Shown here one piece after another: positions 1 to 64,000 of a DNA stretch of 64,000 nucleotides. Below the pieces are notes generated by a model. The model made no database searches. It was not told where the DNA came from and was given only the letters and a program-made list of their open reading frames with translations. This stretch comes from a virus. Its lineage: Duplodnaviria; Caudoviricetes. A program made the position numbers and the translations under genes. The stretch lies in IMG/VR virus record IMGVR_UViG_3300032007_000009, one strand, 5' to 3'. Positions within the stretch are counted from its first letter, which is position 1, and each line of letters opens with the position of its first letter.

Positions 1-25
1 TTCTTAAAAAATATTTCACTGAATA

Positions 26-53
26 TTGAAATTGTTTTAAAAAGAACTATATT
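26..53 (+). promoter_or_regulatory. Putative phage promoter TTGAA-N15-17-ACTATATT driving the tRNA operon
   Basis: Same bipartite motif recurs at 5362, 7886 (variant), 22006, 27318 and 58415, each upstream of a + strand unit. Confidence 0.55.
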
Positions 54-100
54 ATTAATATAATATTTAAATTCTAATATTATTTAGAAAATTGAATTCG

Positions 101-118
101 AGATCTTTGACATGTTGG
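101..118 (+). promoter_or_regulatory. boxA-like antitermination element
   Basis: AGATCTTTGACATGTTGG resembles rrn-leader boxA (TCTTTGACA); lies between promoter and first tRNA. Confidence 0.5.
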
Positions 119-292
119 TACAAAAAATATAAAAACTGATTAGGAAGAGGAGTGGTGGAAAACCCCTTTCAATGGGATGCCAAGCAACCCAGCGAAATAG
201 TTCAGTAAATATAATATGGTCAGTAACCACAGTTGAATTTATTCACAAGTTGGTCAGTAACCATTAACAGAATTTCCTTATCATTATAAAAT

Positions 293-375
293 GCCTTCTT
301 CGCATAGTTGTCGATTGCACCGCACTTGTAATGCGGATCCTTTCGGACACGTTGGTTCGAATCCAACAGAAGGCT
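293..375 (+). tRNA. tRNA-Thr(TGT) with long variable arm
   Basis: GCCTTCT/AGAAGGC acceptor, CCGCA-CTTGTAA-TGCGG, GTTGG-TTCGAAT-CCAAC, 14-nt V region. Confidence 0.85.
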
Positions 376-614
376 CAAGTCGGAAGTTAAGTAATAACAT
401 CCTGGCGTATGGTATCAACTGCATTAAATTGTAAATGAACGAGTAGCCCTCAGAGTAAGATGAATTGAATGGACAAACTTCGGGAGATTAATTAATCGTT
501 ATTACCGGTTATTCAATTATTAACAAATGAAATGAGATTACCAAAGGAATTGTTGAAAGAGTAAGTCTTGGGAAGGTCGGGAAGTGAAATACAACCCACG
601 GCGATTTTTAATTT

Positions 615-687
615 GGGGGCGAATGTTCCAAGGCAGGCGATTGACCTTTGCAAGGTTGATGGGAGAGTTCGATTCTCTTCGTTTCCA
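615..687 (+). tRNA. tRNA-Ala(TGC), divergent
   Basis: G3-U70, A73, loop TTTGCAA, TTCGATT T-loop. Confidence 0.75.
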
Positions 688-694
688 CAATTAA

Positions 695-796
695 GTTACA
701 CAATGCTGTGTTGGTTATCAAACGAGTGGACGCAACATTTAGATTATTCTATAAATCGCAGAACGTATCATGGGTTCGAATCCCATTTGTGTAACA
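695..796 (+). ncRNA. tRNA-like RNA (acceptor + T arm, no recognisable anticodon arm)
   Basis: GTTACACAA/TTGTGTAAC closing helix adjacent to ATGGG-TTCGAAT-CCCAT. Confidence 0.5.
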
Positions 797-900
797 ATCG
801 GCTCATTATTGAGAGTTAATAATATTATACATGATGAAAGACTGCAAACTTTCTGATTGGCTTTCATTAATGAACAAGAGGTTCAGATTGCAGCTGAACA

Positions 901-1005
901 TATGTAATGGTGTAGTTGGGAGCACACTGCGCGAAGCTTTAGGGTGCCAAGAGAAATTCCTTATAAAGGCAGCGCGGAGGGTAGGGTTCGAATCCCGTTA
1001 TGTAG
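901..1005 (+). ncRNA. tRNA-like RNA with ~39-nt insert in place of the anticodon loop
   Basis: D arm GTGT-AGTTGGGA-GCAC, stem CTGCGC/GCGCGG enclosing the insert, GGG-TTCGAAT-CCC; weak acceptor. Confidence 0.5.
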
Positions 1006-1154
1006 CAAATATAAAACATTCATAAAAGAAATCAGTCAGGTCGCGAACTGCAACTCAAAGTAGGTTATGAATGAGTCCGTTCGAATAATTTGATAATTCA
1101 GGGTGCTCTGAACACTCTCACATCGGTAGAAGTAGAATCCGGTGCGGACAAATT

Positions 1155-1226
1155 GCTCCGTTAGCTCAGTGGTAGAGCAGTAGACTGTTAATCTATTGGT
1201 CGTAGGTTCGAATCCTTCACGGAGCG
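1155..1226 (+). tRNA. tRNA-Asn(GTT)
   Basis: Canonical cloverleaf, loop CTGTTAA, G73. Confidence 0.92.
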
Positions 1227-1233
1227 CAATTAT

Positions 1234-1308
1234 GGGGATATAGCTATAATGGTTAGAGCAGCGGCCTGTTAAGCCGACGGTTTGTGGGTTCGAATCCCTC
1301 TGTCCCCG
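1234..1308 (+). tRNA. tRNA-Asn(GTT)
   Basis: GGGGATA/TGTCCCC, loop CTGTTAA, G73. Confidence 0.88.
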
Positions 1309-1385
1309 CACGGTTGGTGTTTATAAATTTTAACGTTACAAAAGGTTTAGCAACTGGAACCGAAACAGGAAAAAATTTATCGCAT

Positions 1386-1465
1386 GCCTCCATGGCGGAA
1401 AGGTCTACGCAGCAGACTTAAAATCTGTCCTTAATTGGGTCTGGGTTCGAATCCCAGTGGAGGTA
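1386..1465 (+). tRNA. tRNA-Leu(TAA)
   Basis: Type II cloverleaf, loop CTTAAAA, A73. Confidence 0.9.
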
Positions 1466-1508
1466 CAATATTGAAATAAATTAGTAAATAATCTATTTTA
1501 ATATATAT

Positions 1509-1593
1509 GCCGGGATGGTGTAAAGGTAGCCACGAGGGACTTAAAATCCCTTGGACCGGAAGGTTCGTGCGGGTTCGAGTCCCGCTCCCGGTA
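1509..1593 (+). tRNA. tRNA-Leu(TAA)
   Basis: AGGGA-CTTAAAA-TCCCT, long V arm. Confidence 0.93.
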
Positions 1594-1626
1594 CATAATA
1601 AAGGATCACTTAGGTGACAGATATTT

Positions 1627-1701
1627 GGTCCATTGGTATAACGGTTAGAATATGTGACTGTCGATCACAAGATGAGGGTTCGACTCCCTCATGGACCGCC
1701 A
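1627..1701 (+). tRNA. tRNA-Asp(GTC)
   Basis: TGTGA-CTGTCGA-TCACA, G73, encoded CCA. Confidence 0.93.
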
Positions 1702-1722
1702 AATAACTAAGTGATTAAATTT

Positions 1723-1797
1723 GGTGGCGTGGTTTGAATAGGTTACAATGCCGGACTGTCAATCCGTGTGGTGGGGGTTCGAGTCCCCTCGTCACCG
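1723..1797 (+). tRNA. tRNA-Asp(GTC)
   Basis: GGTGGCG/CGTCACC, loop CTGTCAA, G73. Confidence 0.85.
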
Positions 1798-1977
1798 CAA
1801 ATAGAAATTAACATTTATAAATAAATAAAATTAAAACATATGAAAACATTGAAACGAAAACGTTAAATGTGTATGTTTCCATAAAGCAATTGGTATTTGA
1901 GTTTTTCCAATAAGAAGCATGCACTATAAATCAAAATTAAACTTGAACAATCAAATTTAAATTGAATTATTTTGTAT

Positions 1978-2053
1978 GCCTCTGTAGCTGAGTGGTAAAG
2001 CTCCAGCCTTTTAAGCTGCGTGATCGTGGGTTCGATTCCCACCGGAGGTACCA
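1978..2053 (+). tRNA. tRNA-Lys(TTT)
   Basis: Loop CTTTTAA, encoded CCA. Confidence 0.9.
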
Positions 2054-2057
2054 TATT

Positions 2058-2146
2058 GCTTCGTTCGTATATCGGTAAGTGCTGGAGACAGACGATTACC
2101 TCTGACTTTTAATCAGATAAGCTGGGTTCGACTCCCAGACGAAGCA
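2058..2146 (+). tRNA. tRNA-Lys(TTT) with ~17-nt hairpin insert in the D-loop
   Basis: GCTTCGT/ACGAAGC, TCTGA-CTTTTAA-TCAGA; extra CTG-GAGA-CAG hairpin after D-loop GG. Confidence 0.8.
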
Positions 2147-2154
2147 CAATAAAT

Positions 2155-2228
2155 GCTCCGTTAGCTCAGCTGGTCAGAGTAGGTGTCTCTTAAACATCGG
2201 GTCCTGGGTTCGAATCCCAGCCGGAGCA
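2155..2228 (+). tRNA. tRNA-Lys(CTT)
   Basis: GGTGT-CTCTTAA-ACATC, canonical arms. Confidence 0.9.
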
Positions 2229-2239
2229 CAAATAAATTT

Positions 2240-2313
2240 GGGGGTATCGTTCAGCAGGTAAGGATATCTGGCTTACATCCAGAAGATCGGTGGTTCGAAT
2301 CCATCTGCCCCTA
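2240..2313 (+). tRNA. tRNA-Val(TAC)
   Basis: TCTGG-CTTACAT-CCAGA, A73. Confidence 0.9.
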
Positions 2314-2693
2314 CTTTTGCATGTCATGTTAAGAATTAATCTCTGATACATGAATTATCATAGATAAAGAATTAATTATAGATGTCAAATGACGGAGGTT
2401 AACATATAATCATTCTAATCCTGTAGTATAAAGGTCTTGTGATTATAATTATACAGTTGAAATTCTGTGAAGAAATGATTTTCATATTGAAAATCAGAAT
2501 GAAGAAGAAATGGAAATGGATATGATTAATCTGTTTGAGAAAATCGATTAATCTTTAGGGAATAAACCTACCCCTTTATAGTAGGTAATGGTAAACATCG
2601 CGTTTATCTACGGGTGAATCTAAACTGATACCGTGTAGAGTGCTACATAAAATGTTTAGCAGTTTGTAGAAACACTGTGAGTTTCTACTTTTT

Positions 2694-2783
2694 GGGCCGG
2701 CAGCAACGATTGGTGGTGTTGTGCTAGACTGTAAATCTAGTCCCTCCGGGTAAACATTGGGGGTTCAAGTCCCTCCCGACCCA
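2694..2783 (+). tRNA. tRNA-Tyr(GTA)
   Basis: CTAGA-CTGTAAA-TCTAG, long V arm, A73. Confidence 0.85.
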
Positions 2784-2859
2784 CTGGCATCAGAACCAAG
2801 GTTCGAATCCTTGGAGAAGTAGTACTACTTAGTTTAGAAATGGTTAAAACGGTGTAAGT
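2784..2859 (+). ncRNA. Circularly permuted tRNA mimic (T arm, closed acceptor-like hairpin, then D arm; YrlA-like topology)
   Basis: GCATC..CAAGG-TTCGAAT-CCTTG..AAGTAG-TA-CTACTT..GTTT-AGAAATGGTTA-AAAC..GGTGT. Confidence 0.6.
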
Positions 2860-2948
2860 CCGAGTTTTATTAAAAATTAAATTTTAAGAGTTATGAAGGA
2901 AGCAGTATTTTATTGTGGTATAGATGACTCAGAAGCATTCTATACCAA

Positions 2949-3040
2949 GCCAGTCTAACGTTCGGTGGTCTGTAAAACCACTCCGCTTTAACAAATAGAC
3001 GTATGGTTGCGGTAAATAGGTTCGAATCCTTTGACTGGCA
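2949..3040 (+). ncRNA. D-armless tRNA-like RNA, anticodon GTA, long variable arm
   Basis: GCCAGTC/GACTGGC-A, only 9 nt between acceptor and GTGGT-CTGTAAA-ACCAC, TTCGAAT T-loop. Confidence 0.7.
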
Positions 3041-3115
3041 CTAAGCTTCTGTTTATAAATTTTAGATTGCTTTAGTTAGGCATAACTTAAAAGGAATGGT
3101 AAAAATTTATCGTAT

Positions 3116-3250
3116 GCCGGTTTATCACAGTATATTGGTAACTGTAGCCGCCCCGTACAGGCGGGTTCAACCAATCGAAAGTATATAGTTCGAGACAATA
3201 TATATGAATAGAAGTTGAATATGTGAATAGGTTCGATTCCCACGATGGCA
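3116..3250 (+). ncRNA. Degenerate tRNA-like RNA with ~55-nt variable-arm insert
   Basis: D stem ACAG/CTGT, CCGCC-CCGTACA-GGCGG, insert closed by TTCAAC/GTTGAA, bulged T arm, imperfect acceptor. Confidence 0.5.
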
Positions 3251-3258
3251 CAAATGAT

Positions 3259-3329
3259 GACCCCATAGCTTAGTGGTAAAGCCCGTGACTTTTAATCACG
3301 TGACCTGGGTCCGATTCCCAGTGAGGTCA
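3259..3329 (+). tRNA. tRNA-Lys(TTT)
   Basis: CGTGA-CTTTTAA-TCACG; variant T-loop TCCGATT. Confidence 0.85.
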
Positions 3330-3347
3330 CAAAAATATTTTGAATAT

Positions 3348-4010
3348 ATGTTTAATTGTAAATATTGCAATAAAGAATGCAAAAATTTAAATTCATTACA
3401 TAACCATGAAATTTTATGTAAAGAAAATCCAAATCATAAAGAATCTAATTTTATTAAATTTAATAAAGATACTTCTCGTAAGCATTCAAATCAATATATA
3501 AAAGCTAAAGAAGAAGGAAAAGAAATAATTATGTCTGATGAAACAAAGAAAAAAATATCTTGGCTAGGAAAATATCATTCAGAAGAATCAAAACAAAAAA
3601 TTTCTAAATCAAGAAAAAAATATTTAAATAATAATCCAGATAAAATTCCTTTTAAGTTAAATCATTCGTCAAAACAAAGTTATCCAGAAAAATATTTTGA
3701 AGAATTATTCATTAAAGAAAATATTCCATTAAAATATCATAAACAGATTGATAGATATGAATTAGATTTTTATAATGAAGATTTAATGAAATATGTAGAA
3801 ATTGATGGAGAACAACATTATTCAGATTATATGATTCAACATGATAAAGAACGTAATGAATATTTAAAACAAAAAGGTTGGGAAGGAATTAGAATACGTT
3901 GGTCTGAATATAAAAAAATGAATAATGATGATAAATATAAAGTAATTAATAGTATAAAAGAATTTATTAATTGCCTCCTTGGCGTTAATGGTAGCGTACC
4001 AGATTCTTAA
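3348..4010 (+). CDS. Free-standing homing endonuclease (Zn finger + NUMOD3-like + DUF559/Vsr-like nuclease)
   Basis: CKYC..HEILC, GKYHSEESKQKIS (NUMOD3-like), YELDF..VEIDGEQH..HDKERNEYL..GWEGIRIRW; true start likely ATG 3348 since the upstream extension lies in a tRNA. Confidence 0.8.
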   Translation: MFNCKYCNKECKNLNSLHNHEILCKENPNHKESNFIKFNKDTSRKHSNQYIKAKEEGKEIIMSDETKKKISWLGKYHSEESKQKISKSRKKYLNNNPDKIPFKLNHSSKQSYPEKYFEELFIKENIPLKYHKQIDRYELDFYNEDLMKYVEIDGEQHYSDYMIQHDKERNEYLKQKGWEGIRIRWSEYKKMNNDDKYKVINSIKEFINCLLGVNGSVPDS

Positions 4011-4045
4011 TCTGCGAGGTCTGGGTTCGAGTCCCAGAGGGGGTA
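3973..4045 (+). tRNA. tRNA-Lys(CTT)
   Basis: GCCTCCT/AGGGGGT, loop TTCTTAA. Confidence 0.85.
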
Positions 4046-4055
4046 CAAATTATAT

Positions 4056-4127
4056 CGCGGAAGCAGTGTGTTGGTCGCATACAAGGCTCATAACCTTAGT
4101 GGTGGGGTTCGATTCCCACTTCCGCAA
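4056..4127 (+). tRNA. tRNA-Met(CAT), initiator-like
   Basis: C1:A72 mismatch, loop CTCATAA. Confidence 0.8.
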
Positions 4128-4385
4128 CTAAATTTTATAAATCGATATGGAAAAAAGAGGTGAGGCATTTGGAAAAATCTGCAGAAAGTACAAATGAGAT
4201 TGAGAGTTCCTCGAGTACGTTGACGTTGACTATACGTACACCGTTAGCTGGTAAGAGATATCCCTCGTTAAATCGAGATAGTCAAAAGGACATTAAAGCT
4301 ACCTGTGGTCAATTGAAGTAGTGAATAGGCATCCTGGACCGCAACCTTGAACACGGTTTAGAAGAAGATTTATAAAATTTAATTT

Positions 4386-4464
4386 ACAGCGGTATCGTCG
4401 CAGTCTTATACACTGACATTAACCACGTAATAGGTGTATGTGGGTTCGAGTCCCACCCGCTGTA
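4386..4464 (+). ncRNA. D-armless tRNA-like RNA, anticodon TAT, long variable region
   Basis: ACAGCGG/CCGCTGT-A, ~8-nt linker, CAGT-CTTATAC-ACTG, GTGGG-TTCGAGT-CCCAC. Confidence 0.7.
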
Positions 4465-4469
4465 CATTT

Positions 4470-4606
4470 GGGTAGGTAACATAAGAAAAGATTTAAAACT
4501 TCGTTCGTTGTTCTCCGAAAGGTAGTGTAGAATCGTGAGTTACTTCAAAGGTTAATGTATTTGTCTGTTAAACAAAAGAGTGTTGGTTCGAGTCCAGCCC
4601 TACCTA
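4470..4606 (+). tRNA. tRNA(GTT, Asn anticodon) with ~64-nt Y-RNA-like insert in the D-loop
   Basis: GGGTAGG/CCTACCT, D stem ACAT/ATGT split by insert ~4485-4548, TTTGT-CTGTTAA-ACAAA, T arm intact; A73 rather than G73. Confidence 0.75.
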
Positions 4607-4624
4607 CAATGTGGCGACGGCCAC

Positions 4625-4689
4625 GGGCCAGTAGTAATAAGAGAAAAACACCTGACGGGGAGTTGGAGGTTCAAATCCTCTCTGGTCCA
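4625..4689 (+). ncRNA. 65-nt Ala-identity tRNA mimic lacking an anticodon loop
   Basis: GGGCCAG/CTGGTCC with G3-U70 and A73, T arm GGAGG-TTCAAAT-CCTCT, anticodon arm reduced to CC-TGAC-GG. Confidence 0.6.
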
Positions 4690-4699
4690 CAATTATAAT

Positions 4700-4831
4700 G
4701 GTGCAGTAGCTAAACGGGAATTAAAAAACTTCATTCGTTTTTCTTCAGTAATTGATAGTGTAGAGTGCGAGTTACTTCAAAGCATTAATATGTAAAATTA
4801 AGGAAAGTTGGTTCGACTCCAACCTGCACCG
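4700..4831 (+). tRNA. tRNA-like RNA (loop ATGTAAA, GTA) with ~60-nt Y-RNA-like insert in the D-loop
   Basis: GGTGCAG/CTGCACC-G, D stem GCT/AGC split by insert ~4718-4779, TTAAT/ATTAA stem, short V loop. Confidence 0.7.
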
Positions 4832-4902
4832 CAAATTCCTATAGGCAGCTGGTTATTAGGGTCTTGTCTCCAGCTGTGAACAAAAAAGACCGACCACTAA
4901 AT

Positions 4903-4988
4903 GTGTCTTTGGCCGAGCGGTTAAGGCAGCAGACTGTTAATCTGCCGTGGAGAAATCCCAATCGTAGGTTCGAATCCTACAGGGCACG
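4903..4988 (+). tRNA. tRNA-Asn(GTT) with long variable arm
   Basis: GCAGA-CTGTTAA-TCTGC, 18-nt V region, G73. Confidence 0.85.
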
Positions 4989-5006
4989 CTACATTCTTGC
5001 AAGAAT

Positions 5007-5078
5007 CGGGATTTGGTGTAATGTTAAGCACAGGGTTGTATTTGTGCAACCAGGTGAAGTTCAAATCTTCGGTCCCAA
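5007..5078 (+). pseudogene. Degenerate tRNA-like RNA, anticodon not assignable
   Basis: D stem GTGT/GCAC, GGTTG/CAACC stem with 8-nt loop, GAAG-TTCAAAT-CTTC. Confidence 0.45.
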
Positions 5079-5088
5079 CAAAAAACTA

Positions 5089-5332
5089 GGCGATGGAGTT
5101 TAATAAGGAAGTTTTCTGTTTAATTTTCCGGCAGGACTGTTATTTTTATATTAATGGCAATACTTATCGACGGGTAAGCACCCAAATATAAAGTATAACA
5201 AATTAAACAAGATGTGTGGTTAGAGGTCAAGCAGGCCCGGGAGAAAGTGAGGAACCAAGTTTCCACATGTTGAAAACAAAGAATACCGGCGTGACAAGCC
5301 GGAGGCTATGGGTTCGAGTCCCATCATCGCTA
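5089..5332 (+). tRNA. tRNA-Val(GAC) with ~170-nt structured insert in the D-loop
   Basis: GGCGATG/CATCGCT-A, D stem GTTT/GAAT, CCGGC-GTGACAA-GCCGG, ATGGG-TTCGAGT-CCCAT; insert closed by GTTTTC/GAAAAC. Confidence 0.75.
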
Positions 5333-5441
5333 CAAGTTTATTAAAACTATTTTGAATTTAATTGAATAATATTAATATATAAAACTATATTTTTAATAAT
5401 TAACGAAGTTATTATAAAAAAGTATTATAATTAATTACAAT

Positions 5442-5514
5442 GGGATTTAGGTCAAACGGTTAAGATGTCTGCCTGTCACGCAGCACGGAGCGGGTTCAAC
5501 TCCCGTAAGTCCCG
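5442..5514 (+). tRNA. tRNA-Asp(GTC)
   Basis: CTGC-CTGTCAC-GCAG, G73. Confidence 0.85.
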
Positions 5515-5522
5515 CATAATTT

Positions 5523-5596
5523 GGGGTGTTGGCGCAGTCGGTTAGCGCAGGAAGCTTATACCTTCAAGGTCGGTGGTTCAAGTCCATCACACCCTA
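5523..5596 (+). tRNA. tRNA-Ile(TAT)
   Basis: GAAG-CTTATAC-CTTC, canonical arms, A73. Confidence 0.88.
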
Positions 5597-5625
5597 CTTA
5601 AAAGAAATAACTATTATTAATATAT

Positions 5626-5709
5626 CGTGGGGTAGTCTAATGGTAAGATGCAAGGCTCATAACCTTGAGACAGAAAATGCTTGTGTTGGTTCGATTCCAA
5701 CCCCCGCAA
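5626..5709 (+). tRNA. tRNA-Met(CAT), initiator-like, long variable arm
   Basis: C1:A72, CAAGG-CTCATAA-CCTTG, 17-nt V region. Confidence 0.8.
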
Positions 5710-5711
5710 CT

Positions 5712-5802
5712 AATTTCATTTGTTGTAGAGGAGAGTTACTTCATTTATAAAGAATTTTAGATCAGGTTTTCAAATACTTTCTTCGAGTGTTACAATGAAA
5801 TT
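5712..5802 (+). ncRNA. Free-standing Y-RNA-like module
   Basis: Bulged lower helix, TGTA/GAGTGTT internal loop, 9-bp helix GAGGAGAGT/ACTTTCTTC, followed by TACTTCA. Confidence 0.6.
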
Positions 5803-5803
5803 C

Positions 5804-5890
5804 GCCGGATTGGCCCAGTGGTCGACGGCGTCTGACTTGTAATCAGAATCTTGCAATACAGACACGTAGGTTCGAATCCTACATCCGGCT
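5804..5890 (+). tRNA. tRNA-Thr(TGT) with long variable arm
   Basis: GCCGGAT/ATCCGGC-T, TCTGA-CTTGTAA-TCAGA, 18-nt V region. Confidence 0.85.
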
Positions 5891-6032
5891 CATCAAAAGT
5901 AGTTAACGACTCAACGTAACGTATTTCGTCCCTGATAATTAGTAGCGACTAATCAAACGAGTTTCCTAATCGTAGGTAGGTATTGTGGTACGGTTATAAT
6001 CCACTTTATAAAATATATTTTATAAATAGAGG

Positions 6033-6686
6033 ATGAGAAAATCATTTTTGACATTTATTATTGGTTTGATGTTATGTTTTTCTTTAAGTTCATGTAATTC
6101 TTGTAGTAAGCAAGCTACAGAACCTATTAAAGATTCAACAGAAGTCATTGCACCAGTAAAAGCTGATTTAGTAGTTGAAAATCTTGTATCTACAGATCGT
6201 CAGGATATGTACATGAATTATGCTAAAGATTATCGTTGGTTTGAAACATGTATTGTTCTTAAGGATTTCTTGGATGAAGATTGTGACGGTACAGTAACTG
6301 GTGTATCTAACATTTTCCAAGCTGTTGTAGAAAAGGATAATGGTGCAGATGTTTTTGTAGTTATGTATACTCATACACCTGATACATCAGCAGTAGAAAA
6401 AGTTCATTCATTCTGGGTAGAAGATATGCCAATGGAGAATGAGGCTATTAAGTTAACATTTAAGGAAGCATTTGATAGAGTTATGCAAGCTAATGCTCCA
6501 AAGCCACATTCAAAACATGTTGTATTACGTAAAGAACTTGGACCAGTTAATTGTAATCCACAGTATATTTTTGGAAATCAACGTGCTCAACTTTATGTAG
6601 ATGCAGTAACTGGAGATGTTAGAACAGATAATCCAGTATTCCCAAAAGATAAGGGATTTAAAATGCCATTAGGTGAATGGCCTTAA
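6033..6686 (+). CDS. Putative lipoprotein, unknown function
   Basis: Signal peptide with lipobox LSSC; 217-aa ORF embedded in the tRNA array. Confidence 0.75.
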   Translation: MRKSFLTFIIGLMLCFSLSSCNSCSKQATEPIKDSTEVIAPVKADLVVENLVSTDRQDMYMNYAKDYRWFETCIVLKDFLDEDCDGTVTGVSNIFQAVVEKDNGADVFVVMYTHTPDTSAVEKVHSFWVEDMPMENEAIKLTFKEAFDRVMQANAPKPHSKHVVLRKELGPVNCNPQYIFGNQRAQLYVDAVTGDVRTDNPVFPKDKGFKMPLGEWP

Positions 6687-6726
6687 TTTAAATAAGGTTG
6701 GAAGTAATCCTTAAAACTTCCAATAT

Positions 6727-6798
6727 GGGGTCATCATATAGTGGCTATTATGCCAGCTTTGCAAGCTGGTCACCTGGTTTCGACTACCAGTGGCTCCA
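6727..6798 (+). tRNA. tRNA-Ala(TGC)
   Basis: G3-U70, CCAGC-TTTGCAA-GCTGG. Confidence 0.88.
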
Positions 6799-7008
6799 CA
6801 CGTATAAGTACCGTATATGAGATAATGTCGCTATATAGGGGTATAGTTTACAAAAGTTAAGTACTGGAAAGATGCTGATTTGATAGACATCCTAAAGTGA
6901 GATGCACATCATCAGGTTCCTCTGAATGGGTGATTAAATTCACAAACAGTAAGTAATCTTAACCCATATATTGGCAACTGTGCGTCAAATATTTTTATAT
7001 AGAGATAT

Positions 7009-7109
7009 AACAAACTTTGTTGTATTACAGAGATACTTCATATTTATTTATTGTTTGTTTGATTTTTATTTTTAGAAAAGATTCTTTGTAAAATTGTTAC
7101 AAGTTTGTT
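7009..7109 (+). ncRNA. Free-standing Y-RNA-like module with U-rich loop
   Basis: AACAAACT-T-TGT/ACA-AGTTTGTT, TGTA/AATTGTT loop, TTACAGAGA/TCTTTGTAA helix, TACTTCA. Confidence 0.6.
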
Positions 7110-7116
7110 TTAATAT

Positions 7117-7187
7117 TGGGCTATAGTATAATGGCAGTACACAAGATTTTGGTCCTTGTAGTGGCAGTTCGAATCTGCCTAGCCCAA
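7117..7187 (+). tRNA. tRNA-Gln(TTG)
   Basis: U1-A72, loop TTTTGGT. Confidence 0.88.
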
Positions 7188-7541
7188 CTAAAACTTATGT
7201 GAACGGATCATGACACTGGTTACCGTTTTTGCAGTCTGTAGGTATACATACAGATGAGGTTATCGGAGAAGAATGAAGGAACCGAAGGTTAGTAAAGTTT
7301 TAGAACACCTGACTTCACCAGAATAAGTTTTTTAAAATATATAGCGAGAACAGGCCTCTGAGTAGGAACTGGGGTAAGTCTAATAAGTACACCGGTCAAT
7401 TTTATTAGATGTAGTTCGGAGTTAATAATTACTGTCAGCCCAGTGAAAGGAGTTGAGTTTCGTGAGAGCTCATAAGGTGCAACGCAACAGAAATTCGTAT
7501 AGGTCTTTCAGTCCGTAGCTCGCAAATTTTCTCGCTAATAT

Positions 7542-7621
7542 ACGGAAGTGCCGCAGTGGTCGACCGGACTTGTCTCCAAAACAAGAATTATACGTCGTGG
7601 GTTCGAATCCTACCTTCCGTG
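7542..7621 (+). tRNA. tRNA-Trp(CCA)
   Basis: CTTGT-CTCCAAA-ACAAG, G73. Confidence 0.88.
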
Positions 7622-7629
7622 CAAAACCA

Positions 7630-7860
7630 GGGATCAGAGTTAAACGGACATTGTTTACTACTTGTTAATATGTTTGGCAACTTGCGGCATGGTGCAAAAC
7701 GCGTTTGTATTTCATAGATCGCAGAAGGTTAGATCAAAATGAGGCAGAGTTAAGATAATTGTTTTTAGGTATGAACGTGATACCGAGTTTTTGATTAAGT
7801 AAGAAATAACACTCGGAGATTAAACCGAGAGATATTGGGTTCGACTCCCAGTTGATTCCA
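7630..7860 (+). ncRNA. Short tmRNA-like RNA
   Basis: GGGATCA/TGATTCC-A (G3-U70, A73), stemless D loop ending GAC, TTCGACT T-loop, ~190-nt internal region; smpB encoded in window; tag frame not identified. Confidence 0.6.
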
Positions 7861-7974
7861 CAAATAAATTTTTTGTACCAACATATTGAATTTTTTATTA
7901 AAAAATTCTATTATTAAATTAATAACAGTACCGGATTTACTTCCTAATTTGAATTATAGTTGTCCGGTCATTTT

Positions 7975-8045
7975 GGTCCATTGGTATAGAGATTGTGCCG
8001 CTGCTTCTAACACAGCTGAGGTGGGTTTGAGTCCTACATGGATCA
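7975..8045 (+). tRNA. Probable amber suppressor tRNA (CTA anticodon)
   Basis: GGTCCAT/ATGGATC-A; GCTG(C)-TTCTAAC-(A)CAGC centres CTA at 8007-8009; the Arg(TCT) register pairs poorly. Confidence 0.65.
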
Positions 8046-8163
8046 CCTTTTTGGAGGAGAACATGGTATGAAATCCATGCAGTCCGACTTTGAAGGCTGA
8101 AGCTTTGAACGTTATTGAAGCCCTCTTTATTTTTATTTTATAACAAATTAAATTAATTAAATT

Positions 8164-8205
8164 ATGAAACAGTTTTGGTAGATTGCTGATTTAGGTTTTC
8201 CGTAA
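8164..8205 (+). CDS. Putative leader peptide MKQFW(amber)IADLGFP
   Basis: AT-rich start context; TAG at codon 6; ends Phe-Pro-TAA; followed by repeated TGTTCAA/TTGAAA-type pairing elements (TTGAAC). Confidence 0.4.
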
Positions 8206-8321
8206 ATTAAATGTATTTATTATTATGTTCAAAGTTTTCTTTGTGTTCAAAAATTTTGAACGGTTATATTTTATTGAACACCTTTTAGTTAAATTAAATA
8301 AATACATTAAATATTATAATT

Positions 8322-8771
8322 ATGGAAAATAAAGAATTAAGAAATGCATTAGTTAATGCAATTAAGAACGAGTTAAAAGATTTCACTCAAATTCAAAAGA
8401 ATTTAAAGAAGTCACGTAAATTAGAATTTCGTCCAAAGGACAAAAGCTTACAAGAAATTGTAGACGAAATTGATAGAAATGCAAGCAAAATTTCTACACT
8501 TATTTTTCATTATCGTTGGATTAGACACGGTCTTAAATATTGGAACAATAGAGATGTGCATTCATTTAAAGAGTATTATTTAAGTGATACATTTAATAAC
8601 AATTACTGGGGAGACTATTGGGATAAGGAAATCCTTTATGGTAGTAATAAAGGTAAAACACATGGTCAAATTATTACTGAACATGCAAAGAATTTCTTTA
8701 TCACAAAATGCAATGAATATGGTATTGAAATTTCAGAAAACAATGTCAATTATTTAATGCAAAATATTTAA
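8322..8771 (+). CDS. Hypothetical phage protein
   Basis: ORF track, operon context. Confidence 0.7.
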   Translation: MENKELRNALVNAIKNELKDFTQIQKNLKKSRKLEFRPKDKSLQEIVDEIDRNASKISTLIFHYRWIRHGLKYWNNRDVHSFKEYYLSDTFNNNYWGDYWDKEILYGSNKGKTHGQIITEHAKNFFITKCNEYGIEISENNVNYLMQNI

Positions 8772-8774
8772 GTT

Positions 8775-8996
8775 ATGGAACTTACTTACAAGATATTAAT
8801 TCAGAATGAAAAACAAGCACAAGATCTTATTAACGAATGGGATAATGATCAATGGAGACATTTTCTTCGATTAAAAGATTTTGAAAAATATCCTGCATTA
8901 GTATGTTATTATGATGATGAAAATGATTATTCAATGTCATATTCTGCTACTGTTTATTATTCTATAACTTATTTAGACGATTTTAAAAATTTATAA
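8775..8996 (+). CDS. Hypothetical protein
   Basis: Tightly packed ORF. Confidence 0.65.
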   Translation: MELTYKILIQNEKQAQDLINEWDNDQWRHFLRLKDFEKYPALVCYYDDENDYSMSYSATVYYSITYLDDFKNL

Positions 8997-8998
8997 TT

Positions 8999-9373
8999 AT
9001 GAAATTTACAAAAGAAGAACTTAAACAATTTATTTGGGATAATAGTAAGTTTAATTATATTTGTAAGAATATTTGTAAAGAACTTAGTCGATGGGATGAT
9101 TCTTTTAAATTTTCTGATGAATTTATAATGGAAGATAAAAAAGTAAGATGTGAAGGTGATGAATATTGGTCTTATGGTGGACATGAACATTACAGAAATC
9201 ATTTTGATATAGAATTACTTACTTATTCTAAAGATGAATTAAAAAAATATGTTGATAAAAAAATTGCTGAACGAGATGCTAAACTTAAAAAAGAAAACGA
9301 AATTAAGGAAGCATATCGTAAAGAACAAGAACTTAAAGAATTAAAAAGACTTAAAGATAAATATGAAAAATAA
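8999..9373 (+). CDS. Hypothetical protein
   Basis: Tightly packed ORF, C-terminal ELKRLKDKY motif. Confidence 0.7.
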   Translation: MKFTKEELKQFIWDNSKFNYICKNICKELSRWDDSFKFSDEFIMEDKKVRCEGDEYWSYGGHEHYRNHFDIELLTYSKDELKKYVDKKIAERDAKLKKENEIKEAYRKEQELKELKRLKDKYEK

Positions 9374-9701
9374 ACTTTATATATTAATTGATAAAAATTT
9401 AGATTCAATTTATGGATCAGTACAAGGTGGTCATGCAGTTGCTGAATGGTTGCTTGAAAATTGGTAGTTATTAAAAAATGGAGATCCATCTTGGGAATGG
9501 AATAATGATTATCTTATTTATTTATCAGTTGACATAAATAAATGGTATGAAACACTTGCCCCATATTATCCTTCTAAATTTAAATGGGCTGTTTTTAGAG
9601 AACCAGATTTAGATAATAGAATAACATCAATTGCAATTTATGAAAATGATTTTCCGGAAAATATAAAAAGAAAATTAAAAAATGAGGGGTTACTTAAATA
9701 A
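9363..9701 (+). CDS. Pth2-like peptidyl-tRNA hydrolase with in-frame TAG (9465-9467)
   Basis: Manual translation: MKNKLYILIDKNLDSIYGSVQGGHAVAEWLLENW*LLKNGDPSWEWNNDYLIYL...FREPDLDNRITSIAI...GLLK; QxGHA and FREPDL..ITxIA motifs on either side of the TAG. Confidence 0.75.
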
Positions 9702-9709
9702 CCCCTTTT
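9685..9709 (+). terminator. Intrinsic terminator
   Basis: AGGGGTTA-CTTAAA-TAACCCCT followed by T tract. Confidence 0.7.
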
Positions 9710-9778
9710 ATATTTATAAATTTTATTTTATAACTATATTATTATTTTAATATAAATATAATTAATAAATAAGTAACT

Positions 9779-11572
9779 ATGAAAAAATTTATTTTAATTA
9801 TTATTTGTTCATTAATGTTATGTTTTTCTGGATGTTTGAAACATGATTTAGGGGAAAACACAGATATTAATACAAAAGAACACGCAGAAAATGTATTTAA
9901 TGTAGTTTTTGATAAAAATCAAGACTGGTGTACAACAACTAATAGTCAATTAACTATTTATGTTAATTCAAATGATGATAATATTAGTAAAGTACAAATT
10001 CTTACATCAAATATTACTGATTCAGTAAATACTATAAAATTACTTAATGAAGCAAATGTAAAAAATGGTGATGTAATTAATTTAACATATGATGTTCCAA
10101 TTAATCATAGTAATTTATTTGTTGCATTTATTAATAAAGACGGTAATTATTTTTATAGACCATTTACTTTAGGAGATGCAACAGTATATTATGATAAATC
10201 TAATCAGACTCGTGGTGAGATCATTGGTTGGAAACCAAGTTATCCAATTCCTTCAATTACTCCTGTAATTAATGGAACTATAAAAACATATGCAAATGAA
10301 AGAAATTGGTTACCAGGAGAAGTATTTTATAATTTTGATTATCAAACTACTAATAATGGAACATATGATAATGATTTTGCAATAACATTTAGAACTGTTA
10401 TATTTAATTATTTCCCAAATGGTCGTAAATATGATAATCTTCCACAAATTAAGAAATCTGGATATTATAACGAATCAGTATATCCTATTACAACAGGAAA
10501 TGAACCAATTGTAATATCACCAGTTTATAAAAATGATGGTGGATATCATGAAATTTCTGAAGCTGAACTTTATTATTATTACTTTAAAGGTAATCCTTCA
10601 GTAGAAGAAATAGAAGCTTTACCTAAATATAAAGCAATTGATTTAAGTAAAGTATATACAAATAATGAAAATGATAAAGTTGAAAAGAAGCCTTCTTATG
10701 TATTAGCATTCTTTGGTGATGGTAAACCTGAAATAGGAACAGTTGGTTCTTATAAATTTGATCCTGGTTATAAAATTGGTTTTGTTTATAAGTCTAATTC
10801 AACTGCTGATAATGGTAAAAAACAAGGAGAAGTATATGGAGATGGTCGTTTAAATTATAATATTAACAATTATGGTAATTTTAAATCATCTAAATTAGGA
10901 GATACAGAACCACGTATGGCTTGGATGTCAGTTAATAAAAAAATGTTCTTATGTGTTGAATCTGGTACTGATAAAGATTTTAATGATTTAATTCTTGAAG
11001 TTGAAGGTGGTATTGAACCAATTATTATTAACCCAGATGATCCAGAATATAATGATTATGTATTTTTATTTGAAGATCATAATCTTGGTGATTATGATAT
11101 GAATGATGTTGTTATCAAAGGTAATAGAATAAATGAAACAACAGTAAAATGGACCTTAATGGCTTGTGGTGCTCATGATGATCTTTATATTCATAATATT
11201 AATGGAAATGTAATCAATAAATATATTGAAGTACATGATTTATTTGGTAAGCCAAAAGGAGTATTTATTAATACACAAATAAATGGTACAAACACTAATT
11301 ATATAATTGATGTTGTAAAGGTTAATAAAAATTTCAGTTTCTTAGATGCATCAACACAACCTTATATTATTGATACCACAGAACCTGCAACAATTAAAAT
11401 AGCTACAGTTGGACAAGATCCACACGCTATAATGATACCTTATGATTTTAAATGGCCATTAGAACAAATATGTATTAAATATGCATATCCGCAATTTAAT
11501 ACATGGGGTGCAAATAAAATAACTTTTACTGATTGGTACAAATATCCTGAATCTGATAAAATTAAAAATTAA
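9779..11572 (+). CDS. Lipoprotein with LruC/DUF4842-like C-terminal domain
   Basis: Lipobox FSGC; DKDFNDL and FEDHNLGDYDMNDVV motifs, FKWPLEQICIKYAYPQF..W. Confidence 0.8.
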   Translation: MKKFILIIICSLMLCFSGCLKHDLGENTDINTKEHAENVFNVVFDKNQDWCTTTNSQLTIYVNSNDDNISKVQILTSNITDSVNTIKLLNEANVKNGDVINLTYDVPINHSNLFVAFINKDGNYFYRPFTLGDATVYYDKSNQTRGEIIGWKPSYPIPSITPVINGTIKTYANERNWLPGEVFYNFDYQTTNNGTYDNDFAITFRTVIFNYFPNGRKYDNLPQIKKSGYYNESVYPITTGNEPIVISPVYKNDGGYHEISEAELYYYYFKGNPSVEEIEALPKYKAIDLSKVYTNNENDKVEKKPSYVLAFFGDGKPEIGTVGSYKFDPGYKIGFVYKSNSTADNGKKQGEVYGDGRLNYNINNYGNFKSSKLGDTEPRMAWMSVNKKMFLCVESGTDKDFNDLILEVEGGIEPIIINPDDPEYNDYVFLFEDHNLGDYDMNDVVIKGNRINETTVKWTLMACGAHDDLYIHNINGNVINKYIEVHDLFGKPKGVFINTQINGTNTNYIIDVVKVNKNFSFLDASTQPYIIDTTEPATIKIATVGQDPHAIMIPYDFKWPLEQICIKYAYPQFNTWGANKITFTDWYKYPESDKIKN

Positions 11573-11589
11573 TATAAATAATTAAATTT

Positions 11590-11619
11590 AAATAAGGTAC
11601 TTCGGTACCTTATTTTTTT
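11590..11619 (+). terminator. Intrinsic terminator
   Basis: AAATAAGGTAC-TTCG-GTACCTTATTT plus T tract. Confidence 0.8.
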
Positions 11620-11693
11620 CTTAATATTTTTTATATTATATTTAAAAAAAAATAATTAAGTTACTATATTATATTTATAAAATTCAAACAAAT

Positions 11694-12032
11694 ATGAAGT
11701 ATTCAATAAATTTCAATTTTGCTGGTGTTAAAGAATTCAATGATGGTTGGCAACTTCTTTGGAATGCAAAATGGAATCAGGATGAAGCAGTTAAACAACG
11801 CAAAGAATTATATAAGAAATTGATTAAAGATTTGAAACCTCAGATGATATCAGATAATAGAAAGCCAAATAAAGGTAATATTTATTATTATGTGCATACT
11901 GAAGTTTATAAATTTTGGATGGAAAAAATTGATAATATTAACAATCGTTTAAGTGCAGATAATGCAGAATATAAGAAATATGAAACTATATTAAAAAATA
12001 ATGGAGATTGGTATTCACATTTTGATAAATAA
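11694..12032 (+). CDS. Hypothetical protein
   Basis: ORF track, ACTATATT motif upstream. Confidence 0.65.
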   Translation: MKYSINFNFAGVKEFNDGWQLLWNAKWNQDEAVKQRKELYKKLIKDLKPQMISDNRKPNKGNIYYYVHTEVYKFWMEKIDNINNRLSADNAEYKKYETILKNNGDWYSHFDK

Positions 12033-12390
12033 AATTATGATAAAATCAAGAGATATGCCCAATTAAATTTAATTGAATTTTATATATAATAAAAATATAA
12101 AAAACCAACGAAAGAGACGTAGTAACATCTTAGCCGAGCGGTTTTATCCAATAATGGTTTTTGGCAAGGCACAAACAAGTCCACGACTATGGCAAGAGAT
12201 TCCCCGATATTTTAGATAAATTTTTATAAAAATATTTAATAAATACTATGTTTATAATATATTTTTATTTATTTTTAATTAAATAAAGCATTAGTCGTTT
12301 TAGTGCAGAGGTTTATAATAAGACCTTTTGAAAGTTGTAACAGACTTAATTGCATTAAGACAAATATTATAAAAATATATTATAAATGCT

Positions 12391-13233
12391 ATGAATTTAC
12401 AAACTGAAAACACATTGGCTAAAATAGCCGTTAACAAATCTTTACTTAAAGAATTTGTTTCTAACAATCAAAGAATTGTCTATCTTAAAGATAATTCAGA
12501 ATTTCAAATCCAAATTTTTAATCCTTATACTTATACTATTGGAGCAGACATTTACATTAATGGAAGTAAAATGTCTAATAGAATAGTACTTAAACCAGGT
12601 GAACGTATTTGGTTAGAACGTTATCTTAATGAAGCACGTAAACTATTATTTAGTACTTATAAAGTAGAAAATACTTCTGAAGTAAAAGCAGCTATACAGA
12701 ATAATGGAGAAGTTAAATTAATGTTCTATAAAGAAACAGTTTATCGAGAACCGACATATATTTATACATCTCCTATTACAACATACTATAACAATTATAA
12801 TTATTGTGATAATAATTTAACTACAAAATGTATAGATATAAATAGTAGTATTAATTGTTCTGATTCTGTAACAACATTAGGATTAGGAGATACTGTACAA
12901 ACTACTGCAGCTGCAACATCCGCAGCATCATATTCTTCTACATGTAAAAGTTATAATTTAGATATTGAACGTAATGGGAATTTAAAATTAAAGAAGTCAT
13001 CAGACACAATAGAAACTGGAAGAATTGAAAAAGGAAATTATTCTTCTCAAAAATTTCAAAACATTAATATAAATTTTGATTATTGGTCATTTAAAACTGA
13101 AATTATTAAATTATTACCAATATCGCAGAAACCAATAACTAAAAATGATTTAAAAAAATTATATTGTTATAACTGTGGACATAAAGTAAATACTAAGTTT
13201 AAATACTGTCCATATTGTGGAACAAAGATCTAA
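12391..13233 (+). CDS. Hypothetical protein with C-terminal zinc ribbon
   Basis: CYNCG..KFKYCPYCG. Confidence 0.75.
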   Translation: MNLQTENTLAKIAVNKSLLKEFVSNNQRIVYLKDNSEFQIQIFNPYTYTIGADIYINGSKMSNRIVLKPGERIWLERYLNEARKLLFSTYKVENTSEVKAAIQNNGEVKLMFYKETVYREPTYIYTSPITTYYNNYNYCDNNLTTKCIDINSSINCSDSVTTLGLGDTVQTTAAATSAASYSSTCKSYNLDIERNGNLKLKKSSDTIETGRIEKGNYSSQKFQNININFDYWSFKTEIIKLLPISQKPITKNDLKKLYCYNCGHKVNTKFKYCPYCGTKI

Positions 13234-13262
13234 AGCATAATAATCCTCTTTAAATTACTTTT

Positions 13263-13320
13263 AAAACCCATAAAATTAGCATATAATAAAATTATATTAA
13301 AAACTAATTTTATGGGTTTT
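13263..13320. repeat. 17-bp inverted repeat element, homologous to 32671-32763
   Basis: AAAACCCATAAAATTAG...CTAATTTTATGGGTTTT between convergent genes. Confidence 0.75.
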
Positions 13321-13404
13321 GAAGATGAATAACCACTATCTATGAATGAATTTTACTATATTTTATCATAAAAAATATTTTACATATTATTCTTCTTGAT
13401 TTAA

Positions 13405-14712
13405 CTAAAATGTACAGTTTGAATTAATAGCTAATATTTTTGCTTTAGTTTCCTCATTTAATGATGTACATCCAGTAAATGCATCACCCTGTATGAAAGA
13501 TATTGAATTTGGTATATTTATTGATATTAATGATGTACAATTATAAAATGCTAACGAACCAATTGATACTACTGAATTACCTAATGTTACTGATGTTAAT
13601 CCAGTACATCCATTAAATGTATTATTATATATTGTTGTTACAGAATTAGGTATAATTATTGATGTTAATGATGCACAATGATAAAATGCCGCAGAACTAA
13701 TTGATAATAATGAATTACTTAATGTTACTGATGTTAATCCAGTACATCCATTAAATGCATTATTATCTATTGATATTACAGAATCTGGTATATTTATTGA
13801 TGTTAATGAAGTACAATTATTAAATGTGCCTGATTCAATTGATGTCACAGAATTACCTAATGTTACTGATGTTAATCCAGTACATCCATCAAATGCCGCA
13901 TAACCAATTGATGTTACAGAATTAGGTATGTTTATTGATGTTAATGATGTACATCCATTAAATGCACTATTACCTATTGATGATACTGAATTACCTAATG
14001 TTACTGATGTCAATGATGAACATCCTTGAAATGCATATTGTCCAATTGATGTTACAGAATTAGGTATGTTTATTGATGTTAATGATGAACATAATACAAA
14101 TGCAGAAGTTCCAATTGATAATAATGAATTACCTAATGTTACTGATGTTAATCCAGTGCATCTATTAAATGCGTTATCCCCAATCGATGTTACAGAATTA
14201 CCTAATTTTAATGTAGTAAGTTCTGTACACGCATTAAATACTGATGAACCAATTGTAGTTATTGAATCTGGTATGTTTATTTTTTTTAATCCACTACAAT
14301 TTAAAAATATATTACTCCCTAATGTTTTATATATATTAGGTATACTTGCACTTTTAATATATATATTCATTATTAATGGAGCATTATCACCTAATGTATC
14401 ATTATTAAACTTAATTTTTAAAATATGATCATTATTATCATTTATATCTTGTACCTTTAATGGTGATAAATAATTTTGTTCAACATCATCAAATAAAACT
14501 TTATTTATTACATCTGCACTATTATATGTTGTCCATAATGTTGTATTTCCATTATTTCCATTTGTATTAATTACACATATTAAATAATCTCCTTTATCAT
14601 AATATATATCACCATCCCCAATATTCATATAAATATTTGGACTTGCATATTCGTTTGTTCCATATATATTATATAAATTAGATTTTGATTGAAATTGTTT
14701 AATATATTTCAT
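13405..14712 (-). CDS. BspA-type leucine-rich repeat (LRR_5) protein
   Basis: Many 23-aa repeats LTSINIPNSVTSIGxxAFxGC. Confidence 0.92.
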   Translation of the reverse strand: MKYIKQFQSKSNLYNIYGTNEYASPNIYMNIGDGDIYYDKGDYLICVINTNGNNGNTTLWTTYNSADVINKVLFDDVEQNYLSPLKVQDINDNNDHILKIKFNNDTLGDNAPLIMNIYIKSASIPNIYKTLGSNIFLNCSGLKKINIPDSITTIGSSVFNACTELTTLKLGNSVTSIGDNAFNRCTGLTSVTLGNSLLSIGTSAFVLCSSLTSINIPNSVTSIGQYAFQGCSSLTSVTLGNSVSSIGNSAFNGCTSLTSINIPNSVTSIGYAAFDGCTGLTSVTLGNSVTSIESGTFNNCTSLTSINIPDSVISIDNNAFNGCTGLTSVTLSNSLLSISSAAFYHCASLTSIIIPNSVTTIYNNTFNGCTGLTSVTLGNSVVSIGSLAFYNCTSLISINIPNSISFIQGDAFTGCTSLNEETKAKILAINSNCTF

Positions 14713-14757
14713 ATTATTTATATTTATTTTATTTGTTTTAGATAAATTCTTATATAT

Positions 14758-15189
14758 TTATTCACTAATTAATTCTTCTTCAGAATCTATATCATCTTCT
14801 TGGTCATCGGGTATACCATTATGGTTTTCATCTTTAATTATTTGTCCATTTTCATCAAGAGGTTTAACATTAAATTTAGAATAAGAATATTCTGCAAGAG
14901 CTGCGGGAATTCCTCCAGATATAAATAATGTTGCAACACCACCAATATATATTGACATATCTGATAAATTAATTGTCATTGTATGATTATACCAAATATC
15001 AACAAGCATTCCTATAACAGGTATAAATAAAAGCATAACTCCTATACCGCCAACACATAATAAATATAAATATATTGGATTGACATTATTATTCTCCTTT
15101 GTTGCTCTTACGAAAAAGTTTTCTTTCTTTTTATGTTTCATATGTTTATATAATCCAAAAGTAGCAATATTTAAAATTTTGTTTATCAT
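14758..15189 (-). CDS. Two-TM membrane protein (holin-like candidate)
   Basis: Basic N-terminus, two hydrophobic segments, acidic tail with DENHNGIPD. Confidence 0.55.
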   Translation of the reverse strand: MINKILNIATFGLYKHMKHKKKENFFVRATKENNNVNPIYLYLLCVGGIGVMLLFIPVIGMLVDIWYNHTMTINLSDMSIYIGGVATLFISGGIPAALAEYSYSKFNVKPLDENGQIIKDENHNGIPDDQEDDIDSEEELISE

Positions 15190-15513
15190 TAATCTTATAT
15201 TATATATATTTTATGCCTCTATATATAATATATTTAAAAATAAATATGTTTATATTTTTAGTAAAACTATACTGTTATTTAATGTATAACGATTTATAAC
15301 ATATTAATAATCATACAATTACATCACAAGAATTAATTTATGTTAATAAATTAAGATATTTGTGAATTTTTTAATTTATATTAATAAAAATCCTATTTTC
15401 GTAAGAAACTATATAAATAACTTAATTTTATAATATTATATTTCTATTTTTAATTATAAATTTTAATAATAAAAAATAATAACGACATATATCTAAAATA
15501 TTTAAGAAAATAT

Positions 15514-15591
15514 ATGAATGAAATTATAGTTTGTGGAGTTGCATTTATAATTGCAATAATCCTTATTTGGAGTAAAGACAGTTTTAAATAA
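15514..15591 (+). CDS. Small hydrophobic peptide MNEIIVCGVAFIIAIILIWSKDSFK
   Basis: Manual translation; single TM. Confidence 0.5.
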   Translation: MNEIIVCGVAFIIAIILIWSKDSFK

Positions 15592-15619
15592 AATATAATA
15601 ACATATATAAATATATAAT

Positions 15620-15703
15620 ATGAAAAAGGTATTTAAAAGAATATGGGATACTTATTGTGAAGCTATGTATTTAGCATATTATCCATATTATACAAAGAAA
15701 TAA
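15620..15703 (+). CDS. Small peptide MKKVFKRIWDTYCEAMYLAYYPYYTKK
   Basis: Manual translation; AT-rich start context. Confidence 0.55.
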   Translation: MKKVFKRIWDTYCEAMYLAYYPYYTKK

Positions 15704-15756
15704 ATTAAAGAAAATAAAAACAATAAACAACAATAAAAATATATAAAATTAAAAAT

Positions 15757-15852
15757 ATGAAGACAATAAAGAAAGTATTAAAGAAGTTAGTTAACATCTA
15801 TATTGAAGGATGTAATCAAATGTATGGTGGAGGTTATTATGTACGTTTGTAA
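15757..15852 (+). CDS. Small peptide MKTIKKVLKKLVNIYIEGCNQMYGGGYYVRL
   Basis: Manual translation; amphipathic basic N-terminus. Confidence 0.55.
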   Translation: MKTIKKVLKKLVNIYIEGCNQMYGGGYYVRL

Positions 15853-15949
15853 AAAGATTTTAGATTTTATATCTAATAAGTTATCTGAACATGCAAATAA
15901 TGTCTATAATGATTATGTATATAGACATAGAAAATAAATTAATTAAAAT

Positions 15950-16051
15950 ATGAAAGTTATGAAAAGAATAAAGAATATAATTAGTAAAATATATAATAAT
16001 ACTAATATGACTCCTACAGGAATGATTCCATTGACAAATATATATAAGTAA
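15950..16051 (+). CDS. Small peptide MKVMKRIKNIISKIYNNTNMTPTGMIPLTNIYK
   Basis: Manual translation; MTPTGMIP motif. Confidence 0.55.
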   Translation: MKVMKRIKNIISKIYNNTNMTPTGMIPLTNIYK

Positions 16052-16056
16052 TATAT

Positions 16057-16155
16057 ATGAAAACATTCATATTTGGAATATCATTATTAATGATTCTATA
16101 TATCTTAAAATATTTAGATAATAAAACTTGGAATTCAAATTATAATATTAATTAA
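16057..16155 (+). CDS. Small hydrophobic peptide (32 aa)
   Basis: Manual translation MKTFIFGISLLMILYILKYLD... Confidence 0.4.
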   Translation: MKTFIFGISLLMILYILKYLDNKTWNSNYNIN

Positions 16156-16195
16156 GAATTCCAAGTTTATTTTTTATATTTATTATATTTAATAT

Positions 16196-18088
16196 TTAAT
16201 TATATGGAGTAAACATTGATTCTCCACCAAAACTTAATAATCCATAAGGATCTGTTGTATCTTGTTGTTCATTATGATTATTCCATTTTGAATTAACTAC
16301 TCCTAATATTCTAGATTCTTCAATATCTTCTAATAAGTTTTTATATTTTGTTGTCTGCATTACCATAGGTACTTGAACAAATGTCATAATAATATCGTCA
16401 TGACCGTATGTAGCTTTATAAGTACCATTACCATTTTTATCTTCAAAGTTTTCTAATTCTCCTAATGTAACTATATCTCGAGTTGTTATTTGTCCTTTTT
16501 CAAATAATGTTTTTAACATAGAACACGCTGTACCTTTATTTCCTGATGTGAATTTAATACCAGGAATATAATGAGAAGAAGAAGAACCTCTACCAATTAT
16601 TTGTTCATCTAATGCTGTTTTTCTATATGTAACAAAATTAGACATTTCTAATTCAGGACATATATTAAATCTATATGTTGATGATGGGTCAAAATCTGTT
16701 TCATTATAATCTAATAATAATCTATAGAATAATGCTCCATAAGTATTCCATTCTAATGACCATATACAGTTTTCACCATTAAATAGTTGCCCCATTAATA
16801 ACCAGAATTCCAATGATGAATGTTCTAAATCAACTTCATTAGATTTCCAATAACCAACATGTTTAAAATAATCTTTTCTATCTATTAAGAATATATCAAA
16901 TACTGTTGAGTCTCCACCGAAACCTTCTGCTAAATCAACAGTTATCAAAAAGAATGAATTCTTAATTAATTCTAAATCAAAATCTGGATCCCATTTTAAA
17001 CATTCTGGGTGATTAAGAAATAGATTATATATATTATTGATTTCTTCTGTACGCGGTTCAAATAATATTGAATCATCTCTTAATAAAGCAATACGTTCAC
17101 GAGATACTAAACATTTATCTGAAGCAGAGAACTGAGTACCATACTGATAATAGAAAGCTTCAACAGAACCTAAAACTCCTATCATTTCTTCTTTCCATTG
17201 ATTTGTTCTTTTTTCCCATGTTTTTGTTTCAGGATTAAATTGAGGTACCTGATTCCAATCAACTTTAAATGGAGCATATATATTTGTCTTTTCAATAGCG
17301 CCTTTCCAAAGTTTATAAAACAAATTAAATCCATTTTGTGTTGACATTATACAAACATTTGAGTCAGTAATTGTAGTTACAGTAGGTATAATGTTGTTAT
17401 AGAATAATTCTACATCATTAGGTGGACACCATGCAAACTCATCAAGAATAAGGAAGTTAATTGTTTTACCAAGACCTGCAGTTGGTGAAAATGATTCAGT
17501 TGAAATTGAAGAATTATTATCAAATGAAATTTCAGATTGATTCCATTTCATAGTACCAATCTTTAAGTGATATGGTAAATACAAATACATATCTTTAATT
17601 TTTTTAATCAAATCTAAACCTGCAGGACCAGATTTAGAAAGAATAAGACCTGCTTTATCTGAATTAAATAATATTACCCAAAGACAATATATAGCTGTTG
17701 TAGTTGACTTTCCGCTTTGTCTACAAGAAAGGAATATTGAAAAACGATTTTTCTGTAAATGTCTTATATAATCAACCTGATAATCTCTAAGAACACAAGG
17801 TTTTAATCCTTCTGGAGTCTTAAGATAACATTTAGATGCAAAATAAATTGGATCTAATGCACATTTCTTATAATCTTCAATTTCTTCTTGTGTATATTTA
17901 CGAACTAATTCAGGTTTTAATAATTTAGTATTTTTGTTCAAAAAAGGACTAGCTTTAAGTGGTTGTCCTTGTTGTATTCCTTCTAAAGCTTTATTAATAA
18001 CCGCAGTCGACCATATAACTTTTTCTGCTTCTTTACCACCAACCTGATCTTTAATCGGATTGAATTCATATTCAAATTCTTTACTCAT
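16196..18088 (-). CDS. terL: Terminase large subunit (T4 gp17-like)
   Basis: LRDYQ, RQSGKST Walker A, LILDEFAW Walker B, VDLAEGFGGD and GHDDIIM nuclease motifs. Confidence 0.95.
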   Translation of the reverse strand: MSKEFEYEFNPIKDQVGGKEAEKVIWSTAVINKALEGIQQGQPLKASPFLNKNTKLLKPELVRKYTQEEIEDYKKCALDPIYFASKCYLKTPEGLKPCVLRDYQVDYIRHLQKNRFSIFLSCRQSGKSTTTAIYCLWVILFNSDKAGLILSKSGPAGLDLIKKIKDMYLYLPYHLKIGTMKWNQSEISFDNNSSISTESFSPTAGLGKTINFLILDEFAWCPPNDVELFYNNIIPTVTTITDSNVCIMSTQNGFNLFYKLWKGAIEKTNIYAPFKVDWNQVPQFNPETKTWEKRTNQWKEEMIGVLGSVEAFYYQYGTQFSASDKCLVSRERIALLRDDSILFEPRTEEINNIYNLFLNHPECLKWDPDFDLELIKNSFFLITVDLAEGFGGDSTVFDIFLIDRKDYFKHVGYWKSNEVDLEHSSLEFWLLMGQLFNGENCIWSLEWNTYGALFYRLLLDYNETDFDPSSTYRFNICPELEMSNFVTYRKTALDEQIIGRGSSSSHYIPGIKFTSGNKGTACSMLKTLFEKGQITTRDIVTLGELENFEDKNGNGTYKATYGHDDIIMTFVQVPMVMQTTKYKNLLEDIEESRILGVVNSKWNNHNEQQDTTDPYGLLSFGGESMFTPYN

Positions 18089-18097
18089 AATTTATAA

Positions 18098-18961
18098 TTA
18101 CATTGGTAAATTAATACCTGTCATACTCATTAATTTTAAGTTAGCTTTCTGTGTAGCTGATTTTGCTTTAATGACTGTCTTAGATACAGCAGTATCTTTA
18201 GCATCTTTTATTTTATGAGCAGCTTTATTAATATTATTATTGTATAATTCAGCCATTTTCATTCCTATTTTATCACCTTCTCCTTTACAGAAATCATTAA
18301 CACTTTTTTCAATTTTTGAATATTGTTCATCTAAACTTTTCTTAACATTTTGTTTGGTTGTTTCTATTCTTTTTGTCATTTCTGTAGCTACCCATTCAGA
18401 ACCTTCTAATGCATACTCTACAACTTTGTTTAATTCCGTTATTGAATCTTCAACAAATTTCTTTGCTGTTGTAATACCTTTAGCTATATTTTCTTTTGCT
18501 TCATTGATTTTATTATTCTTAAATTCTTCTTCATTCTTTTCGTTTTGTTCTTTAGTTATATCTTCAACATTTTTTGTTAATTCATCCAATACATCAGAAA
18601 CACTTAATTTAATACCTGGTTCATTAAACTTATCTGTAGCAGCTTGAGCAATTTTTCCTGGAATAGACCCAACTAATGAAGCGCTTTTACCACTATATTC
18701 TCCAATTAACTGACCAGTTTCATTACTAATTTCTCCAATAGCTACACTTAACATTGATGCAGCTATACTTTGTAATTCATTGGTAGTTATAAATTGTGTT
18801 TCAACTTCATATACTGCATTTTTTGTAACATTTTTAACATCAGCAACAGCATTTTTACCAGCGGTTGATATTGCTGATGTTGCTGCCCCACTTAAAAATG
18901 AAGTACCCTTATTAACATCATTTCTATTTACTAATCCTGCAAGTGCACTATTAATTTCCAT
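18098..18961 (-). CDS. Hypothetical helical protein in virion cluster
   Basis: ORF track, operon context. Confidence 0.65.
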   Translation of the reverse strand: MEINSALAGLVNRNDVNKGTSFLSGAATSAISTAGKNAVADVKNVTKNAVYEVETQFITTNELQSIAASMLSVAIGEISNETGQLIGEYSGKSASLVGSIPGKIAQAATDKFNEPGIKLSVSDVLDELTKNVEDITKEQNEKNEEEFKNNKINEAKENIAKGITTAKKFVEDSITELNKVVEYALEGSEWVATEMTKRIETTKQNVKKSLDEQYSKIEKSVNDFCKGEGDKIGMKMAELYNNNINKAAHKIKDAKDTAVSKTVIKAKSATQKANLKLMSMTGINLPM

Positions 18962-18965
18962 TTAA

Positions 18966-19664
18966 TTAATTTACCATTGTTTTTTTAGTTGTTAAATCTT
19001 CATCTGATTTTTTAAATGCTTCTTTAATTTTTCTAACTGGTTCAGTTAAATGTCCTGTTTTATCTGCTTGTTTTAATGTAGCTTCTTCTAATTTTTGAAA
19101 AAGACTTTGCATTTTAGCTCTCCATTCATTAAACTGATTACCCATAATTGTAGGTTCTTTTGAATCTTTATCTTTATCTCCAATATAAACAGTGTCTCCA
19201 ACTATACAAATTCTACAATTATTAGTATCTAATTCAAATTCTTTATTAGGTTTTAAATTTATATGATCTTCACCAATTTTTGTAAAATAACCTTGTTGAT
19301 CATCATATGTTGACATAACATCTCCATTAGATGAATGACGAGAATGAAAAACATCTGGATTATCATCATAATGTTCATCTAAGAATGCTTGTGTTATATC
19401 TAATGTTTCAAAGTATGGAAACCACCAATATTCATTATAATTTGTTTTTGAAATAAGAATCCATACCTTTTGACCTTTAATAGGACGACTAAAAGTTTGA
19501 AAAGCACCCATTTTAAAACAACGAACCCAAGGCATAGCTTCTTCTTCAGTAGTATCTGAATGTATAACTCCAGGAATTACACATTTAATTCTACCTATAT
19601 GTAATGGGTCGTTGTCATAAAGAACAACCCCTAATATAACATAATAATCTATTAACTCACCCAT
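18966..19664 (-). CDS. Baseplate spike/hub protein (gp5/gpV OB-fold)
   Basis: GVVLYDNDPLHIGRIKCVIPG..MPW..P..GQKVW. Confidence 0.8.
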   Translation of the reverse strand: MGELIDYYVILGVVLYDNDPLHIGRIKCVIPGVIHSDTTEEEAMPWVRCFKMGAFQTFSRPIKGQKVWILISKTNYNEYWWFPYFETLDITQAFLDEHYDDNPDVFHSRHSSNGDVMSTYDDQQGYFTKIGEDHINLKPNKEFELDTNNCRICIVGDTVYIGDKDKDSKEPTIMGNQFNEWRAKMQSLFQKLEEATLKQADKTGHLTEPVRKIKEAFKKSDEDLTTKKTMVN

Positions 19665-19682
19665 ATATATCTAATTTATATA

Positions 19683-20114
19683 TTATATATCTTCAGGTTT
19701 TACATATTCTTCAGGACCTGTACTAGGTATTACCTTTTCAGGATCAAACATTGTAAATATATATTTAACCCAAGTATATCTTTTGCGTTTATTTAAATAT
19801 TCATAATCATATGTATTATAATATGCTTCTTGTTCAAGTGATATTGAACGATAAGCAACTTTTGAAATAGTTCTTCCATATTGTTTCTTTTTATAAAACC
19901 AACCAAATGGAATTTTAATTATCCATTCTAATAAATATAATGGTAAGAATAATATATATCCTAAATCTTTATACTGTTCAGAATGAATAGATTCATGATT
20001 TACAGTTGATTTTTTTAATTTACCTTTATACTTATTACGAGCAAATAATACTCCAAATAAGTTCATACAAGAAAATCCTTCAAAAGGAATAATTGAATTA
20101 TAAATTATTTTCAT
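19683..20114 (-). CDS. HExxH-motif protein, Bacteroidota-type
   Basis: NHESIHSEQ..LYLLEW..AYRSISLEQEAY. Confidence 0.7.
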   Translation of the reverse strand: MKIIYNSIIPFEGFSCMNLFGVLFARNKYKGKLKKSTVNHESIHSEQYKDLGYILFLPLYLLEWIIKIPFGWFYKKKQYGRTISKVAYRSISLEQEAYYNTYDYEYLNKRKRYTWVKYIFTMFDPEKVIPSTGPEEYVKPEDI

Positions 20115-20133
20115 GCTTTATAAATATATATAA

Positions 20134-21900
20134 TTATGCTTGAGTTGTTTCTGGAGATTCTGGTTGAACATCTCCTAACATTTCAGAATCTATATCTGAT
20201 GCGTCATTTTCAGCTCCTTCTTCTTCACCAGTTTCTTCTTCACCAGTTTCTTCTTCTCCAGTATCTTCTTCAGATTCAGATTCTTCTTCATTTCCACCTG
20301 CTTTAAGTTTTTCTTCTAACTTATATTTTTCATTAAGTTCAAGATCAGCATCAGACATCTTAAGATACTTCATAATTAAGAACTTAAGTGAGAAGAATGA
20401 TTCTTCATTACCTTCTGCATCAGTTGTTGCTAAACTGTCTTTCATAGTACCAATGAATTCTACACGACGAGTCATAACTTCAATATTCATTTGTTCTTCA
20501 AACAAGTTATAACTATTCCAACGAAGGGATATAGAATCTAATATACGTTTATCATTCTTAATATCTGGTACTGAAAGTGTCAACTGAATACGTAATGGTT
20601 TTAACATTATTTCAGCAAATGTATTACGAAGTCTAGTAACAAATCTTGAGAAATCAATTTCATCACGTAATGCTTGTGTTGGATCATTACCAAACCATGT
20701 TGATTGTGCTTCTTTGTCAAATCTATTTGCAGGTATTTTAGACATCTTCCAAAGTTTAGATTCAAAATATCTAATTTGATCTGAATCATTAAGCATAGGT
20801 CCATTATCTACAAGTGTTTCTATTTCAGGACGACCATTTTCATTTTCAGGTAACCAGTATTCTTTATTAAATGGCATATTCATTTTACCATTAATCCTAA
20901 GTTCACCTGTTTCTGTATTAAATGATATGTCTTCTTTATAACGATTCATTGTCTGTGCTAATGTCTGCATACCTTTTGTACGATTCATTGTACCGACAGG
21001 AATTGTAAATAAAGTTTTAAATGATGATTGTGTAACTGTCCAAATAACTTGAGCTTGTTCAACAATACGATATAAATTAAATGGTCTTATAAGACGTTCA
21101 AGATATGATTGTCTAGTACTTACACCCGAATCTTCATATTTAATATAAATAATTTGAGAATCCAATAATGTACGTTCAAATCCAATTCTTCCTTCAAATT
21201 GAATCCAATATGTTGTACCATCTTTAATCTTCTTAGTTAATGTGGCAGGATCAATATCCATTATACCTATAATAGCTTTAGGATTTTCTAAATTATCATA
21301 AACAATTTCATAAGCTAATACTCCATCAATTAAGAAACGTTTATATTCATCCCATGCAAATTTCTTCCATTCAAGTAAAAGATAAATCTTATAGAATGCA
21401 ACATCCATAGCATTACGAATTTCTTCTGCTGATTTTTCATTTAAATCTTGAATAAGTCCAGTATCCAAGAATGGTGTACAGATATAAGATTCATCATCAT
21501 CATAAACAATAGATTCGTTAGCCATGATATCTAATATGTCTTCAAGTTCAGGTTGCATAGCCATTTTACGAAGTACATCACGTTTCTGTTCTAATGTTTT
21601 TTCAGAGAATGATTTATCTTCTTCAGGTTTAACTTTCCAATTATTCATTGTTGAACCCATAAGAACTTGTTGCAACATAAAGTCATCTTTAGGTTGTAAT
21701 GCTTTATCTGCTGGTAGTGCAACCATGTTCTTATATACATCTTCAGAATAATTCATTCCATAATGAGATAAAGAAGTTAATATTTTAGACCATCTTGTTG
21801 GCTTTTGAATATTACCATAAGACTTATTAAAATTATTCTCTACAGCTTCGTTTATAGATTGCTCATTTTCTAAAACGTTTTCTAAATTACCAAATATCAT
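20134..21900 (-). CDS. Portal protein (T4 gp20-like)
   Basis: FLIDG, SYLERLIRPFN, YWLP, EIETL, RDEIDFSRFVTRLRNTF. Confidence 0.92.
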   Translation of the reverse strand: MIFGNLENVLENEQSINEAVENNFNKSYGNIQKPTRWSKILTSLSHYGMNYSEDVYKNMVALPADKALQPKDDFMLQQVLMGSTMNNWKVKPEEDKSFSEKTLEQKRDVLRKMAMQPELEDILDIMANESIVYDDDESYICTPFLDTGLIQDLNEKSAEEIRNAMDVAFYKIYLLLEWKKFAWDEYKRFLIDGVLAYEIVYDNLENPKAIIGIMDIDPATLTKKIKDGTTYWIQFEGRIGFERTLLDSQIIYIKYEDSGVSTRQSYLERLIRPFNLYRIVEQAQVIWTVTQSSFKTLFTIPVGTMNRTKGMQTLAQTMNRYKEDISFNTETGELRINGKMNMPFNKEYWLPENENGRPEIETLVDNGPMLNDSDQIRYFESKLWKMSKIPANRFDKEAQSTWFGNDPTQALRDEIDFSRFVTRLRNTFAEIMLKPLRIQLTLSVPDIKNDKRILDSISLRWNSYNLFEEQMNIEVMTRRVEFIGTMKDSLATTDAEGNEESFFSLKFLIMKYLKMSDADLELNEKYKLEEKLKAGGNEEESESEEDTGEEETGEEETGEEEGAENDASDIDSEMLGDVQPESPETTQA

Positions 21901-22065
21901 ATATTTAAATAAATGTTTTATATATATTAAAAATAAATAAAATAATAATATATACTAATAAATTTATATTGAATATATTAAAAATTAAATAATATTTAGA
22001 AAATATTGAATATTTTTATCTTATTTACTATATTTTTATAAATCAAACAAATAAGTATATATATA

Positions 22066-23253
22066 ATGAATCCTAAATTGTATTTTAAATGTAACAAAAG
22101 TAAAGGAGTTTTGATTCCAGTGTCAGGTATTAATAAATCTCTTGATAAGATTTTTGTTTCTTCTGAAATTATAGAAAACAATAAGAAAGGATATAATGGT
22201 TATACCATTGATTTTATTAATAATTGTGATGCAACAGATATTTTCTGGAGTGAAGAGTATTCTTGGTCAAAAGATACAAAAACATTTAATTTTTTCAGAA
22301 TTAATGTATGTAACGAAAATGACTATATTTCTATGAGTACTGAACCTTCTGATTTTAATGTTAATACTAATTATACATACACTGAAAATACAAATGAAGG
22401 AAGTTCAATAAGTACTAATTTTATATTAAATATTGCAAATAATTATCCTTGTCCAGATATCAGTACAGGTTTTTATATTGAAGATCGTAAATGGAAAATT
22501 CTTGTAAGAAATATTCTTAAGCATCAGAATACTTTACTAACTGGTCCCACAGGCACAGGTAAGACAGATATTATTATTCGTATTTGTAAGACCTTAGGAA
22601 TTCCTTGCCACATATATGATATGGGTGCTATGATTGATCCACTTACAGATCTTTTAGGATCACATCGTTTGGAGAATGGAAGTTCAAAATTTGATTATTC
22701 AAAATTTGTAAAAGATATTCAGGAGCCTGGTGTTATTCTTTTGGATGAAATATCTCGTGCTCCAGCAATGACAAATAATATACTTTTTCCATGTTTGGAT
22801 ATGCGTAGAGTTCTTCCTGTAGAGATTGCAGATTCAAATGGTCCTCGAGAAATACCCGTTCATCCTGAATGTACTTTTATTGCGACTGCTAATATTGGCT
22901 CAGAATATGCGGGTACTAATGATTTGGATTGTGCATTGGAAAATAGATTTATGACAATTCAGGTTGATTATTTACCGAAAAGCATTGAAACACAGATAAT
23001 TAATATTAGAACAAACTGTAGTGTATCTTATGCAGAAAAAATAGTTAGTGTTGCAAATACACTTAGAGAAAGATATCTTGCGGGTATAATAAGTAAGACT
23101 ATATCTACTCGTGAAACACTTTTATGTGGAGAACTTATTGTTGATGGATTTACTCTTATTGAAGCAATTAATTTTGCATTTACTGAAAAGTTTTCAAAGA
23201 ATGGTGACAATCCTGAATATGATGTTGTTAAGAAAATAATAATGGGATTCTAA
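22066..23253 (+). CDS. MoxR/CbbQ-NirQ-type AAA+ ATPase
   Basis: GPTGTGKT, ILLDEISRA, FIATAN, LDCALENRF, ISTRE. Confidence 0.9.
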   Translation: MNPKLYFKCNKSKGVLIPVSGINKSLDKIFVSSEIIENNKKGYNGYTIDFINNCDATDIFWSEEYSWSKDTKTFNFFRINVCNENDYISMSTEPSDFNVNTNYTYTENTNEGSSISTNFILNIANNYPCPDISTGFYIEDRKWKILVRNILKHQNTLLTGPTGTGKTDIIIRICKTLGIPCHIYDMGAMIDPLTDLLGSHRLENGSSKFDYSKFVKDIQEPGVILLDEISRAPAMTNNILFPCLDMRRVLPVEIADSNGPREIPVHPECTFIATANIGSEYAGTNDLDCALENRFMTIQVDYLPKSIETQIINIRTNCSVSYAEKIVSVANTLRERYLAGIISKTISTRETLLCGELIVDGFTLIEAINFAFTEKFSKNGDNPEYDVVKKIIMGF

Positions 23254-23254
23254 T

Positions 23255-23443
23255 ATGCTTGCATCAAAAATGATAACTCGTCTTCAAAAATTAATTGATA
23301 AACATGGAGATTTTCAAGTTGATATGCTATCATTGATTATTGAAGACGGTAATATAATAGGAGAGAAATTACTTCCTATCAGACAAATTAAATATCGAAA
23401 GAAACTTGGAAAATTTTTTACTGATTTTGTAGGAGGATTTTAA
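23255..23443 (+). CDS. Hypothetical protein
   Basis: Fills gap between AAA and smpB with 1-nt spacing. Confidence 0.6.
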   Translation: MLASKMITRLQKLIDKHGDFQVDMLSLIIEDGNIIGEKLLPIRQIKYRKKLGKFFTDFVGGF

Positions 23444-23444
23444 T

Positions 23445-23882
23445 ATGGAAATTATAAATAGAAAAGCTAAACATGATTATGATATTGTAGAAACTTATAA
23501 TGCAGGATTAGTATTAATAGGTTCTGAAGTCAAATCTATTAAAGCAGGCAAAGCAAACATTGGAGATGCATATTGTGTCATAACTAATAGTGAGGTTTGG
23601 TTAAAGAATTCTCATGTTTCTAAATATGACTCAGATATATTTACAAATCATGAAGAGAAACGTGAACGTAAATTACTTTTGAATAAAAAAGAAATACGAA
23701 AGATTAAAGAACAAATTTCTGAAAAAGGATTTACTATTATACCTTTAAAAATATATATCGAAAAAGGTAAGATTAAATTACAGATAGGAGTATGTAAAGG
23801 TAAACATAATTATGATAAACGAAATGACATAAAAGATAGAGATAATAAACGTGAATTAGATCGTATAATGAAAAACTATTAA
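23445..23882 (+). CDS. smpB: SsrA-binding protein SmpB
   Basis: NRKAKHDY..AGLVLIGSEVKSIK..RERKLLLNKKEI..GFTIIPL..KGKHNYDKR. Confidence 0.97.
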   Translation: MEIINRKAKHDYDIVETYNAGLVLIGSEVKSIKAGKANIGDAYCVITNSEVWLKNSHVSKYDSDIFTNHEEKRERKLLLNKKEIRKIKEQISEKGFTIIPLKIYIEKGKIKLQIGVCKGKHNYDKRNDIKDRDNKRELDRIMKNY

Positions 23883-23941
23883 TCATATATTAAAATAAAT
23901 TTACAAATATTCTATTTTATAAAAAAATAGATATTTGTTAA

Positions 23942-25030
23942 ATGAAAATAGATAGTTGTATAATTGTAAAAAATGAAGAAGCTACAATCAAAAAACTAAT
24001 AAATCAGTTTTTAATGTTTTCAAATGAGGTTCATATTACAGACACTGGATCAACTGATAATACAATAGAAATTATAAATAATATTATAAAAGATCATTCA
24101 AATGTTTATTTACATCATTTTAAATGGTGTATGGATTTTTCTAAAGCACGAAATTATTCTTTAACTTGTTATAATTGTACAGCAGATTATCAATTTTGGT
24201 GTGATGGTGATGATGAACTTAATGATAAATTAATTGAAACATTAATTGAACTTACAAAAAAGGAAGATTCTAATATAGATATTTATTTTATGAAATATCT
24301 TTATGCTCCACCAAGTTCATATACACATTTTAGAACTTCATTATTAAAAGTATCATCTAAATTAAAATGGAATGATCCTATACATGAATATATAGGTTAT
24401 ACTACTAATCATAAAGTTGATTATGATACTTTTAATAATGGTTCATTAATTATACATCATAAAAATCAATCAGTTAATCATGGTTCTCGTAATTTAGGAA
24501 TATTTCTAAATATGGAAATAACTAAATATCAATTTACTGCAAGGAATAGATTTTATTATGGGCGTGAATTATTTTATAATAAATTAAATGATTTAGCTGC
24601 AAGTCAATTTTATAAATGTATAGATTCTACTGAGAATAATTTTTTAGATAAAGTAAATGCATCAATTAAACTATTTGAAATTAATGATGAACATGCAATA
24701 GATTACTTTTTTAAATTATTTAAAATTGGAACTTATCGTAAAGATTTGTTTTATCATGTAGGAAATTATTATTTTAATAAGAAAGATGAAGATACAGCAA
24801 GACTTTATTATTTAAATTGTATTAATTGTGATAATCCAAAAAATAGTCAATCGTTTGGATATAATAAAGATTGTCATATTAATTCATTATTACAACTTGG
24901 TGTTATTGCATTTCATAGAAAAGAAATAGATAAATCAATTCAATATAATAAAGATATACTAGAAATTTCAAATAATGAAACTGCTATAAATAATATTAAA
25001 ATTTTGGAAAAAATAAAGAATAAAACTTAA
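23942..25030 (+). CDS. Family 2 glycosyltransferase with TPR C-terminus
   Basis: IIVKNEE, DTGSTDNT, DFSKARN, DGDD, IHE; TPR-like helices. Confidence 0.88.
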   Translation: MKIDSCIIVKNEEATIKKLINQFLMFSNEVHITDTGSTDNTIEIINNIIKDHSNVYLHHFKWCMDFSKARNYSLTCYNCTADYQFWCDGDDELNDKLIETLIELTKKEDSNIDIYFMKYLYAPPSSYTHFRTSLLKVSSKLKWNDPIHEYIGYTTNHKVDYDTFNNGSLIIHHKNQSVNHGSRNLGIFLNMEITKYQFTARNRFYYGRELFYNKLNDLAASQFYKCIDSTENNFLDKVNASIKLFEINDEHAIDYFFKLFKIGTYRKDLFYHVGNYYFNKKDEDTARLYYLNCINCDNPKNSQSFGYNKDCHINSLLQLGVIAFHRKEIDKSIQYNKDILEISNNETAINNIKILEKIKNKT

Positions 25031-25047
25031 ATATATAAATATTAATT

Positions 25048-26091
25048 ATGGATAATATTGAACAATTAAAAAAAGATAATGCGAAATTAACTGAGCGTTT
25101 GAATAATGCTGCTAAATTTTTTAGAGAGCAGAAAGCACAGATAGAAGCATTGACAAAGGAAAATGAAGAATTAAAAAATTCACCTAAAGAAGAAGTAATT
25201 GATACAGAAAAATGGAATAAATTAGTTGCTGAAAAAGAAAATCTACAAAAGCAAATTGAAGGATACGAAAACGAACGTAAATCAAATGAAGCATATTCAG
25301 ATGATTTAAATAAACAATGTGACGAATATGAATTAAAGATACAAAAATTAGAAAGTGATATTGATTCTAAAGATAAAGCGTATAAAGTTCTTCAAGATAC
25401 ATATAATGAAGTATTTGCTGAAAATAAAACATATAAAAAACAATTAAAAGAAGCAAATACAGCTGCACTTAATGTTTCGGCTAAATTTGAAGAATTAAAA
25501 GAATTGAATAATAAACTTAAAGAAGATTTAGAAAAAAGTATTAATCAAATAAAAGTAACAGAAAAACAATCTGATGAAGAATTAAAAAAGATAACGACTG
25601 CTCGTGATGAATGGATAACGAAATATAAAGAATTAGAAAAAGAAATAAAAAATATATCAGATACTCATAAAAAAGAAGTTAAAGAAATTGAAGATCAGAG
25701 TAAAAAAATAATGGATTCTTATGAAGCAGATATACAAAAGCAAAAAGAAGAAATTACTGTATTAAATACTCAACTTGGAGAAACTGAAGAAAGATATGAT
25801 AAATTAAATATTCAATATGATAAGTTAGAAAATGAAAAATTAGCTATACAATCAGATTTAGATAATCTTCAAGATAAATATAATAAATTAGAAAATGAAT
25901 ATAATTCTTTAGAAAATAAAACTGAAATTTATTCAAAATCAGATGATGTATTAGCAAAAATTATTGATATAATATCAAATAGTGGTTTAATAAATAAAAA
26001 CGTATTAAGCCCACAAGTTGCAATAAAAGAAGATAATACAATACATCGTATGGGAGACAATATGGTAAGTGGAAATAATATTGGAGTATGA
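25048..26091 (+). CDS. Long coiled-coil protein
   Basis: Heptad-rich E/K/L sequence. Confidence 0.75.
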   Translation: MDNIEQLKKDNAKLTERLNNAAKFFREQKAQIEALTKENEELKNSPKEEVIDTEKWNKLVAEKENLQKQIEGYENERKSNEAYSDDLNKQCDEYELKIQKLESDIDSKDKAYKVLQDTYNEVFAENKTYKKQLKEANTAALNVSAKFEELKELNNKLKEDLEKSINQIKVTEKQSDEELKKITTARDEWITKYKELEKEIKNISDTHKKEVKEIEDQSKKIMDSYEADIQKQKEEITVLNTQLGETEERYDKLNIQYDKLENEKLAIQSDLDNLQDKYNKLENEYNSLENKTEIYSKSDDVLAKIIDIISNSGLINKNVLSPQVAIKEDNTIHRMGDNMVSGNNIGV

Positions 26092-26495
26092 TATTTTTTA
26101 AATTATCTGAAGATTTAATAATAAATTTAGAACATATTTACATATTATCTAAAAGTGATAATGAAGTAGATATTAAAATATGGGAAAGTAATTATGAAGA
26201 TTATCTTAAAGAACTAACTCAAAAACCAATACCATTTAATATAGATGGTGAATATTATATACCAAATTTTAATGAAGTAAATAATGATTTAGATAAGTTA
26301 TCCAAATATATGAAAGAATTAGATTCATATATTATTGAAATAATAGGTAAAAAACCAACATATAAAGAAATTTATTTTACCATATTAAATACGGGTAATA
26401 AAATTGAAGTTAGTAAAGAAGTATATATAAAATTAAAAGAAGAATTAGAAAAATATGATATTAAAAAAAATAATCAAAAGGTGGAAAGCAATTAA
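26088..26495 (+). CDS. Hypothetical protein
   Basis: ATGA overlap with upstream gene. Confidence 0.65.
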   Translation: MIFFKLSEDLIINLEHIYILSKSDNEVDIKIWESNYEDYLKELTQKPIPFNIDGEYYIPNFNEVNNDLDKLSKYMKELDSYIIEIIGKKPTYKEIYFTILNTGNKIEVSKEVYIKLKEELEKYDIKKNNQKVESN

Positions 26496-26844
26496 AGCTT
26501 TATTAAACTGTGATGAATATTTTTTAGGTGTATCTACTTTTAAAAATGGATTTGATGTAATATGTTATGATTATATAAAAAATACTGAAAGAGATTTATT
26601 TTATAATTTTGTACATGATTATATTGAAAATAATTTAAGATGTATATCTGGAGATTTTATTTGTGTACGTCCTTATGAAGATAAAGAAGAAGGAATATTT
26701 ATTCCTAAAGGAATAACAATTACTTTAAATGAAGGGCAGGGAAATTTAGTTTTTAATAAAAATGAAAATAGTGATACTAAATCATATAAGATACCTAATG
26801 AAGAAATATTTTCACATTTTAAATGTATAAACAATTATGATTAA
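26455..26844 (+). CDS. Hypothetical protein
   Basis: ORF track. Confidence 0.6.
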   Translation: MILKKIIKRWKAIKALLNCDEYFLGVSTFKNGFDVICYDYIKNTERDLFYNFVHDYIENNLRCISGDFICVRPYEDKEEGIFIPKGITITLNEGQGNLVFNKNENSDTKSYKIPNEEIFSHFKCINNYD

Positions 26845-27265
26845 TTTAATTAAAGATTTTATTGAAACTTATAAGCAAGTATATAAAGAAAGACTAACAG
26901 CTAAATCATATTTAAAAATAATTCATAATAAACATAAAGAATTTAAAAATGTTTATAAAATTTGTAATAATATTGAAAATGATTTAAATGATGTTTATCT
27001 TTATTGTCCTATAGAGCAACGTCAAGATTTTATTCAAGCAACATTAGATTTTTTTAACGGATGGACTAAAAAAATTAAATGTTTAGTAAATACTATTGAA
27101 CAATACTATTCAGATTGTTATGATTTATATAAAAAGAGAGAATATTCTTTAATGGAAAATAAATATAAAGAATTGAATTATTATATTAGTGAACAATTAT
27201 GGGGAGATAAATATTTATATAAAAATTTATTAAAAGAATATAATAGAATAACATCAAAAGAGTAA
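26837..27265 (+). CDS. Hypothetical protein
   Basis: ORF track; terminator AAAGAGTAAC/GTTACTCTTT at 3' end. Confidence 0.65.
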   Translation: MINLIKDFIETYKQVYKERLTAKSYLKIIHNKHKEFKNVYKICNNIENDLNDVYLYCPIEQRQDFIQATLDFFNGWTKKIKCLVNTIEQYYSDCYDLYKKREYSLMENKYKELNYYISEQLWGDKYLYKNLLKEYNRITSKE

Positions 27266-27367
27266 CATATGTTACTCTTTTTTATTTAACTATGAAATTT
27301 AAATATTATATAAATTATTGAAATATTTTATGTTTTAAACTATATTTTAATAAATCAAATAAATAAT

Positions 27368-29467
27368 ATGATAAATAAAGTATATACTAATGATTGGTTC
27401 GGTCGTTCTGGTGAATATATTTTAAAGAATGAGGACTTAGAAATTGGATTTGCTAAAACACCACAAAATCAGTATTCTCAATATCTTTATGATGAACATA
27501 AAGCTGAACAGATTTGTTCAGACATTAAGTTGATGATTAATGAAATGAGTCATATTATTCGAGCAATAGGTTTAAATAATGTAAGATTTAAATTATCAAA
27601 GAATGTTGAAACTGCATGTACAGATGGTAAATCAATTTATGTAGGTGTAGGAGATAATTATAAAAATATAAATGATGTATATGAAAAGTTAGACCGTGTA
27701 ATTGGTATGACAATTCATGAATGTTGTCACTGTTTATATACAGATTTTAATTATATTAAATATAACTTAACGGGTAAAAGTCAGTTAATTCATCACATTC
27801 ATAACGTTATAGAAGATGAAATGATTGAAAATAAGTTATGTTTATTATATCCAGGTTACGGAAATTTTCTTGCTAAATTAAAATATAATATTTTTGAAAA
27901 GGAATTAAAAAATAATGACGATAATTCAGAACTTAATAAGATTCTTGAAATATTGTTTTATTTAATTAGATATCCTAAGCTTTTAGCAAATATTTCAGAA
28001 GCAGATTTTAAAAAATATGAATCTTTATTCATTAAAATTAAGAAAATAATGGGTGAAGAGAAATGTTTTACATTAACATATAAAGAATGTACAAAATCTT
28101 CAATTAATGCAGCAATTAGAATTTATGAACTACTTGCAGAATATATTGATGAAAATGAAATATCTGGTAAATCAGGTAAAGGTAATAATTCTTCAGATAA
28201 TTCAAATGAATCAGAAAATGAATCTGATGAAAATGAATTAAATGAAAGTATTGAAACTAATGAAGATGAATCAGAAGAAAATGAATCTGATAAAAATGAA
28301 TTAAATGATTCAAATGATTCAAGTGAAATTAAAGATTCAAAATCAGATGAAAATGAAACTTCAAATAATTTAGATTCTGATGAAGACGATATGATTACTC
28401 CTGAAATTGTTGATGACAATATTGAAATAGAAATTGGAGAAGAATCAACATTAGATAATAATGGGATTGTTGATACTATGAATAGTATTAATGAAAACGA
28501 TATTACATCAACTTCTGAATCTCCTATTGCGAATAAAATTATTGTTCAACATACAGATATTGAAGAAAAAGAAACTACAGAAGAAATTATCAAAGAATGT
28601 GATGAATATAAAGAAAAGAATAGTTTAAATACAAATAAAATTTATGATTATAATATTGAAGACAAAAATACATATATGAAATATTATAATGATATTAAGT
28701 CATATATTCCAATAACACAGAAAATTATTATTCCTAATAATAAAAGTATTGAATACAAAAATGAACAATACCGTAGAAATGGTTCATTAGATCCCACGAG
28801 GCTTGCAAATGCAATGTGTAATGAACAAACAGTTTATACACAGAAATCATTTAAGATTTCAAATAATGATCCAAAATATGCATTAGTAATTCTTTTGGAT
28901 GAGTCAGGTTCAATGGAAGATATGAATGTTAATGTATTTGCTTCTAAACTTGCTATTTTATTTTATGAAAGTTTTAAGAATTATCCAAATATACGGTTAT
29001 TCATATATGGACATGGTGATTGTATTTATAGATATATTGATACTAAACATAATAACAAATTTGTATTAGGTAATCGTCGTTCACAGATGAGTCAGAATGA
29101 AGTAATAACATATAACACTGTTATTGAGGATGTTAAGTCACAGACAAATTTACCAATTGTAGTATTTAATCTAACTGATTCATTATATTGTTCAAACGAT
29201 TCAGATCTTAAAGAATGTGTTAATAATATTATTAATGATAAAACTCGTAAGATATCGCTTAATCTTGTAGTACTTAGAAAAGATGAAACTCATTGGGGTT
29301 GGTGTTCATCAACTATTAATGATGATATTTATGGAAAAGGACATTATGTTGTATATCATCACACATTATTTAAATCTTCAAATGAATTAATGTTTATATC
29401 TACATTAAAATCATTAGGTAAAATCATTATAGATAATTTTAATAAAAGAAAATTAAAAAATGAATAA
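27368..29467 (+). CDS. CobT-like protein: HExxH domain, acidic linker, VWA domain (MoxR partner)
   Basis: TACTDG, HECCH, NVIED; GSLDPTRL; MIDAS DESGSM. Confidence 0.85.
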   Translation: MINKVYTNDWFGRSGEYILKNEDLEIGFAKTPQNQYSQYLYDEHKAEQICSDIKLMINEMSHIIRAIGLNNVRFKLSKNVETACTDGKSIYVGVGDNYKNINDVYEKLDRVIGMTIHECCHCLYTDFNYIKYNLTGKSQLIHHIHNVIEDEMIENKLCLLYPGYGNFLAKLKYNIFEKELKNNDDNSELNKILEILFYLIRYPKLLANISEADFKKYESLFIKIKKIMGEEKCFTLTYKECTKSSINAAIRIYELLAEYIDENEISGKSGKGNNSSDNSNESENESDENELNESIETNEDESEENESDKNELNDSNDSSEIKDSKSDENETSNNLDSDEDDMITPEIVDDNIEIEIGEESTLDNNGIVDTMNSINENDITSTSESPIANKIIVQHTDIEEKETTEEIIKECDEYKEKNSLNTNKIYDYNIEDKNTYMKYYNDIKSYIPITQKIIIPNNKSIEYKNEQYRRNGSLDPTRLANAMCNEQTVYTQKSFKISNNDPKYALVILLDESGSMEDMNVNVFASKLAILFYESFKNYPNIRLFIYGHGDCIYRYIDTKHNNKFVLGNRRSQMSQNEVITYNTVIEDVKSQTNLPIVVFNLTDSLYCSNDSDLKECVNNIINDKTRKISLNLVVLRKDETHWGWCSSTINDDIYGKGHYVVYHHTLFKSSNELMFISTLKSLGKIIIDNFNKRKLKNE

Positions 29468-29507
29468 TAAGTTTTATTTTTAAATAAATATGTATTTTAA
29501 CTAATAA

Positions 29508-30473
29508 ATGGATATCAAGGATATCTTAGAACATAATAGACAAATAAATGTTAAAAGATTAGAAGATAAAGAAATTGCAAGAGAAATCATAATTACTTTA
29601 TCTAAATGTACATTTATATTATTTAGTTGGAAATATTTACAAGATAACGGAATAAATGGAATAAAAAATTATTCAAACATTTATTTTAATCCTGAATTGT
29701 TACAAGAAAATTATAATGAAACAATTAAAGCAAATGAGTATTTAGTAAATTGGACAAAAGATAATTATTTAGAAATATTTGAAAACTTAGATAACAGATA
29801 CATATTGGAAGGATTTGAATTTTATATATCAAATTTTGATTCTTTAGAAGATGTAATTAATGATATTAATAAAAAAGAAGATAATATAAAATTTGCAAAT
29901 AGACCTGAAAAGGTATTACGTCATTTTAGAATAATACTATGTAATAATAAACATAATAATTTTGATAAAAATTTTGTTAATCTTACAAATACAACACAAA
30001 AGTTTTTCAATAAAGCAACAAATGATTCTTTAAAAAATACTGATAAGATAACTGTCATAACTGATGAATTGCCAAATAATTATATTATTGCATTAAAAGG
30101 TTTTACATTAGAAGATATTATTAATAAAGCAAATGATGATAATATTATAGAAAATAAATATTATTCATCTGTTGAAGAACTTAATGCAAGTATAGATAAT
30201 ATAACTGATAAGTTTAATGAACTTATATTAGATTATATTAATCTTATGCCTGAAGGTAGTGAAATAATTAATGCTACTGAAACGACAATTAAAAGTTATA
30301 TTGAAAAATTTAAAAATGAAGAAATTTATAATGTTTATATATTAACAAATAATGATATGTATAATTCTGAATTAACTAATATACCTAAAATATTAGAAAT
30401 ACCTGAAGAAAATATTATATATAGTGAAAAGGATAAAAATAAAATTATTAATATGATATTAAATGAACAATAA
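29508..30473 (+). CDS. Hypothetical protein
   Basis: ORF track. Confidence 0.7.
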   Translation: MDIKDILEHNRQINVKRLEDKEIAREIIITLSKCTFILFSWKYLQDNGINGIKNYSNIYFNPELLQENYNETIKANEYLVNWTKDNYLEIFENLDNRYILEGFEFYISNFDSLEDVINDINKKEDNIKFANRPEKVLRHFRIILCNNKHNNFDKNFVNLTNTTQKFFNKATNDSLKNTDKITVITDELPNNYIIALKGFTLEDIINKANDDNIIENKYYSSVEELNASIDNITDKFNELILDYINLMPEGSEIINATETTIKSYIEKFKNEEIYNVYILTNNDMYNSELTNIPKILEIPEENIIYSEKDKNKIINMILNEQ

Positions 30474-31608
30474 TGAATTGTTAAACATATTATCTATTAA
30501 AACTATTAAAGATACTGAAAATAATTATTATACATTAATAATTGTTCCTAAGACAACAGATAAATTAATAATTAGATTAACTGATTTGTTTAATACTAAT
30601 GGAATAGAATTTTTAGATTTTATTAATAGTTTTAATGAGTCTGAAGATATAAAAGAATTTTTAACAATAGGTACAGAAACATTTTTACCTATTGATAATT
30701 ATTTAATACCTAAAAGTACTGCAGATAAATATGAAATAGAAAATGAAGATATAATTGTTCCTAATGTATATAAAGAAGATTTAACTATAAATGAATATTG
30801 GAATGTCGAAACTGAAAGTAATACATTTTATTATATAATGAAAAATAAAATGAATGATTATATATTTTCAGAAGATGAACTTAATGCTCTCAATTCTACA
30901 TTTATGAAGACAATTATAAAATGGAGTACATTTGATGATTACTCTTATGGAAAGAATTCTGTATATAAGGCAGTTATTGATTTTTATGCAAATGGTGGTT
31001 ATGATTCTGCTACAATATTAATGAATACTGTATTTAATACAGAGATAAATACAACATTATCTTATGAAGATTGCGGTTGTGGTACACAAAATACATGTAC
31101 AAATACAACATCAAATGGTTTAACATCATCTATTAATACTGGAACTACAACTATTAGTTTAGATACTGCTACATGTTTAGATAAATATAAAGCAGCAATG
31201 TATCAATGGTTACAACAGATGTTAAGTGACACAGATTTTTATTGTTGTTGGATGATGACATATATGGAAGATACAAAAGAAGATATTCCTAATGATGTAT
31301 TAATTGATTTATTAATATCTTTATTAAAAGAATTTTTATCATTAGGATATGATTTATCTAATTTAGGAAATACTTCTAATTCTACATGTGGTTGTGGTCA
31401 TAAAGGTAAAGGAAATATATATACAGGAGATTGTCCAGATATATTAAATAATGATAACTTAAATAACCAATGTTCTAATTATAATATTATATTAAACTAT
31501 ATTAAAGTATTGGAATGGGTTAAGAATAATGAAATAGAAGAAAACAAAAATAAAATATATGTTTATGGAAAACAATTTGCACAAATATTTCCATTATTGA
31601 ATTTCTAA
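30463..31608 (+). CDS. Hypothetical Cys-cluster protein
   Basis: CGCG motifs twice; ORF track. Confidence 0.7.
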   Translation: MNNNELLNILSIKTIKDTENNYYTLIIVPKTTDKLIIRLTDLFNTNGIEFLDFINSFNESEDIKEFLTIGTETFLPIDNYLIPKSTADKYEIENEDIIVPNVYKEDLTINEYWNVETESNTFYYIMKNKMNDYIFSEDELNALNSTFMKTIIKWSTFDDYSYGKNSVYKAVIDFYANGGYDSATILMNTVFNTEINTTLSYEDCGCGTQNTCTNTTSNGLTSSINTGTTTISLDTATCLDKYKAAMYQWLQQMLSDTDFYCCWMMTYMEDTKEDIPNDVLIDLLISLLKEFLSLGYDLSNLGNTSNSTCGCGHKGKGNIYTGDCPDILNNDNLNNQCSNYNIILNYIKVLEWVKNNEIEENKNKIYVYGKQFAQIFPLLNF

Positions 31609-31626
31609 ATAAATTTATTATATAAT

Positions 31627-31845
31627 ATGAAAAATATTGCTAATTATATTGATGATTATATTGAAGATGATCTTTATGAATGTACATCAAGAAACATTAA
31701 AGATATGAAAGACCGTATGAAAGCTTTTAAAAAAGGTCGCCGAGAAGAAGAAATAGCAGATCATGGTCGTCCAATATCATATAATAAAACTTTTAGAGAT
31801 AAAAGTAAATATACAAGAAAGGAAAAACATAAGAATCTATATTAA
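31627..31845 (+). CDS. Small basic protein, ArfA-like ribosome rescue factor candidate
   Basis: C-terminal RREEEI..HG..DKSKYTRKEKHK resembles the ArfA-type Y-x-R-K-x-K-H tail. Confidence 0.5.
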   Translation: MKNIANYIDDYIEDDLYECTSRNIKDMKDRMKAFKKGRREEEIADHGRPISYNKTFRDKSKYTRKEKHKNLY

Positions 31846-31846
31846 T

Positions 31847-32218
31847 ATGAAAACTATTAGTACTTATATAAATGAAGGTGTAAATACATCTACATTAATT
31901 AAAAAAATTGAAAATGAATTTAAAAAAGAATTTGATAATAAAGTTACTATAGGTAAAGGAAGAAGTAATTATCAAATGTTATATGATGTATATGTTTATG
32001 ATATGTCATTAGATATATTAAAAAAAGTAAATGAAATATTAAAGAAATATCTTGCTCCTAAATATAAAGGTCTAAGTGATGACGAACTTCAGAAAAAAAT
32101 TGATGAACAACAAGAATTCTTAAATAAACATAAAGATGATAAATATGTAACTTTAGATAGATATCCAATTGAATTCATACGTTTTAGTTCAAGAGATTTA
32201 AAAAATTTAAATAAGTAA
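31847..32218 (+). CDS. Hypothetical protein (start MKTISTYINE)
   Basis: Internal ATG 1 nt after upstream stop. Confidence 0.65.
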   Translation: MKTISTYINEGVNTSTLIKKIENEFKKEFDNKVTIGKGRSNYQMLYDVYVYDMSLDILKKVNEILKKYLAPKYKGLSDDELQKKIDEQQEFLNKHKDDKYVTLDRYPIEFIRFSSRDLKNLNK

Positions 32219-32257
32219 AAGAATATAAATACATAAAAAACATAAAATAAAATAATT

Positions 32258-32623
32258 ATGAAACATTTACAAGATTATATTGTTGAATCTTCAAAAATTA
32301 ATGAAGGTGAAACAACATCTAAAACTATTACTTTTGATTTTACAGATTTAGAAAATGCAGAAGAAACTCTTAACTCTCTTAAAGATAAAGAAGGTGTGAC
32401 TGTTGAAGAAAATAAACTTACATTAACTATTAATTCAGATAATGTAGATAAATTAGATACTGTACAAGACATTCTTCAACAATTTTGCAGTACAATAAGA
32501 AATTCTAGTAAAAGAACTAATAATGAAGAATATGCACAAAAAACTGTAGAATTTGAAAAGAAAGTTAAAGAAATGAATGATGCAATTGATGAAATTAAGA
32601 ATCCTCAAAATGAAGAAGAATAA
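32258..32623 (+). CDS. Hypothetical acidic protein
   Basis: ORF track; MKHLQDYIVES N-terminus. Confidence 0.7.
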   Translation: MKHLQDYIVESSKINEGETTSKTITFDFTDLENAEETLNSLKDKEGVTVEENKLTLTINSDNVDKLDTVQDILQQFCSTIRNSSKRTNNEEYAQKTVEFEKKVKEMNDAIDEIKNPQNEEE

Positions 32624-32670
32624 TGTAAATATATTTTATTTACTATATATCTTAAAATTCATCATCTAAT

Positions 32671-32763
32671 AGCCGTCTAGGTCCTTCTAAACCCATCAAA
32701 TATATTTTTAATATAATTTATCACATGAAAAATATGATGGTTCTAGAAGGACCTAGAAAGGCT
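32671..32763. repeat. Long inverted repeat element, homologous to 13263-13320
   Basis: TCTAGGTCCTTCTA/TAGAAGGACCTAGA plus inner CCATCA/TGATGG. Confidence 0.75.
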
Positions 32764-33137
32764 TATTTATAAATTTTGTTATTTATAATTATGTAATCAC
32801 TATCTTCTAGATTTTCTATTTTATTTATTTCATCATTTGATAGTTTATATAGATTATTAAAATTATATTTACATAATTTAATTTTATTGACAATAAGATT
32901 AATTTCTTTTTGATCGTCATTAGTAACAAATAAATATTGTTCATTATTAATGACTTTATAACCAAAAGGTATAGGATTACCTTTAAATAAATAAATCATA
33001 TTGACATTAGCGGTATTTGTTAGAAAATTACTTAATGAGTCCTTTTCTTCAATTTGTTTTGTTTCTATTAAATAATTTTCTATATTATATTTTGATATAA
33101 TTAGATCTTCAATGTTATTAATATTAACTATGTTCAT
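32763..33137 (-). CDS. Hypothetical protein
   Basis: ORF track. Confidence 0.55.
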   Translation of the reverse strand: MNIVNINNIEDLIISKYNIENYLIETKQIEEKDSLSNFLTNTANVNMIYLFKGNPIPFGYKVINNEQYLFVTNDDQKEINLIVNKIKLCKYNFNNLYKLSNDEINKIENLEDSDYIIINNKIYK

Positions 33138-33209
33138 AAATTAAAAAATATATTTACATTTATATTAAAAATAGAATTTATTTTTATATAATAAAATAAA
33201 TATGTATAA

Positions 33210-34385
33210 ATGAATAATGTTTTTAATGTAACGAAGGATAAATGGCAACGTCCTTGGAACATAGAAGCTTTTGATGATTTATATAACAGAGATGAACGAT
33301 TCTTTGCAATAGTTGTAAAAGGACTTATATCATGGTTAAATAGAAATATTATTTTATATAACAAATCTATTAATCATTTTATATTTAATACTGGTTCTTC
33401 TTATTTATATGTAGAATCTAATGGATATGAATATTCATTAAATGAAACATCTGGTGAAGATACTATGTATATGGAATTACCAAGATGTATTTTGGAATTA
33501 AATTCTATAAATATACCTACAGAAGAATTATCTGCTTCATATTCACGTGGTTTTTATGAAAGACGTTCAGGTAATATGATGAATGGATATAATGCAGAAA
33601 TTAAAAGATTGCCGTTAGAATTAACAATTAATGCAAAATATTATCTCTCTAATTTCAACGAAACTATAGTATTACTTCAAGAGCTTTTAGATAAAATAGT
33701 ATTTCAGAAATATTTTAATATAACATATTTAGGACAAGAAATACAATGTTCTATTGAGTTTCCTACAGATGTTAATCCTGAAATTAATAAAATAGATATG
33801 ACTTCTCCTGAACCAAACCAGAGAAATATATCTTTAGATTTTAAAATTGTAACAAATTATCCAATTATTAATGAAAGAACAGAAATACCTACAGATAAAG
33901 TTATTGCTTCATTTGGTAGAGAAACTGTATTGACATCAAAAGATAATGAAACAGATATAATTAAACATGGTAGTATTATAGATGATGAAAATAATGGATT
34001 TAATGATGTTATAGAAGAAACAAATAAAGAATATTCTATAATAGATGAAGACGATCCAAATTATGATGTTATTTATGAAAATAATGGATGCATTGTTTCT
34101 ACGTTAATTGAAAATAATGAAATATCTTATATTGATGCATCATATGTTACTAATTTACTAGAAAAAATTAAATATAATGCATATGATGAACAATATGATG
34201 AAAATAATGATGGTGTAATAAATTATAAAGATTTAAAAGAAATTATACAAAAATTAAATAGATCTTTAGATGTTAATATTGAATATGATTCATTTATAAA
34301 TAAATTATATTTAATTCATAATAATACAAATGAAACAGAAGAAATAGATTTATCTAAATATAAAGTAGTTTTTAATAATGAGTAA
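33210..34385 (+). CDS. Tail terminator/sheath stabiliser-like protein (T4 gp15-like) with EF-hand-like motif
   Basis: ELPRCILELNSI..KRLPLELTINAKY..LLQELL pattern; DENNDGVINYKD. Confidence 0.5.
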   Translation: MNNVFNVTKDKWQRPWNIEAFDDLYNRDERFFAIVVKGLISWLNRNIILYNKSINHFIFNTGSSYLYVESNGYEYSLNETSGEDTMYMELPRCILELNSINIPTEELSASYSRGFYERRSGNMMNGYNAEIKRLPLELTINAKYYLSNFNETIVLLQELLDKIVFQKYFNITYLGQEIQCSIEFPTDVNPEINKIDMTSPEPNQRNISLDFKIVTNYPIINERTEIPTDKVIASFGRETVLTSKDNETDIIKHGSIIDDENNGFNDVIEETNKEYSIIDEDDPNYDVIYENNGCIVSTLIENNEISYIDASYVTNLLEKIKYNAYDEQYDENNDGVINYKDLKEIIQKLNRSLDVNIEYDSFINKLYLIHNNTNETEEIDLSKYKVVFNNE

Positions 34386-34659
34386 ATTAGGAAATAAAGA
34401 TAATAGTTTCGGTAAGAATTATAGTATAACTATAGCAAATGGTACTGAAGAACAGATGTCTAAAATAGGTCAGCTAGAAATTTATAATTCAATTATTATT
34501 TCTGTTCCACAAGTTAATGGAAATGACGATATTAATAAAGCATCTTTATGGGTAACTGATTCTGAAGGAAATTTATTAGAATTAGCTGTCCCAATACAAA
34601 GAATCATTAATTTAGAAAATAGAATAAATGATTTAGAAAATACGATAGGGGCTCAATAA
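34378..34659 (+). CDS. Hypothetical protein
   Basis: Overlapping start; hairpin ATAGGGG/CCCCTAT follows. Confidence 0.6.
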   Translation: MSKLGNKDNSFGKNYSITIANGTEEQMSKIGQLEIYNSIIISVPQVNGNDDINKASLWVTDSEGNLLELAVPIQRIINLENRINDLENTIGAQ

Positions 34660-34676
34660 AATGAACCCCTATTTTT

Positions 34677-36629
34677 TTAGAATAAACCTAATTTATCTCC
34701 AATTGTAGAACCAAGATTTTTTGAACCTGTCGTTAGCCAATCTTTAATGTCAAAATTAGATATTATATTTTTTGTTTTTTCCCAGTCTAAAGCAGAATAA
34801 TTACTAACTTTTGATTGTTCATATGCAATTGCATTTTTTGGATCATATGTATAAGATCTCATGGTATTAATATTTGTACCATCTTTAAGTGCTTTAAGTT
34901 TTTGTTTATAATAAGCTGAACCTATTCCATAATCTCCATAAATATTTCCTTGTGGTGCATATACTGATTTAGAAGAACCCATTAATCCTAAAGCAAAATT
35001 AGTACCTAAACTACCTAATAAATTATTGTTTTCTGTAAACATATTATTCATAATTGCTTCAGTTGCATCAACAGCTTTCTTATATGATCTAGGACTATCT
35101 AATATACCTAATATTGTTCCACCTTGTGTATTACTTCCAAATGTATCTTGTAATGCTTTATATCTTCTTAATTGAGCGTCATGTGCTTGTTTATATTTAA
35201 TTAATGTTTGTTTTGTATCTCCATTTATTTGAAAATTAGAATAATTATTAAAATAAAAACCATTAGTACCGAACATCATTTCATAAAATTCATTCATTTG
35301 ATGTTCTACACAAGTATCATATTTTATAATTATTTCATTACCACCTAATTGATATGGGGTTTCATTTGTTAAAACATCTGGAATAATTTTTGCAAATGAT
35401 TCCATATCAAATTCACAATTATATAATGAATATATTTTAAATGATGGTATATCTGAATATATACTTTCATCTTCATTACTTCGATAATTATTATTTCCAA
35501 TTAATGGGCTACTAGTACCACCTAAATTTTTATATTTTACTATATCTCCTTTTTTACTTGCATAAGTAAATCCCAAAAATTCTTTACTTTGATTTGTTGT
35601 ATATGATGTATGTAAATATCTTAATGGTGTTTGAAATAAAATAATTGACATATTAAATTTACGAAGATTTTCAGGTATTATTTCCTTATGATTATAATCA
35701 TCAAAACATGCAAATTTATATAATGACATTAATGTCGTAAGTCTCATATCTATTGCATCATGCATTACCTCAATAGATATGGTTCTATCTTTACTAAATT
35801 CTGTTAATACTGGATTTGATAATTTATCTAAACCTTTAACAGATTTAAAATACCAAGGAGCATTAGTATTAATATAACTTAATATAGAAGCAAATTTATA
35901 TAAAGCATTAATTCTATCTGCAGGTCTTTCTTGTAAATAATCATCACCAAGATAATTTAAGTATTTTGCAGCTGTATTAACTCCACTAGTCAAATATGCA
36001 GAATTAAGTAAAGATCCAAATAAACCATGACTAGTATTAAAATCAAAAAATATTTTAAAATAAAACCAACCAGGTTCATCAAATATATTTCCTACTTGTT
36101 TTTGCCATAATGCTCTTTCATTAATAAAGTCTTGATAACCCCAATCAGGTAACTTTAATTTAAATATATCACTAAGTGATGAATTATTAATTTGTCCTCC
36201 ATCTTTAATATTTTGGGCTGTATAAAAATTCTTATCTTTAGATATTTTATGTACATTTATTAATTCATTACCTCTATATTTTAATAATTCATCATCTTCA
36301 TTATATTTTTTTACAATTTTTTTATCAATAGATGATGTTTCCATTCTTTCCCTGCTATTTGTCTGTCCATTTAACATATTTTCAGTAGTACCTTCAAATA
36401 TATCTGATTCAGTATTAGAACTTCCATAAGTAGATGATAATTGATCAACATATTGTTTACTAATTCCTTTAATATGTCCGCTTGCATCATATTCATATTC
36501 TTCATAACCTTGTTTACCCGTCATATTACGTTGACCAGTTCCTTCTAAAAAACCATTAATAATTCCACTTCTAAGATTTTCTTTAGCAGCATTAGTTACA
36601 GTAGTTGCTATACTTGATAAAAAACCCAT
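34677..36629 (-). CDS. Putative virion structural protein
   Basis: In - strand baseplate/tail cluster; no family recognised. Confidence 0.55.
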   Translation of the reverse strand: MGFLSSIATTVTNAAKENLRSGIINGFLEGTGQRNMTGKQGYEEYEYDASGHIKGISKQYVDQLSSTYGSSNTESDIFEGTTENMLNGQTNSRERMETSSIDKKIVKKYNEDDELLKYRGNELINVHKISKDKNFYTAQNIKDGGQINNSSLSDIFKLKLPDWGYQDFINERALWQKQVGNIFDEPGWFYFKIFFDFNTSHGLFGSLLNSAYLTSGVNTAAKYLNYLGDDYLQERPADRINALYKFASILSYINTNAPWYFKSVKGLDKLSNPVLTEFSKDRTISIEVMHDAIDMRLTTLMSLYKFACFDDYNHKEIIPENLRKFNMSIILFQTPLRYLHTSYTTNQSKEFLGFTYASKKGDIVKYKNLGGTSSPLIGNNNYRSNEDESIYSDIPSFKIYSLYNCEFDMESFAKIIPDVLTNETPYQLGGNEIIIKYDTCVEHQMNEFYEMMFGTNGFYFNNYSNFQINGDTKQTLIKYKQAHDAQLRRYKALQDTFGSNTQGGTILGILDSPRSYKKAVDATEAIMNNMFTENNNLLGSLGTNFALGLMGSSKSVYAPQGNIYGDYGIGSAYYKQKLKALKDGTNINTMRSYTYDPKNAIAYEQSKVSNYSALDWEKTKNIISNFDIKDWLTTGSKNLGSTIGDKLGLF

Positions 36630-36646
36630 TATTTAATTTAATATTT

Positions 36647-37624
36647 TTATAAATAATATCCAAAAGTATTTGTTAACTGCATATCTTTATTTACAACAGA
36701 ATTTTCATTTAAATATTTAAATGGTATTTCATATTCTATATTATTTACTTTTGAATACATTTTTGCAGAACCTTTGATATAGTTTAAATATATAACTTCA
36801 GAATCTAATATATTTTCATTAGTAATTTTTAATTTAGATATATCATAATCAGACATTTTTTGATAATAGTTCCAATAATTTGTTAAATCAATTTTAATTT
36901 TTGTATATGGTTTACCATTATGAATAATTATAACTTCAGATGGCATCCAATATTCTGTGTTTTTTAATTCAATTATACGATGTGATTTTTTATAATATTC
37001 GCAAGCTTTATCAAATATATCTTTATAAATATTTTCATTAATTGTTTTTATTAAATTTTCTAAATTATTTTTAACATCATTATTTATGTAATTAATACCT
37101 GGTTCTAATGAAATATAAATGTATCCATCTTCATTATAAACAATATTACAATAATAATTTTCTGTATTAGTATTATTATTCTTATATTGTCTAAAATCAT
37201 TAATTCTGTTTTTATTTATATTGACAATATTATATAACATAATTGTCGCAATATCATTATTTACTAAATAATCAATAATATCATTTATATGATTATCTAA
37301 TATATCTGTAATTTCTAATAAGAATTGCTTATTATTAATTTCTAATGAATTTAATTTCTCATATAATATAGAATTTTTATCATTTAATAAATTTATAAAT
37401 TCCTGTTCATAATCTTCATTAGAATTTAAGCAATTTAATAAAATGTATAAAAAATTATTATCTATATATTTAGATACATAAGATTTTATATATTTATCTA
37501 ATGCATCATTAAATAATTCTTTATGAATAATGTTATATTTATCTGATACATATTCATTTAATGCAACAGGTCTAGAATCATATAACATATTATTATAATT
37601 AGATATTGATTCGTAATGTTTCAT
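36647..37624 (-). CDS. Hypothetical protein
   Basis: ORF track. Confidence 0.65.
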   Translation of the reverse strand: MKHYESISNYNNMLYDSRPVALNEYVSDKYNIIHKELFNDALDKYIKSYVSKYIDNNFLYILLNCLNSNEDYEQEFINLLNDKNSILYEKLNSLEINNKQFLLEITDILDNHINDIIDYLVNNDIATIMLYNIVNINKNRINDFRQYKNNNTNTENYYCNIVYNEDGYIYISLEPGINYINNDVKNNLENLIKTINENIYKDIFDKACEYYKKSHRIIELKNTEYWMPSEVIIIHNGKPYTKIKIDLTNYWNYYQKMSDYDISKLKITNENILDSEVIYLNYIKGSAKMYSKVNNIEYEIPFKYLNENSVVNKDMQLTNTFGYYL

Positions 37625-39190
37625 TTAATTTTTAGAATTAATTTTAAATTTAGGTACTGTATGTAAATTATTATAACCAGAATTCTGTCCTTTACAAAAT
37701 AATGTTAATGTTTGATATATTTTACCAGCATTGGTATCATATTCAAATTCTATTCCATCTACATAATACCAATCGGTTAATTTTAAATTCAATACTTGTT
37801 CTCCTTCAGATTCAGATAAATTTAAAGATTCTTTATATTCTACATCTATATCATCTGGTTTAACATCATTTGAACCCAAAATATTACTTGCTTGTGATAA
37901 CATTATTTGTTTATTAAATGTATCTTGTTCATAAATTTGTATACCTATTAAAGTACCGCGTTGTATTCCCAAATTAACATTTTCCAATGTAACTTTCAAT
38001 AATGATTGACGTTTTTTTCTAAAGAAATGACTACGTATTGCCTTTTGCGTTTGTAAATCATATCCGTCTTCATTAAAATTAAAATGGGGAATTGGTCGGT
38101 TTGCCCCTGTATTATATTCCTCTAAATGTTCACCATCTACAGAATTTTGTTTTGTCTGAATTTCTAATGTATCTAATTTAGTATATGTTCCTTCCCAATT
38201 AATTGTATAAATTCTTTCTAATGTTCCTTTGTATATTGCATCATTATCTGAAACTAATTTATATGATTTAATAAACATATTTGAATTCAAAGGCATTTTA
38301 TTTAAGTTTGTAAATATTCTAGGAACCGTTGTAGGTTCTGATTTTCCAATACCTTGAGAAGTTCCATCTACACCAACATTAGCAATAATAGTTAATTCGT
38401 TTTCTTCAATATTTTGTTTTAATATCCAAGGTATATTAACTAACACAATATAATTATAAGGATCAATCCATGCATCTAATATATTATCTTCATCAGTACC
38501 TGAAAATTCTAATTGTTGTTTAATAAATTCACTAAATCTTGTAGTATGTATATTTCTTATTAATCTATCTTCAACTTCCTTTGTTTGTTTAGTTGCAGCA
38601 AAACCTAATCCAGTTAAACTTGATATTTTATGTAACATTTCCCAAGTATTTGCTTTTATGTTTCCACCCTTTTGACATTTAGTTGCTGAACATACTGATT
38701 CCATCCAAATATGTCCAGTATTAACTTGTCTTAATGTATCTGCATCATATGTTCCATAATATGTTACAACATCATTTGAATTATTGATACTTACATTAAA
38801 TATTCTAAAATGCATTAATATTTTTTTATATGTTTTATCAACTGGTGATATTATACAAATTCTTATATATCCCATCATTCCTGTTGTATTAATTTTTGTT
38901 TCATTCTGATGTCTATCTTTAATTTTTACAACTATTTCTGGTAAGAAATTTGTAAATGATAAATGCATATATAAAATATCTATTTTTGGTATATTTCTAT
39001 CATTAATAACAATTAATGGATAACATATACCATCTATCTTTAAAGAATCTGAACTTGCATATGGATTAACTACACCATATTCATTTGGTTCAAATCCAAT
39101 ACTTTCAGAAAATAAAGGCATTGCAATATTTTGGGCACTTTTAGCTGGGTCATGTAAAACCTCAGGATCTAACCAATTAACTTCTTTCAT
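37625..39190 (-). CDS. Putative baseplate hub protein
   Basis: Follows gp53-like gene; C-terminal WYYVDGIEFEY..QTLTL typical of hub proteins. Confidence 0.5.
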   Translation of the reverse strand: MKEVNWLDPEVLHDPAKSAQNIAMPLFSESIGFEPNEYGVVNPYASSDSLKIDGICYPLIVINDRNIPKIDILYMHLSFTNFLPEIVVKIKDRHQNETKINTTGMMGYIRICIISPVDKTYKKILMHFRIFNVSINNSNDVVTYYGTYDADTLRQVNTGHIWMESVCSATKCQKGGNIKANTWEMLHKISSLTGLGFAATKQTKEVEDRLIRNIHTTRFSEFIKQQLEFSGTDEDNILDAWIDPYNYIVLVNIPWILKQNIEENELTIIANVGVDGTSQGIGKSEPTTVPRIFTNLNKMPLNSNMFIKSYKLVSDNDAIYKGTLERIYTINWEGTYTKLDTLEIQTKQNSVDGEHLEEYNTGANRPIPHFNFNEDGYDLQTQKAIRSHFFRKKRQSLLKVTLENVNLGIQRGTLIGIQIYEQDTFNKQIMLSQASNILGSNDVKPDDIDVEYKESLNLSESEGEQVLNLKLTDWYYVDGIEFEYDTNAGKIYQTLTLFCKGQNSGYNNLHTVPKFKINSKN

Positions 39191-39195
39191 ATATA

Positions 39196-39657
39196 TTAAT
39201 AAAATACTACACCAAGTGATTTATCTATTATGAAATTTGAATCACCAATAATTTGTTCATTTGGTGATCTTGTTTCATTTTTACGTTTTTGATAATTATT
39301 TGTATCTTTCTTTTGTATTGTTTCTGTTTTTTCATCTTCTATAAAATCTGATGGTGTTCTATGTTTTTTTATGCATGATTCTAAATAAGTTATTGAAGGT
39401 ATCAATAAAACATCATCTTCATTAAGTTCAAATGGATTACTAATTCCATTTATCTTGCAAAGTATATCTCCATATTTATCATCCCCATACATTGCTAATG
39501 ATATTAAATCAGGTCTCCCAACATAATATTCATTAACAATAAGTGGATAACCTAATGGTACTATATCTTTATTATATGTATCTGACATTAGGTCTATAAA
39601 TGTTTCGTTATTTCTAGTAACTTCTGATTTTAATTCTATAAGTTTATAATCTAACAT
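39196..39657 (-). CDS. Baseplate wedge protein (T4 gp53/LysM-like)
   Basis: RPDLISLAMYGDDKYGDILCKINGISNPFELNEDDVLLIP. Confidence 0.8.
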   Translation of the reverse strand: MLDYKLIELKSEVTRNNETFIDLMSDTYNKDIVPLGYPLIVNEYYVGRPDLISLAMYGDDKYGDILCKINGISNPFELNEDDVLLIPSITYLESCIKKHRTPSDFIEDEKTETIQKKDTNNYQKRKNETRSPNEQIIGDSNFIIDKSLGVVFY

Positions 39658-39749
39658 ATATTAATATTATTTATATATAAAAATAAATAAAGATACTGAA
39701 AGTGGAGATATTAATATCCCCACTTTATTTAGTATAATATAATTATTAA

Positions 39750-40511
39750 TTATGCTCCTCTTACATAAATATTATTACCAATTCTTAAATAGTTTAATTC
39801 AGCATAACCACCAACAGGAATTACAACGGTTAATGTATCTCCATCAGGAACTTTAAGTAAACATCCTTCAGGTATAGCACTATTATCTGAATGTGATGAA
39901 TTTTGTGGAACTGTTATGGTTACTTCATTTTCAGTATTAGTATTTATATATATTATATCCCATACTTCTTTATTACCAAGAGCTGGTGTATTAGGTACAT
40001 GATATGCATGATTTACATCTTCTGCAATATCAACAGTTGTTACATATGAACGATTAAGTTTATTTGTATAAGAATTTTCTACAACAATATTATTATAAAC
40101 TAATGTACATAATTTATTAAATATTGATAAAAATTCTGAAGAATCAGATATTACTTTATCATTACCATTTTCTAAATTACCGTTTTCAATAATTGCACCA
40201 TTCCAGTTAATGAATAATATACCTAATCCTTTATTACATAAATCTAATGGACGATCCCATGATGGGTCACCATTTGCCATTAATCTTCTAAAACTTGATT
40301 CACTTAAATTTGTAAATGCATTAGTATAACCACCCAATCCTTTACCTAAATGAGTAGAAATATCGGTATATACTACACCATTAATTTCTTTACCAACTAT
40401 ATTAGTTCCTTTCCAATTTATTTCGTCGGTTAATATGCTTTTATTATTATTTCCATATTCATACTTTTGGTTTTTTTCACTATATCGGTATTGTCTAATA
40501 TCTAAAGCCAT
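39750..40511 (-). CDS. Putative virion/fibre-associated protein
   Basis: Beta-rich C-terminus, structural cluster. Confidence 0.5.
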   Translation of the reverse strand: MALDIRQYRYSEKNQKYEYGNNNKSILTDEINWKGTNIVGKEINGVVYTDISTHLGKGLGGYTNAFTNLSESSFRRLMANGDPSWDRPLDLCNKGLGILFINWNGAIIENGNLENGNDKVISDSSEFLSIFNKLCTLVYNNIVVENSYTNKLNRSYVTTVDIAEDVNHAYHVPNTPALGNKEVWDIIYINTNTENEVTITVPQNSSHSDNSAIPEGCLLKVPDGDTLTVVIPVGGYAELNYLRIGNNIYVRGA

Positions 40512-40513
40512 AA

Positions 40514-43465
40514 TTAATTATTTTGATTTATTTTTATATTAAATTGAAAATCTATTTCATGAAATAAATATACGTTGTATACTCCTTTATTTATTGTAAT
40601 ATTATTATATTGTTTTACAACAGTTTCATTTTCTCCAATAATATTTAATAAATTATTATCCATAGCATCAGTTACAGATAAGAATTGTGGTAATACTACA
40701 AGATAATCATTTGTGTCAAATGGAGTAGGAGTTTCTCCTTCTGTATATAATAAAATATTTTCACCATTATTTGTACCATTTGATACATAACTTGTTGTAT
40801 TATCTGAATTATATCTTAAACTACCATATTGTAATCTTCCATTTATTAACTTACCTAAATAACTCCATCCTCCATAATAATAAATAATACCATCATTAGT
40901 ATTTGCATTTGCTAATCTTAATCCATAATTTTTATCACCTGTATTAGTACCAAATGTTGGAATTTCATTTAATATTTCTACTGTGTTTGTATCATCATTA
41001 AGAATATAATTACTATTTGGTAATTCAGTATATACACCATTATTTTGTGTAAATTTTTGAGCCGATATGTATATTAACCATTCAATTTCTAATTTCTTAA
41101 ACAATACATATGGTTTATCAACAGAAGTTAACTGATTATTATAATTAGGGTCTGTATAAATTAATTCTAAATATATATTTGTATTTTCTTCAGTGTTTTC
41201 ATCTGAATGATATGTTAGTTTACTATTAACAATTTCTAAATATGTTTTATCTAAGTTATCATCATTTTGATTATTTATCTTATTATCACTATTTAATGGT
41301 CCTATTTTTATTGCATTTTTAATATCTGATAAATTAGTAAATATATAATTATAAGCATTAATAATTTGTCCATTATAATATTTGAATTTGATAGTTTCAT
41401 TATCAGTTAAGTTTTTATCTATTGTAACATCTAATCCACTATCAACTCCATTTGATGTAACTAATTCATTATTATACTTAAATTGTAATCCTTTATTAAT
41501 ACTAATTTCTATTAATCTATCAGCATTAATATTTTTTATAAATGTTTGATCACCATCTGTATTGTATCCATGATATGAAAATAACCAAACTAAACTATTG
41601 TTATGAGCAGTTCCTGATGAATAAGTTCTAAATATAAATGGAACTTTAATAGTATATCTTGCATTAATTACAATTGTTTCAGGTAAAACATTTTCTTCAG
41701 TCCCGTATGATATACATTGAGGTTCATTATCATAAATAATTGTTGCATGATTTTGTGCAGCTGGTTCAATATTATCTTTGAATCTTAATTTAATATCTAA
41801 ATAATCATTTGGATCTGTAGAATTTTGTTTATCATTAATATTTAATTTAACAAATGTATTAGAACTAATATTTTCAGAAGCAGTTATTCTATTAGAAAAT
41901 AATGCAAATACATCACCAGTTGATAAAGGATATAATATTTGTCCAGATGTTAAAGTATATTCTAAAGTTCCCCAATTTAAATTAGGTATTTCTAATCCTT
42001 CATAAGTACATTTATATACATTATAATTATGAGTTTCATTGTTTTCATCTACTACGTTTGAATCATATATAATAGTCTGTACTATTGTATCATTTACAGT
42101 ATCTTCTTTAACAATAATAAATCTTAATAATGTACTATCTGGATTACCATTATTATTTTTATATGTAAATGATTCTGGTGCTTTAATAGTAAATTCAAAT
42201 TTATTAGAATAATTAGTAGTATTATCTTTTTTATTTAATCTAATATATTCAGAAGTTGAACCTTCATCTATATCAGTTATAGTAAACCCATTTGATAATG
42301 TCAAAATACTAGATAAATCACTTGAAGTAATTTCTGCATCAGATGATGTTACATATAATTTTAAATTTCTTACAAATTTAGGATTAATCTGTAAAGATAG
42401 TTTCTTTGTAGCATTAGGCATTATAAATATATTGTTTGAAACTACTTCATTATTTGCATATAATTTAATGTCATCAGAATTATTATATGTAAAGTTAATT
42501 AATGTATTTGAACGATTAACTCTTATACCTTTTGTAAAATAACTACTTAATGTACTAAATTTAAATGCTAAATTTGGCTTATTTATTCCACTATCAGGTA
42601 AATTCTTATTAACTTTAACTCTATACATTACATATAACGCAGGTTTTCTTCCACCTTCAGAAAACTCTTTATATGGTATACCCCAAGTTACTTTTTCAAT
42701 TAAACTAATTTCTTCTAAATTATATACAGTATATCCTTCGTTATTAGTTTCTGTGATACTTGTACAATATTCTGGAGCCTTTTCACAATTACCAATTAAT
42801 TCATATGTTGAAATATCACTGTTTTGTGAATCTGATAAAATATTAAATGATGTAATAGGAACTGATATTAATGAATTATATGATGATGCTTCAAATCTAA
42901 CTATCATATAAAATATATTATCTTTAGAATCAATAGTATCAATATTCCAAATATAATCAACTGAATTATTTCTAGGCATATCTTTTAGTCTAGAATCTGT
43001 ACTTAATGTATCCCAATCCCATCCTTCTGTATTATTGTTATTAATAGTTGTTCCATTTGCATTACTTATTGTATCTTTATCGATGTATACACATAAGTTA
43101 TCATTAGAATCTTTATAAAAAATTGAACTTAATTCATAATTATCAACTTTTGCTTGTGTATTAAGTGAAAGCAAACCAGATTCTTGATCAAAATTTAACA
43201 CAATTGAATATGTATCCATACTAATTGAATTATTAACTTGATCAACATTAATAAATTTTGTTAAACGGTTTCCTCCAAGCCAAATATTTCCTGAACCTTT
43301 ATTATTTGCATTAGGTTTAATACCATCTCTGACACCAGATTCAGTTTGTTCGGTAACGATAACAGCAAATGGATAATCATTAGATAATTCATGTGCAGCA
43401 TCTTCAGTAGGAATATTATTTACAAATGCGATTTTTTCAAATAAAGATATATCGTTGTTATTCAT
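40514..43465 (-). CDS. Large Asn/Thr-rich putative virion protein
   Basis: 983-aa ORF, structural cluster. Confidence 0.6.
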   Translation of the reverse strand: MNNNDISLFEKIAFVNNIPTEDAAHELSNDYPFAVIVTEQTESGVRDGIKPNANNKGSGNIWLGGNRLTKFINVDQVNNSISMDTYSIVLNFDQESGLLSLNTQAKVDNYELSSIFYKDSNDNLCVYIDKDTISNANGTTINNNNTEGWDWDTLSTDSRLKDMPRNNSVDYIWNIDTIDSKDNIFYMIVRFEASSYNSLISVPITSFNILSDSQNSDISTYELIGNCEKAPEYCTSITETNNEGYTVYNLEEISLIEKVTWGIPYKEFSEGGRKPALYVMYRVKVNKNLPDSGINKPNLAFKFSTLSSYFTKGIRVNRSNTLINFTYNNSDDIKLYANNEVVSNNIFIMPNATKKLSLQINPKFVRNLKLYVTSSDAEITSSDLSSILTLSNGFTITDIDEGSTSEYIRLNKKDNTTNYSNKFEFTIKAPESFTYKNNNGNPDSTLLRFIIVKEDTVNDTIVQTIIYDSNVVDENNETHNYNVYKCTYEGLEIPNLNWGTLEYTLTSGQILYPLSTGDVFALFSNRITASENISSNTFVKLNINDKQNSTDPNDYLDIKLRFKDNIEPAAQNHATIIYDNEPQCISYGTEENVLPETIVINARYTIKVPFIFRTYSSGTAHNNSLVWLFSYHGYNTDGDQTFIKNINADRLIEISINKGLQFKYNNELVTSNGVDSGLDVTIDKNLTDNETIKFKYYNGQIINAYNYIFTNLSDIKNAIKIGPLNSDNKINNQNDDNLDKTYLEIVNSKLTYHSDENTEENTNIYLELIYTDPNYNNQLTSVDKPYVLFKKLEIEWLIYISAQKFTQNNGVYTELPNSNYILNDDTNTVEILNEIPTFGTNTGDKNYGLRLANANTNDGIIYYYGGWSYLGKLINGRLQYGSLRYNSDNTTSYVSNGTNNGENILLYTEGETPTPFDTNDYLVVLPQFLSVTDAMDNNLLNIIGENETVVKQYNNITINKGVYNVYLFHEIDFQFNIKINQNN

Positions 43466-43523
43466 TATATCAATTATATTTATATATTTAATAATATTAA
43501 TTTTATGAAACTAATGTTAATAA

Positions 43524-45152
43524 TTAATAATCAGTTTTCATATGATGTAATTTATTTTTTACATTATCTAATGTATTTAAATCTTCATTATATTTTATCC
43601 AATGCATATGATTGAATTCATCATTTAATAGTAAATCCCAAATATAGTTATTATCTATATATTGATTATATTGAGGTGTACTTTCTGGTATACCATTAAT
43701 TTGCATTACAACATCATCAATAGGACTTTCTGAATTACATATTAATCTTAAATGTAATTTTCCTGTAGATTGCATTGGGTTTTCAGTATCTAATAACTTA
43801 ACTTGATAAATTCTACAATTTACTGTTGATAATTCATTAAATGATATTGGTATTATAGTATAATCACTAACAGTGTCTTCTCCTGTTTTTTTATAAATTC
43901 CTGTTGCACCAGTCCAATTAAATTCACTATTAAATGTTACATATTCTATTAAATGTAATTCATAAGATTTACTTATACAGAATGTAAATACATTATACAT
44001 ATTACTTTTTAAATCAATATATACATCAGATATATCTCCATAATTTGTTTTTTCAATATATACTAATGATTTATCAAAATTTAATATATCATTAATGTAT
44101 TTAGGTGTTTCTAAAGCATTTTTTATATTAAGTAAACTATATTTTGTTTCCGCAGGTGCATCTTCTCTGAAATTAAATTCACCAAAGAAATATGATAAAT
44201 AAGATATACCTTTTACATAGAATGGTTTTAATATTATTTTTTCATGTTCTAAAATAATGTTTTCTAATGAAAATATAACATATTTTTTATTCGTAAAATT
44301 CAAATCTGGATATACTTTATATTTTGAAGTAGGTGTTCCTTTAACAGTAACTTGTACAGAATTAATAAGTTGTACACTATCCATACTACTTACAATATAT
44401 TTATCACTAAATGATAAATTGATATATAACTTTCCAGTTTCTGCATTAGTATTGAATTGTTTTTCTTGATATGTTTGTAATTTTAAATTATTATCGAAAT
44501 AATCATTAGAAGATTCATAATAACATATATTAACATTATTAATACCATCAGAATCATGTTTATTATATGAAATAATATAATTAATACTACTAATTTTAGA
44601 ACCAATTGGTAAACTTATACTATCGACATTAGTTATGTCTATTTCTTTTGTTTCTATAATTGATGTTCCATTATTTATTATGTTACCATCAAAATATGTT
44701 AATTTCTTTTCAATATCAATTACTTCAAAATCTTCATAATAAGCAGGTCTATCATGGAAATATACATCATTTAAATTAATTTCATTTTTATTTGAATCAT
44801 ATATAATAAGATCTGGTCTAAAATTATTTAATTTATTATCTACAGTTTTAATAGTAGAAGTAATTGATTCATCTAAATTAGTTAAATGTTTATTAATTTC
44901 AGCATTATCATTTTCGTATGATTTAATTATATATTCTGCAGTTATTAATTCACCTTTAGATTTAAATCCATAACCAGATGCTAAGAATTCATTACCTAAA
45001 TATACATAATTTCTTAATGTGTCATTTTCTTTTGTTTGATATATAATCAAAGCTCCTTTATTTTTTAAAGCTTCAATCATACCAGAATGAGTAGTGACTA
45101 TGCATTTTAAATATTCACCATTAAATCTGCTTAATGTATTTTCTTTATTCAT
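43524..45152 (-). CDS. Putative virion protein
   Basis: 542-aa ORF. Confidence 0.6.
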   Translation of the reverse strand: MNKENTLSRFNGEYLKCIVTTHSGMIEALKNKGALIIYQTKENDTLRNYVYLGNEFLASGYGFKSKGELITAEYIIKSYENDNAEINKHLTNLDESITSTIKTVDNKLNNFRPDLIIYDSNKNEINLNDVYFHDRPAYYEDFEVIDIEKKLTYFDGNIINNGTSIIETKEIDITNVDSISLPIGSKISSINYIISYNKHDSDGINNVNICYYESSNDYFDNNLKLQTYQEKQFNTNAETGKLYINLSFSDKYIVSSMDSVQLINSVQVTVKGTPTSKYKVYPDLNFTNKKYVIFSLENIILEHEKIILKPFYVKGISYLSYFFGEFNFREDAPAETKYSLLNIKNALETPKYINDILNFDKSLVYIEKTNYGDISDVYIDLKSNMYNVFTFCISKSYELHLIEYVTFNSEFNWTGATGIYKKTGEDTVSDYTIIPISFNELSTVNCRIYQVKLLDTENPMQSTGKLHLRLICNSESPIDDVVMQINGIPESTPQYNQYIDNNYIWDLLLNDEFNHMHWIKYNEDLNTLDNVKNKLHHMKTDY

Positions 45153-45172
45153 TTTAAATTCGTTTATAAAAT

Positions 45173-48100
45173 TTATTCAGTTAATCCATCAACTAATGAA
45201 GTATTTTGTACTGTTGTAGTTGATTGTGTATAGTCATAACTTGCTTCTATAGTTAAAATATAATGTTCAATATCTCTAATTGGTGTAGTTCTAATATCAA
45301 ACGCCAATGTCTTTTCAATTGTCTTTTGATCATTTACATCAGAAGATAAGAAGCATTCAAATAATAATGGAACAGATAATGATGTACCTACATCTAATAT
45401 CTTATATTGATTTTCTTGTTTAGTATCACATAATACTTGTGTTTTATCAAATAATTCAGGAATAAAGAATGCTCCATTATAATATGATAAATTATTGTTT
45501 ATTGAAAGGTTAGCTGCGAAATCTGTCATAGACATTTTATTAGTTAGATAAACTGCAGTACCACCTTCATTTGATGCAATTAAGTTTTCATATTTCAATA
45601 TATAGTTATTATTTGATGTATCAGCATTATTGTAAAGATACATGTTTTCACTAGTTATAATATCAGTATTAGTATCTTTAGTATAAATTTCAGTTGAAAC
45701 GGTATCATCTCCAGATATATCAATAAAGTTTAATGAATTATATCTAGTATTTGAATTAGTTATTCCTTCTTTAGAAATATAAGGTAATAATACTTGTTTA
45801 TTATTAACATTTATATAGTTCAACAAAAGCCCAACGAATGTAGTAGATTTACCACTTGAAAGATTTGTATTATCTAATTGTCTTTGTGTTGATGTATCAT
45901 AATATAATGATTCTTTAGTAAATGGATTGTTTTGTCTAAAATATATCCATTGTCCTAAATGTTGACCCATTATACATTCCGAAGGAATTGAATAACCTTT
46001 TATTAGCATTGGTACTCTTTCATAATCTTTATAGTATTGATTAAAATAAGTATTGTTTGCTTCTAATAAAGTTTTATTAATATCACCAGGGAATATACTA
46101 TATAACTTAATAGGTATGTCACCAGTGTTTTTGATAATTAAATTCATTTCTTCTTTTCTAAATGAATCATTAGTATCATTAGCTAAGTCATTAATCTTAA
46201 TCTTATTTGCAGTTAAGTTAGATAATTCAATCATATTTTCACCAAATTGCAAATATACACTATATTTTGTATTAAGTGTATCATTAATCATATTCTTATA
46301 TTCAAGAAGATCATTATTTATTCCAATTAATTTATCTTTTAATGATATAAGTTTATTCTCAGGTGTATTAAATCCTGAATAAATATTTTCAGGCATATGA
46401 TAGAATATTTGAGAATTATCTACAAGCTTATTGCTTACATGTTCTTGATAACCTTCTTTTAATAGTGTTCTTAAAAATTTAGAATTATTTACATCTTCAT
46501 TATTAGTATCTAATATAGATGATATTTCATTTGTCTCTGTATATTCAACAGGAAAATTAACTGTTACTTCATTTGACCATGGTGTATATAAGTTAATAAA
46601 TGGTTGTCCAATATTATACTTATATCTTATTCTTACAATAACATCTTCACCTTGTGTAATAGGGATATCAATCTGATTCCATTTAATAATATTAGATGTT
46701 GTATTATAATTTGAAAATATTATGTTATATGTATTAGATTCATTATCAAATTTAAGATATCTTTCACGTTCTATATTATTAAGCTTATTCCAATCACTGA
46801 ATATAACATCAGAATTACTTAATACAGATGTAGAATCTTTAGATATTGATTTATATTTATATTCAACATCTAATCCAATAAGTTCACATTTCATACCAAA
46901 TGTTGAATGTAAGAAAGCAACTATAGGAGATTCATTTGATGAATCATATTTATCGCATGCATCAGTAATACCTCTTATTCTATATTTAGCTTTATCTATT
47001 CCTTTTACATCTCCTTTAATTTGATTAATATTATCTACAATATTAAGTAATTGATTTTCTAATGTTAATCTTTCATCATAATATGTTGTAAGTTTACTAC
47101 GTAATGATTCTTGTGTTATTGAAGATTCTTGTGAAAAATCAGTAGTAGTCAATTGTGTATATACTTGATCTACATTATCTCTTATAGTTCTAAGTTTAGC
47201 TGTTATTTCATTTCTTTGTTCATGTAATTTAATAATGCTTTCAGAAGTATCATCATCAATTAAGTGATTATTAATTCTTGTTACTTTTAATATTGATTCA
47301 TCATTAATATATAATGTACTAGTAACAAAATTCTTTAATTCATCACTTTCAGTTAAACGTCTTAATTCTTCTGATGAATAATTTGATGTCTGAGGATATG
47401 CTAATTCAGTGATACCAACCATCATATCTCCAATATTCTTACAATATGAATTATAATATTCAATATAAGAAACTTTATTTCCAGAATTATTAAGAATGAA
47501 ATTACCATCATTATCTTTCATATAAATGTTATTCAAATTTAAATGAATAGCATTTGATAATGTGCTTTTAACATTATTATATATTGTACCTAAGAATATT
47601 ATAATATTTGGATTTTCTTCTAAAGGAATATCAACATAATGATATTTGTCATATGAATTAGTATAAAGCTCCAAAACCATATCTGAATTTTCTTCAAATG
47701 TTTGTAAAGCTACATGTCCAATTACTTCTTCAATAACAACTATATGATCGTTATTGTCATTTTCATTTGTAGAATTTTCAATAGTATATAAATCTACAAT
47801 TTTATAAATAACATATGTATTAGAAAGACATAAATAATCACCTTTTTTCAATATATGAGATATAGAAGAATCTTCTTTATCAGTATATGATATTGAACTT
47901 AATCTTACAATATATCTTAAAACACCAGTTGCACCATTACCGTCTGAATAATAAGGATTTTCAGATTCTTCAGGTAATTCTTCTATATTAAATGTAGCAT
48001 TATATTTATTTTCTTTAATAGGTAAATCTAATACACTGTCATATTCTTCATAATCAACTCCTAAACTTCTATCATATAAACCATTCTTAACATCATTATA

Positions 48101-48631
48101 TGTTTCAAAGTTTCTAAGATATTCAGCATCAGCATCATTATATATAACAAATTTCTTCATATAGATTTGCTCTATATTATCAGTTAAATTTGATATATTT
48201 AAACGTATATATGTTTTAGGATTTACTAAATCTTTAAATATATTGTTTTGTTTAATATTAAAACCAATAGTATCAATATTTGATACAGTTGGAGATGATG
48301 GTGCTGTATTAGATTTAACTAAAGACAATTTAAACATATCTGAAGATCTATGAAACCATGCTTCTCCAGATTTAGGAATATTAAACAAATTAGAAATAAT
48401 ATTATCTATTTGTTCAATTTTATGTTCTAAATATATAAAAGATGGTATTTTTACTTCAGATGTAGTATTATCTCCATTTACTATGCTAACTGATATTTGA
48501 GATGATGAAGTAGTTAATGCTTGATTCATTGCATTAATCATGCTTAATGCATTACTCATCATTTTCTCAATATTAACATAATATTCTTTTAATGAACTTG
48601 ATGTTGTAGGTGTTATATTATTATTATTCAT
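45173..48631 (-). CDS. Large putative structural protein with central coiled coil
   Basis: 1152-aa ORF. Confidence 0.65.
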   Translation of the reverse strand: MNNNNITPTTSSSLKEYYVNIEKMMSNALSMINAMNQALTTSSSQISVSIVNGDNTTSEVKIPSFIYLEHKIEQIDNIISNLFNIPKSGEAWFHRSSDMFKLSLVKSNTAPSSPTVSNIDTIGFNIKQNNIFKDLVNPKTYIRLNISNLTDNIEQIYMKKFVIYNDADAEYLRNFETYNDVKNGLYDRSLGVDYEEYDSVLDLPIKENKYNATFNIEELPEESENPYYSDGNGATGVLRYIVRLSSISYTDKEDSSISHILKKGDYLCLSNTYVIYKIVDLYTIENSTNENDNNDHIVVIEEVIGHVALQTFEENSDMVLELYTNSYDKYHYVDIPLEENPNIIIFLGTIYNNVKSTLSNAIHLNLNNIYMKDNDGNFILNNSGNKVSYIEYYNSYCKNIGDMMVGITELAYPQTSNYSSEELRRLTESDELKNFVTSTLYINDESILKVTRINNHLIDDDTSESIIKLHEQRNEITAKLRTIRDNVDQVYTQLTTTDFSQESSITQESLRSKLTTYYDERLTLENQLLNIVDNINQIKGDVKGIDKAKYRIRGITDACDKYDSSNESPIVAFLHSTFGMKCELIGLDVEYKYKSISKDSTSVLSNSDVIFSDWNKLNNIERERYLKFDNESNTYNIIFSNYNTTSNIIKWNQIDIPITQGEDVIVRIRYKYNIGQPFINLYTPWSNEVTVNFPVEYTETNEISSILDTNNEDVNNSKFLRTLLKEGYQEHVSNKLVDNSQIFYHMPENIYSGFNTPENKLISLKDKLIGINNDLLEYKNMINDTLNTKYSVYLQFGENMIELSNLTANKIKINDLANDTNDSFRKEEMNLIIKNTGDIPIKLYSIFPGDINKTLLEANNTYFNQYYKDYERVPMLIKGYSIPSECIMGQHLGQWIYFRQNNPFTKESLYYDTSTQRQLDNTNLSSGKSTTFVGLLLNYINVNNKQVLLPYISKEGITNSNTRYNSLNFIDISGDDTVSTEIYTKDTNTDIITSENMYLYNNADTSNNNYILKYENLIASNEGGTAVYLTNKMSMTDFAANLSINNNLSYYNGAFFIPELFDKTQVLCDTKQENQYKILDVGTSLSVPLLFECFLSSDVNDQKTIEKTLAFDIRTTPIRDIEHYILTIEASYDYTQSTTTVQNTSLVDGLTE

Positions 48632-48634
48632 ATA

Positions 48635-49912
48635 TTATTGATATTTCCATTTTATATTATCTAAAGTTTCTTTTACTTCTTCTTTAAATTCAGATATTTC
48701 TGTTTTTATATCATTTTCAAATGAAGCAATTGTTTTCTTAACGTTATCTATTGATTTATTAGTTCCTAGATTATTTATAACAGTTTGTATTTCTTGTAAT
48801 CTATTTTCTAATGAAGAAATACGTTTATTAGATTCTTCAAATTTATCTAAAATATCATTCATTCTAGATAATACTTGAGTAAATGTAGCAAAGTTAACTC
48901 CTTTATCTGAACTTTCAATATCATTAGAATATTTTGTTGAATAAGGAAAAGGTTTAAATTGTGTACTTATTAATAAAGACCAAGAACCAGATAAACCTGT
49001 ATCAAAATCTCTAATTATTTCAATTGGGTTATCTTCTTCTTTATCACCATTCATCCAAATACCTAATGGTACATTATGTCTATATTTATTAGAATCATTT
49101 AAATTAATAATATAATTATTTGTATCTTCATCGTCATATCCTAATATTGTATCATTATCATCAATATCTATATTAATAACTTCATATAAAGGAATTATAA
49201 CATTAAATTTAATTGAATCTGATTGAACATGTAATTTTGATACTGATAATGAAGTAATATTACTATCTATATAATATTTCTTTGTGAATGTTGTGTTATA
49301 ATCATATACAGGATAAATTGATTCATAACCTGGAATACTATTAATATTATCCCATCCATAGATATTGTCATTGTCAATAATTAATGATTCTATTTCTGAA
49401 GTTACATCAGTTTTTAAAACTTTACAAGCATGCAAAGAAAGTAAATCTAATGTACATATTATATCTGTATAAATTCCATTATAATCTTGCTCAGTAATAT
49501 CGCTTATATACATAGTGAAATTATCATCAAATATAGAAGATGATGTTTCATTATGTATTATATTACCCGCTTCATCTAAACTTATTTTATATGAATTAGA
49601 TTCTTCATCATATGTTAATACCTGATTTAATGCTTCAAGTAAATATGATATAGGAGATAACTTATTTTCAATATTATTAACGTTATCTCTTAATATTGCC
49701 AATTTATTTTCATAATATGCTACTAAAAACTTAATGAATTCAGGTTTTGTAGTACTATTTAAATTATTAATATATAAACATAAAAATCTTGAAGGAAATA
49801 ACTTTGTATTAACACTCAAGAAATTTCCTGTCATTGATTCTGCATAATTACTGAATGTAAGGAATTTACTATCAGGTCCAGTTGTATAGAACAAATTAGT
49901 TTTTCTTTTCAT
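48635..49912 (-). CDS. Putative structural protein with C-terminal coiled coil
   Basis: 425-aa ORF heading the - strand operon. Confidence 0.6.
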   Translation of the reverse strand: MKRKTNLFYTTGPDSKFLTFSNYAESMTGNFLSVNTKLFPSRFLCLYINNLNSTTKPEFIKFLVAYYENKLAILRDNVNNIENKLSPISYLLEALNQVLTYDEESNSYKISLDEAGNIIHNETSSSIFDDNFTMYISDITEQDYNGIYTDIICTLDLLSLHACKVLKTDVTSEIESLIIDNDNIYGWDNINSIPGYESIYPVYDYNTTFTKKYYIDSNITSLSVSKLHVQSDSIKFNVIIPLYEVINIDIDDNDTILGYDDEDTNNYIINLNDSNKYRHNVPLGIWMNGDKEEDNPIEIIRDFDTGLSGSWSLLISTQFKPFPYSTKYSNDIESSDKGVNFATFTQVLSRMNDILDKFEESNKRISSLENRLQEIQTVINNLGTNKSIDNVKKTIASFENDIKTEISEFKEEVKETLDNIKWKYQ

Positions 49913-50064
49913 TAAAAATCAAATAAGATATTACTATTTATATAAAAATAAATAAAACTTCAGATTATTGAGATTTAAATTGGTAAAAAATGATTACATA
50001 AAAAAATATAATATCAAATTTTTAAAATCTATTTTAAATTATAAATATAATAAATGTAAATATT

Positions 50065-50526
50065 ATGAATCGTAAAAAGACAGGTGTAAGGTATTTGAAG
50101 ACAAATTATGGAGTAAAGAACGGACGTACAGCATGTTATCTTAAGTTTGGATTGTGTTTGGATAACATTCCTTTTATTGATATGCTGGAAAATAATGATG
50201 AATTTAATCTATTCTTGAGAAAGAACAATGTTGAGTGGTGGACACTTGATGAATATTTTGAAGGTGAAAATGATTATCAACCACATCTTATAGGGGAGTG
50301 TATTGGATATGCATTCTGTGATCCAACAGATACATTTGATGAGTCTCTTGGTAAGAAGATTGCGTTGACACGTGCCCAGTCTGGTGCATTTGATTTTGTT
50401 AATAATTTCTATCAGTTTGTTCAAAATATCTTTTTGAAGGCTGCTAATGAATTTGATACACTTGGAGAAAATTCAGAGCTTGCTAAGGAAAAATGTAATG
50501 CACATATTAATGAACTAATTGGATAA
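50065..50526 (+). CDS. Hypothetical phage protein
   Basis: CDPTDTFDESLGKKIALTRA motif common in phage proteins. Confidence 0.7.
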   Translation: MNRKKTGVRYLKTNYGVKNGRTACYLKFGLCLDNIPFIDMLENNDEFNLFLRKNNVEWWTLDEYFEGENDYQPHLIGECIGYAFCDPTDTFDESLGKKIALTRAQSGAFDFVNNFYQFVQNIFLKAANEFDTLGENSELAKEKCNAHINELIG

Positions 50527-51266
50527 TGAAAGCAATAATATTTGATTTAGAAACAACTGGAGTAGATAGATCTCATGATTATATAATACAATTTGCTGCT
50601 TTAAAAATTGAAACAGATAATGATAGTATTATTGATTCTAAAAATATCTATATAAAACCAGAAGGTAATTATTCGATATCATTAGGAGCTTATTTTAAAC
50701 ATAAAATAACTCCTAAGTTTTTGGAAGATAAACCAACACTAAGAGATGTTGGTCCGGAAATTGTAGAATTTTTTAATGATGATTCGGCAATTATAACTTA
50801 TAATGGAAATAGTTTTGATATTCCATTTTTGAAAATTGAACTTAATAAAATTGGGTTAGATATTGATTTTATAAATAAAAAAGTATATGATGTTTTCTTA
50901 GAGGAAAAAGAAAGAAATTCTAATACATTGGAAGAAACTTATAAAAGATATAAGAAAAAGACAATGGAAGAAAGTGGTTTAACCGCACATGATGCATTTT
51001 CAGATATTAAAGCAACATATACAGTTTATAAGGCACATTTAAAAACTGGAGAATATAAAGAAGATTCTATATTGACAGAAGATTCAACAATTAAGTTAAT
51101 GAATTTTGAAGGTAATATAGTTCCATGTTTTAATATTGGAAAATATAAAACAATTTCTCTTGAATATGTATCTAACATAGATAAAGGATATTTACAATGG
51201 TGTATCAGTGATAAATGTAACTTCCTCCAATCAACTAAAGAATATATTAAAAAATATTTGAAATAA
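50526..51266 (+). CDS. DEDDh 3'-5' exonuclease (DnaQ-like)
   Basis: FDLETTG, YNGNSFDIPFL, AHDAFSD; C-terminal FNIGKYK domain. Confidence 0.9.
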   Translation: MKAIIFDLETTGVDRSHDYIIQFAALKIETDNDSIIDSKNIYIKPEGNYSISLGAYFKHKITPKFLEDKPTLRDVGPEIVEFFNDDSAIITYNGNSFDIPFLKIELNKIGLDIDFINKKVYDVFLEEKERNSNTLEETYKRYKKKTMEESGLTAHDAFSDIKATYTVYKAHLKTGEYKEDSILTEDSTIKLMNFEGNIVPCFNIGKYKTISLEYVSNIDKGYLQWCISDKCNFLQSTKEYIKKYLK

Positions 51267-51319
51267 TATTTAAAATTTACAGTACTTATTCTATATTTAA
51301 ATAACAAAAATAAATAAAT

Positions 51320-51946
51320 ATGAGTGAGTACTGTAAAATTACATTAGTTAAAAGAGAGAACGTTAATTGTTCTTCAATTACTGAAGATGAGTTTGTAAAA
51401 ATGATGTTTTCTGATATTCTTGAGGCTGAGGAGAATTATAATAAATTGTATTGCCCAGATTATGTAGCAAGCATCATCCGTCATTTTGAATATATTCTAC
51501 AATCTACTCGTAATCGTGCTATAAAGTACGCTGAAAAGAAGTGGAAAACCGATAAGAAGCGTAACGAGTATGTTACTAATGAGGTTACTAAGGCAAAGAA
51601 GAATTTCAATGTAGATTCTTATTATTATGGTCTCTCATTCTTTGATTTCGATGTACACCCTGAATCAAATGGATTATCTGGTGACTGTTGTATTTCTATT
51701 AATAGAATGACATTTGATACATTACGTAGATGTTTTAATTCAGTGAAGGATAATTATTATTTTAAGAATTCATTAGGATGGAAACTTGAGTATGAATGTC
51801 ATGAAACCAATCATAGTGTTTCATTCAGACCACATATTAATTTGATAATGCCTGAGGATATTGAGGCAAAATATTATAAAGCCAAGGAGGATCTTGCTGA
51901 AGATATTCGTAGATTTTATGCAACTTGTAGATATCCTGGAGATTAA
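51320..51946 (+). CDS. Hypothetical protein
   Basis: ORF track. Confidence 0.7.
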   Translation: MSEYCKITLVKRENVNCSSITEDEFVKMMFSDILEAEENYNKLYCPDYVASIIRHFEYILQSTRNRAIKYAEKKWKTDKKRNEYVTNEVTKAKKNFNVDSYYYGLSFFDFDVHPESNGLSGDCCISINRMTFDTLRRCFNSVKDNYYFKNSLGWKLEYECHETNHSVSFRPHINLIMPEDIEAKYYKAKEDLAEDIRRFYATCRYPGD

Positions 51947-51958
51947 ATTGTTGAATAT

Positions 51959-52120
51959 ATGAAATATACATCTAAAGAAGAAACAATAAATACTGTATCT
52001 TAATATTTAATAATGAATCTTAAGAAATATATTTCTTTTGAGAATTAATGAAATACATATTGGGATTTAATTACAGATATGCGTAAAGATATATTAATAA
52101 ACAATTGGAAACTTAAATAA
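51959..52120 (+). pseudogene. Stop-interrupted gene remnant
   Basis: MKYTSKEETINTVS*YLIMNLKKYISFEN**NTYWDLITDMRKDILINNWKLK* fills the gap between two genes. Confidence 0.4.
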
Positions 52121-52126
52121 ATTAAT

Positions 52127-52744
52127 ATGAAGATTAATGAATTAATTAAGGCAGTAACAAAGGATTATATGCCTATTAAGAAAAAGGTAATGGAAGCTCA
52201 AAGAGAAGGTCTTGAGTTATCAATTGAAGATGAGCAAACTTATTTTGAGTTAAATACAACTCTTGAACTTTATAAGGTTCTTAAAGGTATGTTCATGGAG
52301 GAAGCAACAAAGAATAAGGATATGATTAATGACCTTATTAAGAAGGGAATTCTCCATACTGAAATTAAGCAAGCTGAAAAGGATGGTAAGAAAATTGATG
52401 TAGAAGTTATTATGGAATCAATGGACTTCCGTATTGATAATGTTCCTGAAGATATTCAAAAGAGTATTTTAGAAAAGATGGTTAAGTCTCATAAGGAAAA
52501 TATAGAAAAGAATTATAAGAATAATCCAGAACTTTTACGAAAAGAATCATTTGAATTATATATCATTGAACAATTCTTACCTAAGGAAGCCACAAAAGAA
52601 GATATATTAAATTATCTTAATGAATATTACCCAAATGGAATTGAACAAAAGTCAATGGGTAAAGTAATTGGTGAAATAAAAAATGCATTTGAACGTGCAA
52701 ATGGTAAGCTTATTGCTGAATGTGTAAAATTAAAGATTAATTAA
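52127..52744 (+). CDS. YqeY/GatB-domain protein
   Basis: KESFELYIIEQFLPKE..MGKVIGEIK..ANGKLIAECVK. Confidence 0.75.
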   Translation: MKINELIKAVTKDYMPIKKKVMEAQREGLELSIEDEQTYFELNTTLELYKVLKGMFMEEATKNKDMINDLIKKGILHTEIKQAEKDGKKIDVEVIMESMDFRIDNVPEDIQKSILEKMVKSHKENIEKNYKNNPELLRKESFELYIIEQFLPKEATKEDILNYLNEYYPNGIEQKSMGKVIGEIKNAFERANGKLIAECVKLKIN

Positions 52745-52745
52745 C

Positions 52746-52952
52746 ATGAAAGTATTTGATTTAATTTGTGAATTAACTCATTTTGATCCTTATTGTGAAG
52801 TATTAATTCAAGATAAATCTGGAGATTGTGAACCATTTACATTGAAAGATTTAGCATGGAATGGAACTTCTGATGATAATGATAAGATAAGAGATTCAAG
52901 ATATAAATCTACAGAATTATATATAACACTTGATAAAGAAATTGAAAGATGA
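52746..52952 (+). CDS. Hypothetical protein
   Basis: Tightly packed ORF. Confidence 0.6.
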   Translation: MKVFDLICELTHFDPYCEVLIQDKSGDCEPFTLKDLAWNGTSDDNDKIRDSRYKSTELYITLDKEIER

Positions 52953-53473
52953 GAATGTGGACAAATAATAACGCAAAGAATACTTTCGTTATCGACAAAT
53001 CAAATGGTTATCCAGTACAAATTACAACAAATGTAACTGAAAAGACTTCATGGTTAAATATTTTTACAGGACATGGTATTGAACAAATTAATCCTGAAGG
53101 TACTGGAGATATACAAGTAATTAATGGTAAAAATTATCATTGGGTTCCTCAAAAGTTTTATGATCGTGGTCCAGGTGGTGATTATTCTGATGAAGAATAT
53201 AAGAATGTATTTTTGAATCTTAGGTATCATGGTCATATTGAAGATTATGAATCATATTTACAAGTATTGAAAAGATATGAATATAAATATGATAATGATA
53301 AAGAACTTCGTGCACTTATTGCAGAATATATCAATTTGAAGAATCTTAAGTATACAAAATCATTCAAGAAGGTAACTTGGAAATATTGTATTCCTATGAT
53401 AGAATCAAATGATTTAGAAAAAAAGTTCTTAAAAATCGAAAATCAGTTAATTCATATTTTCAATAAGATTTAA
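52949..53473 (+). CDS. Hypothetical protein
   Basis: ATGA overlap. Confidence 0.65.
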   Translation: MRMWTNNNAKNTFVIDKSNGYPVQITTNVTEKTSWLNIFTGHGIEQINPEGTGDIQVINGKNYHWVPQKFYDRGPGGDYSDEEYKNVFLNLRYHGHIEDYESYLQVLKRYEYKYDNDKELRALIAEYINLKNLKYTKSFKKVTWKYCIPMIESNDLEKKFLKIENQLIHIFNKI

Positions 53474-53577
53474 TATGAATAACACAAAGATACATATTAA
53501 AGTTATAGCTCAGGTACTTTGTATCTGGGCTATATTTACATTGATTTATTTTATAATTGTAAAATTTATTTGGTAAT

Positions 53578-53949
53578 ATGACAAAAGATTTTAAATTTAA
53601 TCTTGATGATGTTGTATACTTTATTGGTGAAGGTAAAATCTATCAAGCAAAAATTTGTGAAGTAAGATTTGTTGCAAGATTTGAACAAACAAATAGTGGA
53701 AACTGCGGAATATATAATACATATAAACCAGTATTATATGAGGTTTATAGACTTTATACACATCATAAAAATGGAGATACAATAAATACTAATGCAACCC
53801 ATAAATATTATGATGGTGAATATTGTGGAACATCTTGGTTTACTATAGATGAATTGTTTGAAAGTGTTGAAGATGCATTAATACATTTAAGAAGCACAGT
53901 TAAGATGTTACCTAAATATCAAACATTAGAAGATATTAATAAATATTAA
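53578..53949 (+). CDS. Hypothetical protein
   Basis: KFNLDDVVYF N-terminus. Confidence 0.65.
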   Translation: MTKDFKFNLDDVVYFIGEGKIYQAKICEVRFVARFEQTNSGNCGIYNTYKPVLYEVYRLYTHHKNGDTINTNATHKYYDGEYCGTSWFTIDELFESVEDALIHLRSTVKMLPKYQTLEDINKY

Positions 53950-54011
53950 CAATACATTATTAAATCTTCTAATTGTGTTTTTCTATATTTATATATAAAT
54001 AAGTATTAATT

Positions 54012-54821
54012 ATGTTAGATAGAGAAGAAGTTTTATCACAAGCAGTTAATGAATGTTATAGGGAAATGTTTGCTAAGGCACAACCTATGGCAGATTGGGA
54101 TGCTTTAAATGCAGAATATAAAGCAGGTAAGATTGATGAAGAGAAAGATGGACCTGTATATAATCGTCATTATCTTTCTTATGAAGAATATGTTTATATT
54201 ATAAATAAGTATCTTGATGCTTATCATATTGAATCTGATTGGGACGATTACATGGAGATACTTGAACAATATCTTACTTTAGGTGGAATAAAGGATAAGT
54301 ATATTAAAGGATATACTGATGAAAATGGTAATCATCACCCAGGAACTCGTGGTTATGAAAAGGTACCACCTTTGAAAGAACATATTAAAAAAGTATTATA
54401 TCCATTATTTGATACAGAAGTTGAACATGATTTAGCTGTAAAATATGTTACAGATAAAGTAATGGAATTAATTCATGACTGTAAGAATTATTATTCATTC
54501 AATATTGATGAACAAAAGTTCAGAAATACATTGGCTTTCGGTGCAACTCCAACATCAAATATGGAAATCGTTAAAAAATGGTGGAAAGACCATTATGATA
54601 TTGATGTTGAAATAGAAGAACGTAATCCTATGCTTCTTTGGGAAATGGATTATTATGGAGATAACTTCGAAGAAGTAATGGAAGAGGAATATGGAGAAAA
54701 CTGGAAGGAAATCTGGGATCAAAAATGGAAAGATAATGTTGCTAAAAAGAAAGCTGAAATAGAAGAACGTTTGAAAAAGATCCGAGAAGATTATAAAAAC
54801 TTAAAGGGGGATGAAGAATAA
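54012..54821 (+). CDS. Hypothetical protein
   Basis: ORF track. Confidence 0.75.
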   Translation: MLDREEVLSQAVNECYREMFAKAQPMADWDALNAEYKAGKIDEEKDGPVYNRHYLSYEEYVYIINKYLDAYHIESDWDDYMEILEQYLTLGGIKDKYIKGYTDENGNHHPGTRGYEKVPPLKEHIKKVLYPLFDTEVEHDLAVKYVTDKVMELIHDCKNYYSFNIDEQKFRNTLAFGATPTSNMEIVKKWWKDHYDIDVEIEERNPMLLWEMDYYGDNFEEVMEEEYGENWKEIWDQKWKDNVAKKKAEIEERLKKIREDYKNLKGDEE

Positions 54822-54954
54822 TGGAATATATTTACCAATCAATGGAATAAATTATAATAAGTTAATTGATGAAATAGAAGCTAGAAAATGTGGGGTATTT
54901 TGTATGAATCCTTTTAGGAACATTATAATAAAACCAAATATAGATTTAATTTAA
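54811..54954 (+). CDS. Small hypothetical protein (47 aa)
   Basis: Manual translation MKNNGIYLPING...; abuts the next ATG. Confidence 0.45.
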   Translation: MKNNGIYLPINGINYNKLIDEIEARKCGVFCMNPFRNIIIKPNIDLI

Positions 54955-55272
54955 ATGGAACAAATAATTTCAAAAGATATTCTTTTAACAGCAGGATTTG
55001 AAGATATTACTTATGATTATGAAAAACAATTTCATAAAGAATATGATGATTTAGATGATTATGTTATATTAAGACGTTGTACTGATGATGTAGATAAAAA
55101 TCCTGGGAAAACATTGAAGCTTGATATTGATAATGGATTAACGAATAGTGGCCGTGCTTGGTATTTACATATTGATAATTGTGATTGTTGTTCAATTGGT
55201 TCGGCAGAAATTAATACAATTGAACAGTTTAATAAATTAATGGAAATATTTGAAAGTAAATTTAGATTATGA
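54955..55272 (+). CDS. Hypothetical protein
   Basis: ORF track. Confidence 0.65.
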   Translation: MEQIISKDILLTAGFEDITYDYEKQFHKEYDDLDDYVILRRCTDDVDKNPGKTLKLDIDNGLTNSGRAWYLHIDNCDCCSIGSAEINTIEQFNKLMEIFESKFRL

Positions 55273-55775
55273 AAAATATAATAGACATATTATCTGATAT
55301 ATATAATAGATTATATGATTGGAGTTGGCCCATTGGATTTTTTGGTTTTATTGGAATATTAGTTGCAACAGGAATTACTCATAATCAAAATATATTTATC
55401 ATAGGTTCAATTACATTAACTGTATTTTATGTATTTATATTTGGGTATATGTGGTTATATCCATTTGAATATCTTAGTGAAAGATTTACTTTATGGATTC
55501 ATTCGTTCAATAAATATAAGTTATCTAAAAATGAAGTTAAATTATGGAATAATATAATTCAAAAAGCACAAGTCGGATATAATGAATGGTGGGATATAAC
55601 AAAAGGAAATGATATGTGTGGTCCTTGGATTAAAGATTATACAGAAGAAGAAAATAACTTATTAGATAAAATACATAAATATTTTTATGGAGATGGATGG
55701 TATGTTTCTATGCCGATAAGTTGTGCTCAAGTAAATTATGTTATGTATGAAGATATAAAAAATAAAGTCAAATAA
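55269..55775 (+). CDS. Membrane protein
   Basis: Two N-terminal TM segments. Confidence 0.65.
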   Translation: MKNIIDILSDIYNRLYDWSWPIGFFGFIGILVATGITHNQNIFIIGSITLTVFYVFIFGYMWLYPFEYLSERFTLWIHSFNKYKLSKNEVKLWNNIIQKAQVGYNEWWDITKGNDMCGPWIKDYTEEENNLLDKIHKYFYGDGWYVSMPISCAQVNYVMYEDIKNKVK

Positions 55776-55777
55776 TT

Positions 55778-56638
55778 ATGGCGACAAAAGAAGAACTTAT
55801 TGATAATATACAATGTTGGGTATTCAATTTTAATAATTATTGGGAAGACCCAGTAACTGAAAGTGAATTTGTTAAAAACACATATGAAACATGCGATTTA
55901 ATAATTGCTTATTGTAATATCATTAAAGCTAAACAAAAGAAACTTGGTAAAAAATATGATGAGCATCCTAAAGATGTACAAGAAGCTATATCAAAAATTA
56001 TATCATTAGTTTCAGATGGTCGTGATTTATGGCATAAAGTAAAATATTGTAAAATTGGCGGTAATATATTTGATCTATTAGAAATAGGTAAGCATATAGA
56101 ACCAAGAGAATATGATCATCATGTAAATGAAACTGGATATCTTGATTTTGAAGATAAACCAATGGTAAGATGTCAACAGATTATTGATGATTGTGAAGAA
56201 TTAAAAGAAGTATTGAATTCTGAAAAGGAAACAAAAAACTTTAAAAAATTTGTTGGGAAGATTCTTTATTGGGAAAATTATGAATCTGGTTCTGCTGCAA
56301 TAAAAATTGATAAAATCAATAAAAACAAAAAAGGAGAATTTACTTTTGATGGTATATTGATTACTTATGAAACAGTTAATGGGCATTGTGATGGTGATGG
56401 CTTTATAATGACTGAAGTAGAAGATTTAAAGTTTAGTGAAATTCCTTATTGCTATTGTGAATGGGATACTGAAGAAGATGCGTATGAATCTTTAAGTGGA
56501 GCAGAAGAAAAAACAATAAAAGACATATATACAGATTTAAAGTCAATATCAATGAATTTAGTTGAACAGTATTTTTCTTGTAGAATATATGATCCTAAAG
56601 AGGAAGAAGTAGAAGAATACGATGAAGACGAAGAATAG
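55778..56638 (+). CDS. Hypothetical acidic protein (TAG stop)
   Basis: ORF track. Confidence 0.7.
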   Translation: MATKEELIDNIQCWVFNFNNYWEDPVTESEFVKNTYETCDLIIAYCNIIKAKQKKLGKKYDEHPKDVQEAISKIISLVSDGRDLWHKVKYCKIGGNIFDLLEIGKHIEPREYDHHVNETGYLDFEDKPMVRCQQIIDDCEELKEVLNSEKETKNFKKFVGKILYWENYESGSAAIKIDKINKNKKGEFTFDGILITYETVNGHCDGDGFIMTEVEDLKFSEIPYCYCEWDTEEDAYESLSGAEEKTIKDIYTDLKSISMNLVEQYFSCRIYDPKEEEVEEYDEDEE

Positions 56639-56661
56639 TATTTATTTTTAAATAAATAAAC

Positions 56662-57003
56662 ATGAATACTGATATGCAATCAATTGTTGATTTTATTTTA
56701 AGAGAAGAAGCTATTAAAGAAGAACTTTATATTAAGCAAACAATAATGGAAACAAAAGGTGATCCTATTGATGAACAATGGCTTAATGATGAAAAACCTG
56801 TAATGACAAAAGATGGTCGTCAAGTAATTATTACAGAAATTGATATGAAAGAAGTACCCAATATTATTCATGGTCAAGTAAAAATGAAAACAAAATTATT
56901 TGATTATGAATGGTTAGATGATGGTACATGTCAAAAAGCACTTGACCAATTAGGTAATCCAAAGAAACCTGAAGAAGCAGATAATTTAGTAAAAGCAATT
57001 TAA
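56662..57003 (+). CDS. Hypothetical protein
   Basis: KPVMTKDGRQV motif. Confidence 0.65.
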   Translation: MNTDMQSIVDFILREEAIKEELYIKQTIMETKGDPIDEQWLNDEKPVMTKDGRQVIITEIDMKEVPNIIHGQVKMKTKLFDYEWLDDGTCQKALDQLGNPKKPEEADNLVKAI

Positions 57004-57123
57004 AAAAATTAAAAAATTTTTAAAAAATTAAATATCAAATATCTATATATAATTATATAATATTAATTAACTTAATGTTTAATCCGAGTCATATGTCATT
57101 GACTCATAAAAACCAAATATATA

Positions 57124-58212
57124 ATGACAAATAATACAAATAAACAACGCTTACTTACAAACGCAGACATTAATGGTGATGTAGATTTTCCAATGTTTAA
57201 AACTGAAAAGGAAAGAATTAAGTATATTACAAAAGCTTATGGAAATATGTCACTTGCGAAAGCATTTTCTATTTATTATGGAGTAGATATTGCGCCTGAA
57301 GTTAAGCAAAATAAATCTATTAATAATGTAGTAACAATTGAACTAGGACAGATTTATTCAGGTTTTGTTAAATCATTTGATAAGAACGGAATAGTATTTG
57401 AACTTCCTGGTGTAAAAGATGAAATTATTTCTAAGGAGAATTTTAATGATTGTGCTACAGAAATTAATACTTATTTACTTTCTCATAACAATAAACTTAT
57501 GTTTGAGGTACGTGAGCATAAGAATAATCGTTATGTAGTTTCTGTTATTAATGCGTACTATAAGAATTGGTTCAATACTATATCTAAGGCTATTCAATAT
57601 GAGCAAGGAATTAAGGTTCATATCGATAGTTTGGTTAAGGGAGGATATCTTTGTCATACTGATATTACTCCTATCTGTCAGTTAACTGGTAAGAAGTATA
57701 CCCATTCTGTGTTTATTCCAGGTTCTCATATTGTATTGAATATTGAACGTGATTTTGAACAATGGATTGGTCGTGAGGTAATGATTGTACCGCAGAAGTT
57801 TGTAGAATTCCGTCGTGATTATAAAACAGGAATGACAGAGAATTCTTTAGTTGGATCTCGTAAGAAGGTTCTTCAGATTTATGGAATGAATAATATCCAT
57901 GAAATCTATAATAAGTGGGCTCTTGCTAAGGCTAATGAAAATGTAACATATGTACCTGAAATCTTTGATGGTGTTGTAACTGGTATTATAAATTCAAATA
58001 ATAAGACAGGTATTTTCATTGAACTTAATGATAAATATATAACTGGTCTTATGCCTATAGATGCATCAGATCTTTTGGATTATAAACCAGGAGATAATGT
58101 AAAAGTTAAAATATCTGAATTTGAAGTTCAGGAAGGAAAAGATCCATTTATTTATAGTAAGAAGGGGATACTTCTTAAGAGTAATGTTCGTCCTGTTTTT
58201 GAACTTGCATAA
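57124..58212 (+). CDS. Ribosomal protein bS1-like, multi-S1-domain protein
   Basis: GQIYSGFVKS, SLVKGGYL..VFIPGSHI, SRKKVL, GVVTGI..GIFIEL..ITGLM..YKPGDNVKVKI. Confidence 0.8.
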   Translation: MTNNTNKQRLLTNADINGDVDFPMFKTEKERIKYITKAYGNMSLAKAFSIYYGVDIAPEVKQNKSINNVVTIELGQIYSGFVKSFDKNGIVFELPGVKDEIISKENFNDCATEINTYLLSHNNKLMFEVREHKNNRYVVSVINAYYKNWFNTISKAIQYEQGIKVHIDSLVKGGYLCHTDITPICQLTGKKYTHSVFIPGSHIVLNIERDFEQWIGREVMIVPQKFVEFRRDYKTGMTENSLVGSRKKVLQIYGMNNIHEIYNKWALAKANENVTYVPEIFDGVVTGIINSNNKTGIFIELNDKYITGLMPIDASDLLDYKPGDNVKVKISEFEVQEGKDPFIYSKKGILLKSNVRPVFELA

Positions 58213-58227
58213 TATATATTATAATTT

Positions 58228-58350
58228 ATGACATTTGAAGATTGGAAAGAAAAAAAGAGAAAAGAAAATACTAGTGGTTATAGTATGTGGGTAAAAATAC
58301 CTGATGAATATTTACGTAGTTGTAATGAAAGTTGGGATCGTCCTTATTAA
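58228..58350 (+). CDS. Small hypothetical protein (40 aa)
   Basis: Manual translation MTFEDWKEKKRKE..WDRPY; terminator follows. Confidence 0.45.
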   Translation: MTFEDWKEKKRKENTSGYSMWVKIPDEYLRSCNESWDRPY

Positions 58351-58353
58351 CAT

Positions 58354-58386
58354 AAAAACCTGAGATTCTAGAATCTCAGGTTTTTT
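58354..58386 (+). terminator. Intrinsic terminator
   Basis: AAAAACCTGAGATTC/GAATCTCAGGTTTTT. Confidence 0.8.
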
Positions 58387-58470
58387 ATTTATTATTAAAT
58401 TTCATATAATATTATTGAAATTTTTAAAATTTATACTATATTTAAATATCAAACAAATAAATTTATAAAT

Positions 58471-58716
58471 ATGAAATTTAAAGACGTTCAAATTATTAAA
58501 AGGGGCGGTTTTTTTAGTTCTTTTAAAATAATTGCATCTTATCATGATTATTTTGATGAACAAGAAGAAATAATTAATAAGATTACTATTTTTCCACCAC
58601 ATAATGGTGATATTATTTGTATTAATGATAAAAATAAACATATAAAAAATTATCTTAAAGTTTCTTATTGTACTATTGATTATATTGAAAATAAATTAAC
58701 TATTTGGTGTCGTTAA
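58471..58716 (+). CDS. Hypothetical protein
   Basis: Downstream of promoter motif at 58415. Confidence 0.6.
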   Translation: MKFKDVQIIKRGGFFSSFKIIASYHDYFDEQEEIINKITIFPPHNGDIICINDKNKHIKNYLKVSYCTIDYIENKLTIWCR

Positions 58717-58717
58717 T

Positions 58718-58972
58718 ATGCATCCAAAATTAAAGAAATATTTAGACAAACATCCTGTTGTTGAAATTTATAGAGGGTATGAAATTCGTCAAGAGGAAGG
58801 ACACTGTTATATTGTTGATGCTGCATTTGCAATATATTCTACAACATCAACAAGTCTTAAAGCATGTTATGAATTCATTGATGAATTAGTAAATGCTAAT
58901 GTAAAACAATATGATAATGAATCGGTTTGTAGATATCTTATAGATAGAGATAATAAAAAACGTAAATATTAA
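58718..58972 (+). CDS. Hypothetical protein
   Basis: Tightly packed ORF. Confidence 0.65.
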   Translation: MHPKLKKYLDKHPVVEIYRGYEIRQEEGHCYIVDAAFAIYSTTSTSLKACYEFIDELVNANVKQYDNESVCRYLIDRDNKKRKY

Positions 58973-58976
58973 TAAT

Positions 58977-59834
58977 ATGTGTGAAGTAGGTATCAATTTT
59001 AAAAACATTAATTTGTATAATGCTGAAATGCAAAAGGGTATGGAAGATAAACTATTTTTTATTGAACGACTACCTAAGAATCAAAATTATATGTTCGTTG
59101 ATTTTGGTTGTGCTGATGGTAGTATGATTAATGCATTGGCATCTATTTATAAGGATAACCCCAATAATGTTTATATTGGTTATGATATCTCTGATGAAAT
59201 GATTAAATTATCAAAATCTAATTATCATGGACCAATATATGCCAAAGTTAAATTTACAACTAATTGGGATGATTGTAGGAAAAATGGAAGTAATTTATTT
59301 GTAAACCGTAAGAAGGTACTTATTTTATCGTCTGTGATTCACGAAGTTTATTCTTATGCAAAAGATGAGAATGATATTGTAGATTTTTGGAATAAGGTAA
59401 CTTCAGATTTTGATTACATTATTATACGAGACATGTGTCCTTCTAAGGATATTAATAGAGATGCTCGTAAAAGTTTGACAAATGCAATTGAAACAAGTTT
59501 AAAAGTAACAAATTATCAACTTAAAGATTTTTCAGAAATATGGGGTACATTTACAAATAATAAAAATGCCATTCATTTCCTACTTAAGTATCGTTGGCAA
59601 GTAAACTGGGATCGTGAGGTACATGAAAATTACTTCCCTATTTATGTTGAGGATTTAATTAAGAAAATTACTGATAAAGAGTTTTATAAAATTGATTATC
59701 TTGAAAGATTTAGAGTTCCATTTCTTGATAATTGTATCAAAGAAGATTTTGGAATTGAACTAGAGGATTATACACATATTAAAGCAATCTTTTCGAAGAA
59801 ACAACTTGCACCTGCTGATGATTATAATGATTAA
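58977..59834 (+). CDS. Class I SAM-dependent methyltransferase
   Basis: VDFGCADG, GYDISDEMI, LSSVIHEVYSY, IIIRD. Confidence 0.88.
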   Translation: MCEVGINFKNINLYNAEMQKGMEDKLFFIERLPKNQNYMFVDFGCADGSMINALASIYKDNPNNVYIGYDISDEMIKLSKSNYHGPIYAKVKFTTNWDDCRKNGSNLFVNRKKVLILSSVIHEVYSYAKDENDIVDFWNKVTSDFDYIIIRDMCPSKDINRDARKSLTNAIETSLKVTNYQLKDFSEIWGTFTNNKNAIHFLLKYRWQVNWDREVHENYFPIYVEDLIKKITDKEFYKIDYLERFRVPFLDNCIKEDFGIELEDYTHIKAIFSKKQLAPADDYND

Positions 59835-59854
59835 TTTAATAAATATTTTAATTT

Positions 59855-60196
59855 ATGGAGTTGAAGATAACACATAAGGAACTTAAACATTTTTATAGAA
59901 TCATAGAAATACAGGTATTTTATCATAAACGTAATGGTAAAATGATAGCATGTAAACCAACTATCGAGTATAAACGCGAAGTATTTGATTCTTTTGATAA
60001 AGCAGAAAATTATCTTATAGAACATTATGGGTATAATTCTTGGGTCAAGGTAAACGAAACCAGTGATTCTTATAGTTCTAAACCTTATTATGAAATAATT
60101 AACGGATATTCATGTATTCTTAGATACAAAAATAGTAATAATTATAGAATTTGTTCATATAGTATTGTTGATTATTATGAAGATATTTTAGAATAA
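59855..60196 (+). CDS. Hypothetical protein
   Basis: ORF track. Confidence 0.6.
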   Translation: MELKITHKELKHFYRIIEIQVFYHKRNGKMIACKPTIEYKREVFDSFDKAENYLIEHYGYNSWVKVNETSDSYSSKPYYEIINGYSCILRYKNSNNYRICSYSIVDYYEDILE

Positions 60197-60212
60197 TTAA
60201 TATTTAAAAATT

Positions 60213-60689
60213 ATGATAATTGGAAATTTTGCACTTAAAACTGTACCTAATGGTAGAATAGGTAGTACAGGTAGACCATTACATGATTATGTTTTGGTTC
60301 ATAATGAATTTGAAAAATATTGTGAATATGAATCAAAATATTATTTTATTGAAGCTCCTCAAAAAGAGAATGGAATCTATAGAATAGTATGTGGGTATGT
60401 AAGTTTTAGTTCTGAACTTGGAAATATTGGTGTTACTGGAGAATATATAAAAAATAAAAGATATACTTCAAAATGGCTTCAAAATTTTGTTCCATATTAT
60501 GGAGATAAAATTTCCAATAATTATTTTAAAGTTGATTGGAAAAATAATGTAGCTATATTTGAAACATTAAATGAAGCTCAGGAAGTATGTAATTTATTTA
60601 ATAAACAACTTAAAGAAAAAAGAAAAGCTGATAAACACAAAAAAGATTTAGCGGAATATGAACGTCTAAAAAATAAACTTGGATTGTAA
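60213..60689 (+). CDS. Hypothetical protein
   Basis: ORF track, EYERLKNKL tail. Confidence 0.65.
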   Translation: MIIGNFALKTVPNGRIGSTGRPLHDYVLVHNEFEKYCEYESKYYFIEAPQKENGIYRIVCGYVSFSSELGNIGVTGEYIKNKRYTSKWLQNFVPYYGDKISNNYFKVDWKNNVAIFETLNEAQEVCNLFNKQLKEKRKADKHKKDLAEYERLKNKLGL

Positions 60690-60768
60690 AATATTTTTTC
60701 TATAATATTTAAATAGTTATTAGAAATTACTATATTATATAACATAATTATTATTAATAAATAAAAAT

Positions 60769-61695
60769 ATGAAGGTATCAATTATTGGAGCAGGTAACGT
60801 CGGAGCAACCGCAGCAATGAAAATCGCAGCCGAAAATTTTGTAAATGAAGTAGTTTTGCTTGATATCAAGGAAGGTGTTGCAGAGGGCAAGACCATGGAT
60901 ATTATGCAGTCATTGATGATGACTGATTCCAATACAATCGTTATCGGAACCACAGGCGATTATTCAAAGACTGCAAATTCAGATGTTATTGTTATTACTT
61001 CAGGTGTTCCTCGTAAGCCGGGTATGACACGAGAGGAGCTTGTTGGTGTCAACTCAAAGGTAATGACAATGGTTCTTGATGGTGCAACTAAGTATTCTCC
61101 TGATGCAATTTTCGTAGTTGTTTCAAATCCTATGGATACAATGACTATGATGACTGTCAATTATCTTGGTAATGAGAATTGGCGTAAGGTTATCGGTATG
61201 GGTGGTATGTTAGACTCAGCTCGATTTGAATATAATATCCGTATGAAACTCTATGCCCATTATGGATTTGGTAAATATGATATTGGTGCAAAGGTAATTG
61301 GTGGTCATGGCGATACTACAATGGTTCCTCTTGTTGAGAAGGCAACTGTTAATGGTAAACCTCTTACAAGTTTCTTTACTGATGAGGAGATTGCCGATAT
61401 TGCTGAGAAGACAATGAAGGGTGGAGCTATTCTTACAAAGATGCTTGGGACATCTGCTTGGGAAGCTCCTGCACAGGGTATCTGTGAAACAGTAAAGATG
61501 ATTGTATTTGATAAGAATATTCTTGTTGCTTCTTCGGTTTACCGTGAGGAATATGACCTCTGTATTGGTTCTTTGGTTAAAATTGGAAAGGATGGTATTA
61601 ATAATGTATTTATTCCTGTTGAACTTTCAGATGAAACAAAAAATAAGTATAACGCATCCGTTGAAGCTGTTAGGAATGTAAATTCCGCACTTTAA
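60769..61695 (+). CDS. mdh: Malate dehydrogenase (LDH-like)
   Basis: IIGAGNVG, GVPRKPGMTREEL, VSNPMD, LDSARF, IGGHGDTTMVP. Confidence 0.95.
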   Translation: MKVSIIGAGNVGATAAMKIAAENFVNEVVLLDIKEGVAEGKTMDIMQSLMMTDSNTIVIGTTGDYSKTANSDVIVITSGVPRKPGMTREELVGVNSKVMTMVLDGATKYSPDAIFVVVSNPMDTMTMMTVNYLGNENWRKVIGMGGMLDSARFEYNIRMKLYAHYGFGKYDIGAKVIGGHGDTTMVPLVEKATVNGKPLTSFFTDEEIADIAEKTMKGGAILTKMLGTSAWEAPAQGICETVKMIVFDKNILVASSVYREEYDLCIGSLVKIGKDGINNVFIPVELSDETKNKYNASVEAVRNVNSAL

Positions 61696-61768
61696 CACAG
61701 TTTTATTGATTACACTGAAGCAGGGGCGTTGTGAAACACTCCTGCTTATTTTTAAATTATATAATAAT

Positions 61769-62059
61769 ATGAATCAAATTATATTAGAACAAACTTGTGA
61801 AGTATGTCCAGAACAATATTGGGCATATAAAGGAAAACATCGAATTGGTTATATCAGATTGAGATGGGGTCATTTTACATGTCATTATTTACCGACAGAA
61901 AATTTATCAGATAATGATATTAAATTAGTTGACCACATATTTGAAAATGACGAATATAAAGGATGTTTTGATAATGATGAAGAGAGAAATTATTGGTTGG
62001 AGAAATCCAAACAAGAATTACTTAATTACTATAACAAAAATAAATATATTACATTTTAA
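61769..62059 (+). CDS. Hypothetical protein
   Basis: Likely start MNQIILEQTCEVCPEQY; GYIRLRWGH. Confidence 0.65.
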   Translation: MNQIILEQTCEVCPEQYWAYKGKHRIGYIRLRWGHFTCHYLPTENLSDNDIKLVDHIFENDEYKGCFDNDEERNYWLEKSKQELLNYYNKNKYITF

Positions 62060-62104
62060 TTGTAATGTAAGACATTTACAAATAAATAATTAAAATTTTA
62101 AGTT

Positions 62105-62578
62105 ATGATAGGAACAGTTACTTTTAAGAAATTCACGGGTGAAAAATTGCCAAGTATTTCTGATTACATTAAGACATACTGTGCTGAACATAAGGAGTTT
62201 CCTATCGAGATCATAGTTGGTACAGACTCACAAAATAAAAGGTCAGTAACAACTTACTCAACAGTTGTTGTATTGTACACACCAGGCCACGGTGGCCACT
62301 GTGTTTTCAAGCGTTGGAATACTCCTAAAGAAACAGTACGTCAAGTTAGACTTCTTAAAGAAGTTGAAGAGTCAATTAACACAGCCAATGAATTGGTTGA
62401 AGCGGGTTGTCCAAAACCAAAATATATTGACCTTGACTTAAATCCTAATGCAAAATATGCATCTAATGATGTATTTCAATCTGCAAAAGGATGGGTTGAA
62501 TCTTGCGGTTATGCAGTACGTTTTAAGAGCTTAGGACCACTTGTAACATCAGCAGCAGACTGGCTTGTTAAAGCATAA
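62105..62578 (+). CDS. RNase H-like YkuK (DUF458) family protein
   Basis: IIVGTDSQ..GHGG..RLLKEVEES..IDLDLN..SAAD. Confidence 0.85.
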   Translation: MIGTVTFKKFTGEKLPSISDYIKTYCAEHKEFPIEIIVGTDSQNKRSVTTYSTVVVLYTPGHGGHCVFKRWNTPKETVRQVRLLKEVEESINTANELVEAGCPKPKYIDLDLNPNAKYASNDVFQSAKGWVESCGYAVRFKSLGPLVTSAADWLVKA

Positions 62579-62724
62579 ATAGAGGTACTTCTGTACCTCT
62601 TTATTTTTTTATTTAAATTTTTCATATAATGTAATTTTAGAAAATTAGCATAATTTTTCTAATAATATTTAAATTTTATTTTTTATATACTATATTATAT
62701 CTGTAATTTAAAATTAAATAATAT

Positions 62725-63444
62725 ATGTTAGTTACATTAAATTGGATCTCAGAAAACTACAACAAATACAATAAACTTTGTTGGAATGGACAACTTCCTA
62801 ATATTGTTTTTAAGATTTCTCGTTCAAAGAAAACTTGGGGATATGCTTCATTTAAGTATGATTATCCAAACAATACAATTATTCCTGAGATGATTACAAT
62901 GTCTAACTACTATGATTCTCCCGAGGAAGTTAAATTGAATACCCTTCTTCATGAGATGATTCATATCGCAGATTACACATTTCATCCAGAGCACTTCATT
63001 CAGAATAACAAAAGAGTATCTGGTCATTACTATGACGCTCATGGTTATTGGTTCAAAAAAGAATGCAATCGTTTGAAGAAATTTGGTTTTAATGTAACAA
63101 ATAAAGTTGAGAATTCTGAGATTAAGGTTTCAAGAATGTCAGATAAAGCAAAGATTGCAGAAATGCACAAAGTTAATAATGCTCTTATCTGTGTAGTTTA
63201 CGGTACAAATTGTAATTTCTATTTTAAGACAGATATTTATAAAGTAAATTATCTTAAGAAAGAGTTAAAGAATTATACTTGGTATAAGATTGGTGATATC
63301 CGTAAGATTAAGTTCTATACTTTTAAAGATGAGAAATATGCAACTATGAGATCTTGTGGAAAACGAGTTCGCGGGTGGCATGCAGATAATAAGAGAACAA
63401 TGAATTTTCTCGAGAAAATTAATGCAACAGATTATATTTGTTAA
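62725..63444 (+). CDS. SprT-like zinc metalloprotease
   Basis: TLLHEMIH..HGYWFK. Confidence 0.85.
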   Translation: MLVTLNWISENYNKYNKLCWNGQLPNIVFKISRSKKTWGYASFKYDYPNNTIIPEMITMSNYYDSPEEVKLNTLLHEMIHIADYTFHPEHFIQNNKRVSGHYYDAHGYWFKKECNRLKKFGFNVTNKVENSEIKVSRMSDKAKIAEMHKVNNALICVVYGTNCNFYFKTDIYKVNYLKKELKNYTWYKIGDIRKIKFYTFKDEKYATMRSCGKRVRGWHADNKRTMNFLEKINATDYIC

Positions 63445-63474
63445 ATTTGAATAAAAAAATTAAAGATAAATAAT

Positions 63475-63891
63475 ATGAAACATTATAGAATTATAGAAAC
63501 AGGAGAAGGTTTTACTGTTCAAGATAGATTTCTTTGGTTCTTTTGGTTTGATTGTTCAGAACCATATTTTATATATGATGGTTGTGATCTTGTTAAAAGA
63601 GATTCCCAATGTTGGTTATATGACACTCTTAGTGAAGCAAAAGGAGCAATTGAAAGAATGAAACATATGTTCTATGATTATAAAGGACATACAATTATTT
63701 ATTATATGGATTACAATCTAGAAAAACATTTTGTAGATTTGGATTCATCATATAAAGATTATAAAGGAGATAAAAAATATAAAATTTTTGGAGATACACT
63801 TGATGATGTTAAACAAAAAATTACATACGCCGAATGGGATAAATCAGTAAAAAGAGATAAAAAGAAAACTAAGAATATATATTACGTATGA
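63475..63891 (+). CDS. Hypothetical protein
   Basis: ORF track. Confidence 0.65.
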   Translation: MKHYRIIETGEGFTVQDRFLWFFWFDCSEPYFIYDGCDLVKRDSQCWLYDTLSEAKGAIERMKHMFYDYKGHTIIYYMDYNLEKHFVDLDSSYKDYKGDKKYKIFGDTLDDVKQKITYAEWDKSVKRDKKKTKNIYYV

Positions 63892-64000
63892 AAGAATATA
63901 AGAAACCAATGACAGTTAAAGATTTAAGAGATTATCTTGATGAACTTATATCTAAAAGAAAATCTATTGGGCACATGACTATAGGTTTTTGGGTACCTGA
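63888..64000 (+). CDS. Hypothetical protein, truncated by window end
   Basis: ATGA overlap; MKEYKKPMTVKDLRDYL... Confidence 0.55.
   Translation, partial: MKEYKKPMTVKDLRDYLDELISKRKSIGHMTIGFWVP

What the first reader, a model, noticed from the sequence alone, without database searches (positions are those of the whole stretch)
4470..7109. Y-RNA-like module occurring both free-standing and circularly permuted inside tRNA D-loops
Seen: four copies of one architecture, namely a lower helix with a single bulged T, an internal loop TGTA opposite ..T(G/T)TT, an ~9-bp upper helix, then TACTTCA. Free copies lie at 5712-5802 (GAGGAGAGT/ACTTTCTTC) and 7009-7109 (TTACAGAGA/TCTTTGTAA, U-rich loop). In tRNAs 4470 and 4700 the strands are swapped: 3' strand first, lower helix capped by GAAA or GTAAT, and the tRNA body takes the place of the loop. 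Upper-helix sequences differ while pairing is kept (covariation). Known: Y RNAs have a bulged Ro60-binding stem, an internal loop, an upper stem and a variable loop, human Y1 has GUGAGUUAUCUCA at the position matching GUGAGUUACUUCA here, and bacterial YrlA RNAs join this stem to a tRNA mimic through the anticodon stem. Inference: a different Y-RNA topology joined through the D-loop, leaving acceptor end and anticodon intact, so potentially chargeable Ro60-tethering tRNAs or decoys for anticodon nucleases and RNA repair.
Basis: partly seen in the sequence, partly recalled or inferred. Interest (0 to 1): 0.92.

Follow-up and report, generated by a model that had tools for sequence, protein, structure and literature searches.

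The report
Phage Y-RNA-like handle, free and tRNA-embedded
The four elements are real copies of a conserved small RNA "handle" that, in many other phages, lies directly beside the gene for a Ro60-type RNA-binding ring protein, so it is most likely an undescribed kind of phage Y RNA that can stand alone or be built into a whole tRNA.

Summary
Observation confirmed. The window holds two free copies (5712-5801, 7009-7108) and two permuted, capped copies inside tRNA D-loops (4498-4547 in a tRNA-Asn frame, 4728-4779 in a tRNA-Tyr frame). The same tRNA array holds six to seven more copies upstream of the window.

The anatomy is: lower helix, one bulged U, two pairs, an asymmetric loop (UGWA opposite N2-3-URUU), a 9-bp upper helix, then single-stranded UAC(U/A)UCA. 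Covariation is strong: 113 distinct sequences, 94.8% paired, and all 19 pairs show compensatory changes.

The decisive result is genomic context. In unrelated phages, including cultured crAss-like Bacteroides phages, clusters of this module abut a TROVE/Ro60 gene. In 80 viral loci fetched through that protein, 62 carry the module. All 145 matches lie on the gene's strand, typically 140-290 nt away.

The Y-RNA reading is therefore supported by context. However, the canonical Ro60-binding motif and the Rfam Y/YrlA models do not match. This phage record (83% complete) shows no Ro60 gene. Chargeability and binding are untested. RNA-run contigs show the inserts retained, with no spliced form seen.

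I found neither an Rfam family nor a paper describing it. Earlier unchecked notes of this scan report similar Ro60-plus-handle RNA families on other DNA. Class: new variant of a known kind.

The parts
4470..4606 (+). tRNA frame with anticodon GUU (Asn type). Acceptor, anticodon and T arms are intact, and the D-loop carries the module.
   Evidence: Read. Rfam tRNA matches model positions 10-63 at 4545-4598. Deleting the insert lets ARAGORN call tRNA-Asn(gtt), with the junction in the D region.
4498..4547 (+). Permuted, capped module: 3' strand of the upper helix, GUUGUU, lower helix CUCC/GG-U-AG capped by GAAA, UGUA, 5' strand of the upper helix, UACUUCA.
   Evidence: R2 65.5 bits, E 1.6e-10. 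Alignment A1 and pair counts.
4700..4831 (+). tRNA frame with anticodon GUA (Tyr type, short variable region, discriminator G). The module lies in the D-loop, 3' of the GG.
   Evidence: Read. Rfam tRNA 26 bits at 4757-4831. Deleting the insert gives tRNA-Tyr(gta).
4728..4779 (+). Permuted, capped module. The lower helix CUUCA/UGA-U-AG is capped by GUAAU.
   Evidence: R2 67.9 bits, E 5.7e-11.
5712..5801 (+). Free module with a 30-nt apical loop, wedged between tRNA-Met (5626-5710) and tRNA-Thr (5804-5891).
   Evidence: R1 77.2 bits, E 1e-13. Fold. tRNAs.
7009..7108 (+). Free module with a U-rich 40-nt apical loop, 8 nt upstream of tRNA-Gln (7117-7188).
   Evidence: R1 79.6 bits, E 3e-14. Fold. 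Small indels in an RNA run fall in its loop (7045, 7050).

Best explanation
The elements are copies of a conserved RNA handle that marks a phage class of Ro60-partner RNAs, that is, Y RNAs in the operational sense.

Shown:
- The handle consists of a lower helix, a bulged U, an R-Y pair and a G-C pair, an asymmetric internal loop, a 9-bp helix and a single-stranded UAC(U/A)UCA. The loops keep their sequence while the helices covary.
- The family is encoded next to phage Ro60/TROVE genes on the same strand.
- The top of the handle is a 'cargo port'. It holds a short loop, a tRNA-like piece, or, when the RNA is circularly permuted and the lower helix is capped, a whole tRNA joined through its D-loop or anticodon stem.

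Inferred:
- A Ro60-type ring binds the bulge and internal-loop region, and perhaps the UACUUCA strand.
- The cargo, tRNA-shaped as in YrlA, recruits or presents tRNA-handling factors or gates the ring, as known Y RNAs do.
- In this phage the free copies are probably released as 80-145-nt RNAs when RNase P and 3'-end processing cut out the tRNAs that flank them within 1-8 nt. The embedded copies use the tRNA's own ends.
- The Ro60 partner for this particular phage is not identified. It may lie in the missing about 17% of the genome or be supplied in trans.
For: - Structure: 94.8% paired and 19 of 19 pairs with compensatory change in 113 distinct sequences, against 36-49% when partners are slid. 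Near-invariant positions are listed.
- Partner gene: the ORFs abutting module clusters in two unrelated phages are TROVE (PF05731, E 1e-12 and 6e-10, above cut-off) plus a Ro60-type vWA domain.
- By sequence search of solved structures, their only matches at E<=0.01 are Thermus phage Ro60.
- A predicted model's 13 best PDB matches (all those with E<=0.001) are all Ro60/Rsr, aligned over the full length.
- Association tested from the protein side: of 80 viral loci fetched with the TROVE alignment, 62 have R1 matches. There are 145 matches, all on the gene's strand and none inside the gene. The median distance is 138 nt downstream or 292 nt upstream. R2 adds 101 matches.
- Controls: 0 matches in 100 bacterial loci. 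In 141 genomes of one bacterial family, only one has the module, and it is the only one with a TROVE gene, on the same contig and directly upstream.
- Cultured crAss-like phage PhiCrAssBcn4: the TROVE CDS is followed by 880 unannotated nt holding 2 free and 2 tRNA-embedded modules.
- This phage encodes RtcB. In Salmonella, rsr, the Y RNA genes and rtcBA share one operon (PMC7790460).
- RNA-run contigs pass through the insert-bearing tRNAs without a joint.
Against: - No TROVE gene was found in this 236-kb record by Pfam profile, by the phage protein or by tblastn. None was found in six other fragmentary module-bearing records. In TROVE-bearing phages the gene abuts the modules, whereas here nothing of the kind lies near the array.
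- The published Ro60-binding motif is absent, and the Rfam Y_RNA and YrlA models do not match.
- Binding has not been shown.
- 18 of the 80 TROVE loci, mostly high-GC, gave no R1 match.
- Adjacency could in principle reflect a cis-regulatory or processing role in the TROVE operon.
Confidence: 0.75

Rival explanations
1. The module binds some factor other than Ro60, or is a processing or stability element of polycistronic tRNA transcripts (for example an RNase III-type or other endonuclease site). Its position beside TROVE genes would then be a by-product of both living in tRNA and early-gene regions.
For: This phage has 10 copies but no detected TROVE gene. Free copies sit tightly between tRNAs. 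The two-helix, internal-loop shape resembles phage RNase III sites (own knowledge of the T7 sites).
Against: - Same-strand adjacency to TROVE occurs in 62 of 80 loci at a median of 138-292 nt.
- In crAss-like phages the TROVE gene and its modules are not inside the main tRNA array.
- There is one-to-one co-occurrence in 141 bacterial genomes.
- A cleavage site inside a tRNA D-loop or anticodon stem would destroy the carrier.
Confidence: 0.12
2. The tRNA-embedded copies are introns. The module directs excision, and the phage RtcB or its ATP-dependent ligase reseals the tRNA.
For: The phage encodes RtcB. Removing the insert restores a canonical tRNA. An insert in the anticodon stem, as in other phages, looks incompatible with decoding.
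Against: - No splicing endonuclease (PF01974) was found, and no bulge-helix-bulge is visible at the boundaries.
- No ribozyme family matches.
- RNA-run contigs carry the inserts, and no joint removes them (contigs cannot prove absence).
- Most family members are free-standing, not in tRNAs.
- Insert boundaries and linkers are not conserved.
Confidence: 0.06
3. The modules are decoys or shields against host tRNA-targeting defences, such as anticodon nucleases, independent of Ro60.
For: The phage invests heavily in tRNAs and in RNA repair. Carrier anticodons (GUU, GUA, UUG, UUU) belong to classes attacked by known anticodon nucleases (own knowledge).
Against: - Carriers span many isotypes, and many copies carry no tRNA at all.
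- The conserved parts are the handle, not the anticodon loops, which vary between orthologues.
- This reading does not explain the TROVE adjacency.
Confidence: 0.04
4. The module is a small self-cleaving ribozyme. Circular permutation is typical of such motifs.
For: Conserved loops with covarying helices, and natural permutation.
Against: No match to any Rfam ribozyme family at E<=10. RNA contigs run uninterrupted through all four window copies. This reading does not explain the TROVE adjacency.
Confidence: 0.03

Closest known systems
Bacterial and phage YrlA-type Y RNAs with Rsr/Ro60 (Chen et al. 2014, PMC4201824; Rfam RF02553)
   Same: - A small RNA encoded beside a Ro60 orthologue on the same strand.
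- A stem with a bulge and internal loop formed by the 5' and 3' ends, plus a tRNA-like effector part.
- One copy in another phage (G002 154588-154729) carries T arm, capped hairpin and D-like arm in the YrlA order.
- M. smegmatis YrlA is opened by RNase P and receives CCA. It thus ends up as a tRNA-like body with an open acceptor end, much as the permuted copies are encoded here.
   Different: - No GNCGAAN0-1G motif, and no match to the Rfam model.
- A different conserved handle, including an invariant single-stranded UAC(U/A)UCA.
- Many copies per genome (2-5 beside the gene, 10 in this phage).
- The cargo is often just a short loop.
- Some copies are built into complete tRNA frames through the D-loop or the anticodon stem.
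Thermus phage phiLo Ro60 with Yrl1/Yrl2 (PMC12135203; PDB 9KOP, 9L5Y)
   Same: A phage-encoded Ro60 with phage-encoded partner RNAs next to the gene. This protein is the closest solved relative of the TROVE proteins found beside the module.
   Different: Yrl1 and Yrl2 were picked by their CGAA motif and stem-bulge-stem shape; the handle here has no such motif. Identity to that protein is only about 18% in the fold alignment.
Metazoan Y RNAs (Rfam RF00019)
   Same: The general plan: a terminal helix with a single bulged pyrimidine, an internal loop, an upper helix and a variable loop.
   Different: No sequence or model match.
Archaeal tRNA introns at non-canonical sites, and circularly permuted tRNA genes
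   Same: Inserts in the D-loop or anticodon stem of otherwise normal tRNA frames.
   Different: No splicing endonuclease, no bulge-helix-bulge, no spliced form seen. Here it is the module, not the tRNA, that is permuted.

Membership tests
Y RNA in the operational sense (Ro60-partner RNA) | Encoded close to a Ro60/TROVE gene, on the same strand | tested here: met
   Met for the RNA family: 62 of 80 TROVE loci, 145 of 145 matches on the gene's strand, median 138 nt downstream or 292 nt upstream. Co-occurrence in 1 of 141 genomes for both features, on the same contig. Not met for this phage record, where no TROVE gene was found.
Y RNA in the operational sense (Ro60-partner RNA) | Physical binding to Ro60 | not testable with these tools
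   Needs gel shift, pull-down or RIP-seq.
Y RNA in the operational sense (Ro60-partner RNA) | Terminal helix with bulge and internal loop, plus a variable effector loop | tested here: met
   Folds and covariation.
YrlA / canonical Y RNA (Rfam RF02553, RF00019) | Conserved Ro60-binding sequence (GNCGAAN0-1G in bacteria, GGUCCGA in vertebrates; PMC4201824) | tested here: not met
   The motif is absent from the conserved columns. CGAA occurs only by chance, in some C-GAAA-G caps of permuted copies.
YrlA / canonical Y RNA (Rfam RF02553, RF00019) | Match to the Rfam covariance models | tested here: not met
   No hit at E<=10 in window 1-9000, nor at E<=1 beside the TROVE genes of two other phages.
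YrlA / canonical Y RNA (Rfam RF02553, RF00019) | tRNA-like domain in the order T arm, capped acceptor-like hairpin, D arm | tested here: inconclusive
   Seen by eye and RNAfold in one copy of another phage. The window's free copies have plain loops, and its embedded copies carry ordinary, unpermuted tRNA frames.
tRNA intron (protein-spliced or self-splicing) | Splicing endonuclease or ribozyme core, and a spliced product | tested here: not met
   No PF01974, no intron or ribozyme family in Rfam, and no joint across the inserts in three RNA runs. The runs are contigs, so this is weak evidence.

The most novel reading that the evidence does not exclude
The embedded copies are working, chargeable phage tRNAs that carry a built-in Ro60 handle. 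A Ro60-type ring, phage-encoded elsewhere or borrowed, would then be tethered directly to tRNAs. This could hand damaged phage tRNAs to the phage's RtcB/Rnl repair enzymes or shield them from host nucleases. It would be a direct physical link between the Ro60 surveillance machine and the translation apparatus. A phage with ten handles and no Ro60 gene of its own would be exploiting someone else's ring.
Probability: 0.12. Interest if true: 0.9.

Novelty: new variant of a known kind. Interest (0 to 1): 0.78.

Why it matters
Ro60 and Y RNAs form a conserved RNA-surveillance particle whose bacterial and viral roles are still poorly understood. In bacteria and phages, few partner RNAs beyond the YrlA/Yrn type and the two Thermus phage RNAs are described.

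This finding gives a sequence-defined, strongly covarying handle that identifies the likely partner RNAs of a large, divergent clade of phage Ro60 proteins. That clade includes cultured crAss-like phages of Bacteroides, where the prediction can be tested at once.

It also shows natural modularity. The same handle occurs with no cargo, with tRNA mimics, and circularly permuted into complete tRNA frames at two different sites. This bears on how Y RNAs arose from tRNAs and on how phages manage or protect their own tRNA pools.

In practical terms, these insert-bearing tRNAs and the free modules are missed by ARAGORN and by the annotation of the one public record examined.

Tried and rejected
- Rfam at E<=10 over window 1-9000 and at E<=1 beside TROVE genes gave only tRNA matches: no Y_RNA, YrlA or ribozyme.
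- Splicing endonuclease PF01974 is absent. DUF2828 is absent, but the control did not ring either, so that search shows nothing.
- A 389-aa ORF conserved in the tRNA arrays of G000-like phages was tested as a hidden Ro60. Pfam gave nothing, the atlas gave nothing usable, and hhalign against the TROVE alignment gave probability 0.4%. Rejected.
- By blastp, G003 shares only ThyX and a 153-aa ORF with G000. Neither is an RNA-binding candidate.
- The first loose pattern scans were swamped by chance hits. The viral scan was mostly single chance matches, and 100 loci of the genome-contig scan gave 0 model matches.
- About half of the hits of the stricter hairpin pattern are a conserved protein-coding stretch (..CFEKLIVGHRVTSPML..), not RNA.
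- Three more distant tRNA-array relatives fetched through the array's 217-aa ORF have no module.
- Ideas dropped after looking at variation:
  - Cas12a repeat mimic: one copy is 16/21 identical to my recollection of the Francisella repeat, but the repeat's stem is broken and other copies differ.
  - TGT or anticodon mimic (UGUA/UGUU): UGAA, UGGA and UAUU variants occur.
  - Pairing of UACUUCA to 16S rRNA: the neighbouring 'complement' covaries away.
  - MITE with terminal inverted repeats: the 'repeats' differ between copies and covary.
- ARAGORN after trial deletions confirms the carrier tRNAs but is too permissive to fix exact insert boundaries.
- The structure prediction of the TROVE protein is of low confidence (pLDDT 58.5). 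It was used only for the ranking of fold matches.
- Sequencing runs: only contigs were available, so RNA ends, strand and level could not be read.
Full report
**1. What is in the sequence**

The window starts inside a 19-kb tRNA array of a 236-kb, very AT-rich virus record from rumen-type samples (83% complete). ARAGORN tRNAs between genome positions 62.8 and 81.9 kb.

The motif TGTA-N8-12-TACTTCA occurs five times in the window against 0.36 expected.

Read from the sequence, the two free copies are:
- 5712-5801, between tRNA-Met and tRNA-Thr, with gaps of 1-2 nt;
- 7009-7108, 8 nt before tRNA-Gln.

Each has a 9-11-bp lower helix, one bulged U, two more pairs, the loop UGUA opposite GAGUGUU or AAUUGUU, a 9-bp upper helix, then UACUUCA and a loop of 30-40 nt. 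RNAfold recovers this fold.

In the tRNA frames 4470-4606 (anticodon GUU) and 4700-4831 (GUA), the same parts appear in the permuted order:
- 3' strand of the upper helix;
- (G)UUGUU or GUUUUU;
- a short lower helix capped by GAAA or GUAAU, with the same bulged U;
- UGUA;
- 5' strand of the upper helix;
- UACUUCA.

All of this lies inside the D-loop. In the Asn-type frame it lies 5' of the GG, and in the Tyr-type frame 3' of the GG.

**2. More copies, and covariation**

Searching the whole record with two covariance models gives the following copies, all on the + strand and all within the tRNA array. R1 was built from seven free copies and R2 from seven permuted copies.
- Seven free copies, at genome 64248, 66092, 66679, 66916, 67385, 79992 and 81289.
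- One weak free copy at 64019.
- Three permuted copies, at 67649, 78778 and 79008.

Free copies are flanked within a few nucleotides by tRNAs. Normal tRNA processing would therefore release them as discrete small RNAs; this is inference. Two free copies (64248 and 67385) hold a tRNA-like body in their apical loop.

Pair counts support the structure:
- Free set: 96.2% paired, 14 of 19 pairs with changes on both sides, 0 of 500 shuffles as good, and 47-55% paired when partners are slid.
- Permuted set: 89.8% paired.
- Between orthologues in a close relative, the top pair of the upper helix flips from U-A to A-U.

**3. Rejected first ideas**

- Rfam gives nothing but tRNA at E<=10.
- No TROVE gene (PF05731) and no splicing endonuclease are found in the record, although an RtcB ligase is present.
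- RNA-run contigs from rumen metatranscriptomes run straight through both insert-bearing tRNAs (4347-5251) and the first free copy (5454-6829). No joint removes an insert. Contigs cannot exclude a minor spliced form.
- Likenesses to a Cas12a repeat, to anticodon loops and to the complement of 16S rRNA dissolved once the variation among copies was seen.

**4. The decisive context**

The module also occurs in phages that share almost no genes with this one:
- G003, a 57.7-kb fragment, shares only ThyX and one small ORF with G000 by blastp.
- The 40 kb held of G002, a 255-kb phage, shares no ORF with G000 at E<=1e-5.

In both, several modules sit in a tight cluster: five in 700 nt in G003, and four in 600 nt in G002.

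Clustering the ORFs around modules from 17 phage groups showed one protein next to the clusters in six of the groups. Evidence on that protein:
- Pfam identifies it as TROVE plus a Ro60-type vWA domain (E 1.2e-12 and 5.7e-10, above cut-off).
- Its only sequence matches among solved structures are the Ro60 of Thermus phage phiLo (PMC12135203).
- A predicted model of low confidence (pLDDT 58.5) has as its 13 best PDB matches, all those with E<=0.001, only Ro60/Rsr structures, aligned over the full length.

**5. Testing the association from the protein side**

An alignment of four of these proteins fetched 80 viral loci, each centred on a relative of the gene. Results:
- R1 finds 145 modules in 62 of the 80 loci. 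Every one is on the gene's strand and none is inside the gene.
- In 51 loci they lie downstream (median 138 nt), and in 11 loci upstream (median 292 nt).
- R2 adds 101 capped modules.
- The 18 loci without an R1 match are mostly high-GC and may hold diverged versions. This was not tested.

Controls:
- 100 bacterial and archaeal loci (730 kb) picked by a loose sequence pattern gave no match.
- In 141 genomes of one bacterial family, a single genome has the module. It is also the single genome with a TROVE gene, on the same short contig and directly upstream of the two modules.

In the protein-anchored set (113 distinct sequences) the structure is 94.8% paired, and all 19 pairs show compensatory change. 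The near-invariant positions are:
- bulged U (98%);
- an R-Y pair, then a G-C pair (96%);
- U(91) G(98) W A(73);
- U(100) A(94) C(100) W U(100) C(97) A(82) after the upper helix;
- U(96) R U(100) U(100) C(94) Y on the 3' strand.

The handle is kept in AT-rich gut phages and in phages of 50-60% GC alike.

**6. Cultured phages**

G003's TROVE protein is 98.5% identical to that of the PhiCrAssBcn series (Kehishuvirus, host Bacteroides intestinalis). A review reports that the related phage crAss001 has a TROVE domain protein among its early genes (PMC10136315).

In PhiCrAssBcn4 the TROVE CDS is followed by 880 unannotated nucleotides. They hold two free modules, the first starting 5 nt after the stop codon, and two capped modules inside tRNA frames that ARAGORN does not call.

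**7. Where the capped module is inserted**

- In this phage and in one crAss-type carrier, the insert is in the D-loop.
- In another crAss-type carrier and in several other phages, it follows a complete D arm and interrupts the 5' strand of the anticodon stem, around positions 28/29 (boundaries read by eye).
- Carriers have many anticodon types (GUU, GUA, UUG, UUU, UGU, UGG).
- The Tyr-type carrier's orthologue in related phages has a different loop with A at position 33. That body is therefore probably not selected as a decoder.

**8. Interpretation**

By the criterion used to find bacterial Y RNAs (a structured RNA next to a Ro60 orthologue on the same strand; PMC4201824), this family qualifies. 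Its plan parallels YrlA: a protein-binding stem formed by the ends, plus a tRNA-like effector part.

It is not a member of YrlA or of canonical Y RNA as defined. The GNCGAAN0-1G/GGUCCGA motif and the Rfam models fail. [quoted passage not shown]

What is shown:
- the structure;
- the conservation pattern;
- the permutation;
- the genomic coupling to Ro60.

What is inferred:
- that Ro60 binds the handle;
- what the cargo recruits;
- how the RNAs are released.

For this phage the partner protein is missing from the 83% in hand. In TROVE-bearing phages the gene abuts the modules, so its absence near this array is a real caveat. A trans-supplied ring or a Ro60-independent use cannot be excluded.

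**9. Prior knowledge**

Phage Ro60 genes are known (mycobacteriophages, jumbo phages, Thermus phage phiLo; PMC4201824, PMC7824862, PMC12135203). I found no paper or Rfam family describing this handle or Y-like RNAs of crAss-like phages. The paper library is incomplete.

Earlier notes of this scan on other genomes describe phage Ro60-like proteins with multi-copy 'handle' RNAs carrying tRNA-like cargo. I read them after reaching the TROVE link. They agree in kind, but I did not check whether their handles are the same sequence family.

Noticed in passing
window 5089-5334: An RNA-run contig (X9) spans 5094-5333, almost exactly the neighbouring 244-nt tRNA frame with a large D-loop cargo. In another RNA run an Illumina adapter follows position 5334. 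This suggests a discrete RNA that keeps its insert and ends at the tRNA 3' end.
   Followed up: partly
window 3348-4010; G000 63202-63945 and 64949-65998: Three paralogous ORFs lie inside the tRNA array, with DUF559/REase-like, NUMOD3 and C2H2 zinc-finger matches (homing-endonuclease-like). Relatives lie in the tRNA arrays of seven other module-bearing phage contigs.
   Followed up: partly
G000 68383-68706 and 69248-70417 (upstream of the window): An S24-peptidase-like ORF and a 389-aa ORF of no known family are conserved together near the modules in G000-like phages. The 389-aa protein is not related to TROVE by profile comparison.
   Followed up: partly
L478 (OQ221539.1) 3920-4799: In a public genome of a cultured crAss-like phage, an 880-nt stretch after the TROVE gene is unannotated. 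It contains four module copies and two insert-bearing tRNA frames that ARAGORN misses.
   Followed up: yes
L164 14953-15081 (- strand; G002): Between two of the four tandem modules upstream of the G002 TROVE gene lies another long hairpin, with a 15-bp stem around a U-rich loop, of unknown role.
   Followed up: no
about 60 viral contigs, e.g. L288, L292, L296: A conserved protein-coding stretch (..PAHYEYLSKECFEKLIVGHRVTSPMLLG..) matches the hairpin DNA pattern exactly by coincidence. It is a trap for pattern searches of this module.
   Followed up: yes
window 6968-7009, 7045, 7050: One RNA run carries a 40-nt deletion just upstream of the free copy at 7009, and 1-2-nt deletions in that copy's U-rich apical loop. 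This is strain variation confined to the non-conserved parts.
   Followed up: no
permuted copies in many loci (alignment A6): The caps that close the lower helix of permuted copies are mostly GNRA-like tetraloops on a C-G pair (GAAA, GUAA). This creates a chance 'CGAA' that could be mistaken for the published Ro60 motif.
   Followed up: partly

What the first reader, a model, noticed from the sequence alone, without database searches (positions are those of the whole stretch)
7975..9701. Amber-gated module: suppressor tRNA(CUA) upstream of a Pth2-like gene split by TAG
Seen: a tRNA with CTA-centred loop at 7975-8045, and ORF 9363-9701 with one in-frame TAG at codon 35. Pth2-like motifs lie on both sides of the TAG, the start is coupled to the upstream gene and a terminator sits at the TAA. 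Terminase, portal and the 1152-aa protein have no in-frame TAG, so this is not wholesale code 15. Known: recoded gut phages read TAG as Gln using suppressor tRNAs, and Pth recycles peptidyl-tRNA. Inference: hydrolase synthesis depends on amber readthrough, reporting suppressor tRNA versus RF1 activity.
Basis: partly seen in the sequence, partly recalled or inferred. Interest (0 to 1): 0.85.

Follow-up and report, generated by a model that had tools for sequence, protein, structure and literature searches.

The report
Amber-gated Pth2-like gene with suppressor tRNA
A 236-kb phage that otherwise uses the normal genetic code carries its own UAG-reading tRNA and, 1.3 kb downstream, a small tRNA-hydrolase-like gene that keeps one UAG stop inside it, so the full protein can probably be made only while that tRNA overrides the stop.

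Summary
Rfam finds a tRNA at 7975-8045 (34.9 bits, threshold 29). Its anticodon CUA is invariant in 17 relatives, and the stems show compensatory changes. ORF 9363-9701 has one in-frame TAG, at codon 35.

The TAG is not an error. It sits at the same loop in 28 loci from independent assemblies. In a 21-sequence clade the codon changed 3 times, while the two codons after it changed 9 and 10 times. The part after the TAG has no start codon of its own and is under purifying selection.

The "Gln" seen in database homologues comes from code-15 gene calling, so the inserted amino acid is unknown.

The protein has the Pth2 fold (Z about 10) but misses the Pfam PTH2 model and the Gly-Lys motif. A canonical PTH2 lies elsewhere in the genome.

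Two findings are new here:
- The family lies beside a suppressor tRNA (CUA, UCA or UUA) in 75 of 75 loci with enough flank, including Lak-like megaphage loci.
- It usually follows a conserved helical partner protein, to which it is sometimes fused.

This genome and a 98%-complete relative both fit code 11, and this gene is the only conserved TAG client. Other family members carry amber gates at other positions.

Earlier reports of this scan describe the same tRNA-and-gene pairing on other DNA. The mechanism is inferred, not shown.

The parts
7975..8045 (+). Suppressor tRNA, anticodon CUA, the last gene of a tRNA array with more than 50 genes. A73 discriminator; positions 31 and 39 never pair.
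   Evidence: Rfam tRNA 34.9 bits against a threshold of 29. CTA invariant and 8 compensatory pairs in 17 homologues. Homologues in relatives are called tRNA(cta) by ARAGORN.
8322..8771 (+). 149-aa helical protein. It is conserved directly after the suppressor tRNA in the TAG clade, and its motif Y-R-W-I-[RK]-H-G-L resembles the A-Y-Y-I-x-K-H motif of the partner family.
   Evidence: tblastn hits in 22 loci of the clade; alignment A7. AF2 pLDDT 90, all helical, no PDB match. hhalign against the partner family A8 is weak (36%, N-terminal helix only).
8775..8996 (+). 73-aa ORF, function unknown, present in part of the clade.
   Evidence: tblastn hits in 9 loci; no Pfam or PHROG hit.
8999..9373 (+). 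124-aa ORF whose stop overlaps the start of the Pth2-like gene. Its Y-G-G segment resembles, by eye, the C-terminal half of the partner protein of relatives.
   Evidence: ORF list; homologue only in L016; comparison by eye with the upstream ORFs listed.
9363..9701 (+). Pth2-fold gene, 112 codons, read through one TAG (protein P0001).
   Evidence: Translation. 240 homologues; 906 cluster representatives at E<=0.001. AF2 pLDDT 95.6. All top matches are Pth2 structures, Z 9.7-10.4 over 98-104 residues.
9465..9467 (+). In-frame TAG (codon 35), the 'gate', in the loop after helix 1.
   Evidence: Same codon in 28 loci. 3 changes of the codon on the clade tree, against 9 and 10 at the next two codons and 4.4 per third-position site.
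9684..9707 (+). Terminator-like hairpin over the TAA, followed by a T-rich tail (5 T in 8 bases).
   Evidence: Terminator scan: 9 pairs, 4 of them G-C; 4 sites found against 0.5 expected.

Best explanation
This is a conserved phage module made of three parts: a suppressor tRNA(CUA), one or more small helical partner proteins, and a divergent Pth2-fold protein.

The Pth2-like ORF carries a UAG that is kept by selection at a surface loop. The phage encodes no release factor and no GlnRS or GluRS. So the host must charge the tRNA, and the tRNA must compete with host RF1 at that codon. Termination gives a 34-residue stub. Readthrough gives the 112-residue protein. The amount of full-length protein therefore follows the ratio of suppressor activity to RF1 activity.

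The protein most likely acts on the ester at the 3' end of a tRNA, either a peptidyl-tRNA or an aminoacyl-tRNA. It would either clear by-products of stop-codon readthrough or tune the suppressor itself.

Shown by comparison: the tRNA, the conserved stop, the linkage, the fold, and the standard code of the genome. Inferred: that the tRNA is expressed and charged, which residue it inserts, that the protein is a hydrolase, and the direction of any feedback.
For: 1. The tRNA is real and its anticodon CUA is invariant. The 19:56 tertiary pair also covaries: D-loop GA goes with T-loop TTT, and GG with TTC, as read from alignment A2.

2. TAG lies at the same loop in 28 loci. Every TAG-bearing locus with enough flank has a tRNA-CUA within about 0.06-1.9 kb: 0.6-1.9 kb upstream in the window's clade, about 60 nt downstream in L079/L081/L083.

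3. The stop codon itself is conserved. Of 21 distinct clade sequences, 17 have TAG, 1 has TAA and 3 have a sense codon (TAT twice, AAT once), and those three are nested within the clade. The codon changed 3 times, while the codons at +1 and +2 changed 9 and 10 times. No CAG or CAA is seen.

4. The downstream part is translated. No ATG, GTG or TTG start gives 30 aa or more in 9468-9701. dN/dS is 0.14-0.63 downstream of the TAG and 0.05-0.20 upstream. The invariant residues W46, N48, Y50, E80, D82 and T88 all lie after the TAG.

5. The family is tied to suppressor tRNAs. All 75 loci with flank have one within 2.1 kb, and it is the nearest tRNA in 72, against 12 expected by chance. The anticodon is CUA, UCA or UUA. 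In some loci the suppressor is the only tRNA in 20 kb. A remote fused member, L118, also has a tRNA-CUA as its only tRNA.

6. Gates arose independently elsewhere in the family. L062 and L076 have a 5-codon leader followed by TAG. In L042 and L066 the ORF has no ATG and sits in frame behind the partner gene, separated only by TAG. L084 has TGA at the invariant Trp, with a tRNA-UCA 519 nt upstream.

7. G000 and the 98%-complete relative G002 both fit code 11, and this is their only conserved TAG-interrupted gene.

8. The fold is Pth2.

9. The phage also encodes SmpB and a canonical PTH2, so it invests in ribosome rescue and tRNA recycling.
Against: - Nothing is experimental. Expression, charging and decoding by the tRNA are all unknown.
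- The tRNA has a permanent 31:39 mismatch. In the window it also has U56 and a weak D stem.
- The protein fails the Pfam PTH2 model. A profile-profile comparison with the phage's own PTH2 family is not significant (probability 2.4%), and the Gly-Lys motif falls in a gap. Hydrolase activity is therefore uncertain.
- One close relative, L005, has TAA at the gate but only a CUA tRNA.
- Thirteen phage genes end in TAG, so a strong suppressor would extend them, though by 14 residues at most.
- About two thirds of distinct family members have no internal stop. Gating is therefore an add-on to the module, not its essence.
- The loci are not phylogenetically independent.
Confidence: 0.6

Rival explanations
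1. Ordinary incipient code-15 recoding. Once an efficient suppressor is present, TAG is just another sense codon at a tolerant loop, and its presence in this gene has no regulatory meaning.
For: A second, strain-specific TAG interrupts a 320-aa gene elsewhere in the genome, at a position where the closest homologues have Trp. This shows that TAG mutations are tolerated. Lak-like relatives of the family are fully recoded: coverage rises from 0.53 to 0.9 under TAG=Q. Borges et al. (bioRxiv 10.1101/2021.08.26.457843) propose this path, with low GC first, then a suppressor tRNA, then in-frame stops.
Against: A neutral codon at a hypervariable loop should have drifted to sense codons many times. 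It changed 3 times, against 9-10 for its neighbours and about 13 expected from third-position rates, and never to CAG or CAA. Gates arose independently at other positions of the same family. In two genomes this is the only conserved TAG client.
Confidence: 0.2
2. A retention or addiction device. The suppressor tRNA serves another purpose, such as disturbing host or rival-phage translation or extending TAG-terminated proteins. The TAG in a useful neighbouring gene merely ties the two together, so that the tRNA cannot be lost.
For: The tRNA and the gene are always linked. The suppressor has almost no clients in a genome that otherwise uses the standard code. No release factor or aminoacyl-tRNA synthetase accompanies it.
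Against: This does not explain why the linked gene is always from this one tRNA-hydrolase-like family, nor why the family is linked to suppressors even where it has no internal stop.
Confidence: 0.1
3. A split gene. TAG is a true stop, and the 34-residue and 77-residue parts are made separately by reinitiation and then assemble.
For: Some relatives have an ATG two codons after the TAG (L001, L003, L004). The cut falls in a loop between structural elements.
Against: The window and most clade members have no ATG, GTG or TTG start after the TAG. A cognate suppressor is always beside the gene.
Confidence: 0.04
4. A sequencing error, or a recent nonsense mutation in a decaying gene.
For: Only that a single base makes the stop.
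Against: The same codon is present in 28 loci from independent ENA, JGI, Logan and IMG/VR assemblies. There are no further lesions, and dN/dS is below 1 after the stop.
Confidence: 0.01

Closest known systems
Stop-codon recoding in phages with phage-encoded suppressor tRNAs (TAG read as Gln, 'code 15'; Lak megaphages, crAss-like phages; Borges et al., bioRxiv 10.1101/2021.08.26.457843; Peters et al., PMC9523058)
   Same: A low-GC phage, TAA-dominated stops, its own tRNA(CUA), and an in-frame TAG in a phage gene. The same protein family occurs in all 15 Prevotella Lak megaphage records in GenBank.
   Different: The genome is not recoded: coverage is 0.874 under code 11 and 0.883 under code 15, and 13 genes end in TAG. 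There is one conserved client, which is not a structural or lysis gene but a tRNA-hydrolase-like gene next to the tRNA. The paper does not mention a hydrolase or peptidyl-tRNA (0 occurrences).
prfB (RF2) autoregulation through an in-frame UGA (from general knowledge; also named as closest known by earlier scan report e1-933198)
   Same: A conserved in-frame stop inside a translation-factor-type gene, so that the yield of the gene depends on how that stop is decoded.
   Different: Here the escape is readthrough by a dedicated tRNA, not a +1 frameshift. Whether the product feeds back on decoding of the stop is unknown.
Pth2 peptidyl-tRNA hydrolase (Pfam PF01981), including the PTH2 genes of jumbo phages (Iyer et al. 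2021, PMC7824862)
   Same: Same fold over the whole length (Z 9.7-10.4, rmsd about 3 A). The Q..HA motif of helix 1 is shared. Similar size.
   Different: No Pfam hit. The Gly-Lys motif is missing. The family has its own invariant set (Y17, H24, W46, N48, Y50, E80, D82, T88). The phage has a separate canonical PTH2 at G000 27688-28089. Iyer et al. mention no suppressor (0 occurrences).
'Code change module' of Jade phages (suppressor tRNA + TrpRS + RF1; Borges et al.)
   Same: A compact locus that groups a suppressor tRNA with protein genes acting on translation.
   Different: The proteins are different (a Pth2-like protein and a helical partner, not a synthetase or a release factor). The Jade module is itself written in the standard code, whereas here the module's own gene holds the stop.
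Amber-gated Pth2-like cassettes reported earlier in this scan on other genomes (e1-933198, e1-3446603, e1-5391601 and others)
   Same: The same pairing of a tRNA-CUA with a Pth2-like gene that holds a matching stop, in phages that otherwise use the standard code.
   Different: Those gates are at codons 3-11. Here the gate is codon 35, in a clade-specific loop. These are AI notes. I tested only that early gates also occur in this family (L062, L076, L042, L066).

Membership tests
tRNA (Rfam RF00005) | Score over the family's gathering threshold, full-length cloverleaf | tested here: met
   34.9 bits against 29, model positions 1-71.
tRNA (Rfam RF00005) | Stems supported by compensatory changes in homologues | tested here: met
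   94.6% of cells paired. 8 pairs changed on both sides; 0 of 500 shuffles reach this, and slid controls give 0.
Amber suppressor tRNA | Anticodon CUA in a 7-nt loop with U33 and a purine at 37 | tested here: met
   Loop UUCUAAC. CTA and A37 are invariant in 17 sequences, though two relatives have C33.
Amber suppressor tRNA | Is aminoacylated and decodes UAG in vivo | not testable with these tools
   The isotype is unresolved: best similarities are weak and mixed (Lys, Arg, Asp, Trp).
PTH2 (Pfam PF01981) | Match to the family HMM | tested here: not met
   No Pfam family at E<=10. The same model scores 112.7 bits on another gene of this genome.
PTH2 (Pfam PF01981) | Profile-profile homology to PTH2 sequences | tested here: inconclusive
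   hhalign A3 against A6: probability 2.4%, E 0.019, and only 36 N-terminal columns align. Both alignments have low diversity.
PTH2 (Pfam PF01981) | Pth2 alpha/beta fold | tested here: met
   Model pLDDT 95.6. Matches 1q7s, 3erj, 2zv3, 1xty and 1wn2 at Z 9.7-10.4; the next unrelated chain scores Z 2.8. Viral Pth2 models top the BFVD search.
PTH2 (Pfam PF01981) | Conserved Gly-Lys of helix 1. K22 is invariant in the phage PTH2 alignment A6; that it is catalytic is my recollection of the Sulfolobus Pth2 work. | tested here: not met
   In the hhalign alignment K22 of PTH2 falls in a gap of this family, and invariant Y17-G18 align to K20-G21.
PTH2 (Pfam PF01981) | Peptidyl-tRNA hydrolase activity | not testable with these tools
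Code-15 (TAG-recoded) phage | Coding density clearly higher with TAG as sense; many genes with in-frame TAG | tested here: not met
   Coverage 0.874 against 0.883. Only 2 convincing TAG-interrupted genes among about 300. Same picture in relative G002.
Code-15 (TAG-recoded) phage | TAG not used as a terminator | tested here: not met
   13 of 301 called genes end in TAG, with a second stop 0-14 codons later.
Autoregulatory recoding site (prfB type) | In-frame stop conserved by selection | tested here: met
   3 changes of the codon against 9-10 at the neighbouring codons.
Autoregulatory recoding site (prfB type) | The gene product alters decoding of that stop | not testable with these tools
   Function of the protein is unknown.

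The most novel reading that the evidence does not exclude
The module is a self-contained homeostat for stop-codon readthrough. The Pth2-like protein, working with its helical partner, specifically hydrolyses the ester on the module's own suppressor tRNA, in its aminoacyl or peptidyl form. Because the gene holds the cognate stop, the protein level is set by the suppressor/RF1 ratio. The result is a prfB-like feedback loop that fixes how much UAG readthrough an infected cell experiences. It would also explain why phages that use the standard code keep suppressor tRNAs.
Probability: 0.2. Interest if true: 0.9.

Novelty: new variant of a known kind. Interest (0 to 1): 0.78.

Why it matters
Suppressor tRNAs are common in phages that show no sign of recoding, and what they do there is an open question. 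This locus gives such a tRNA a concrete, conserved client: a tRNA-hydrolase-like gene next door that keeps the matching stop codon under selection. The same family accompanies suppressors of all three stop codons, from standard-code jumbo phages to Lak megaphages.

If the reading is right, it is a natural translational switch built from one tRNA and one stop codon. It would also identify a protein family, with a partner protein, that belongs to the machinery or the side-effects of stop-codon suppression. Both ideas can be tested directly with reporters, mass spectrometry and tRNA biochemistry.

There is also a practical warning. Gene callers that switch to code 15 print Gln at this codon and so hide the stop.

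Tried and rejected
- **Gln from homologues.** I first read Q35 in 'full-length' database homologues as evidence for Gln. The DNA shows TAG, translated 'with_TAG=Q', so I rejected this.
- **Isotype of the tRNA.** Global alignments to the genome's 52 tRNAs and to 666 tRNAs of related loci gave only weak, mixed best hits. A tRNA-Trp origin suggested by eye was not borne out: identity is 55-63% and the discriminator is A73 against G73.
- **Sequence links to solved Pth2.** hmmsearch of the family profile against PDB sequences found nothing relevant. hhalign against the phage's own PTH2, alone and as a family, was not significant.
- **The 149-aa neighbour.** Pfam, PHROGs, the protein atlas and Foldseek against PDB gave nothing. 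hhalign to the partner family reached only 36% probability over one helix, so the relation rests on a short motif seen by eye.
- **Second TAG gene in relatives.** P0122 was not found in three related records. Its TAG is therefore strain-specific, not a second conserved gate.
- **Code usage of 20-kb loci.** The crude coverage comparison is blurred by the tRNA arrays and separated only the Lak-like loci clearly.
- **Other 'TAG-internal' ORFs.** Those in G000 and G002 proved to be overlaps or true stops followed by junk.
- **Atlas fold search.** The machine did not answer.
- **One fused protein.** P0374 could not be checked because no DNA was available.
Full report
**What is there**

The window is bases 74281-138280 of a single 235,986-bp virus contig with 25.8% G+C. 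The contig has a T4-type portal and a large terminase. ARAGORN finds an array of 52 tRNA genes, and Rfam adds several more.

The last tRNA of the array lies at 7975-8045. ARAGORN misses it. Rfam's tRNA model matches it end to end at 34.9 bits, above the curated 29. In that alignment the anticodon loop is UUCUAAC, so the anticodon is CUA, and the lowest stem pair (31:39) is a C.A mismatch.

I collected 16 homologous tRNAs from related phage loci. CTA is invariant, while the two bases before it and the base after A37 vary. Eight stem pairs show changes on both sides, and none of 500 shuffles reaches that number. The 19:56 elbow pair also covaries, as read from alignment A2. The 31:39 position is unpaired in all 15 distinct sequences, so the mismatch is a conserved trait.

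**The gene**

ORF 9363-9701 has one in-frame TAG, at 9465-9467. Its ATG overlaps the stop of the upstream ORF, and a hairpin with a T-rich tail covers its TAA.

After the TAG there is no ATG, GTG or TTG that could start a product of 30 residues or more. The 77 downstream codons contain no Met at all.

Pfam gives nothing at E<=10. PHROG 3668 'hydrolase' matches at 9.5e-10.

An AlphaFold model built on 117 homologues is confident, with pLDDT 95.6. Its best matches in the PDB are all Pth2 peptidyl-tRNA hydrolases or close look-alikes. They include Bit1/PTRH2 (1q7s), AF2095, MJ0051, the Sulfolobus Pth2 and PH1539. They score Z 9.7-10.4 over 98-104 residues, while the next unrelated chain scores 2.8. 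Viral Pth2 models top the BFVD list.

The fold spans both sides of the TAG, and codon 35 sits in the loop after helix 1. At the sequence level the relation to PTH2 is not demonstrable. A profile-profile comparison with the phage's own canonical PTH2 family gives a probability of 2.4%. It aligns only the first strand and helix, shares the Q..HA motif, and leaves the Gly-Lys of PTH2 in a gap. The genome has a separate, canonical PTH2 (112.7 bits) at 27688-28089 of the contig. So this gene is a divergent Pth2-fold family with its own invariant residues. It is not a PTH2 member in the Pfam sense.

**The TAG is real and selected**

A search of 5.8 billion proteins returned 240 relatives. Many are 'full length' with Gln at position 35. 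Fetching their DNA showed that these proteins translate only 'with_TAG=Q'. The Gln therefore comes from automatic code-15 gene calling.

Shorter database entries turned out to be the downstream piece of genes with the same TAG.

In 80 IMG/VR loci plus the assembly loci, tblastn places a stop at this loop in 30 loci: TAG in 28, TAA in one (L005), and TGA in one (L084).

On a maximum-likelihood tree the TAG-bearing genes form one clade of 21 distinct sequences. Of these, 17 have TAG, 1 has TAA, and 3 nested members have TAT or AAT. A separate long branch (L079) also carries TAG.

Parsimony counts on the clade tree give 4.4 changes per third-position site. The amino acids at the two codons after the gate changed 9 and 10 times. 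The gate codon as a whole changed only 3 times, and never to CAG or CAA.

dN/dS against the window's copy is 0.05-0.20 before the stop and 0.14-0.63 after it. None of the copies has a further lesion. A sequencing error, a private nonsense mutation and a decaying pseudogene are all excluded. Neutral persistence of a 'sense' TAG is unlikely.

**Linkage to suppressor tRNAs**

Every TAG-bearing locus with enough flank has a homologue of the window's tRNA-CUA or another tRNA-CUA nearby: 0.6-1.9 kb upstream in the window's clade, about 60 nt downstream in L079, L081 and L083.

The more distant family members, which lack the loop, have a suppressor tRNA 20-700 nt downstream in most loci (up to about 1.7 kb). 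Most are CUA. Four loci have UCA. The four Lak-like loci have UUA about 700 nt upstream, and it is the only tRNA in their 12-20 kb of flank.

Of 75 loci with adequate flank, all 75 have a suppressor within 2.1 kb. It is the nearest tRNA in 72, where 12 would be expected if tRNAs were placed at random within each locus. These loci are related, so the counts are not independent events. Even so, the sample spans 66 distinct proteins down to about 42% identity.

A profile search of 1.84 billion representatives finds 906 family members. One remote member that I could fetch (L118) again has a tRNA-CUA as the only tRNA nearby. In GenBank phages the family occurs in all 15 Prevotella Lak megaphage records and one uncultured phage.

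**More gates, and a partner protein**

Prompted by earlier scan notes about early TAGs, I looked upstream of the aligned region.

- In L062 and L076 the gene begins with a 5-codon leader followed by TAG.
- In L042 and L066 it has no ATG at all. It lies in frame behind the preceding gene, separated only by TAG.
- In L084 a TGA replaces the family's invariant Trp, and a tRNA-UCA lies 519 nt upstream.

So stops matching the neighbouring suppressor arose several times, at different places in this one family.

The preceding gene belongs to a family of 90-170-residue helical proteins with an invariant Y..KH motif (A-Y-Y-I-x-K-H). It sits directly upstream of the Pth2-like gene in most loci. In some marine and other contigs it is truly fused to the Pth2-like gene under table 11 (P0488, P0510).

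In the window's clade a 149-residue helical protein with a similar motif follows the tRNA. Its relation to the partner family is only weakly supported, and its fold matches nothing solved.

**The genetic code of the genome**

Code 11 covers 87.4% of the contig and TAG=Q covers 88.3%. Genes end in TAA 247 times, TGA 41 times and TAG 13 times. The TAG-terminated genes have a second stop 0-14 codons on.

Besides this gene, only one ORF is convincingly interrupted by TAG. It is a 320-residue protein at 189674-190636 (minus strand), outside the window. Its homologues are uninterrupted and have Trp (the closest ones) or Tyr at that position. That TAG is strain-specific, which suggests that TAG mutations are tolerated in this phage.

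A 376-kb relative rated 98% complete shows the same picture. It fits the standard code, has one tRNA-CUA, and the Pth2-like gene is its only convincing client.

The phage has no release-factor domain and no GlnRS/GluRS-type synthetase. It does have SmpB, at window 23445-23882, and the relative has a tmRNA.

**How it most likely works**

Shown by comparison: a functional-looking tRNA(CUA), a stop codon kept by selection inside a neighbouring gene whose downstream part is still under constraint, and a family-wide linkage to suppressor tRNAs and to a partner protein.

Inferred: the host charges the tRNA, and the tRNA competes with RF1 at codon 35. The yield of full-length protein then tracks suppressor activity.

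The Pth2 fold suggests a protein that handles the acylated 3' end of tRNA. The family accompanies suppressors of all three stops, so its role should concern suppression in general rather than one release factor. It could recycle peptidyl-tRNA and relieve ribosomes after unscheduled readthrough, which fits the phage's SmpB and PTH2. Or it could deacylate or protect the suppressor itself, which would make the loop a homeostat like prfB. I cannot tell these apart.

The inserted residue is also open. Sense replacements at the gate are Tyr and Asn, and the private TAG elsewhere replaces Trp.

**Literature and earlier scan notes**

The recoding survey of Borges et al. does not mention a hydrolase or peptidyl-tRNA. 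The jumbo-phage survey of Iyer et al. notes PTH2 but no suppressor. A 2026 jumbo-phage study discusses suppressors but not Pth2. Four full-text searches found no paper linking the two. That library is incomplete.

This scan has reported the same pairing on many other genomes, with the stop at codons 3-11. Those are AI notes, and one later check priced the bold reading at 20/100.

This report adds the following:
- a different, loop-located gate with a formal conservation count;
- the code-15 artefact in database proteins;
- the linkage across CUA, UCA and UUA suppressors, including Lak-like megaphage loci;
- the partner protein and its fusions;
- two genomes in which this gene is the only conserved client.

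Noticed in passing
window 7785-7859 (part of 7630-7860): A weak tRNA-like match (19.5 bits) with an 8-nt 'anticodon' loop AGAUUAAA. Its arm shows compensatory changes and a variable loop in L008 and L017, while the T arm is conserved. Earlier scan report e1-5657918 describes the whole 231-nt element as a tRNA-like RNA with a D-loop insert.
   Followed up: partly
window 4386-4464, 4545-4598, 4625-4689, 4757-4831, 5269-5324, 2949-3039: Further Rfam matches that ARAGORN does not call. The first five are tRNA matches at 26-34 bits. 2949-3039 is a weak tRNA-Sec match at 23.8 bits, below its threshold of 47. Several ARAGORN tRNAs are 80-91 nt long, which suggests inserts.
   Followed up: no
G000:C1:189674-190636 (minus strand; outside the window): A 320-aa gene (Lcl_C-like C-terminus, below the Pfam cut-off) is interrupted by TAG at codon 153. 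Homologues are uninterrupted, with Trp (79% and 72% identical ones) or Tyr at that position.
   Followed up: yes
G000:C1:27688-28089 (outside the window): A canonical PTH2 gene (PF01981, 112.7 bits) in the same genome, so the amber-gated gene is a second, divergent Pth2-fold protein.
   Followed up: yes
window 23445-23882: Phage-encoded SmpB (PF01668, 194 bits). ARAGORN finds no tmRNA in this contig but finds one in the related 376-kb record, at 103338-103744.
   Followed up: partly
window 13405-14712 (-) and 55778-56638 (+): The only two TAG-terminated genes in the window, one of them a BspA-type LRR protein. Each has a second stop 5-6 codons downstream.
   Followed up: partly
L084:10001-10282: A family member with TGA in place of the invariant Trp, a tRNA-UCA 519 nt upstream and a tRNA-CUA 57 nt downstream.
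   Followed up: partly
L042:9548-10279 and L066:9563-10260: The Pth2-like ORF has no ATG and lies in frame behind the partner gene, separated by a single TAG. In L062 and L076 a 5-codon leader is followed by TAG.
   Followed up: partly
L117:654-1193 and L118:2421-3014: True table-11 fusions of the helical partner with the Pth2-like domain (P0488, P0510). L118 has a tRNA-CUA 739 nt downstream as its only tRNA.
   Followed up: partly
L005:10001-10348: A close relative has TAA instead of TAG at the gate, yet its neighbouring tRNA still has the CUA anticodon and no UUA tRNA was found. This is unexplained: a recent loss, an error, or another decoder.
   Followed up: partly
window 7117-7188, 7542-7622, 7975-8045: The order tRNA-Gln(UUG), tRNA-Trp(CCA), tRNA-like element, suppressor tRNA is conserved in the clade. 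Gln and Trp are the two residues usually assigned to recoded TAG and TGA.
   Followed up: no

Follow-up and report, generated by a model that had tools for sequence, protein, structure and literature searches.

Many large phages that keep the standard genetic code carry suppressor tRNAs that have no known job, and such tRNAs are currently seen as forerunners of genome-wide recoding. The locus described here raises the question of what an amber suppressor tRNA might act on in a phage of this kind. It lies in a window of 64,000 nucleotides, the whole stretch of DNA that was analysed, which corresponds to positions 74281-138280 of one 236-kb contig with a G+C content of 25.8%. A tRNA with the anticodon CUA (window positions 7975-8047, on the + strand, as are the leader, its RNA elements and the operon) is followed by a very short open reading frame with an in-frame TAG, and then by a four-gene operon. 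Comparison with related loci suggests that this short frame is likely to be a leader that senses UAG readthrough during translation and controls the operon, which would probably be translated only when the UAG is read through.

The contig itself reads as standard code throughout. Long open reading frames cover 83% of it under table 11 and 85% when TAG is counted as sense, and genome-wide TAG recoding was rejected because coding density gains only this much. Stop usage in the genome (n = 252) comprises 204 TAA, 35 TGA and 13 TAG, which makes TAG the rarest stop and TAA the preferred one. Eleven of the 13 genes ending in TAG have a second stop 0-14 codons on, where suppressor readthrough would add a short tail only. 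Outside the window, three frames remain open across a single TAG, at contig positions 189674-190648 (- strand; 156 + 167 codons on either side of the TAG), 230029-230475 (+ strand; 52 + 95) and 230635-231141 (+ strand; 74 + 93), and they are possible additional amber-gated genes. The 236-kb contig also contains a tRNA array, with more than 52 tRNA genes within 20 kb. Inside this array, at window positions 3273-4010, lies an HNH/DUF559-type endonuclease frame, and a similar gene is found near the leader in one ENA relative (L205).

The tRNA with the anticodon CUA is the last of the array and ends 116 nt before the leader. It scores 34.9 bits as an Rfam tRNA (gathering score 29); ARAGORN missed it at default settings and called it tRNA(cta) with the relaxed setting -ps90. 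Its D stem is 3 bp long, its anticodon stem is closed by a C31-A39 mismatch (an A-C in one relative), its variable loop is short, A73 is the discriminator, and the 3' end is encoded as ACC. The nearest tRNA in the genome is an Asp tRNA, not a Gln or Trp tRNA. Across the family, a same-strand tRNA(cta) lies no more than 700 nt upstream of the leader in 62 of the 67 loci with enough sequence, mostly at a distance of 100-125 nt, and five of the 67 show no tRNA(CUA) within that range.

The spacer between this tRNA and the leader (8048-8140) is folded and has a higher G+C content. In relatives (L010-L218), at least five structured modules recur in the spacers as a mosaic, and some of them have T arms resembling those of tRNAs. 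Theta ribozymes, which are HDV-like, are known to sit directly 3' of phage suppressor tRNAs (PMC10879173). A palindromic insert of about 32 nt, with the core TTGAAAATT.. and TTTTCAATAA, occupies variable positions among otherwise similar leaders and spacers, falling within the leader RNA in L043, L048 and L092 and within the pre-leader spacer in L019, L020, L032, L057 and L075. It looks like a small mobile hairpin element. In the A/T-rich region just before the leader (8140-8163), a TAACAAAT box roughly 20 nt ahead of the leader start is conserved. This region is a putative initiation region and may also act as a promoter or in processing; the genome's gene starts lack a Shine-Dalgarno-like signal.

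The leader frame occupies 8164-8205 and reads ATG AAA CAG TTT TGG TAG ATT GCT GAT TTA GGT TTT CCG TAA, giving 13 sense positions (M K Q F W TAG I A D L G F P) before the stop TAA at 8203-8205. Its sixth codon, the amber at 8179-8181, is the proposed sensing codon and in every case has TGG before it and a purine after it. The original prediction had named exactly this peptide and credited it with a good start context, and both points were confirmed: the context falls at the 83rd percentile of 180 confident gene starts and at the 99.8th percentile of all other ATGs. The leader is present as a single copy per genome.

Searches of rumen and gut phage contigs yielded 72 distinct leader regions with 52 distinct leader ORFs. 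All 72 versions keep TGG-TAG-(A/G)TT, an open frame after the TAG, and GGN-TTT-CCN-TAA. Conservation of the TAG and of the Pro-stop in homologous leaders, which had been put forward as a check on the sensor proposal, holds in 72 of 72, including 24 independent loci. The pattern used to search IMG/VR and a metagenome collection fixed ATG, CAR, TGG and GGN TTY CCN TAA and left codons 6-10 free, so that conservation of Gly-Phe-Pro-stop is partly imposed by the search, a bias that spares only the 24 loci found independently. The pattern returned 80 family members and 13 plainly unrelated, GC-rich chance matches. Codon 6 is TAG in every family member found in this way, and the next codon is ATT, or GTT in two of them. 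A search with the 5' half of the leader alone produced, among the matches listed, only known members and chance matches.

The TAG is also invariant in the 24 independent loci. Retrieval that made no use of the leader went through the Pth2-like gene (8 loci), a tRNA pattern (9) and homologues of the first operon protein in ENA and Logan assemblies (16), and every locus reached in this way carries a complete leader 103-116 nt before the next gene. In these loci, the distance from TAG to TAA is always eight codons, and the conserved leader codons change only synonymously (CAG/CAA, AAA/AAG, CCG/CCA/CCT). The eight IMG/VR loci found through the Pth2-like protein all carry the leader and share one order, namely tRNA-Trp, tRNA(CUA), leader, first operon gene, variable small genes and Pth2-like gene.

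Codons 8-10 vary freely, with 23 nucleotide versions, and their amino acids are poorly conserved. Codons 7-11, which the search pattern left unconstrained, occur in 28 distinct versions: none has a stop in the leader frame, and 11 and 28 of them have one in the other two frames. Because the TAG is invariant although it is the rarest stop, and because the frame behind it stays open, these sequences argue for selection on the codon as TAG and for a leader built so that ribosomes can translate beyond it.

Downstream of the leader, the operon spans 8322-9701 and consists of genes of 149, 73 and 124 aa (function unassigned), followed by a 112-codon gene at 9363-9701 that has an in-frame TAG of its own at 9465-9467. 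A terminator-like hairpin marks the operon end at 9684-9707. The first operon protein gave no lead from Pfam, PHROG or Atlas. With its TAG read through, the last gene matches phrog_3668 ('hydrolase') across the TAG, and its AlphaFold model reaches a pLDDT of 85. A Foldseek search with that model returned Pth2-family chains or uncharacterised archaeal proteins at ranks 1-10 and 12 (2zv3, 1wn2, 3erj, 1xty, 1q7s and 1rlk among them), with TM scores of 0.55-0.65 and E values down to 7e-5; the best PDB matches are all Pth2. The modelled protein has a Pth2 fold. Profile searches gave no Pfam hit (PF01981 included) and no PDB sequence hit, and membership of the Pth2 family at the sequence level was rejected, as the fold alone matches. 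The predicted setting, with the leader after a suppressor tRNA and ahead of an operon ending in a Pth2-like gene, is thus upheld, the last element by structural model.

The TAG at codon 35 of the Pth2-like gene is kept in eight of nine loci, and the gene appears as a fragment of 34 or 36 residues in 15 of 16 ENA/Logan loci. In IMGVR_UViG_3300031994_000322 (L005/L016), the Pth2-like gene has no TAG; Glu is aligned there and the loop is longer. This record retains the leader TAG and the tRNA(CUA) although its Pth2-like gene has lost its own TAG. Beyond the operon, window positions 9779-11572 encode a protein of 597 aa that matches DUF4842 and has a lipoprotein-like signal, and proteins of 588-633 aa occupy the same place in several relatives.

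How a short leader might control these genes is suggested by its complementarity to their start. The leader end GTTTTCCRTAA is the reverse complement of the next-gene start TTATGGAAAAY, with one G-U pair in the window, and the U of the AUG pairs with the third position of the Pro codon, as G-U or A-U. The helix formed in this way, P-alpha, joins the 5' strand GTTTTCCGTAA (8195-8205), made of the last leader codons and the stop, to the 3' strand TTATGGAAAAT (8320-8330), within which lies the first operon gene's AUG. RNAduplex predicts P-alpha in all versions; MFE folds of the window and one relative, with modest z-scores (-2.2 and -1.7), and RNAalifold on a MAFFT alignment predict it too. In one relative (L053), the next gene begins ATGAAACAG, which pairs poorly with the leader end. 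Covariation was rejected for this helix: its strands are nearly invariant, and GGT-to-GGA/GGG variants of the Gly codon are uncompensated in the start region. What supports P-alpha is therefore its complementarity and the fact that it is conserved ahead of unrelated genes. The sequence ATGGAAAA starts 2 of 180 genes genome-wide, yet it starts nearly every post-leader gene, across at least five unrelated protein families.

P-alpha runs on into a second helix, P1, an inverted repeat of 16 nt with 94% complementarity. Its 5' strand (8206-8221) directly follows the leader stop, and its 3' strand (8297-8312) lies 10-25 nt before the start of the first operon gene. Over 26 sequence classes, the cognate P1 duplex has a mean energy of -9.5 kcal/mol, compared with -5.0 when partners are drawn from other classes; the median share of non-cognate partners that do equally well is 1.5%. 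P1 covaries, as its sequence differs among classes and its complementarity is kept.

P1 in turn encloses a set of shorter segments, which the original prediction had described as repeats. They are present as described, with TGTTCAAA at 8226 and 8244 and TTGAAC at 8256 and 8274. By the window alone they are not above chance (TGTTCAAA is observed 7 times in the window against 6.7 expected), and the significance of the leader and the segments comes from conservation, not from window statistics. The conserved pairing joins segment 1 (8227-8234) to segment 3 (8254-8261) as stem S1, and segment 2 (8243-8250) to segment 4 (8274-8281) as stem S2, forming an H-type pseudoknot. Its three loops are 8, 3 and 12 nt long in the window; most relatives have loops of 6-10, 2-7 and 6-10 nt. 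In the MAFFT alignment, 86% of the stem cells are paired, compared with 32-47% for slid partners; both sides have changed in 12 of 18 pairs, and none of 500 shuffles reaches the observed score. Some classes have S1 swapped wholesale, for example to CTTATGTAA/TTACATAAG or AGCC/GGCT.

Other roles for this structured region were considered and rejected. A ligand-binding (riboswitch) pseudoknot was dismissed because loops L1-L3 are unconserved in sequence and no Rfam family applies; Rfam gave no match in 8048-8340 at E up to 1. Pseudoknots of the MuLV gag-pol type, which stimulate readthrough, begin about 8 nt after the read-through stop. Unlike these, S1 in the window starts 45 nt past the TAG and 21 nt past the TAA, and in relatives 15-25 nt past the TAA, distances too great for a readthrough stimulator. 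Pairing of the amber-codon region with the stretch before S1 has a mean z of 0.09 over 72 leaders and is not a family feature.

The proposed sensor of amber readthrough is supported comparatively, by an invariant TAG, an open frame behind it, an adjacent tRNA(CUA) and a leader 3' end that pairs with the AUG. At rest, the RNA would have the 11 nt at the 3' end of the leader paired to the operon start region and the next 16 nt to the stretch upstream of it, with the pseudoknot filling the loop, and the start site would thereby be buried. When release factor 1 wins at the codon-6 UAG, the ribosome would leave and the operon would stay silent. The mRNA helicase of a ribosome lies about 11 nt, and the end of its footprint about 15-16 nt, 3' of the first P-site base. 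With the UAG in the A site, the ribosome front would reach about leader nucleotides 24-28, and P-alpha starts at nucleotide 32. Release at the UAG would leave the mask intact because the ribosome front falls short of P-alpha.

When tRNA(CUA) decodes the UAG instead, the ribosome would translate eight more codons to Pro-UAA. With the UAA in the A site, it should span the entire 5' strand of P-alpha together with the initial 5-10 nt of P1, so that the mask would melt, the AUG and its upstream region would become free, and initiation on the operon could follow. The pseudoknot may serve as a clamp, either steadying the closed state or helping it to re-form faster. The Pth2-like gene would then need a second UAG readthrough. 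Slow release at Pro-UAA may prolong the open state, and X-X-Pro-stop arrest has been demonstrated experimentally in Bacteroidota leader peptides (PMC10987492). The Pro-stop noted originally is indeed conserved, but slow termination is not needed as its account: pairing to the AUG appears to explain the Pro codon equally well, and the Pro-stop at least as well.

Readings that keep parts of this picture and change others were weighed on the same evidence. The input to the same architecture could be RF1 activity, with host RF1 depleted, modified or inhibited in infection, rather than the phage tRNA(CUA). UAG is the only stop read by RF1 alone, and an input of this kind would suit a TAG that is invariant and never TAA, as well as the five leaders without tRNA(CUA) within 700 nt. 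It is nevertheless unlikely, as 62 of 67 leaders follow a tRNA(CUA) at about 100-125 nt, an RF1-poor ribosome without a UAG-reading tRNA would stall at the UAG and not advance, and an unsystematic look noticed no RF1-targeting gene. If the leader were M-K-Q-F-W only, with the TAG as its true stop, the stretch from ATT to TAA would be kept purely as an RNA mask strand under protein- or temperature-type control. A plain stop should drift to TAA in a genome where 204 of 252 stops are TAA, and this TAG never changes; the 28 versions are stop-free after the TAG in frame, with many stops in the other frames, and the distance to the TAA is a constant eight codons in independently found loci. These points make such a short leader quite unlikely, even though pairing with the next start fully accounts for GTTTTCCRTAA and codons 8-10 are weakly conserved as amino acids.

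A further possibility is that the region is an untranslated structured RNA, such as a stabiliser, a processing signal or a protein-binding site at the 5' end of the operon mRNA, and that its resemblance to a reading frame is incidental. The pseudoknot and long-range helices are its best-supported features, and the region comes after a long array of unusual structured RNAs. Against this, the ATG has a gene-start-like context, ATG, TGG, TAG and TAA are invariant in one frame, the absence of stops is limited to that frame, nine loci found through the Pth2-like gene show CAG/CAA and AAA/AAG changes, and no Rfam family covers the region, which together leave this reading very unlikely. Classical transcription attenuation, in which the position of the leader ribosome selects among pairings of four GTTCAA/TTGAAC segments, one of them a terminator, is the least probable and would be a considerable surprise. 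The original prediction favoured attenuator-like alternative pairings, and the segments do pair; the alternatives were not upheld, since 1:3 and 2:4 are always complementary and show compensatory changes, while 2:3 is impossible in several classes, such as GCTTACATAA/TATGCTC. In the window and the commonest class, 2:3 can form a hairpin and 1:4 can pair, and a T-run follows segment 4 in a few relatives, but a T-rich tract after the last stem is found in only 9 of 72 leaders, 8205-8322 contains no terminator-like site, and the segments lie at least 21 nt past the leader stop, beyond the reach of a leader ribosome. Because neither the 2:3 pairing nor a terminator is conserved, translational unmasking is preferred over classical attenuation.

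Translational unmasking by a leader peptide has relatives among known systems, yet the leader is a member of none of the ermC type, MS2 coupling or prfB. Leader-peptide translational attenuation is familiar from ermC/ErmCL, cat and cmlA. Like these, the locus has a short upstream leader frame on the same strand, which appears able to be translated, and a helix over the downstream start that the ribosome position would open or close, with the 5' strand of the mask within the leader frame (P-alpha) or beside it (P1). Unlike these, the proposed input is the decoding of a stop codon, not a drug-stalled ribosome. No conserved pair of mutually exclusive hairpins sharing a strand was found; the pairings are nested or interleaved and share no nucleotides. 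Moreover, the mask is a long-range helix that spans about 115 nt and closes a pseudoknot, and it pairs the AUG rather than a Shine-Dalgarno sequence. The hallmarks of trp/his transcription attenuation, a terminator with a U-run and an exclusive antiterminator, are lacking at this locus.

In RNA phage MS2, translation of the coat gene opens the Min Jou interaction, which masks the replicase start. The leader would similarly use translation of an upstream frame to melt a long-range helix that holds a downstream start region. The upstream frame of MS2 is a full gene without an internal stop, whereas the frame here is a 13-codon leader gated by UAG. The RF2 gene prfB provides a different likeness, as its in-frame UGA senses the RF2 level and is escaped by +1 frameshifting. 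Both cases would use a natural in-frame stop to sense how efficiently that stop is read as a stop. Unlike prfB, where the +1 frameshift occurs within the coding gene, the leader is proposed to rely on in-frame suppression by a tRNA, is a separate frame and would control other genes.

The C-terminal Pro directly before the stop, encoded as CCN TAA in all 72 leaders, recalls the X-X-Pro-stop peptides of Bacteroidota. In those peptides, toeprinting revealed stalling with the stop codon in the A site, and the downstream gene is regulated through RNA structure (PMC10987492). These peptides have about 100 residues, with a signal for the membrane or for secretion and with Asn at -3; they precede secA or secDF and contain no internal stop (PMC10987492). 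The leader differs in having 13 residues, Gly at -3, unrelated downstream genes and an internal TAG. It ends in (L/R/D/S/N)-G-F-P-stop, with Arg at the first of these positions in 19 of 64 leaders and no Pro-Pro, and thus lacks the R-(A/G)-P-P sequence of the RAPP/RGPP arrest peptides.

The nearest published thing is man-made. In the engineered 'Uaa transcriptional switch', a TAG placed in the tna or trp leader peptide makes transcription depend on tRNA(CUA) (PMC6412442, section 6, Fig. 8). That switch acts on transcription through Rho or attenuation, whereas the leader is natural and appears to act on translation initiation. Phage stop-codon recoding has been proposed as a late-gene timer (bioRxiv 10.1101/2021.08.26.457843). 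The present phage resembles recoded phages in carrying a suppressor tRNA, in its low-GC, TAG-poor genome from gut or rumen, and in having in-frame TAGs that would tie expression to the tRNA. Recoded phages have many recoded late genes; this one has a standard code, with TAGs in one leader and one small enzyme gene. The available portions of the phage-recoding literature (bioRxiv 10.1101/2021.08.26.457843, PMC10879173) describe no such leader sensor, and a full-text literature search found no published description.

A slight preponderance of the evidence favours a broader reading, in which the leader, the adjacent tRNA(CUA) and the TAG-interrupted Pth2 gene form a two-step, amber-gated circuit that senses the state of the genetic code. 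Such a circuit would give the orphan suppressor tRNAs of standard-code phages a target, in the concrete form of a conserved cis-element for which UAG readthrough is the only sensible input, and may be a regulatory seed of TAG recoding. Judged from sequence, its novelty would lie in leader-peptide control that takes the state of the genetic code as its input, and it would be the first natural counterpart of the synthetic amber-in-leader switches used in genetic-code expansion. The circuit would also tie code manipulation to a peptidyl-tRNA hydrolase, a hint at the way in which a phage deals with the side effects that suppression of host stops would bring. With a length of about 170 nt and nothing needed from outside it, the element is a potential portable part for sensing orthogonal tRNA activity.

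The samples behind the relatives are rumen and gut metagenomes. A phage database gave no DNA match to the locus, and the sole match in a genome collection is a 410-kb contig that is binned in an uncultured rumen Firmicutes MAG and is the same record as an IMG/VR virus contig.
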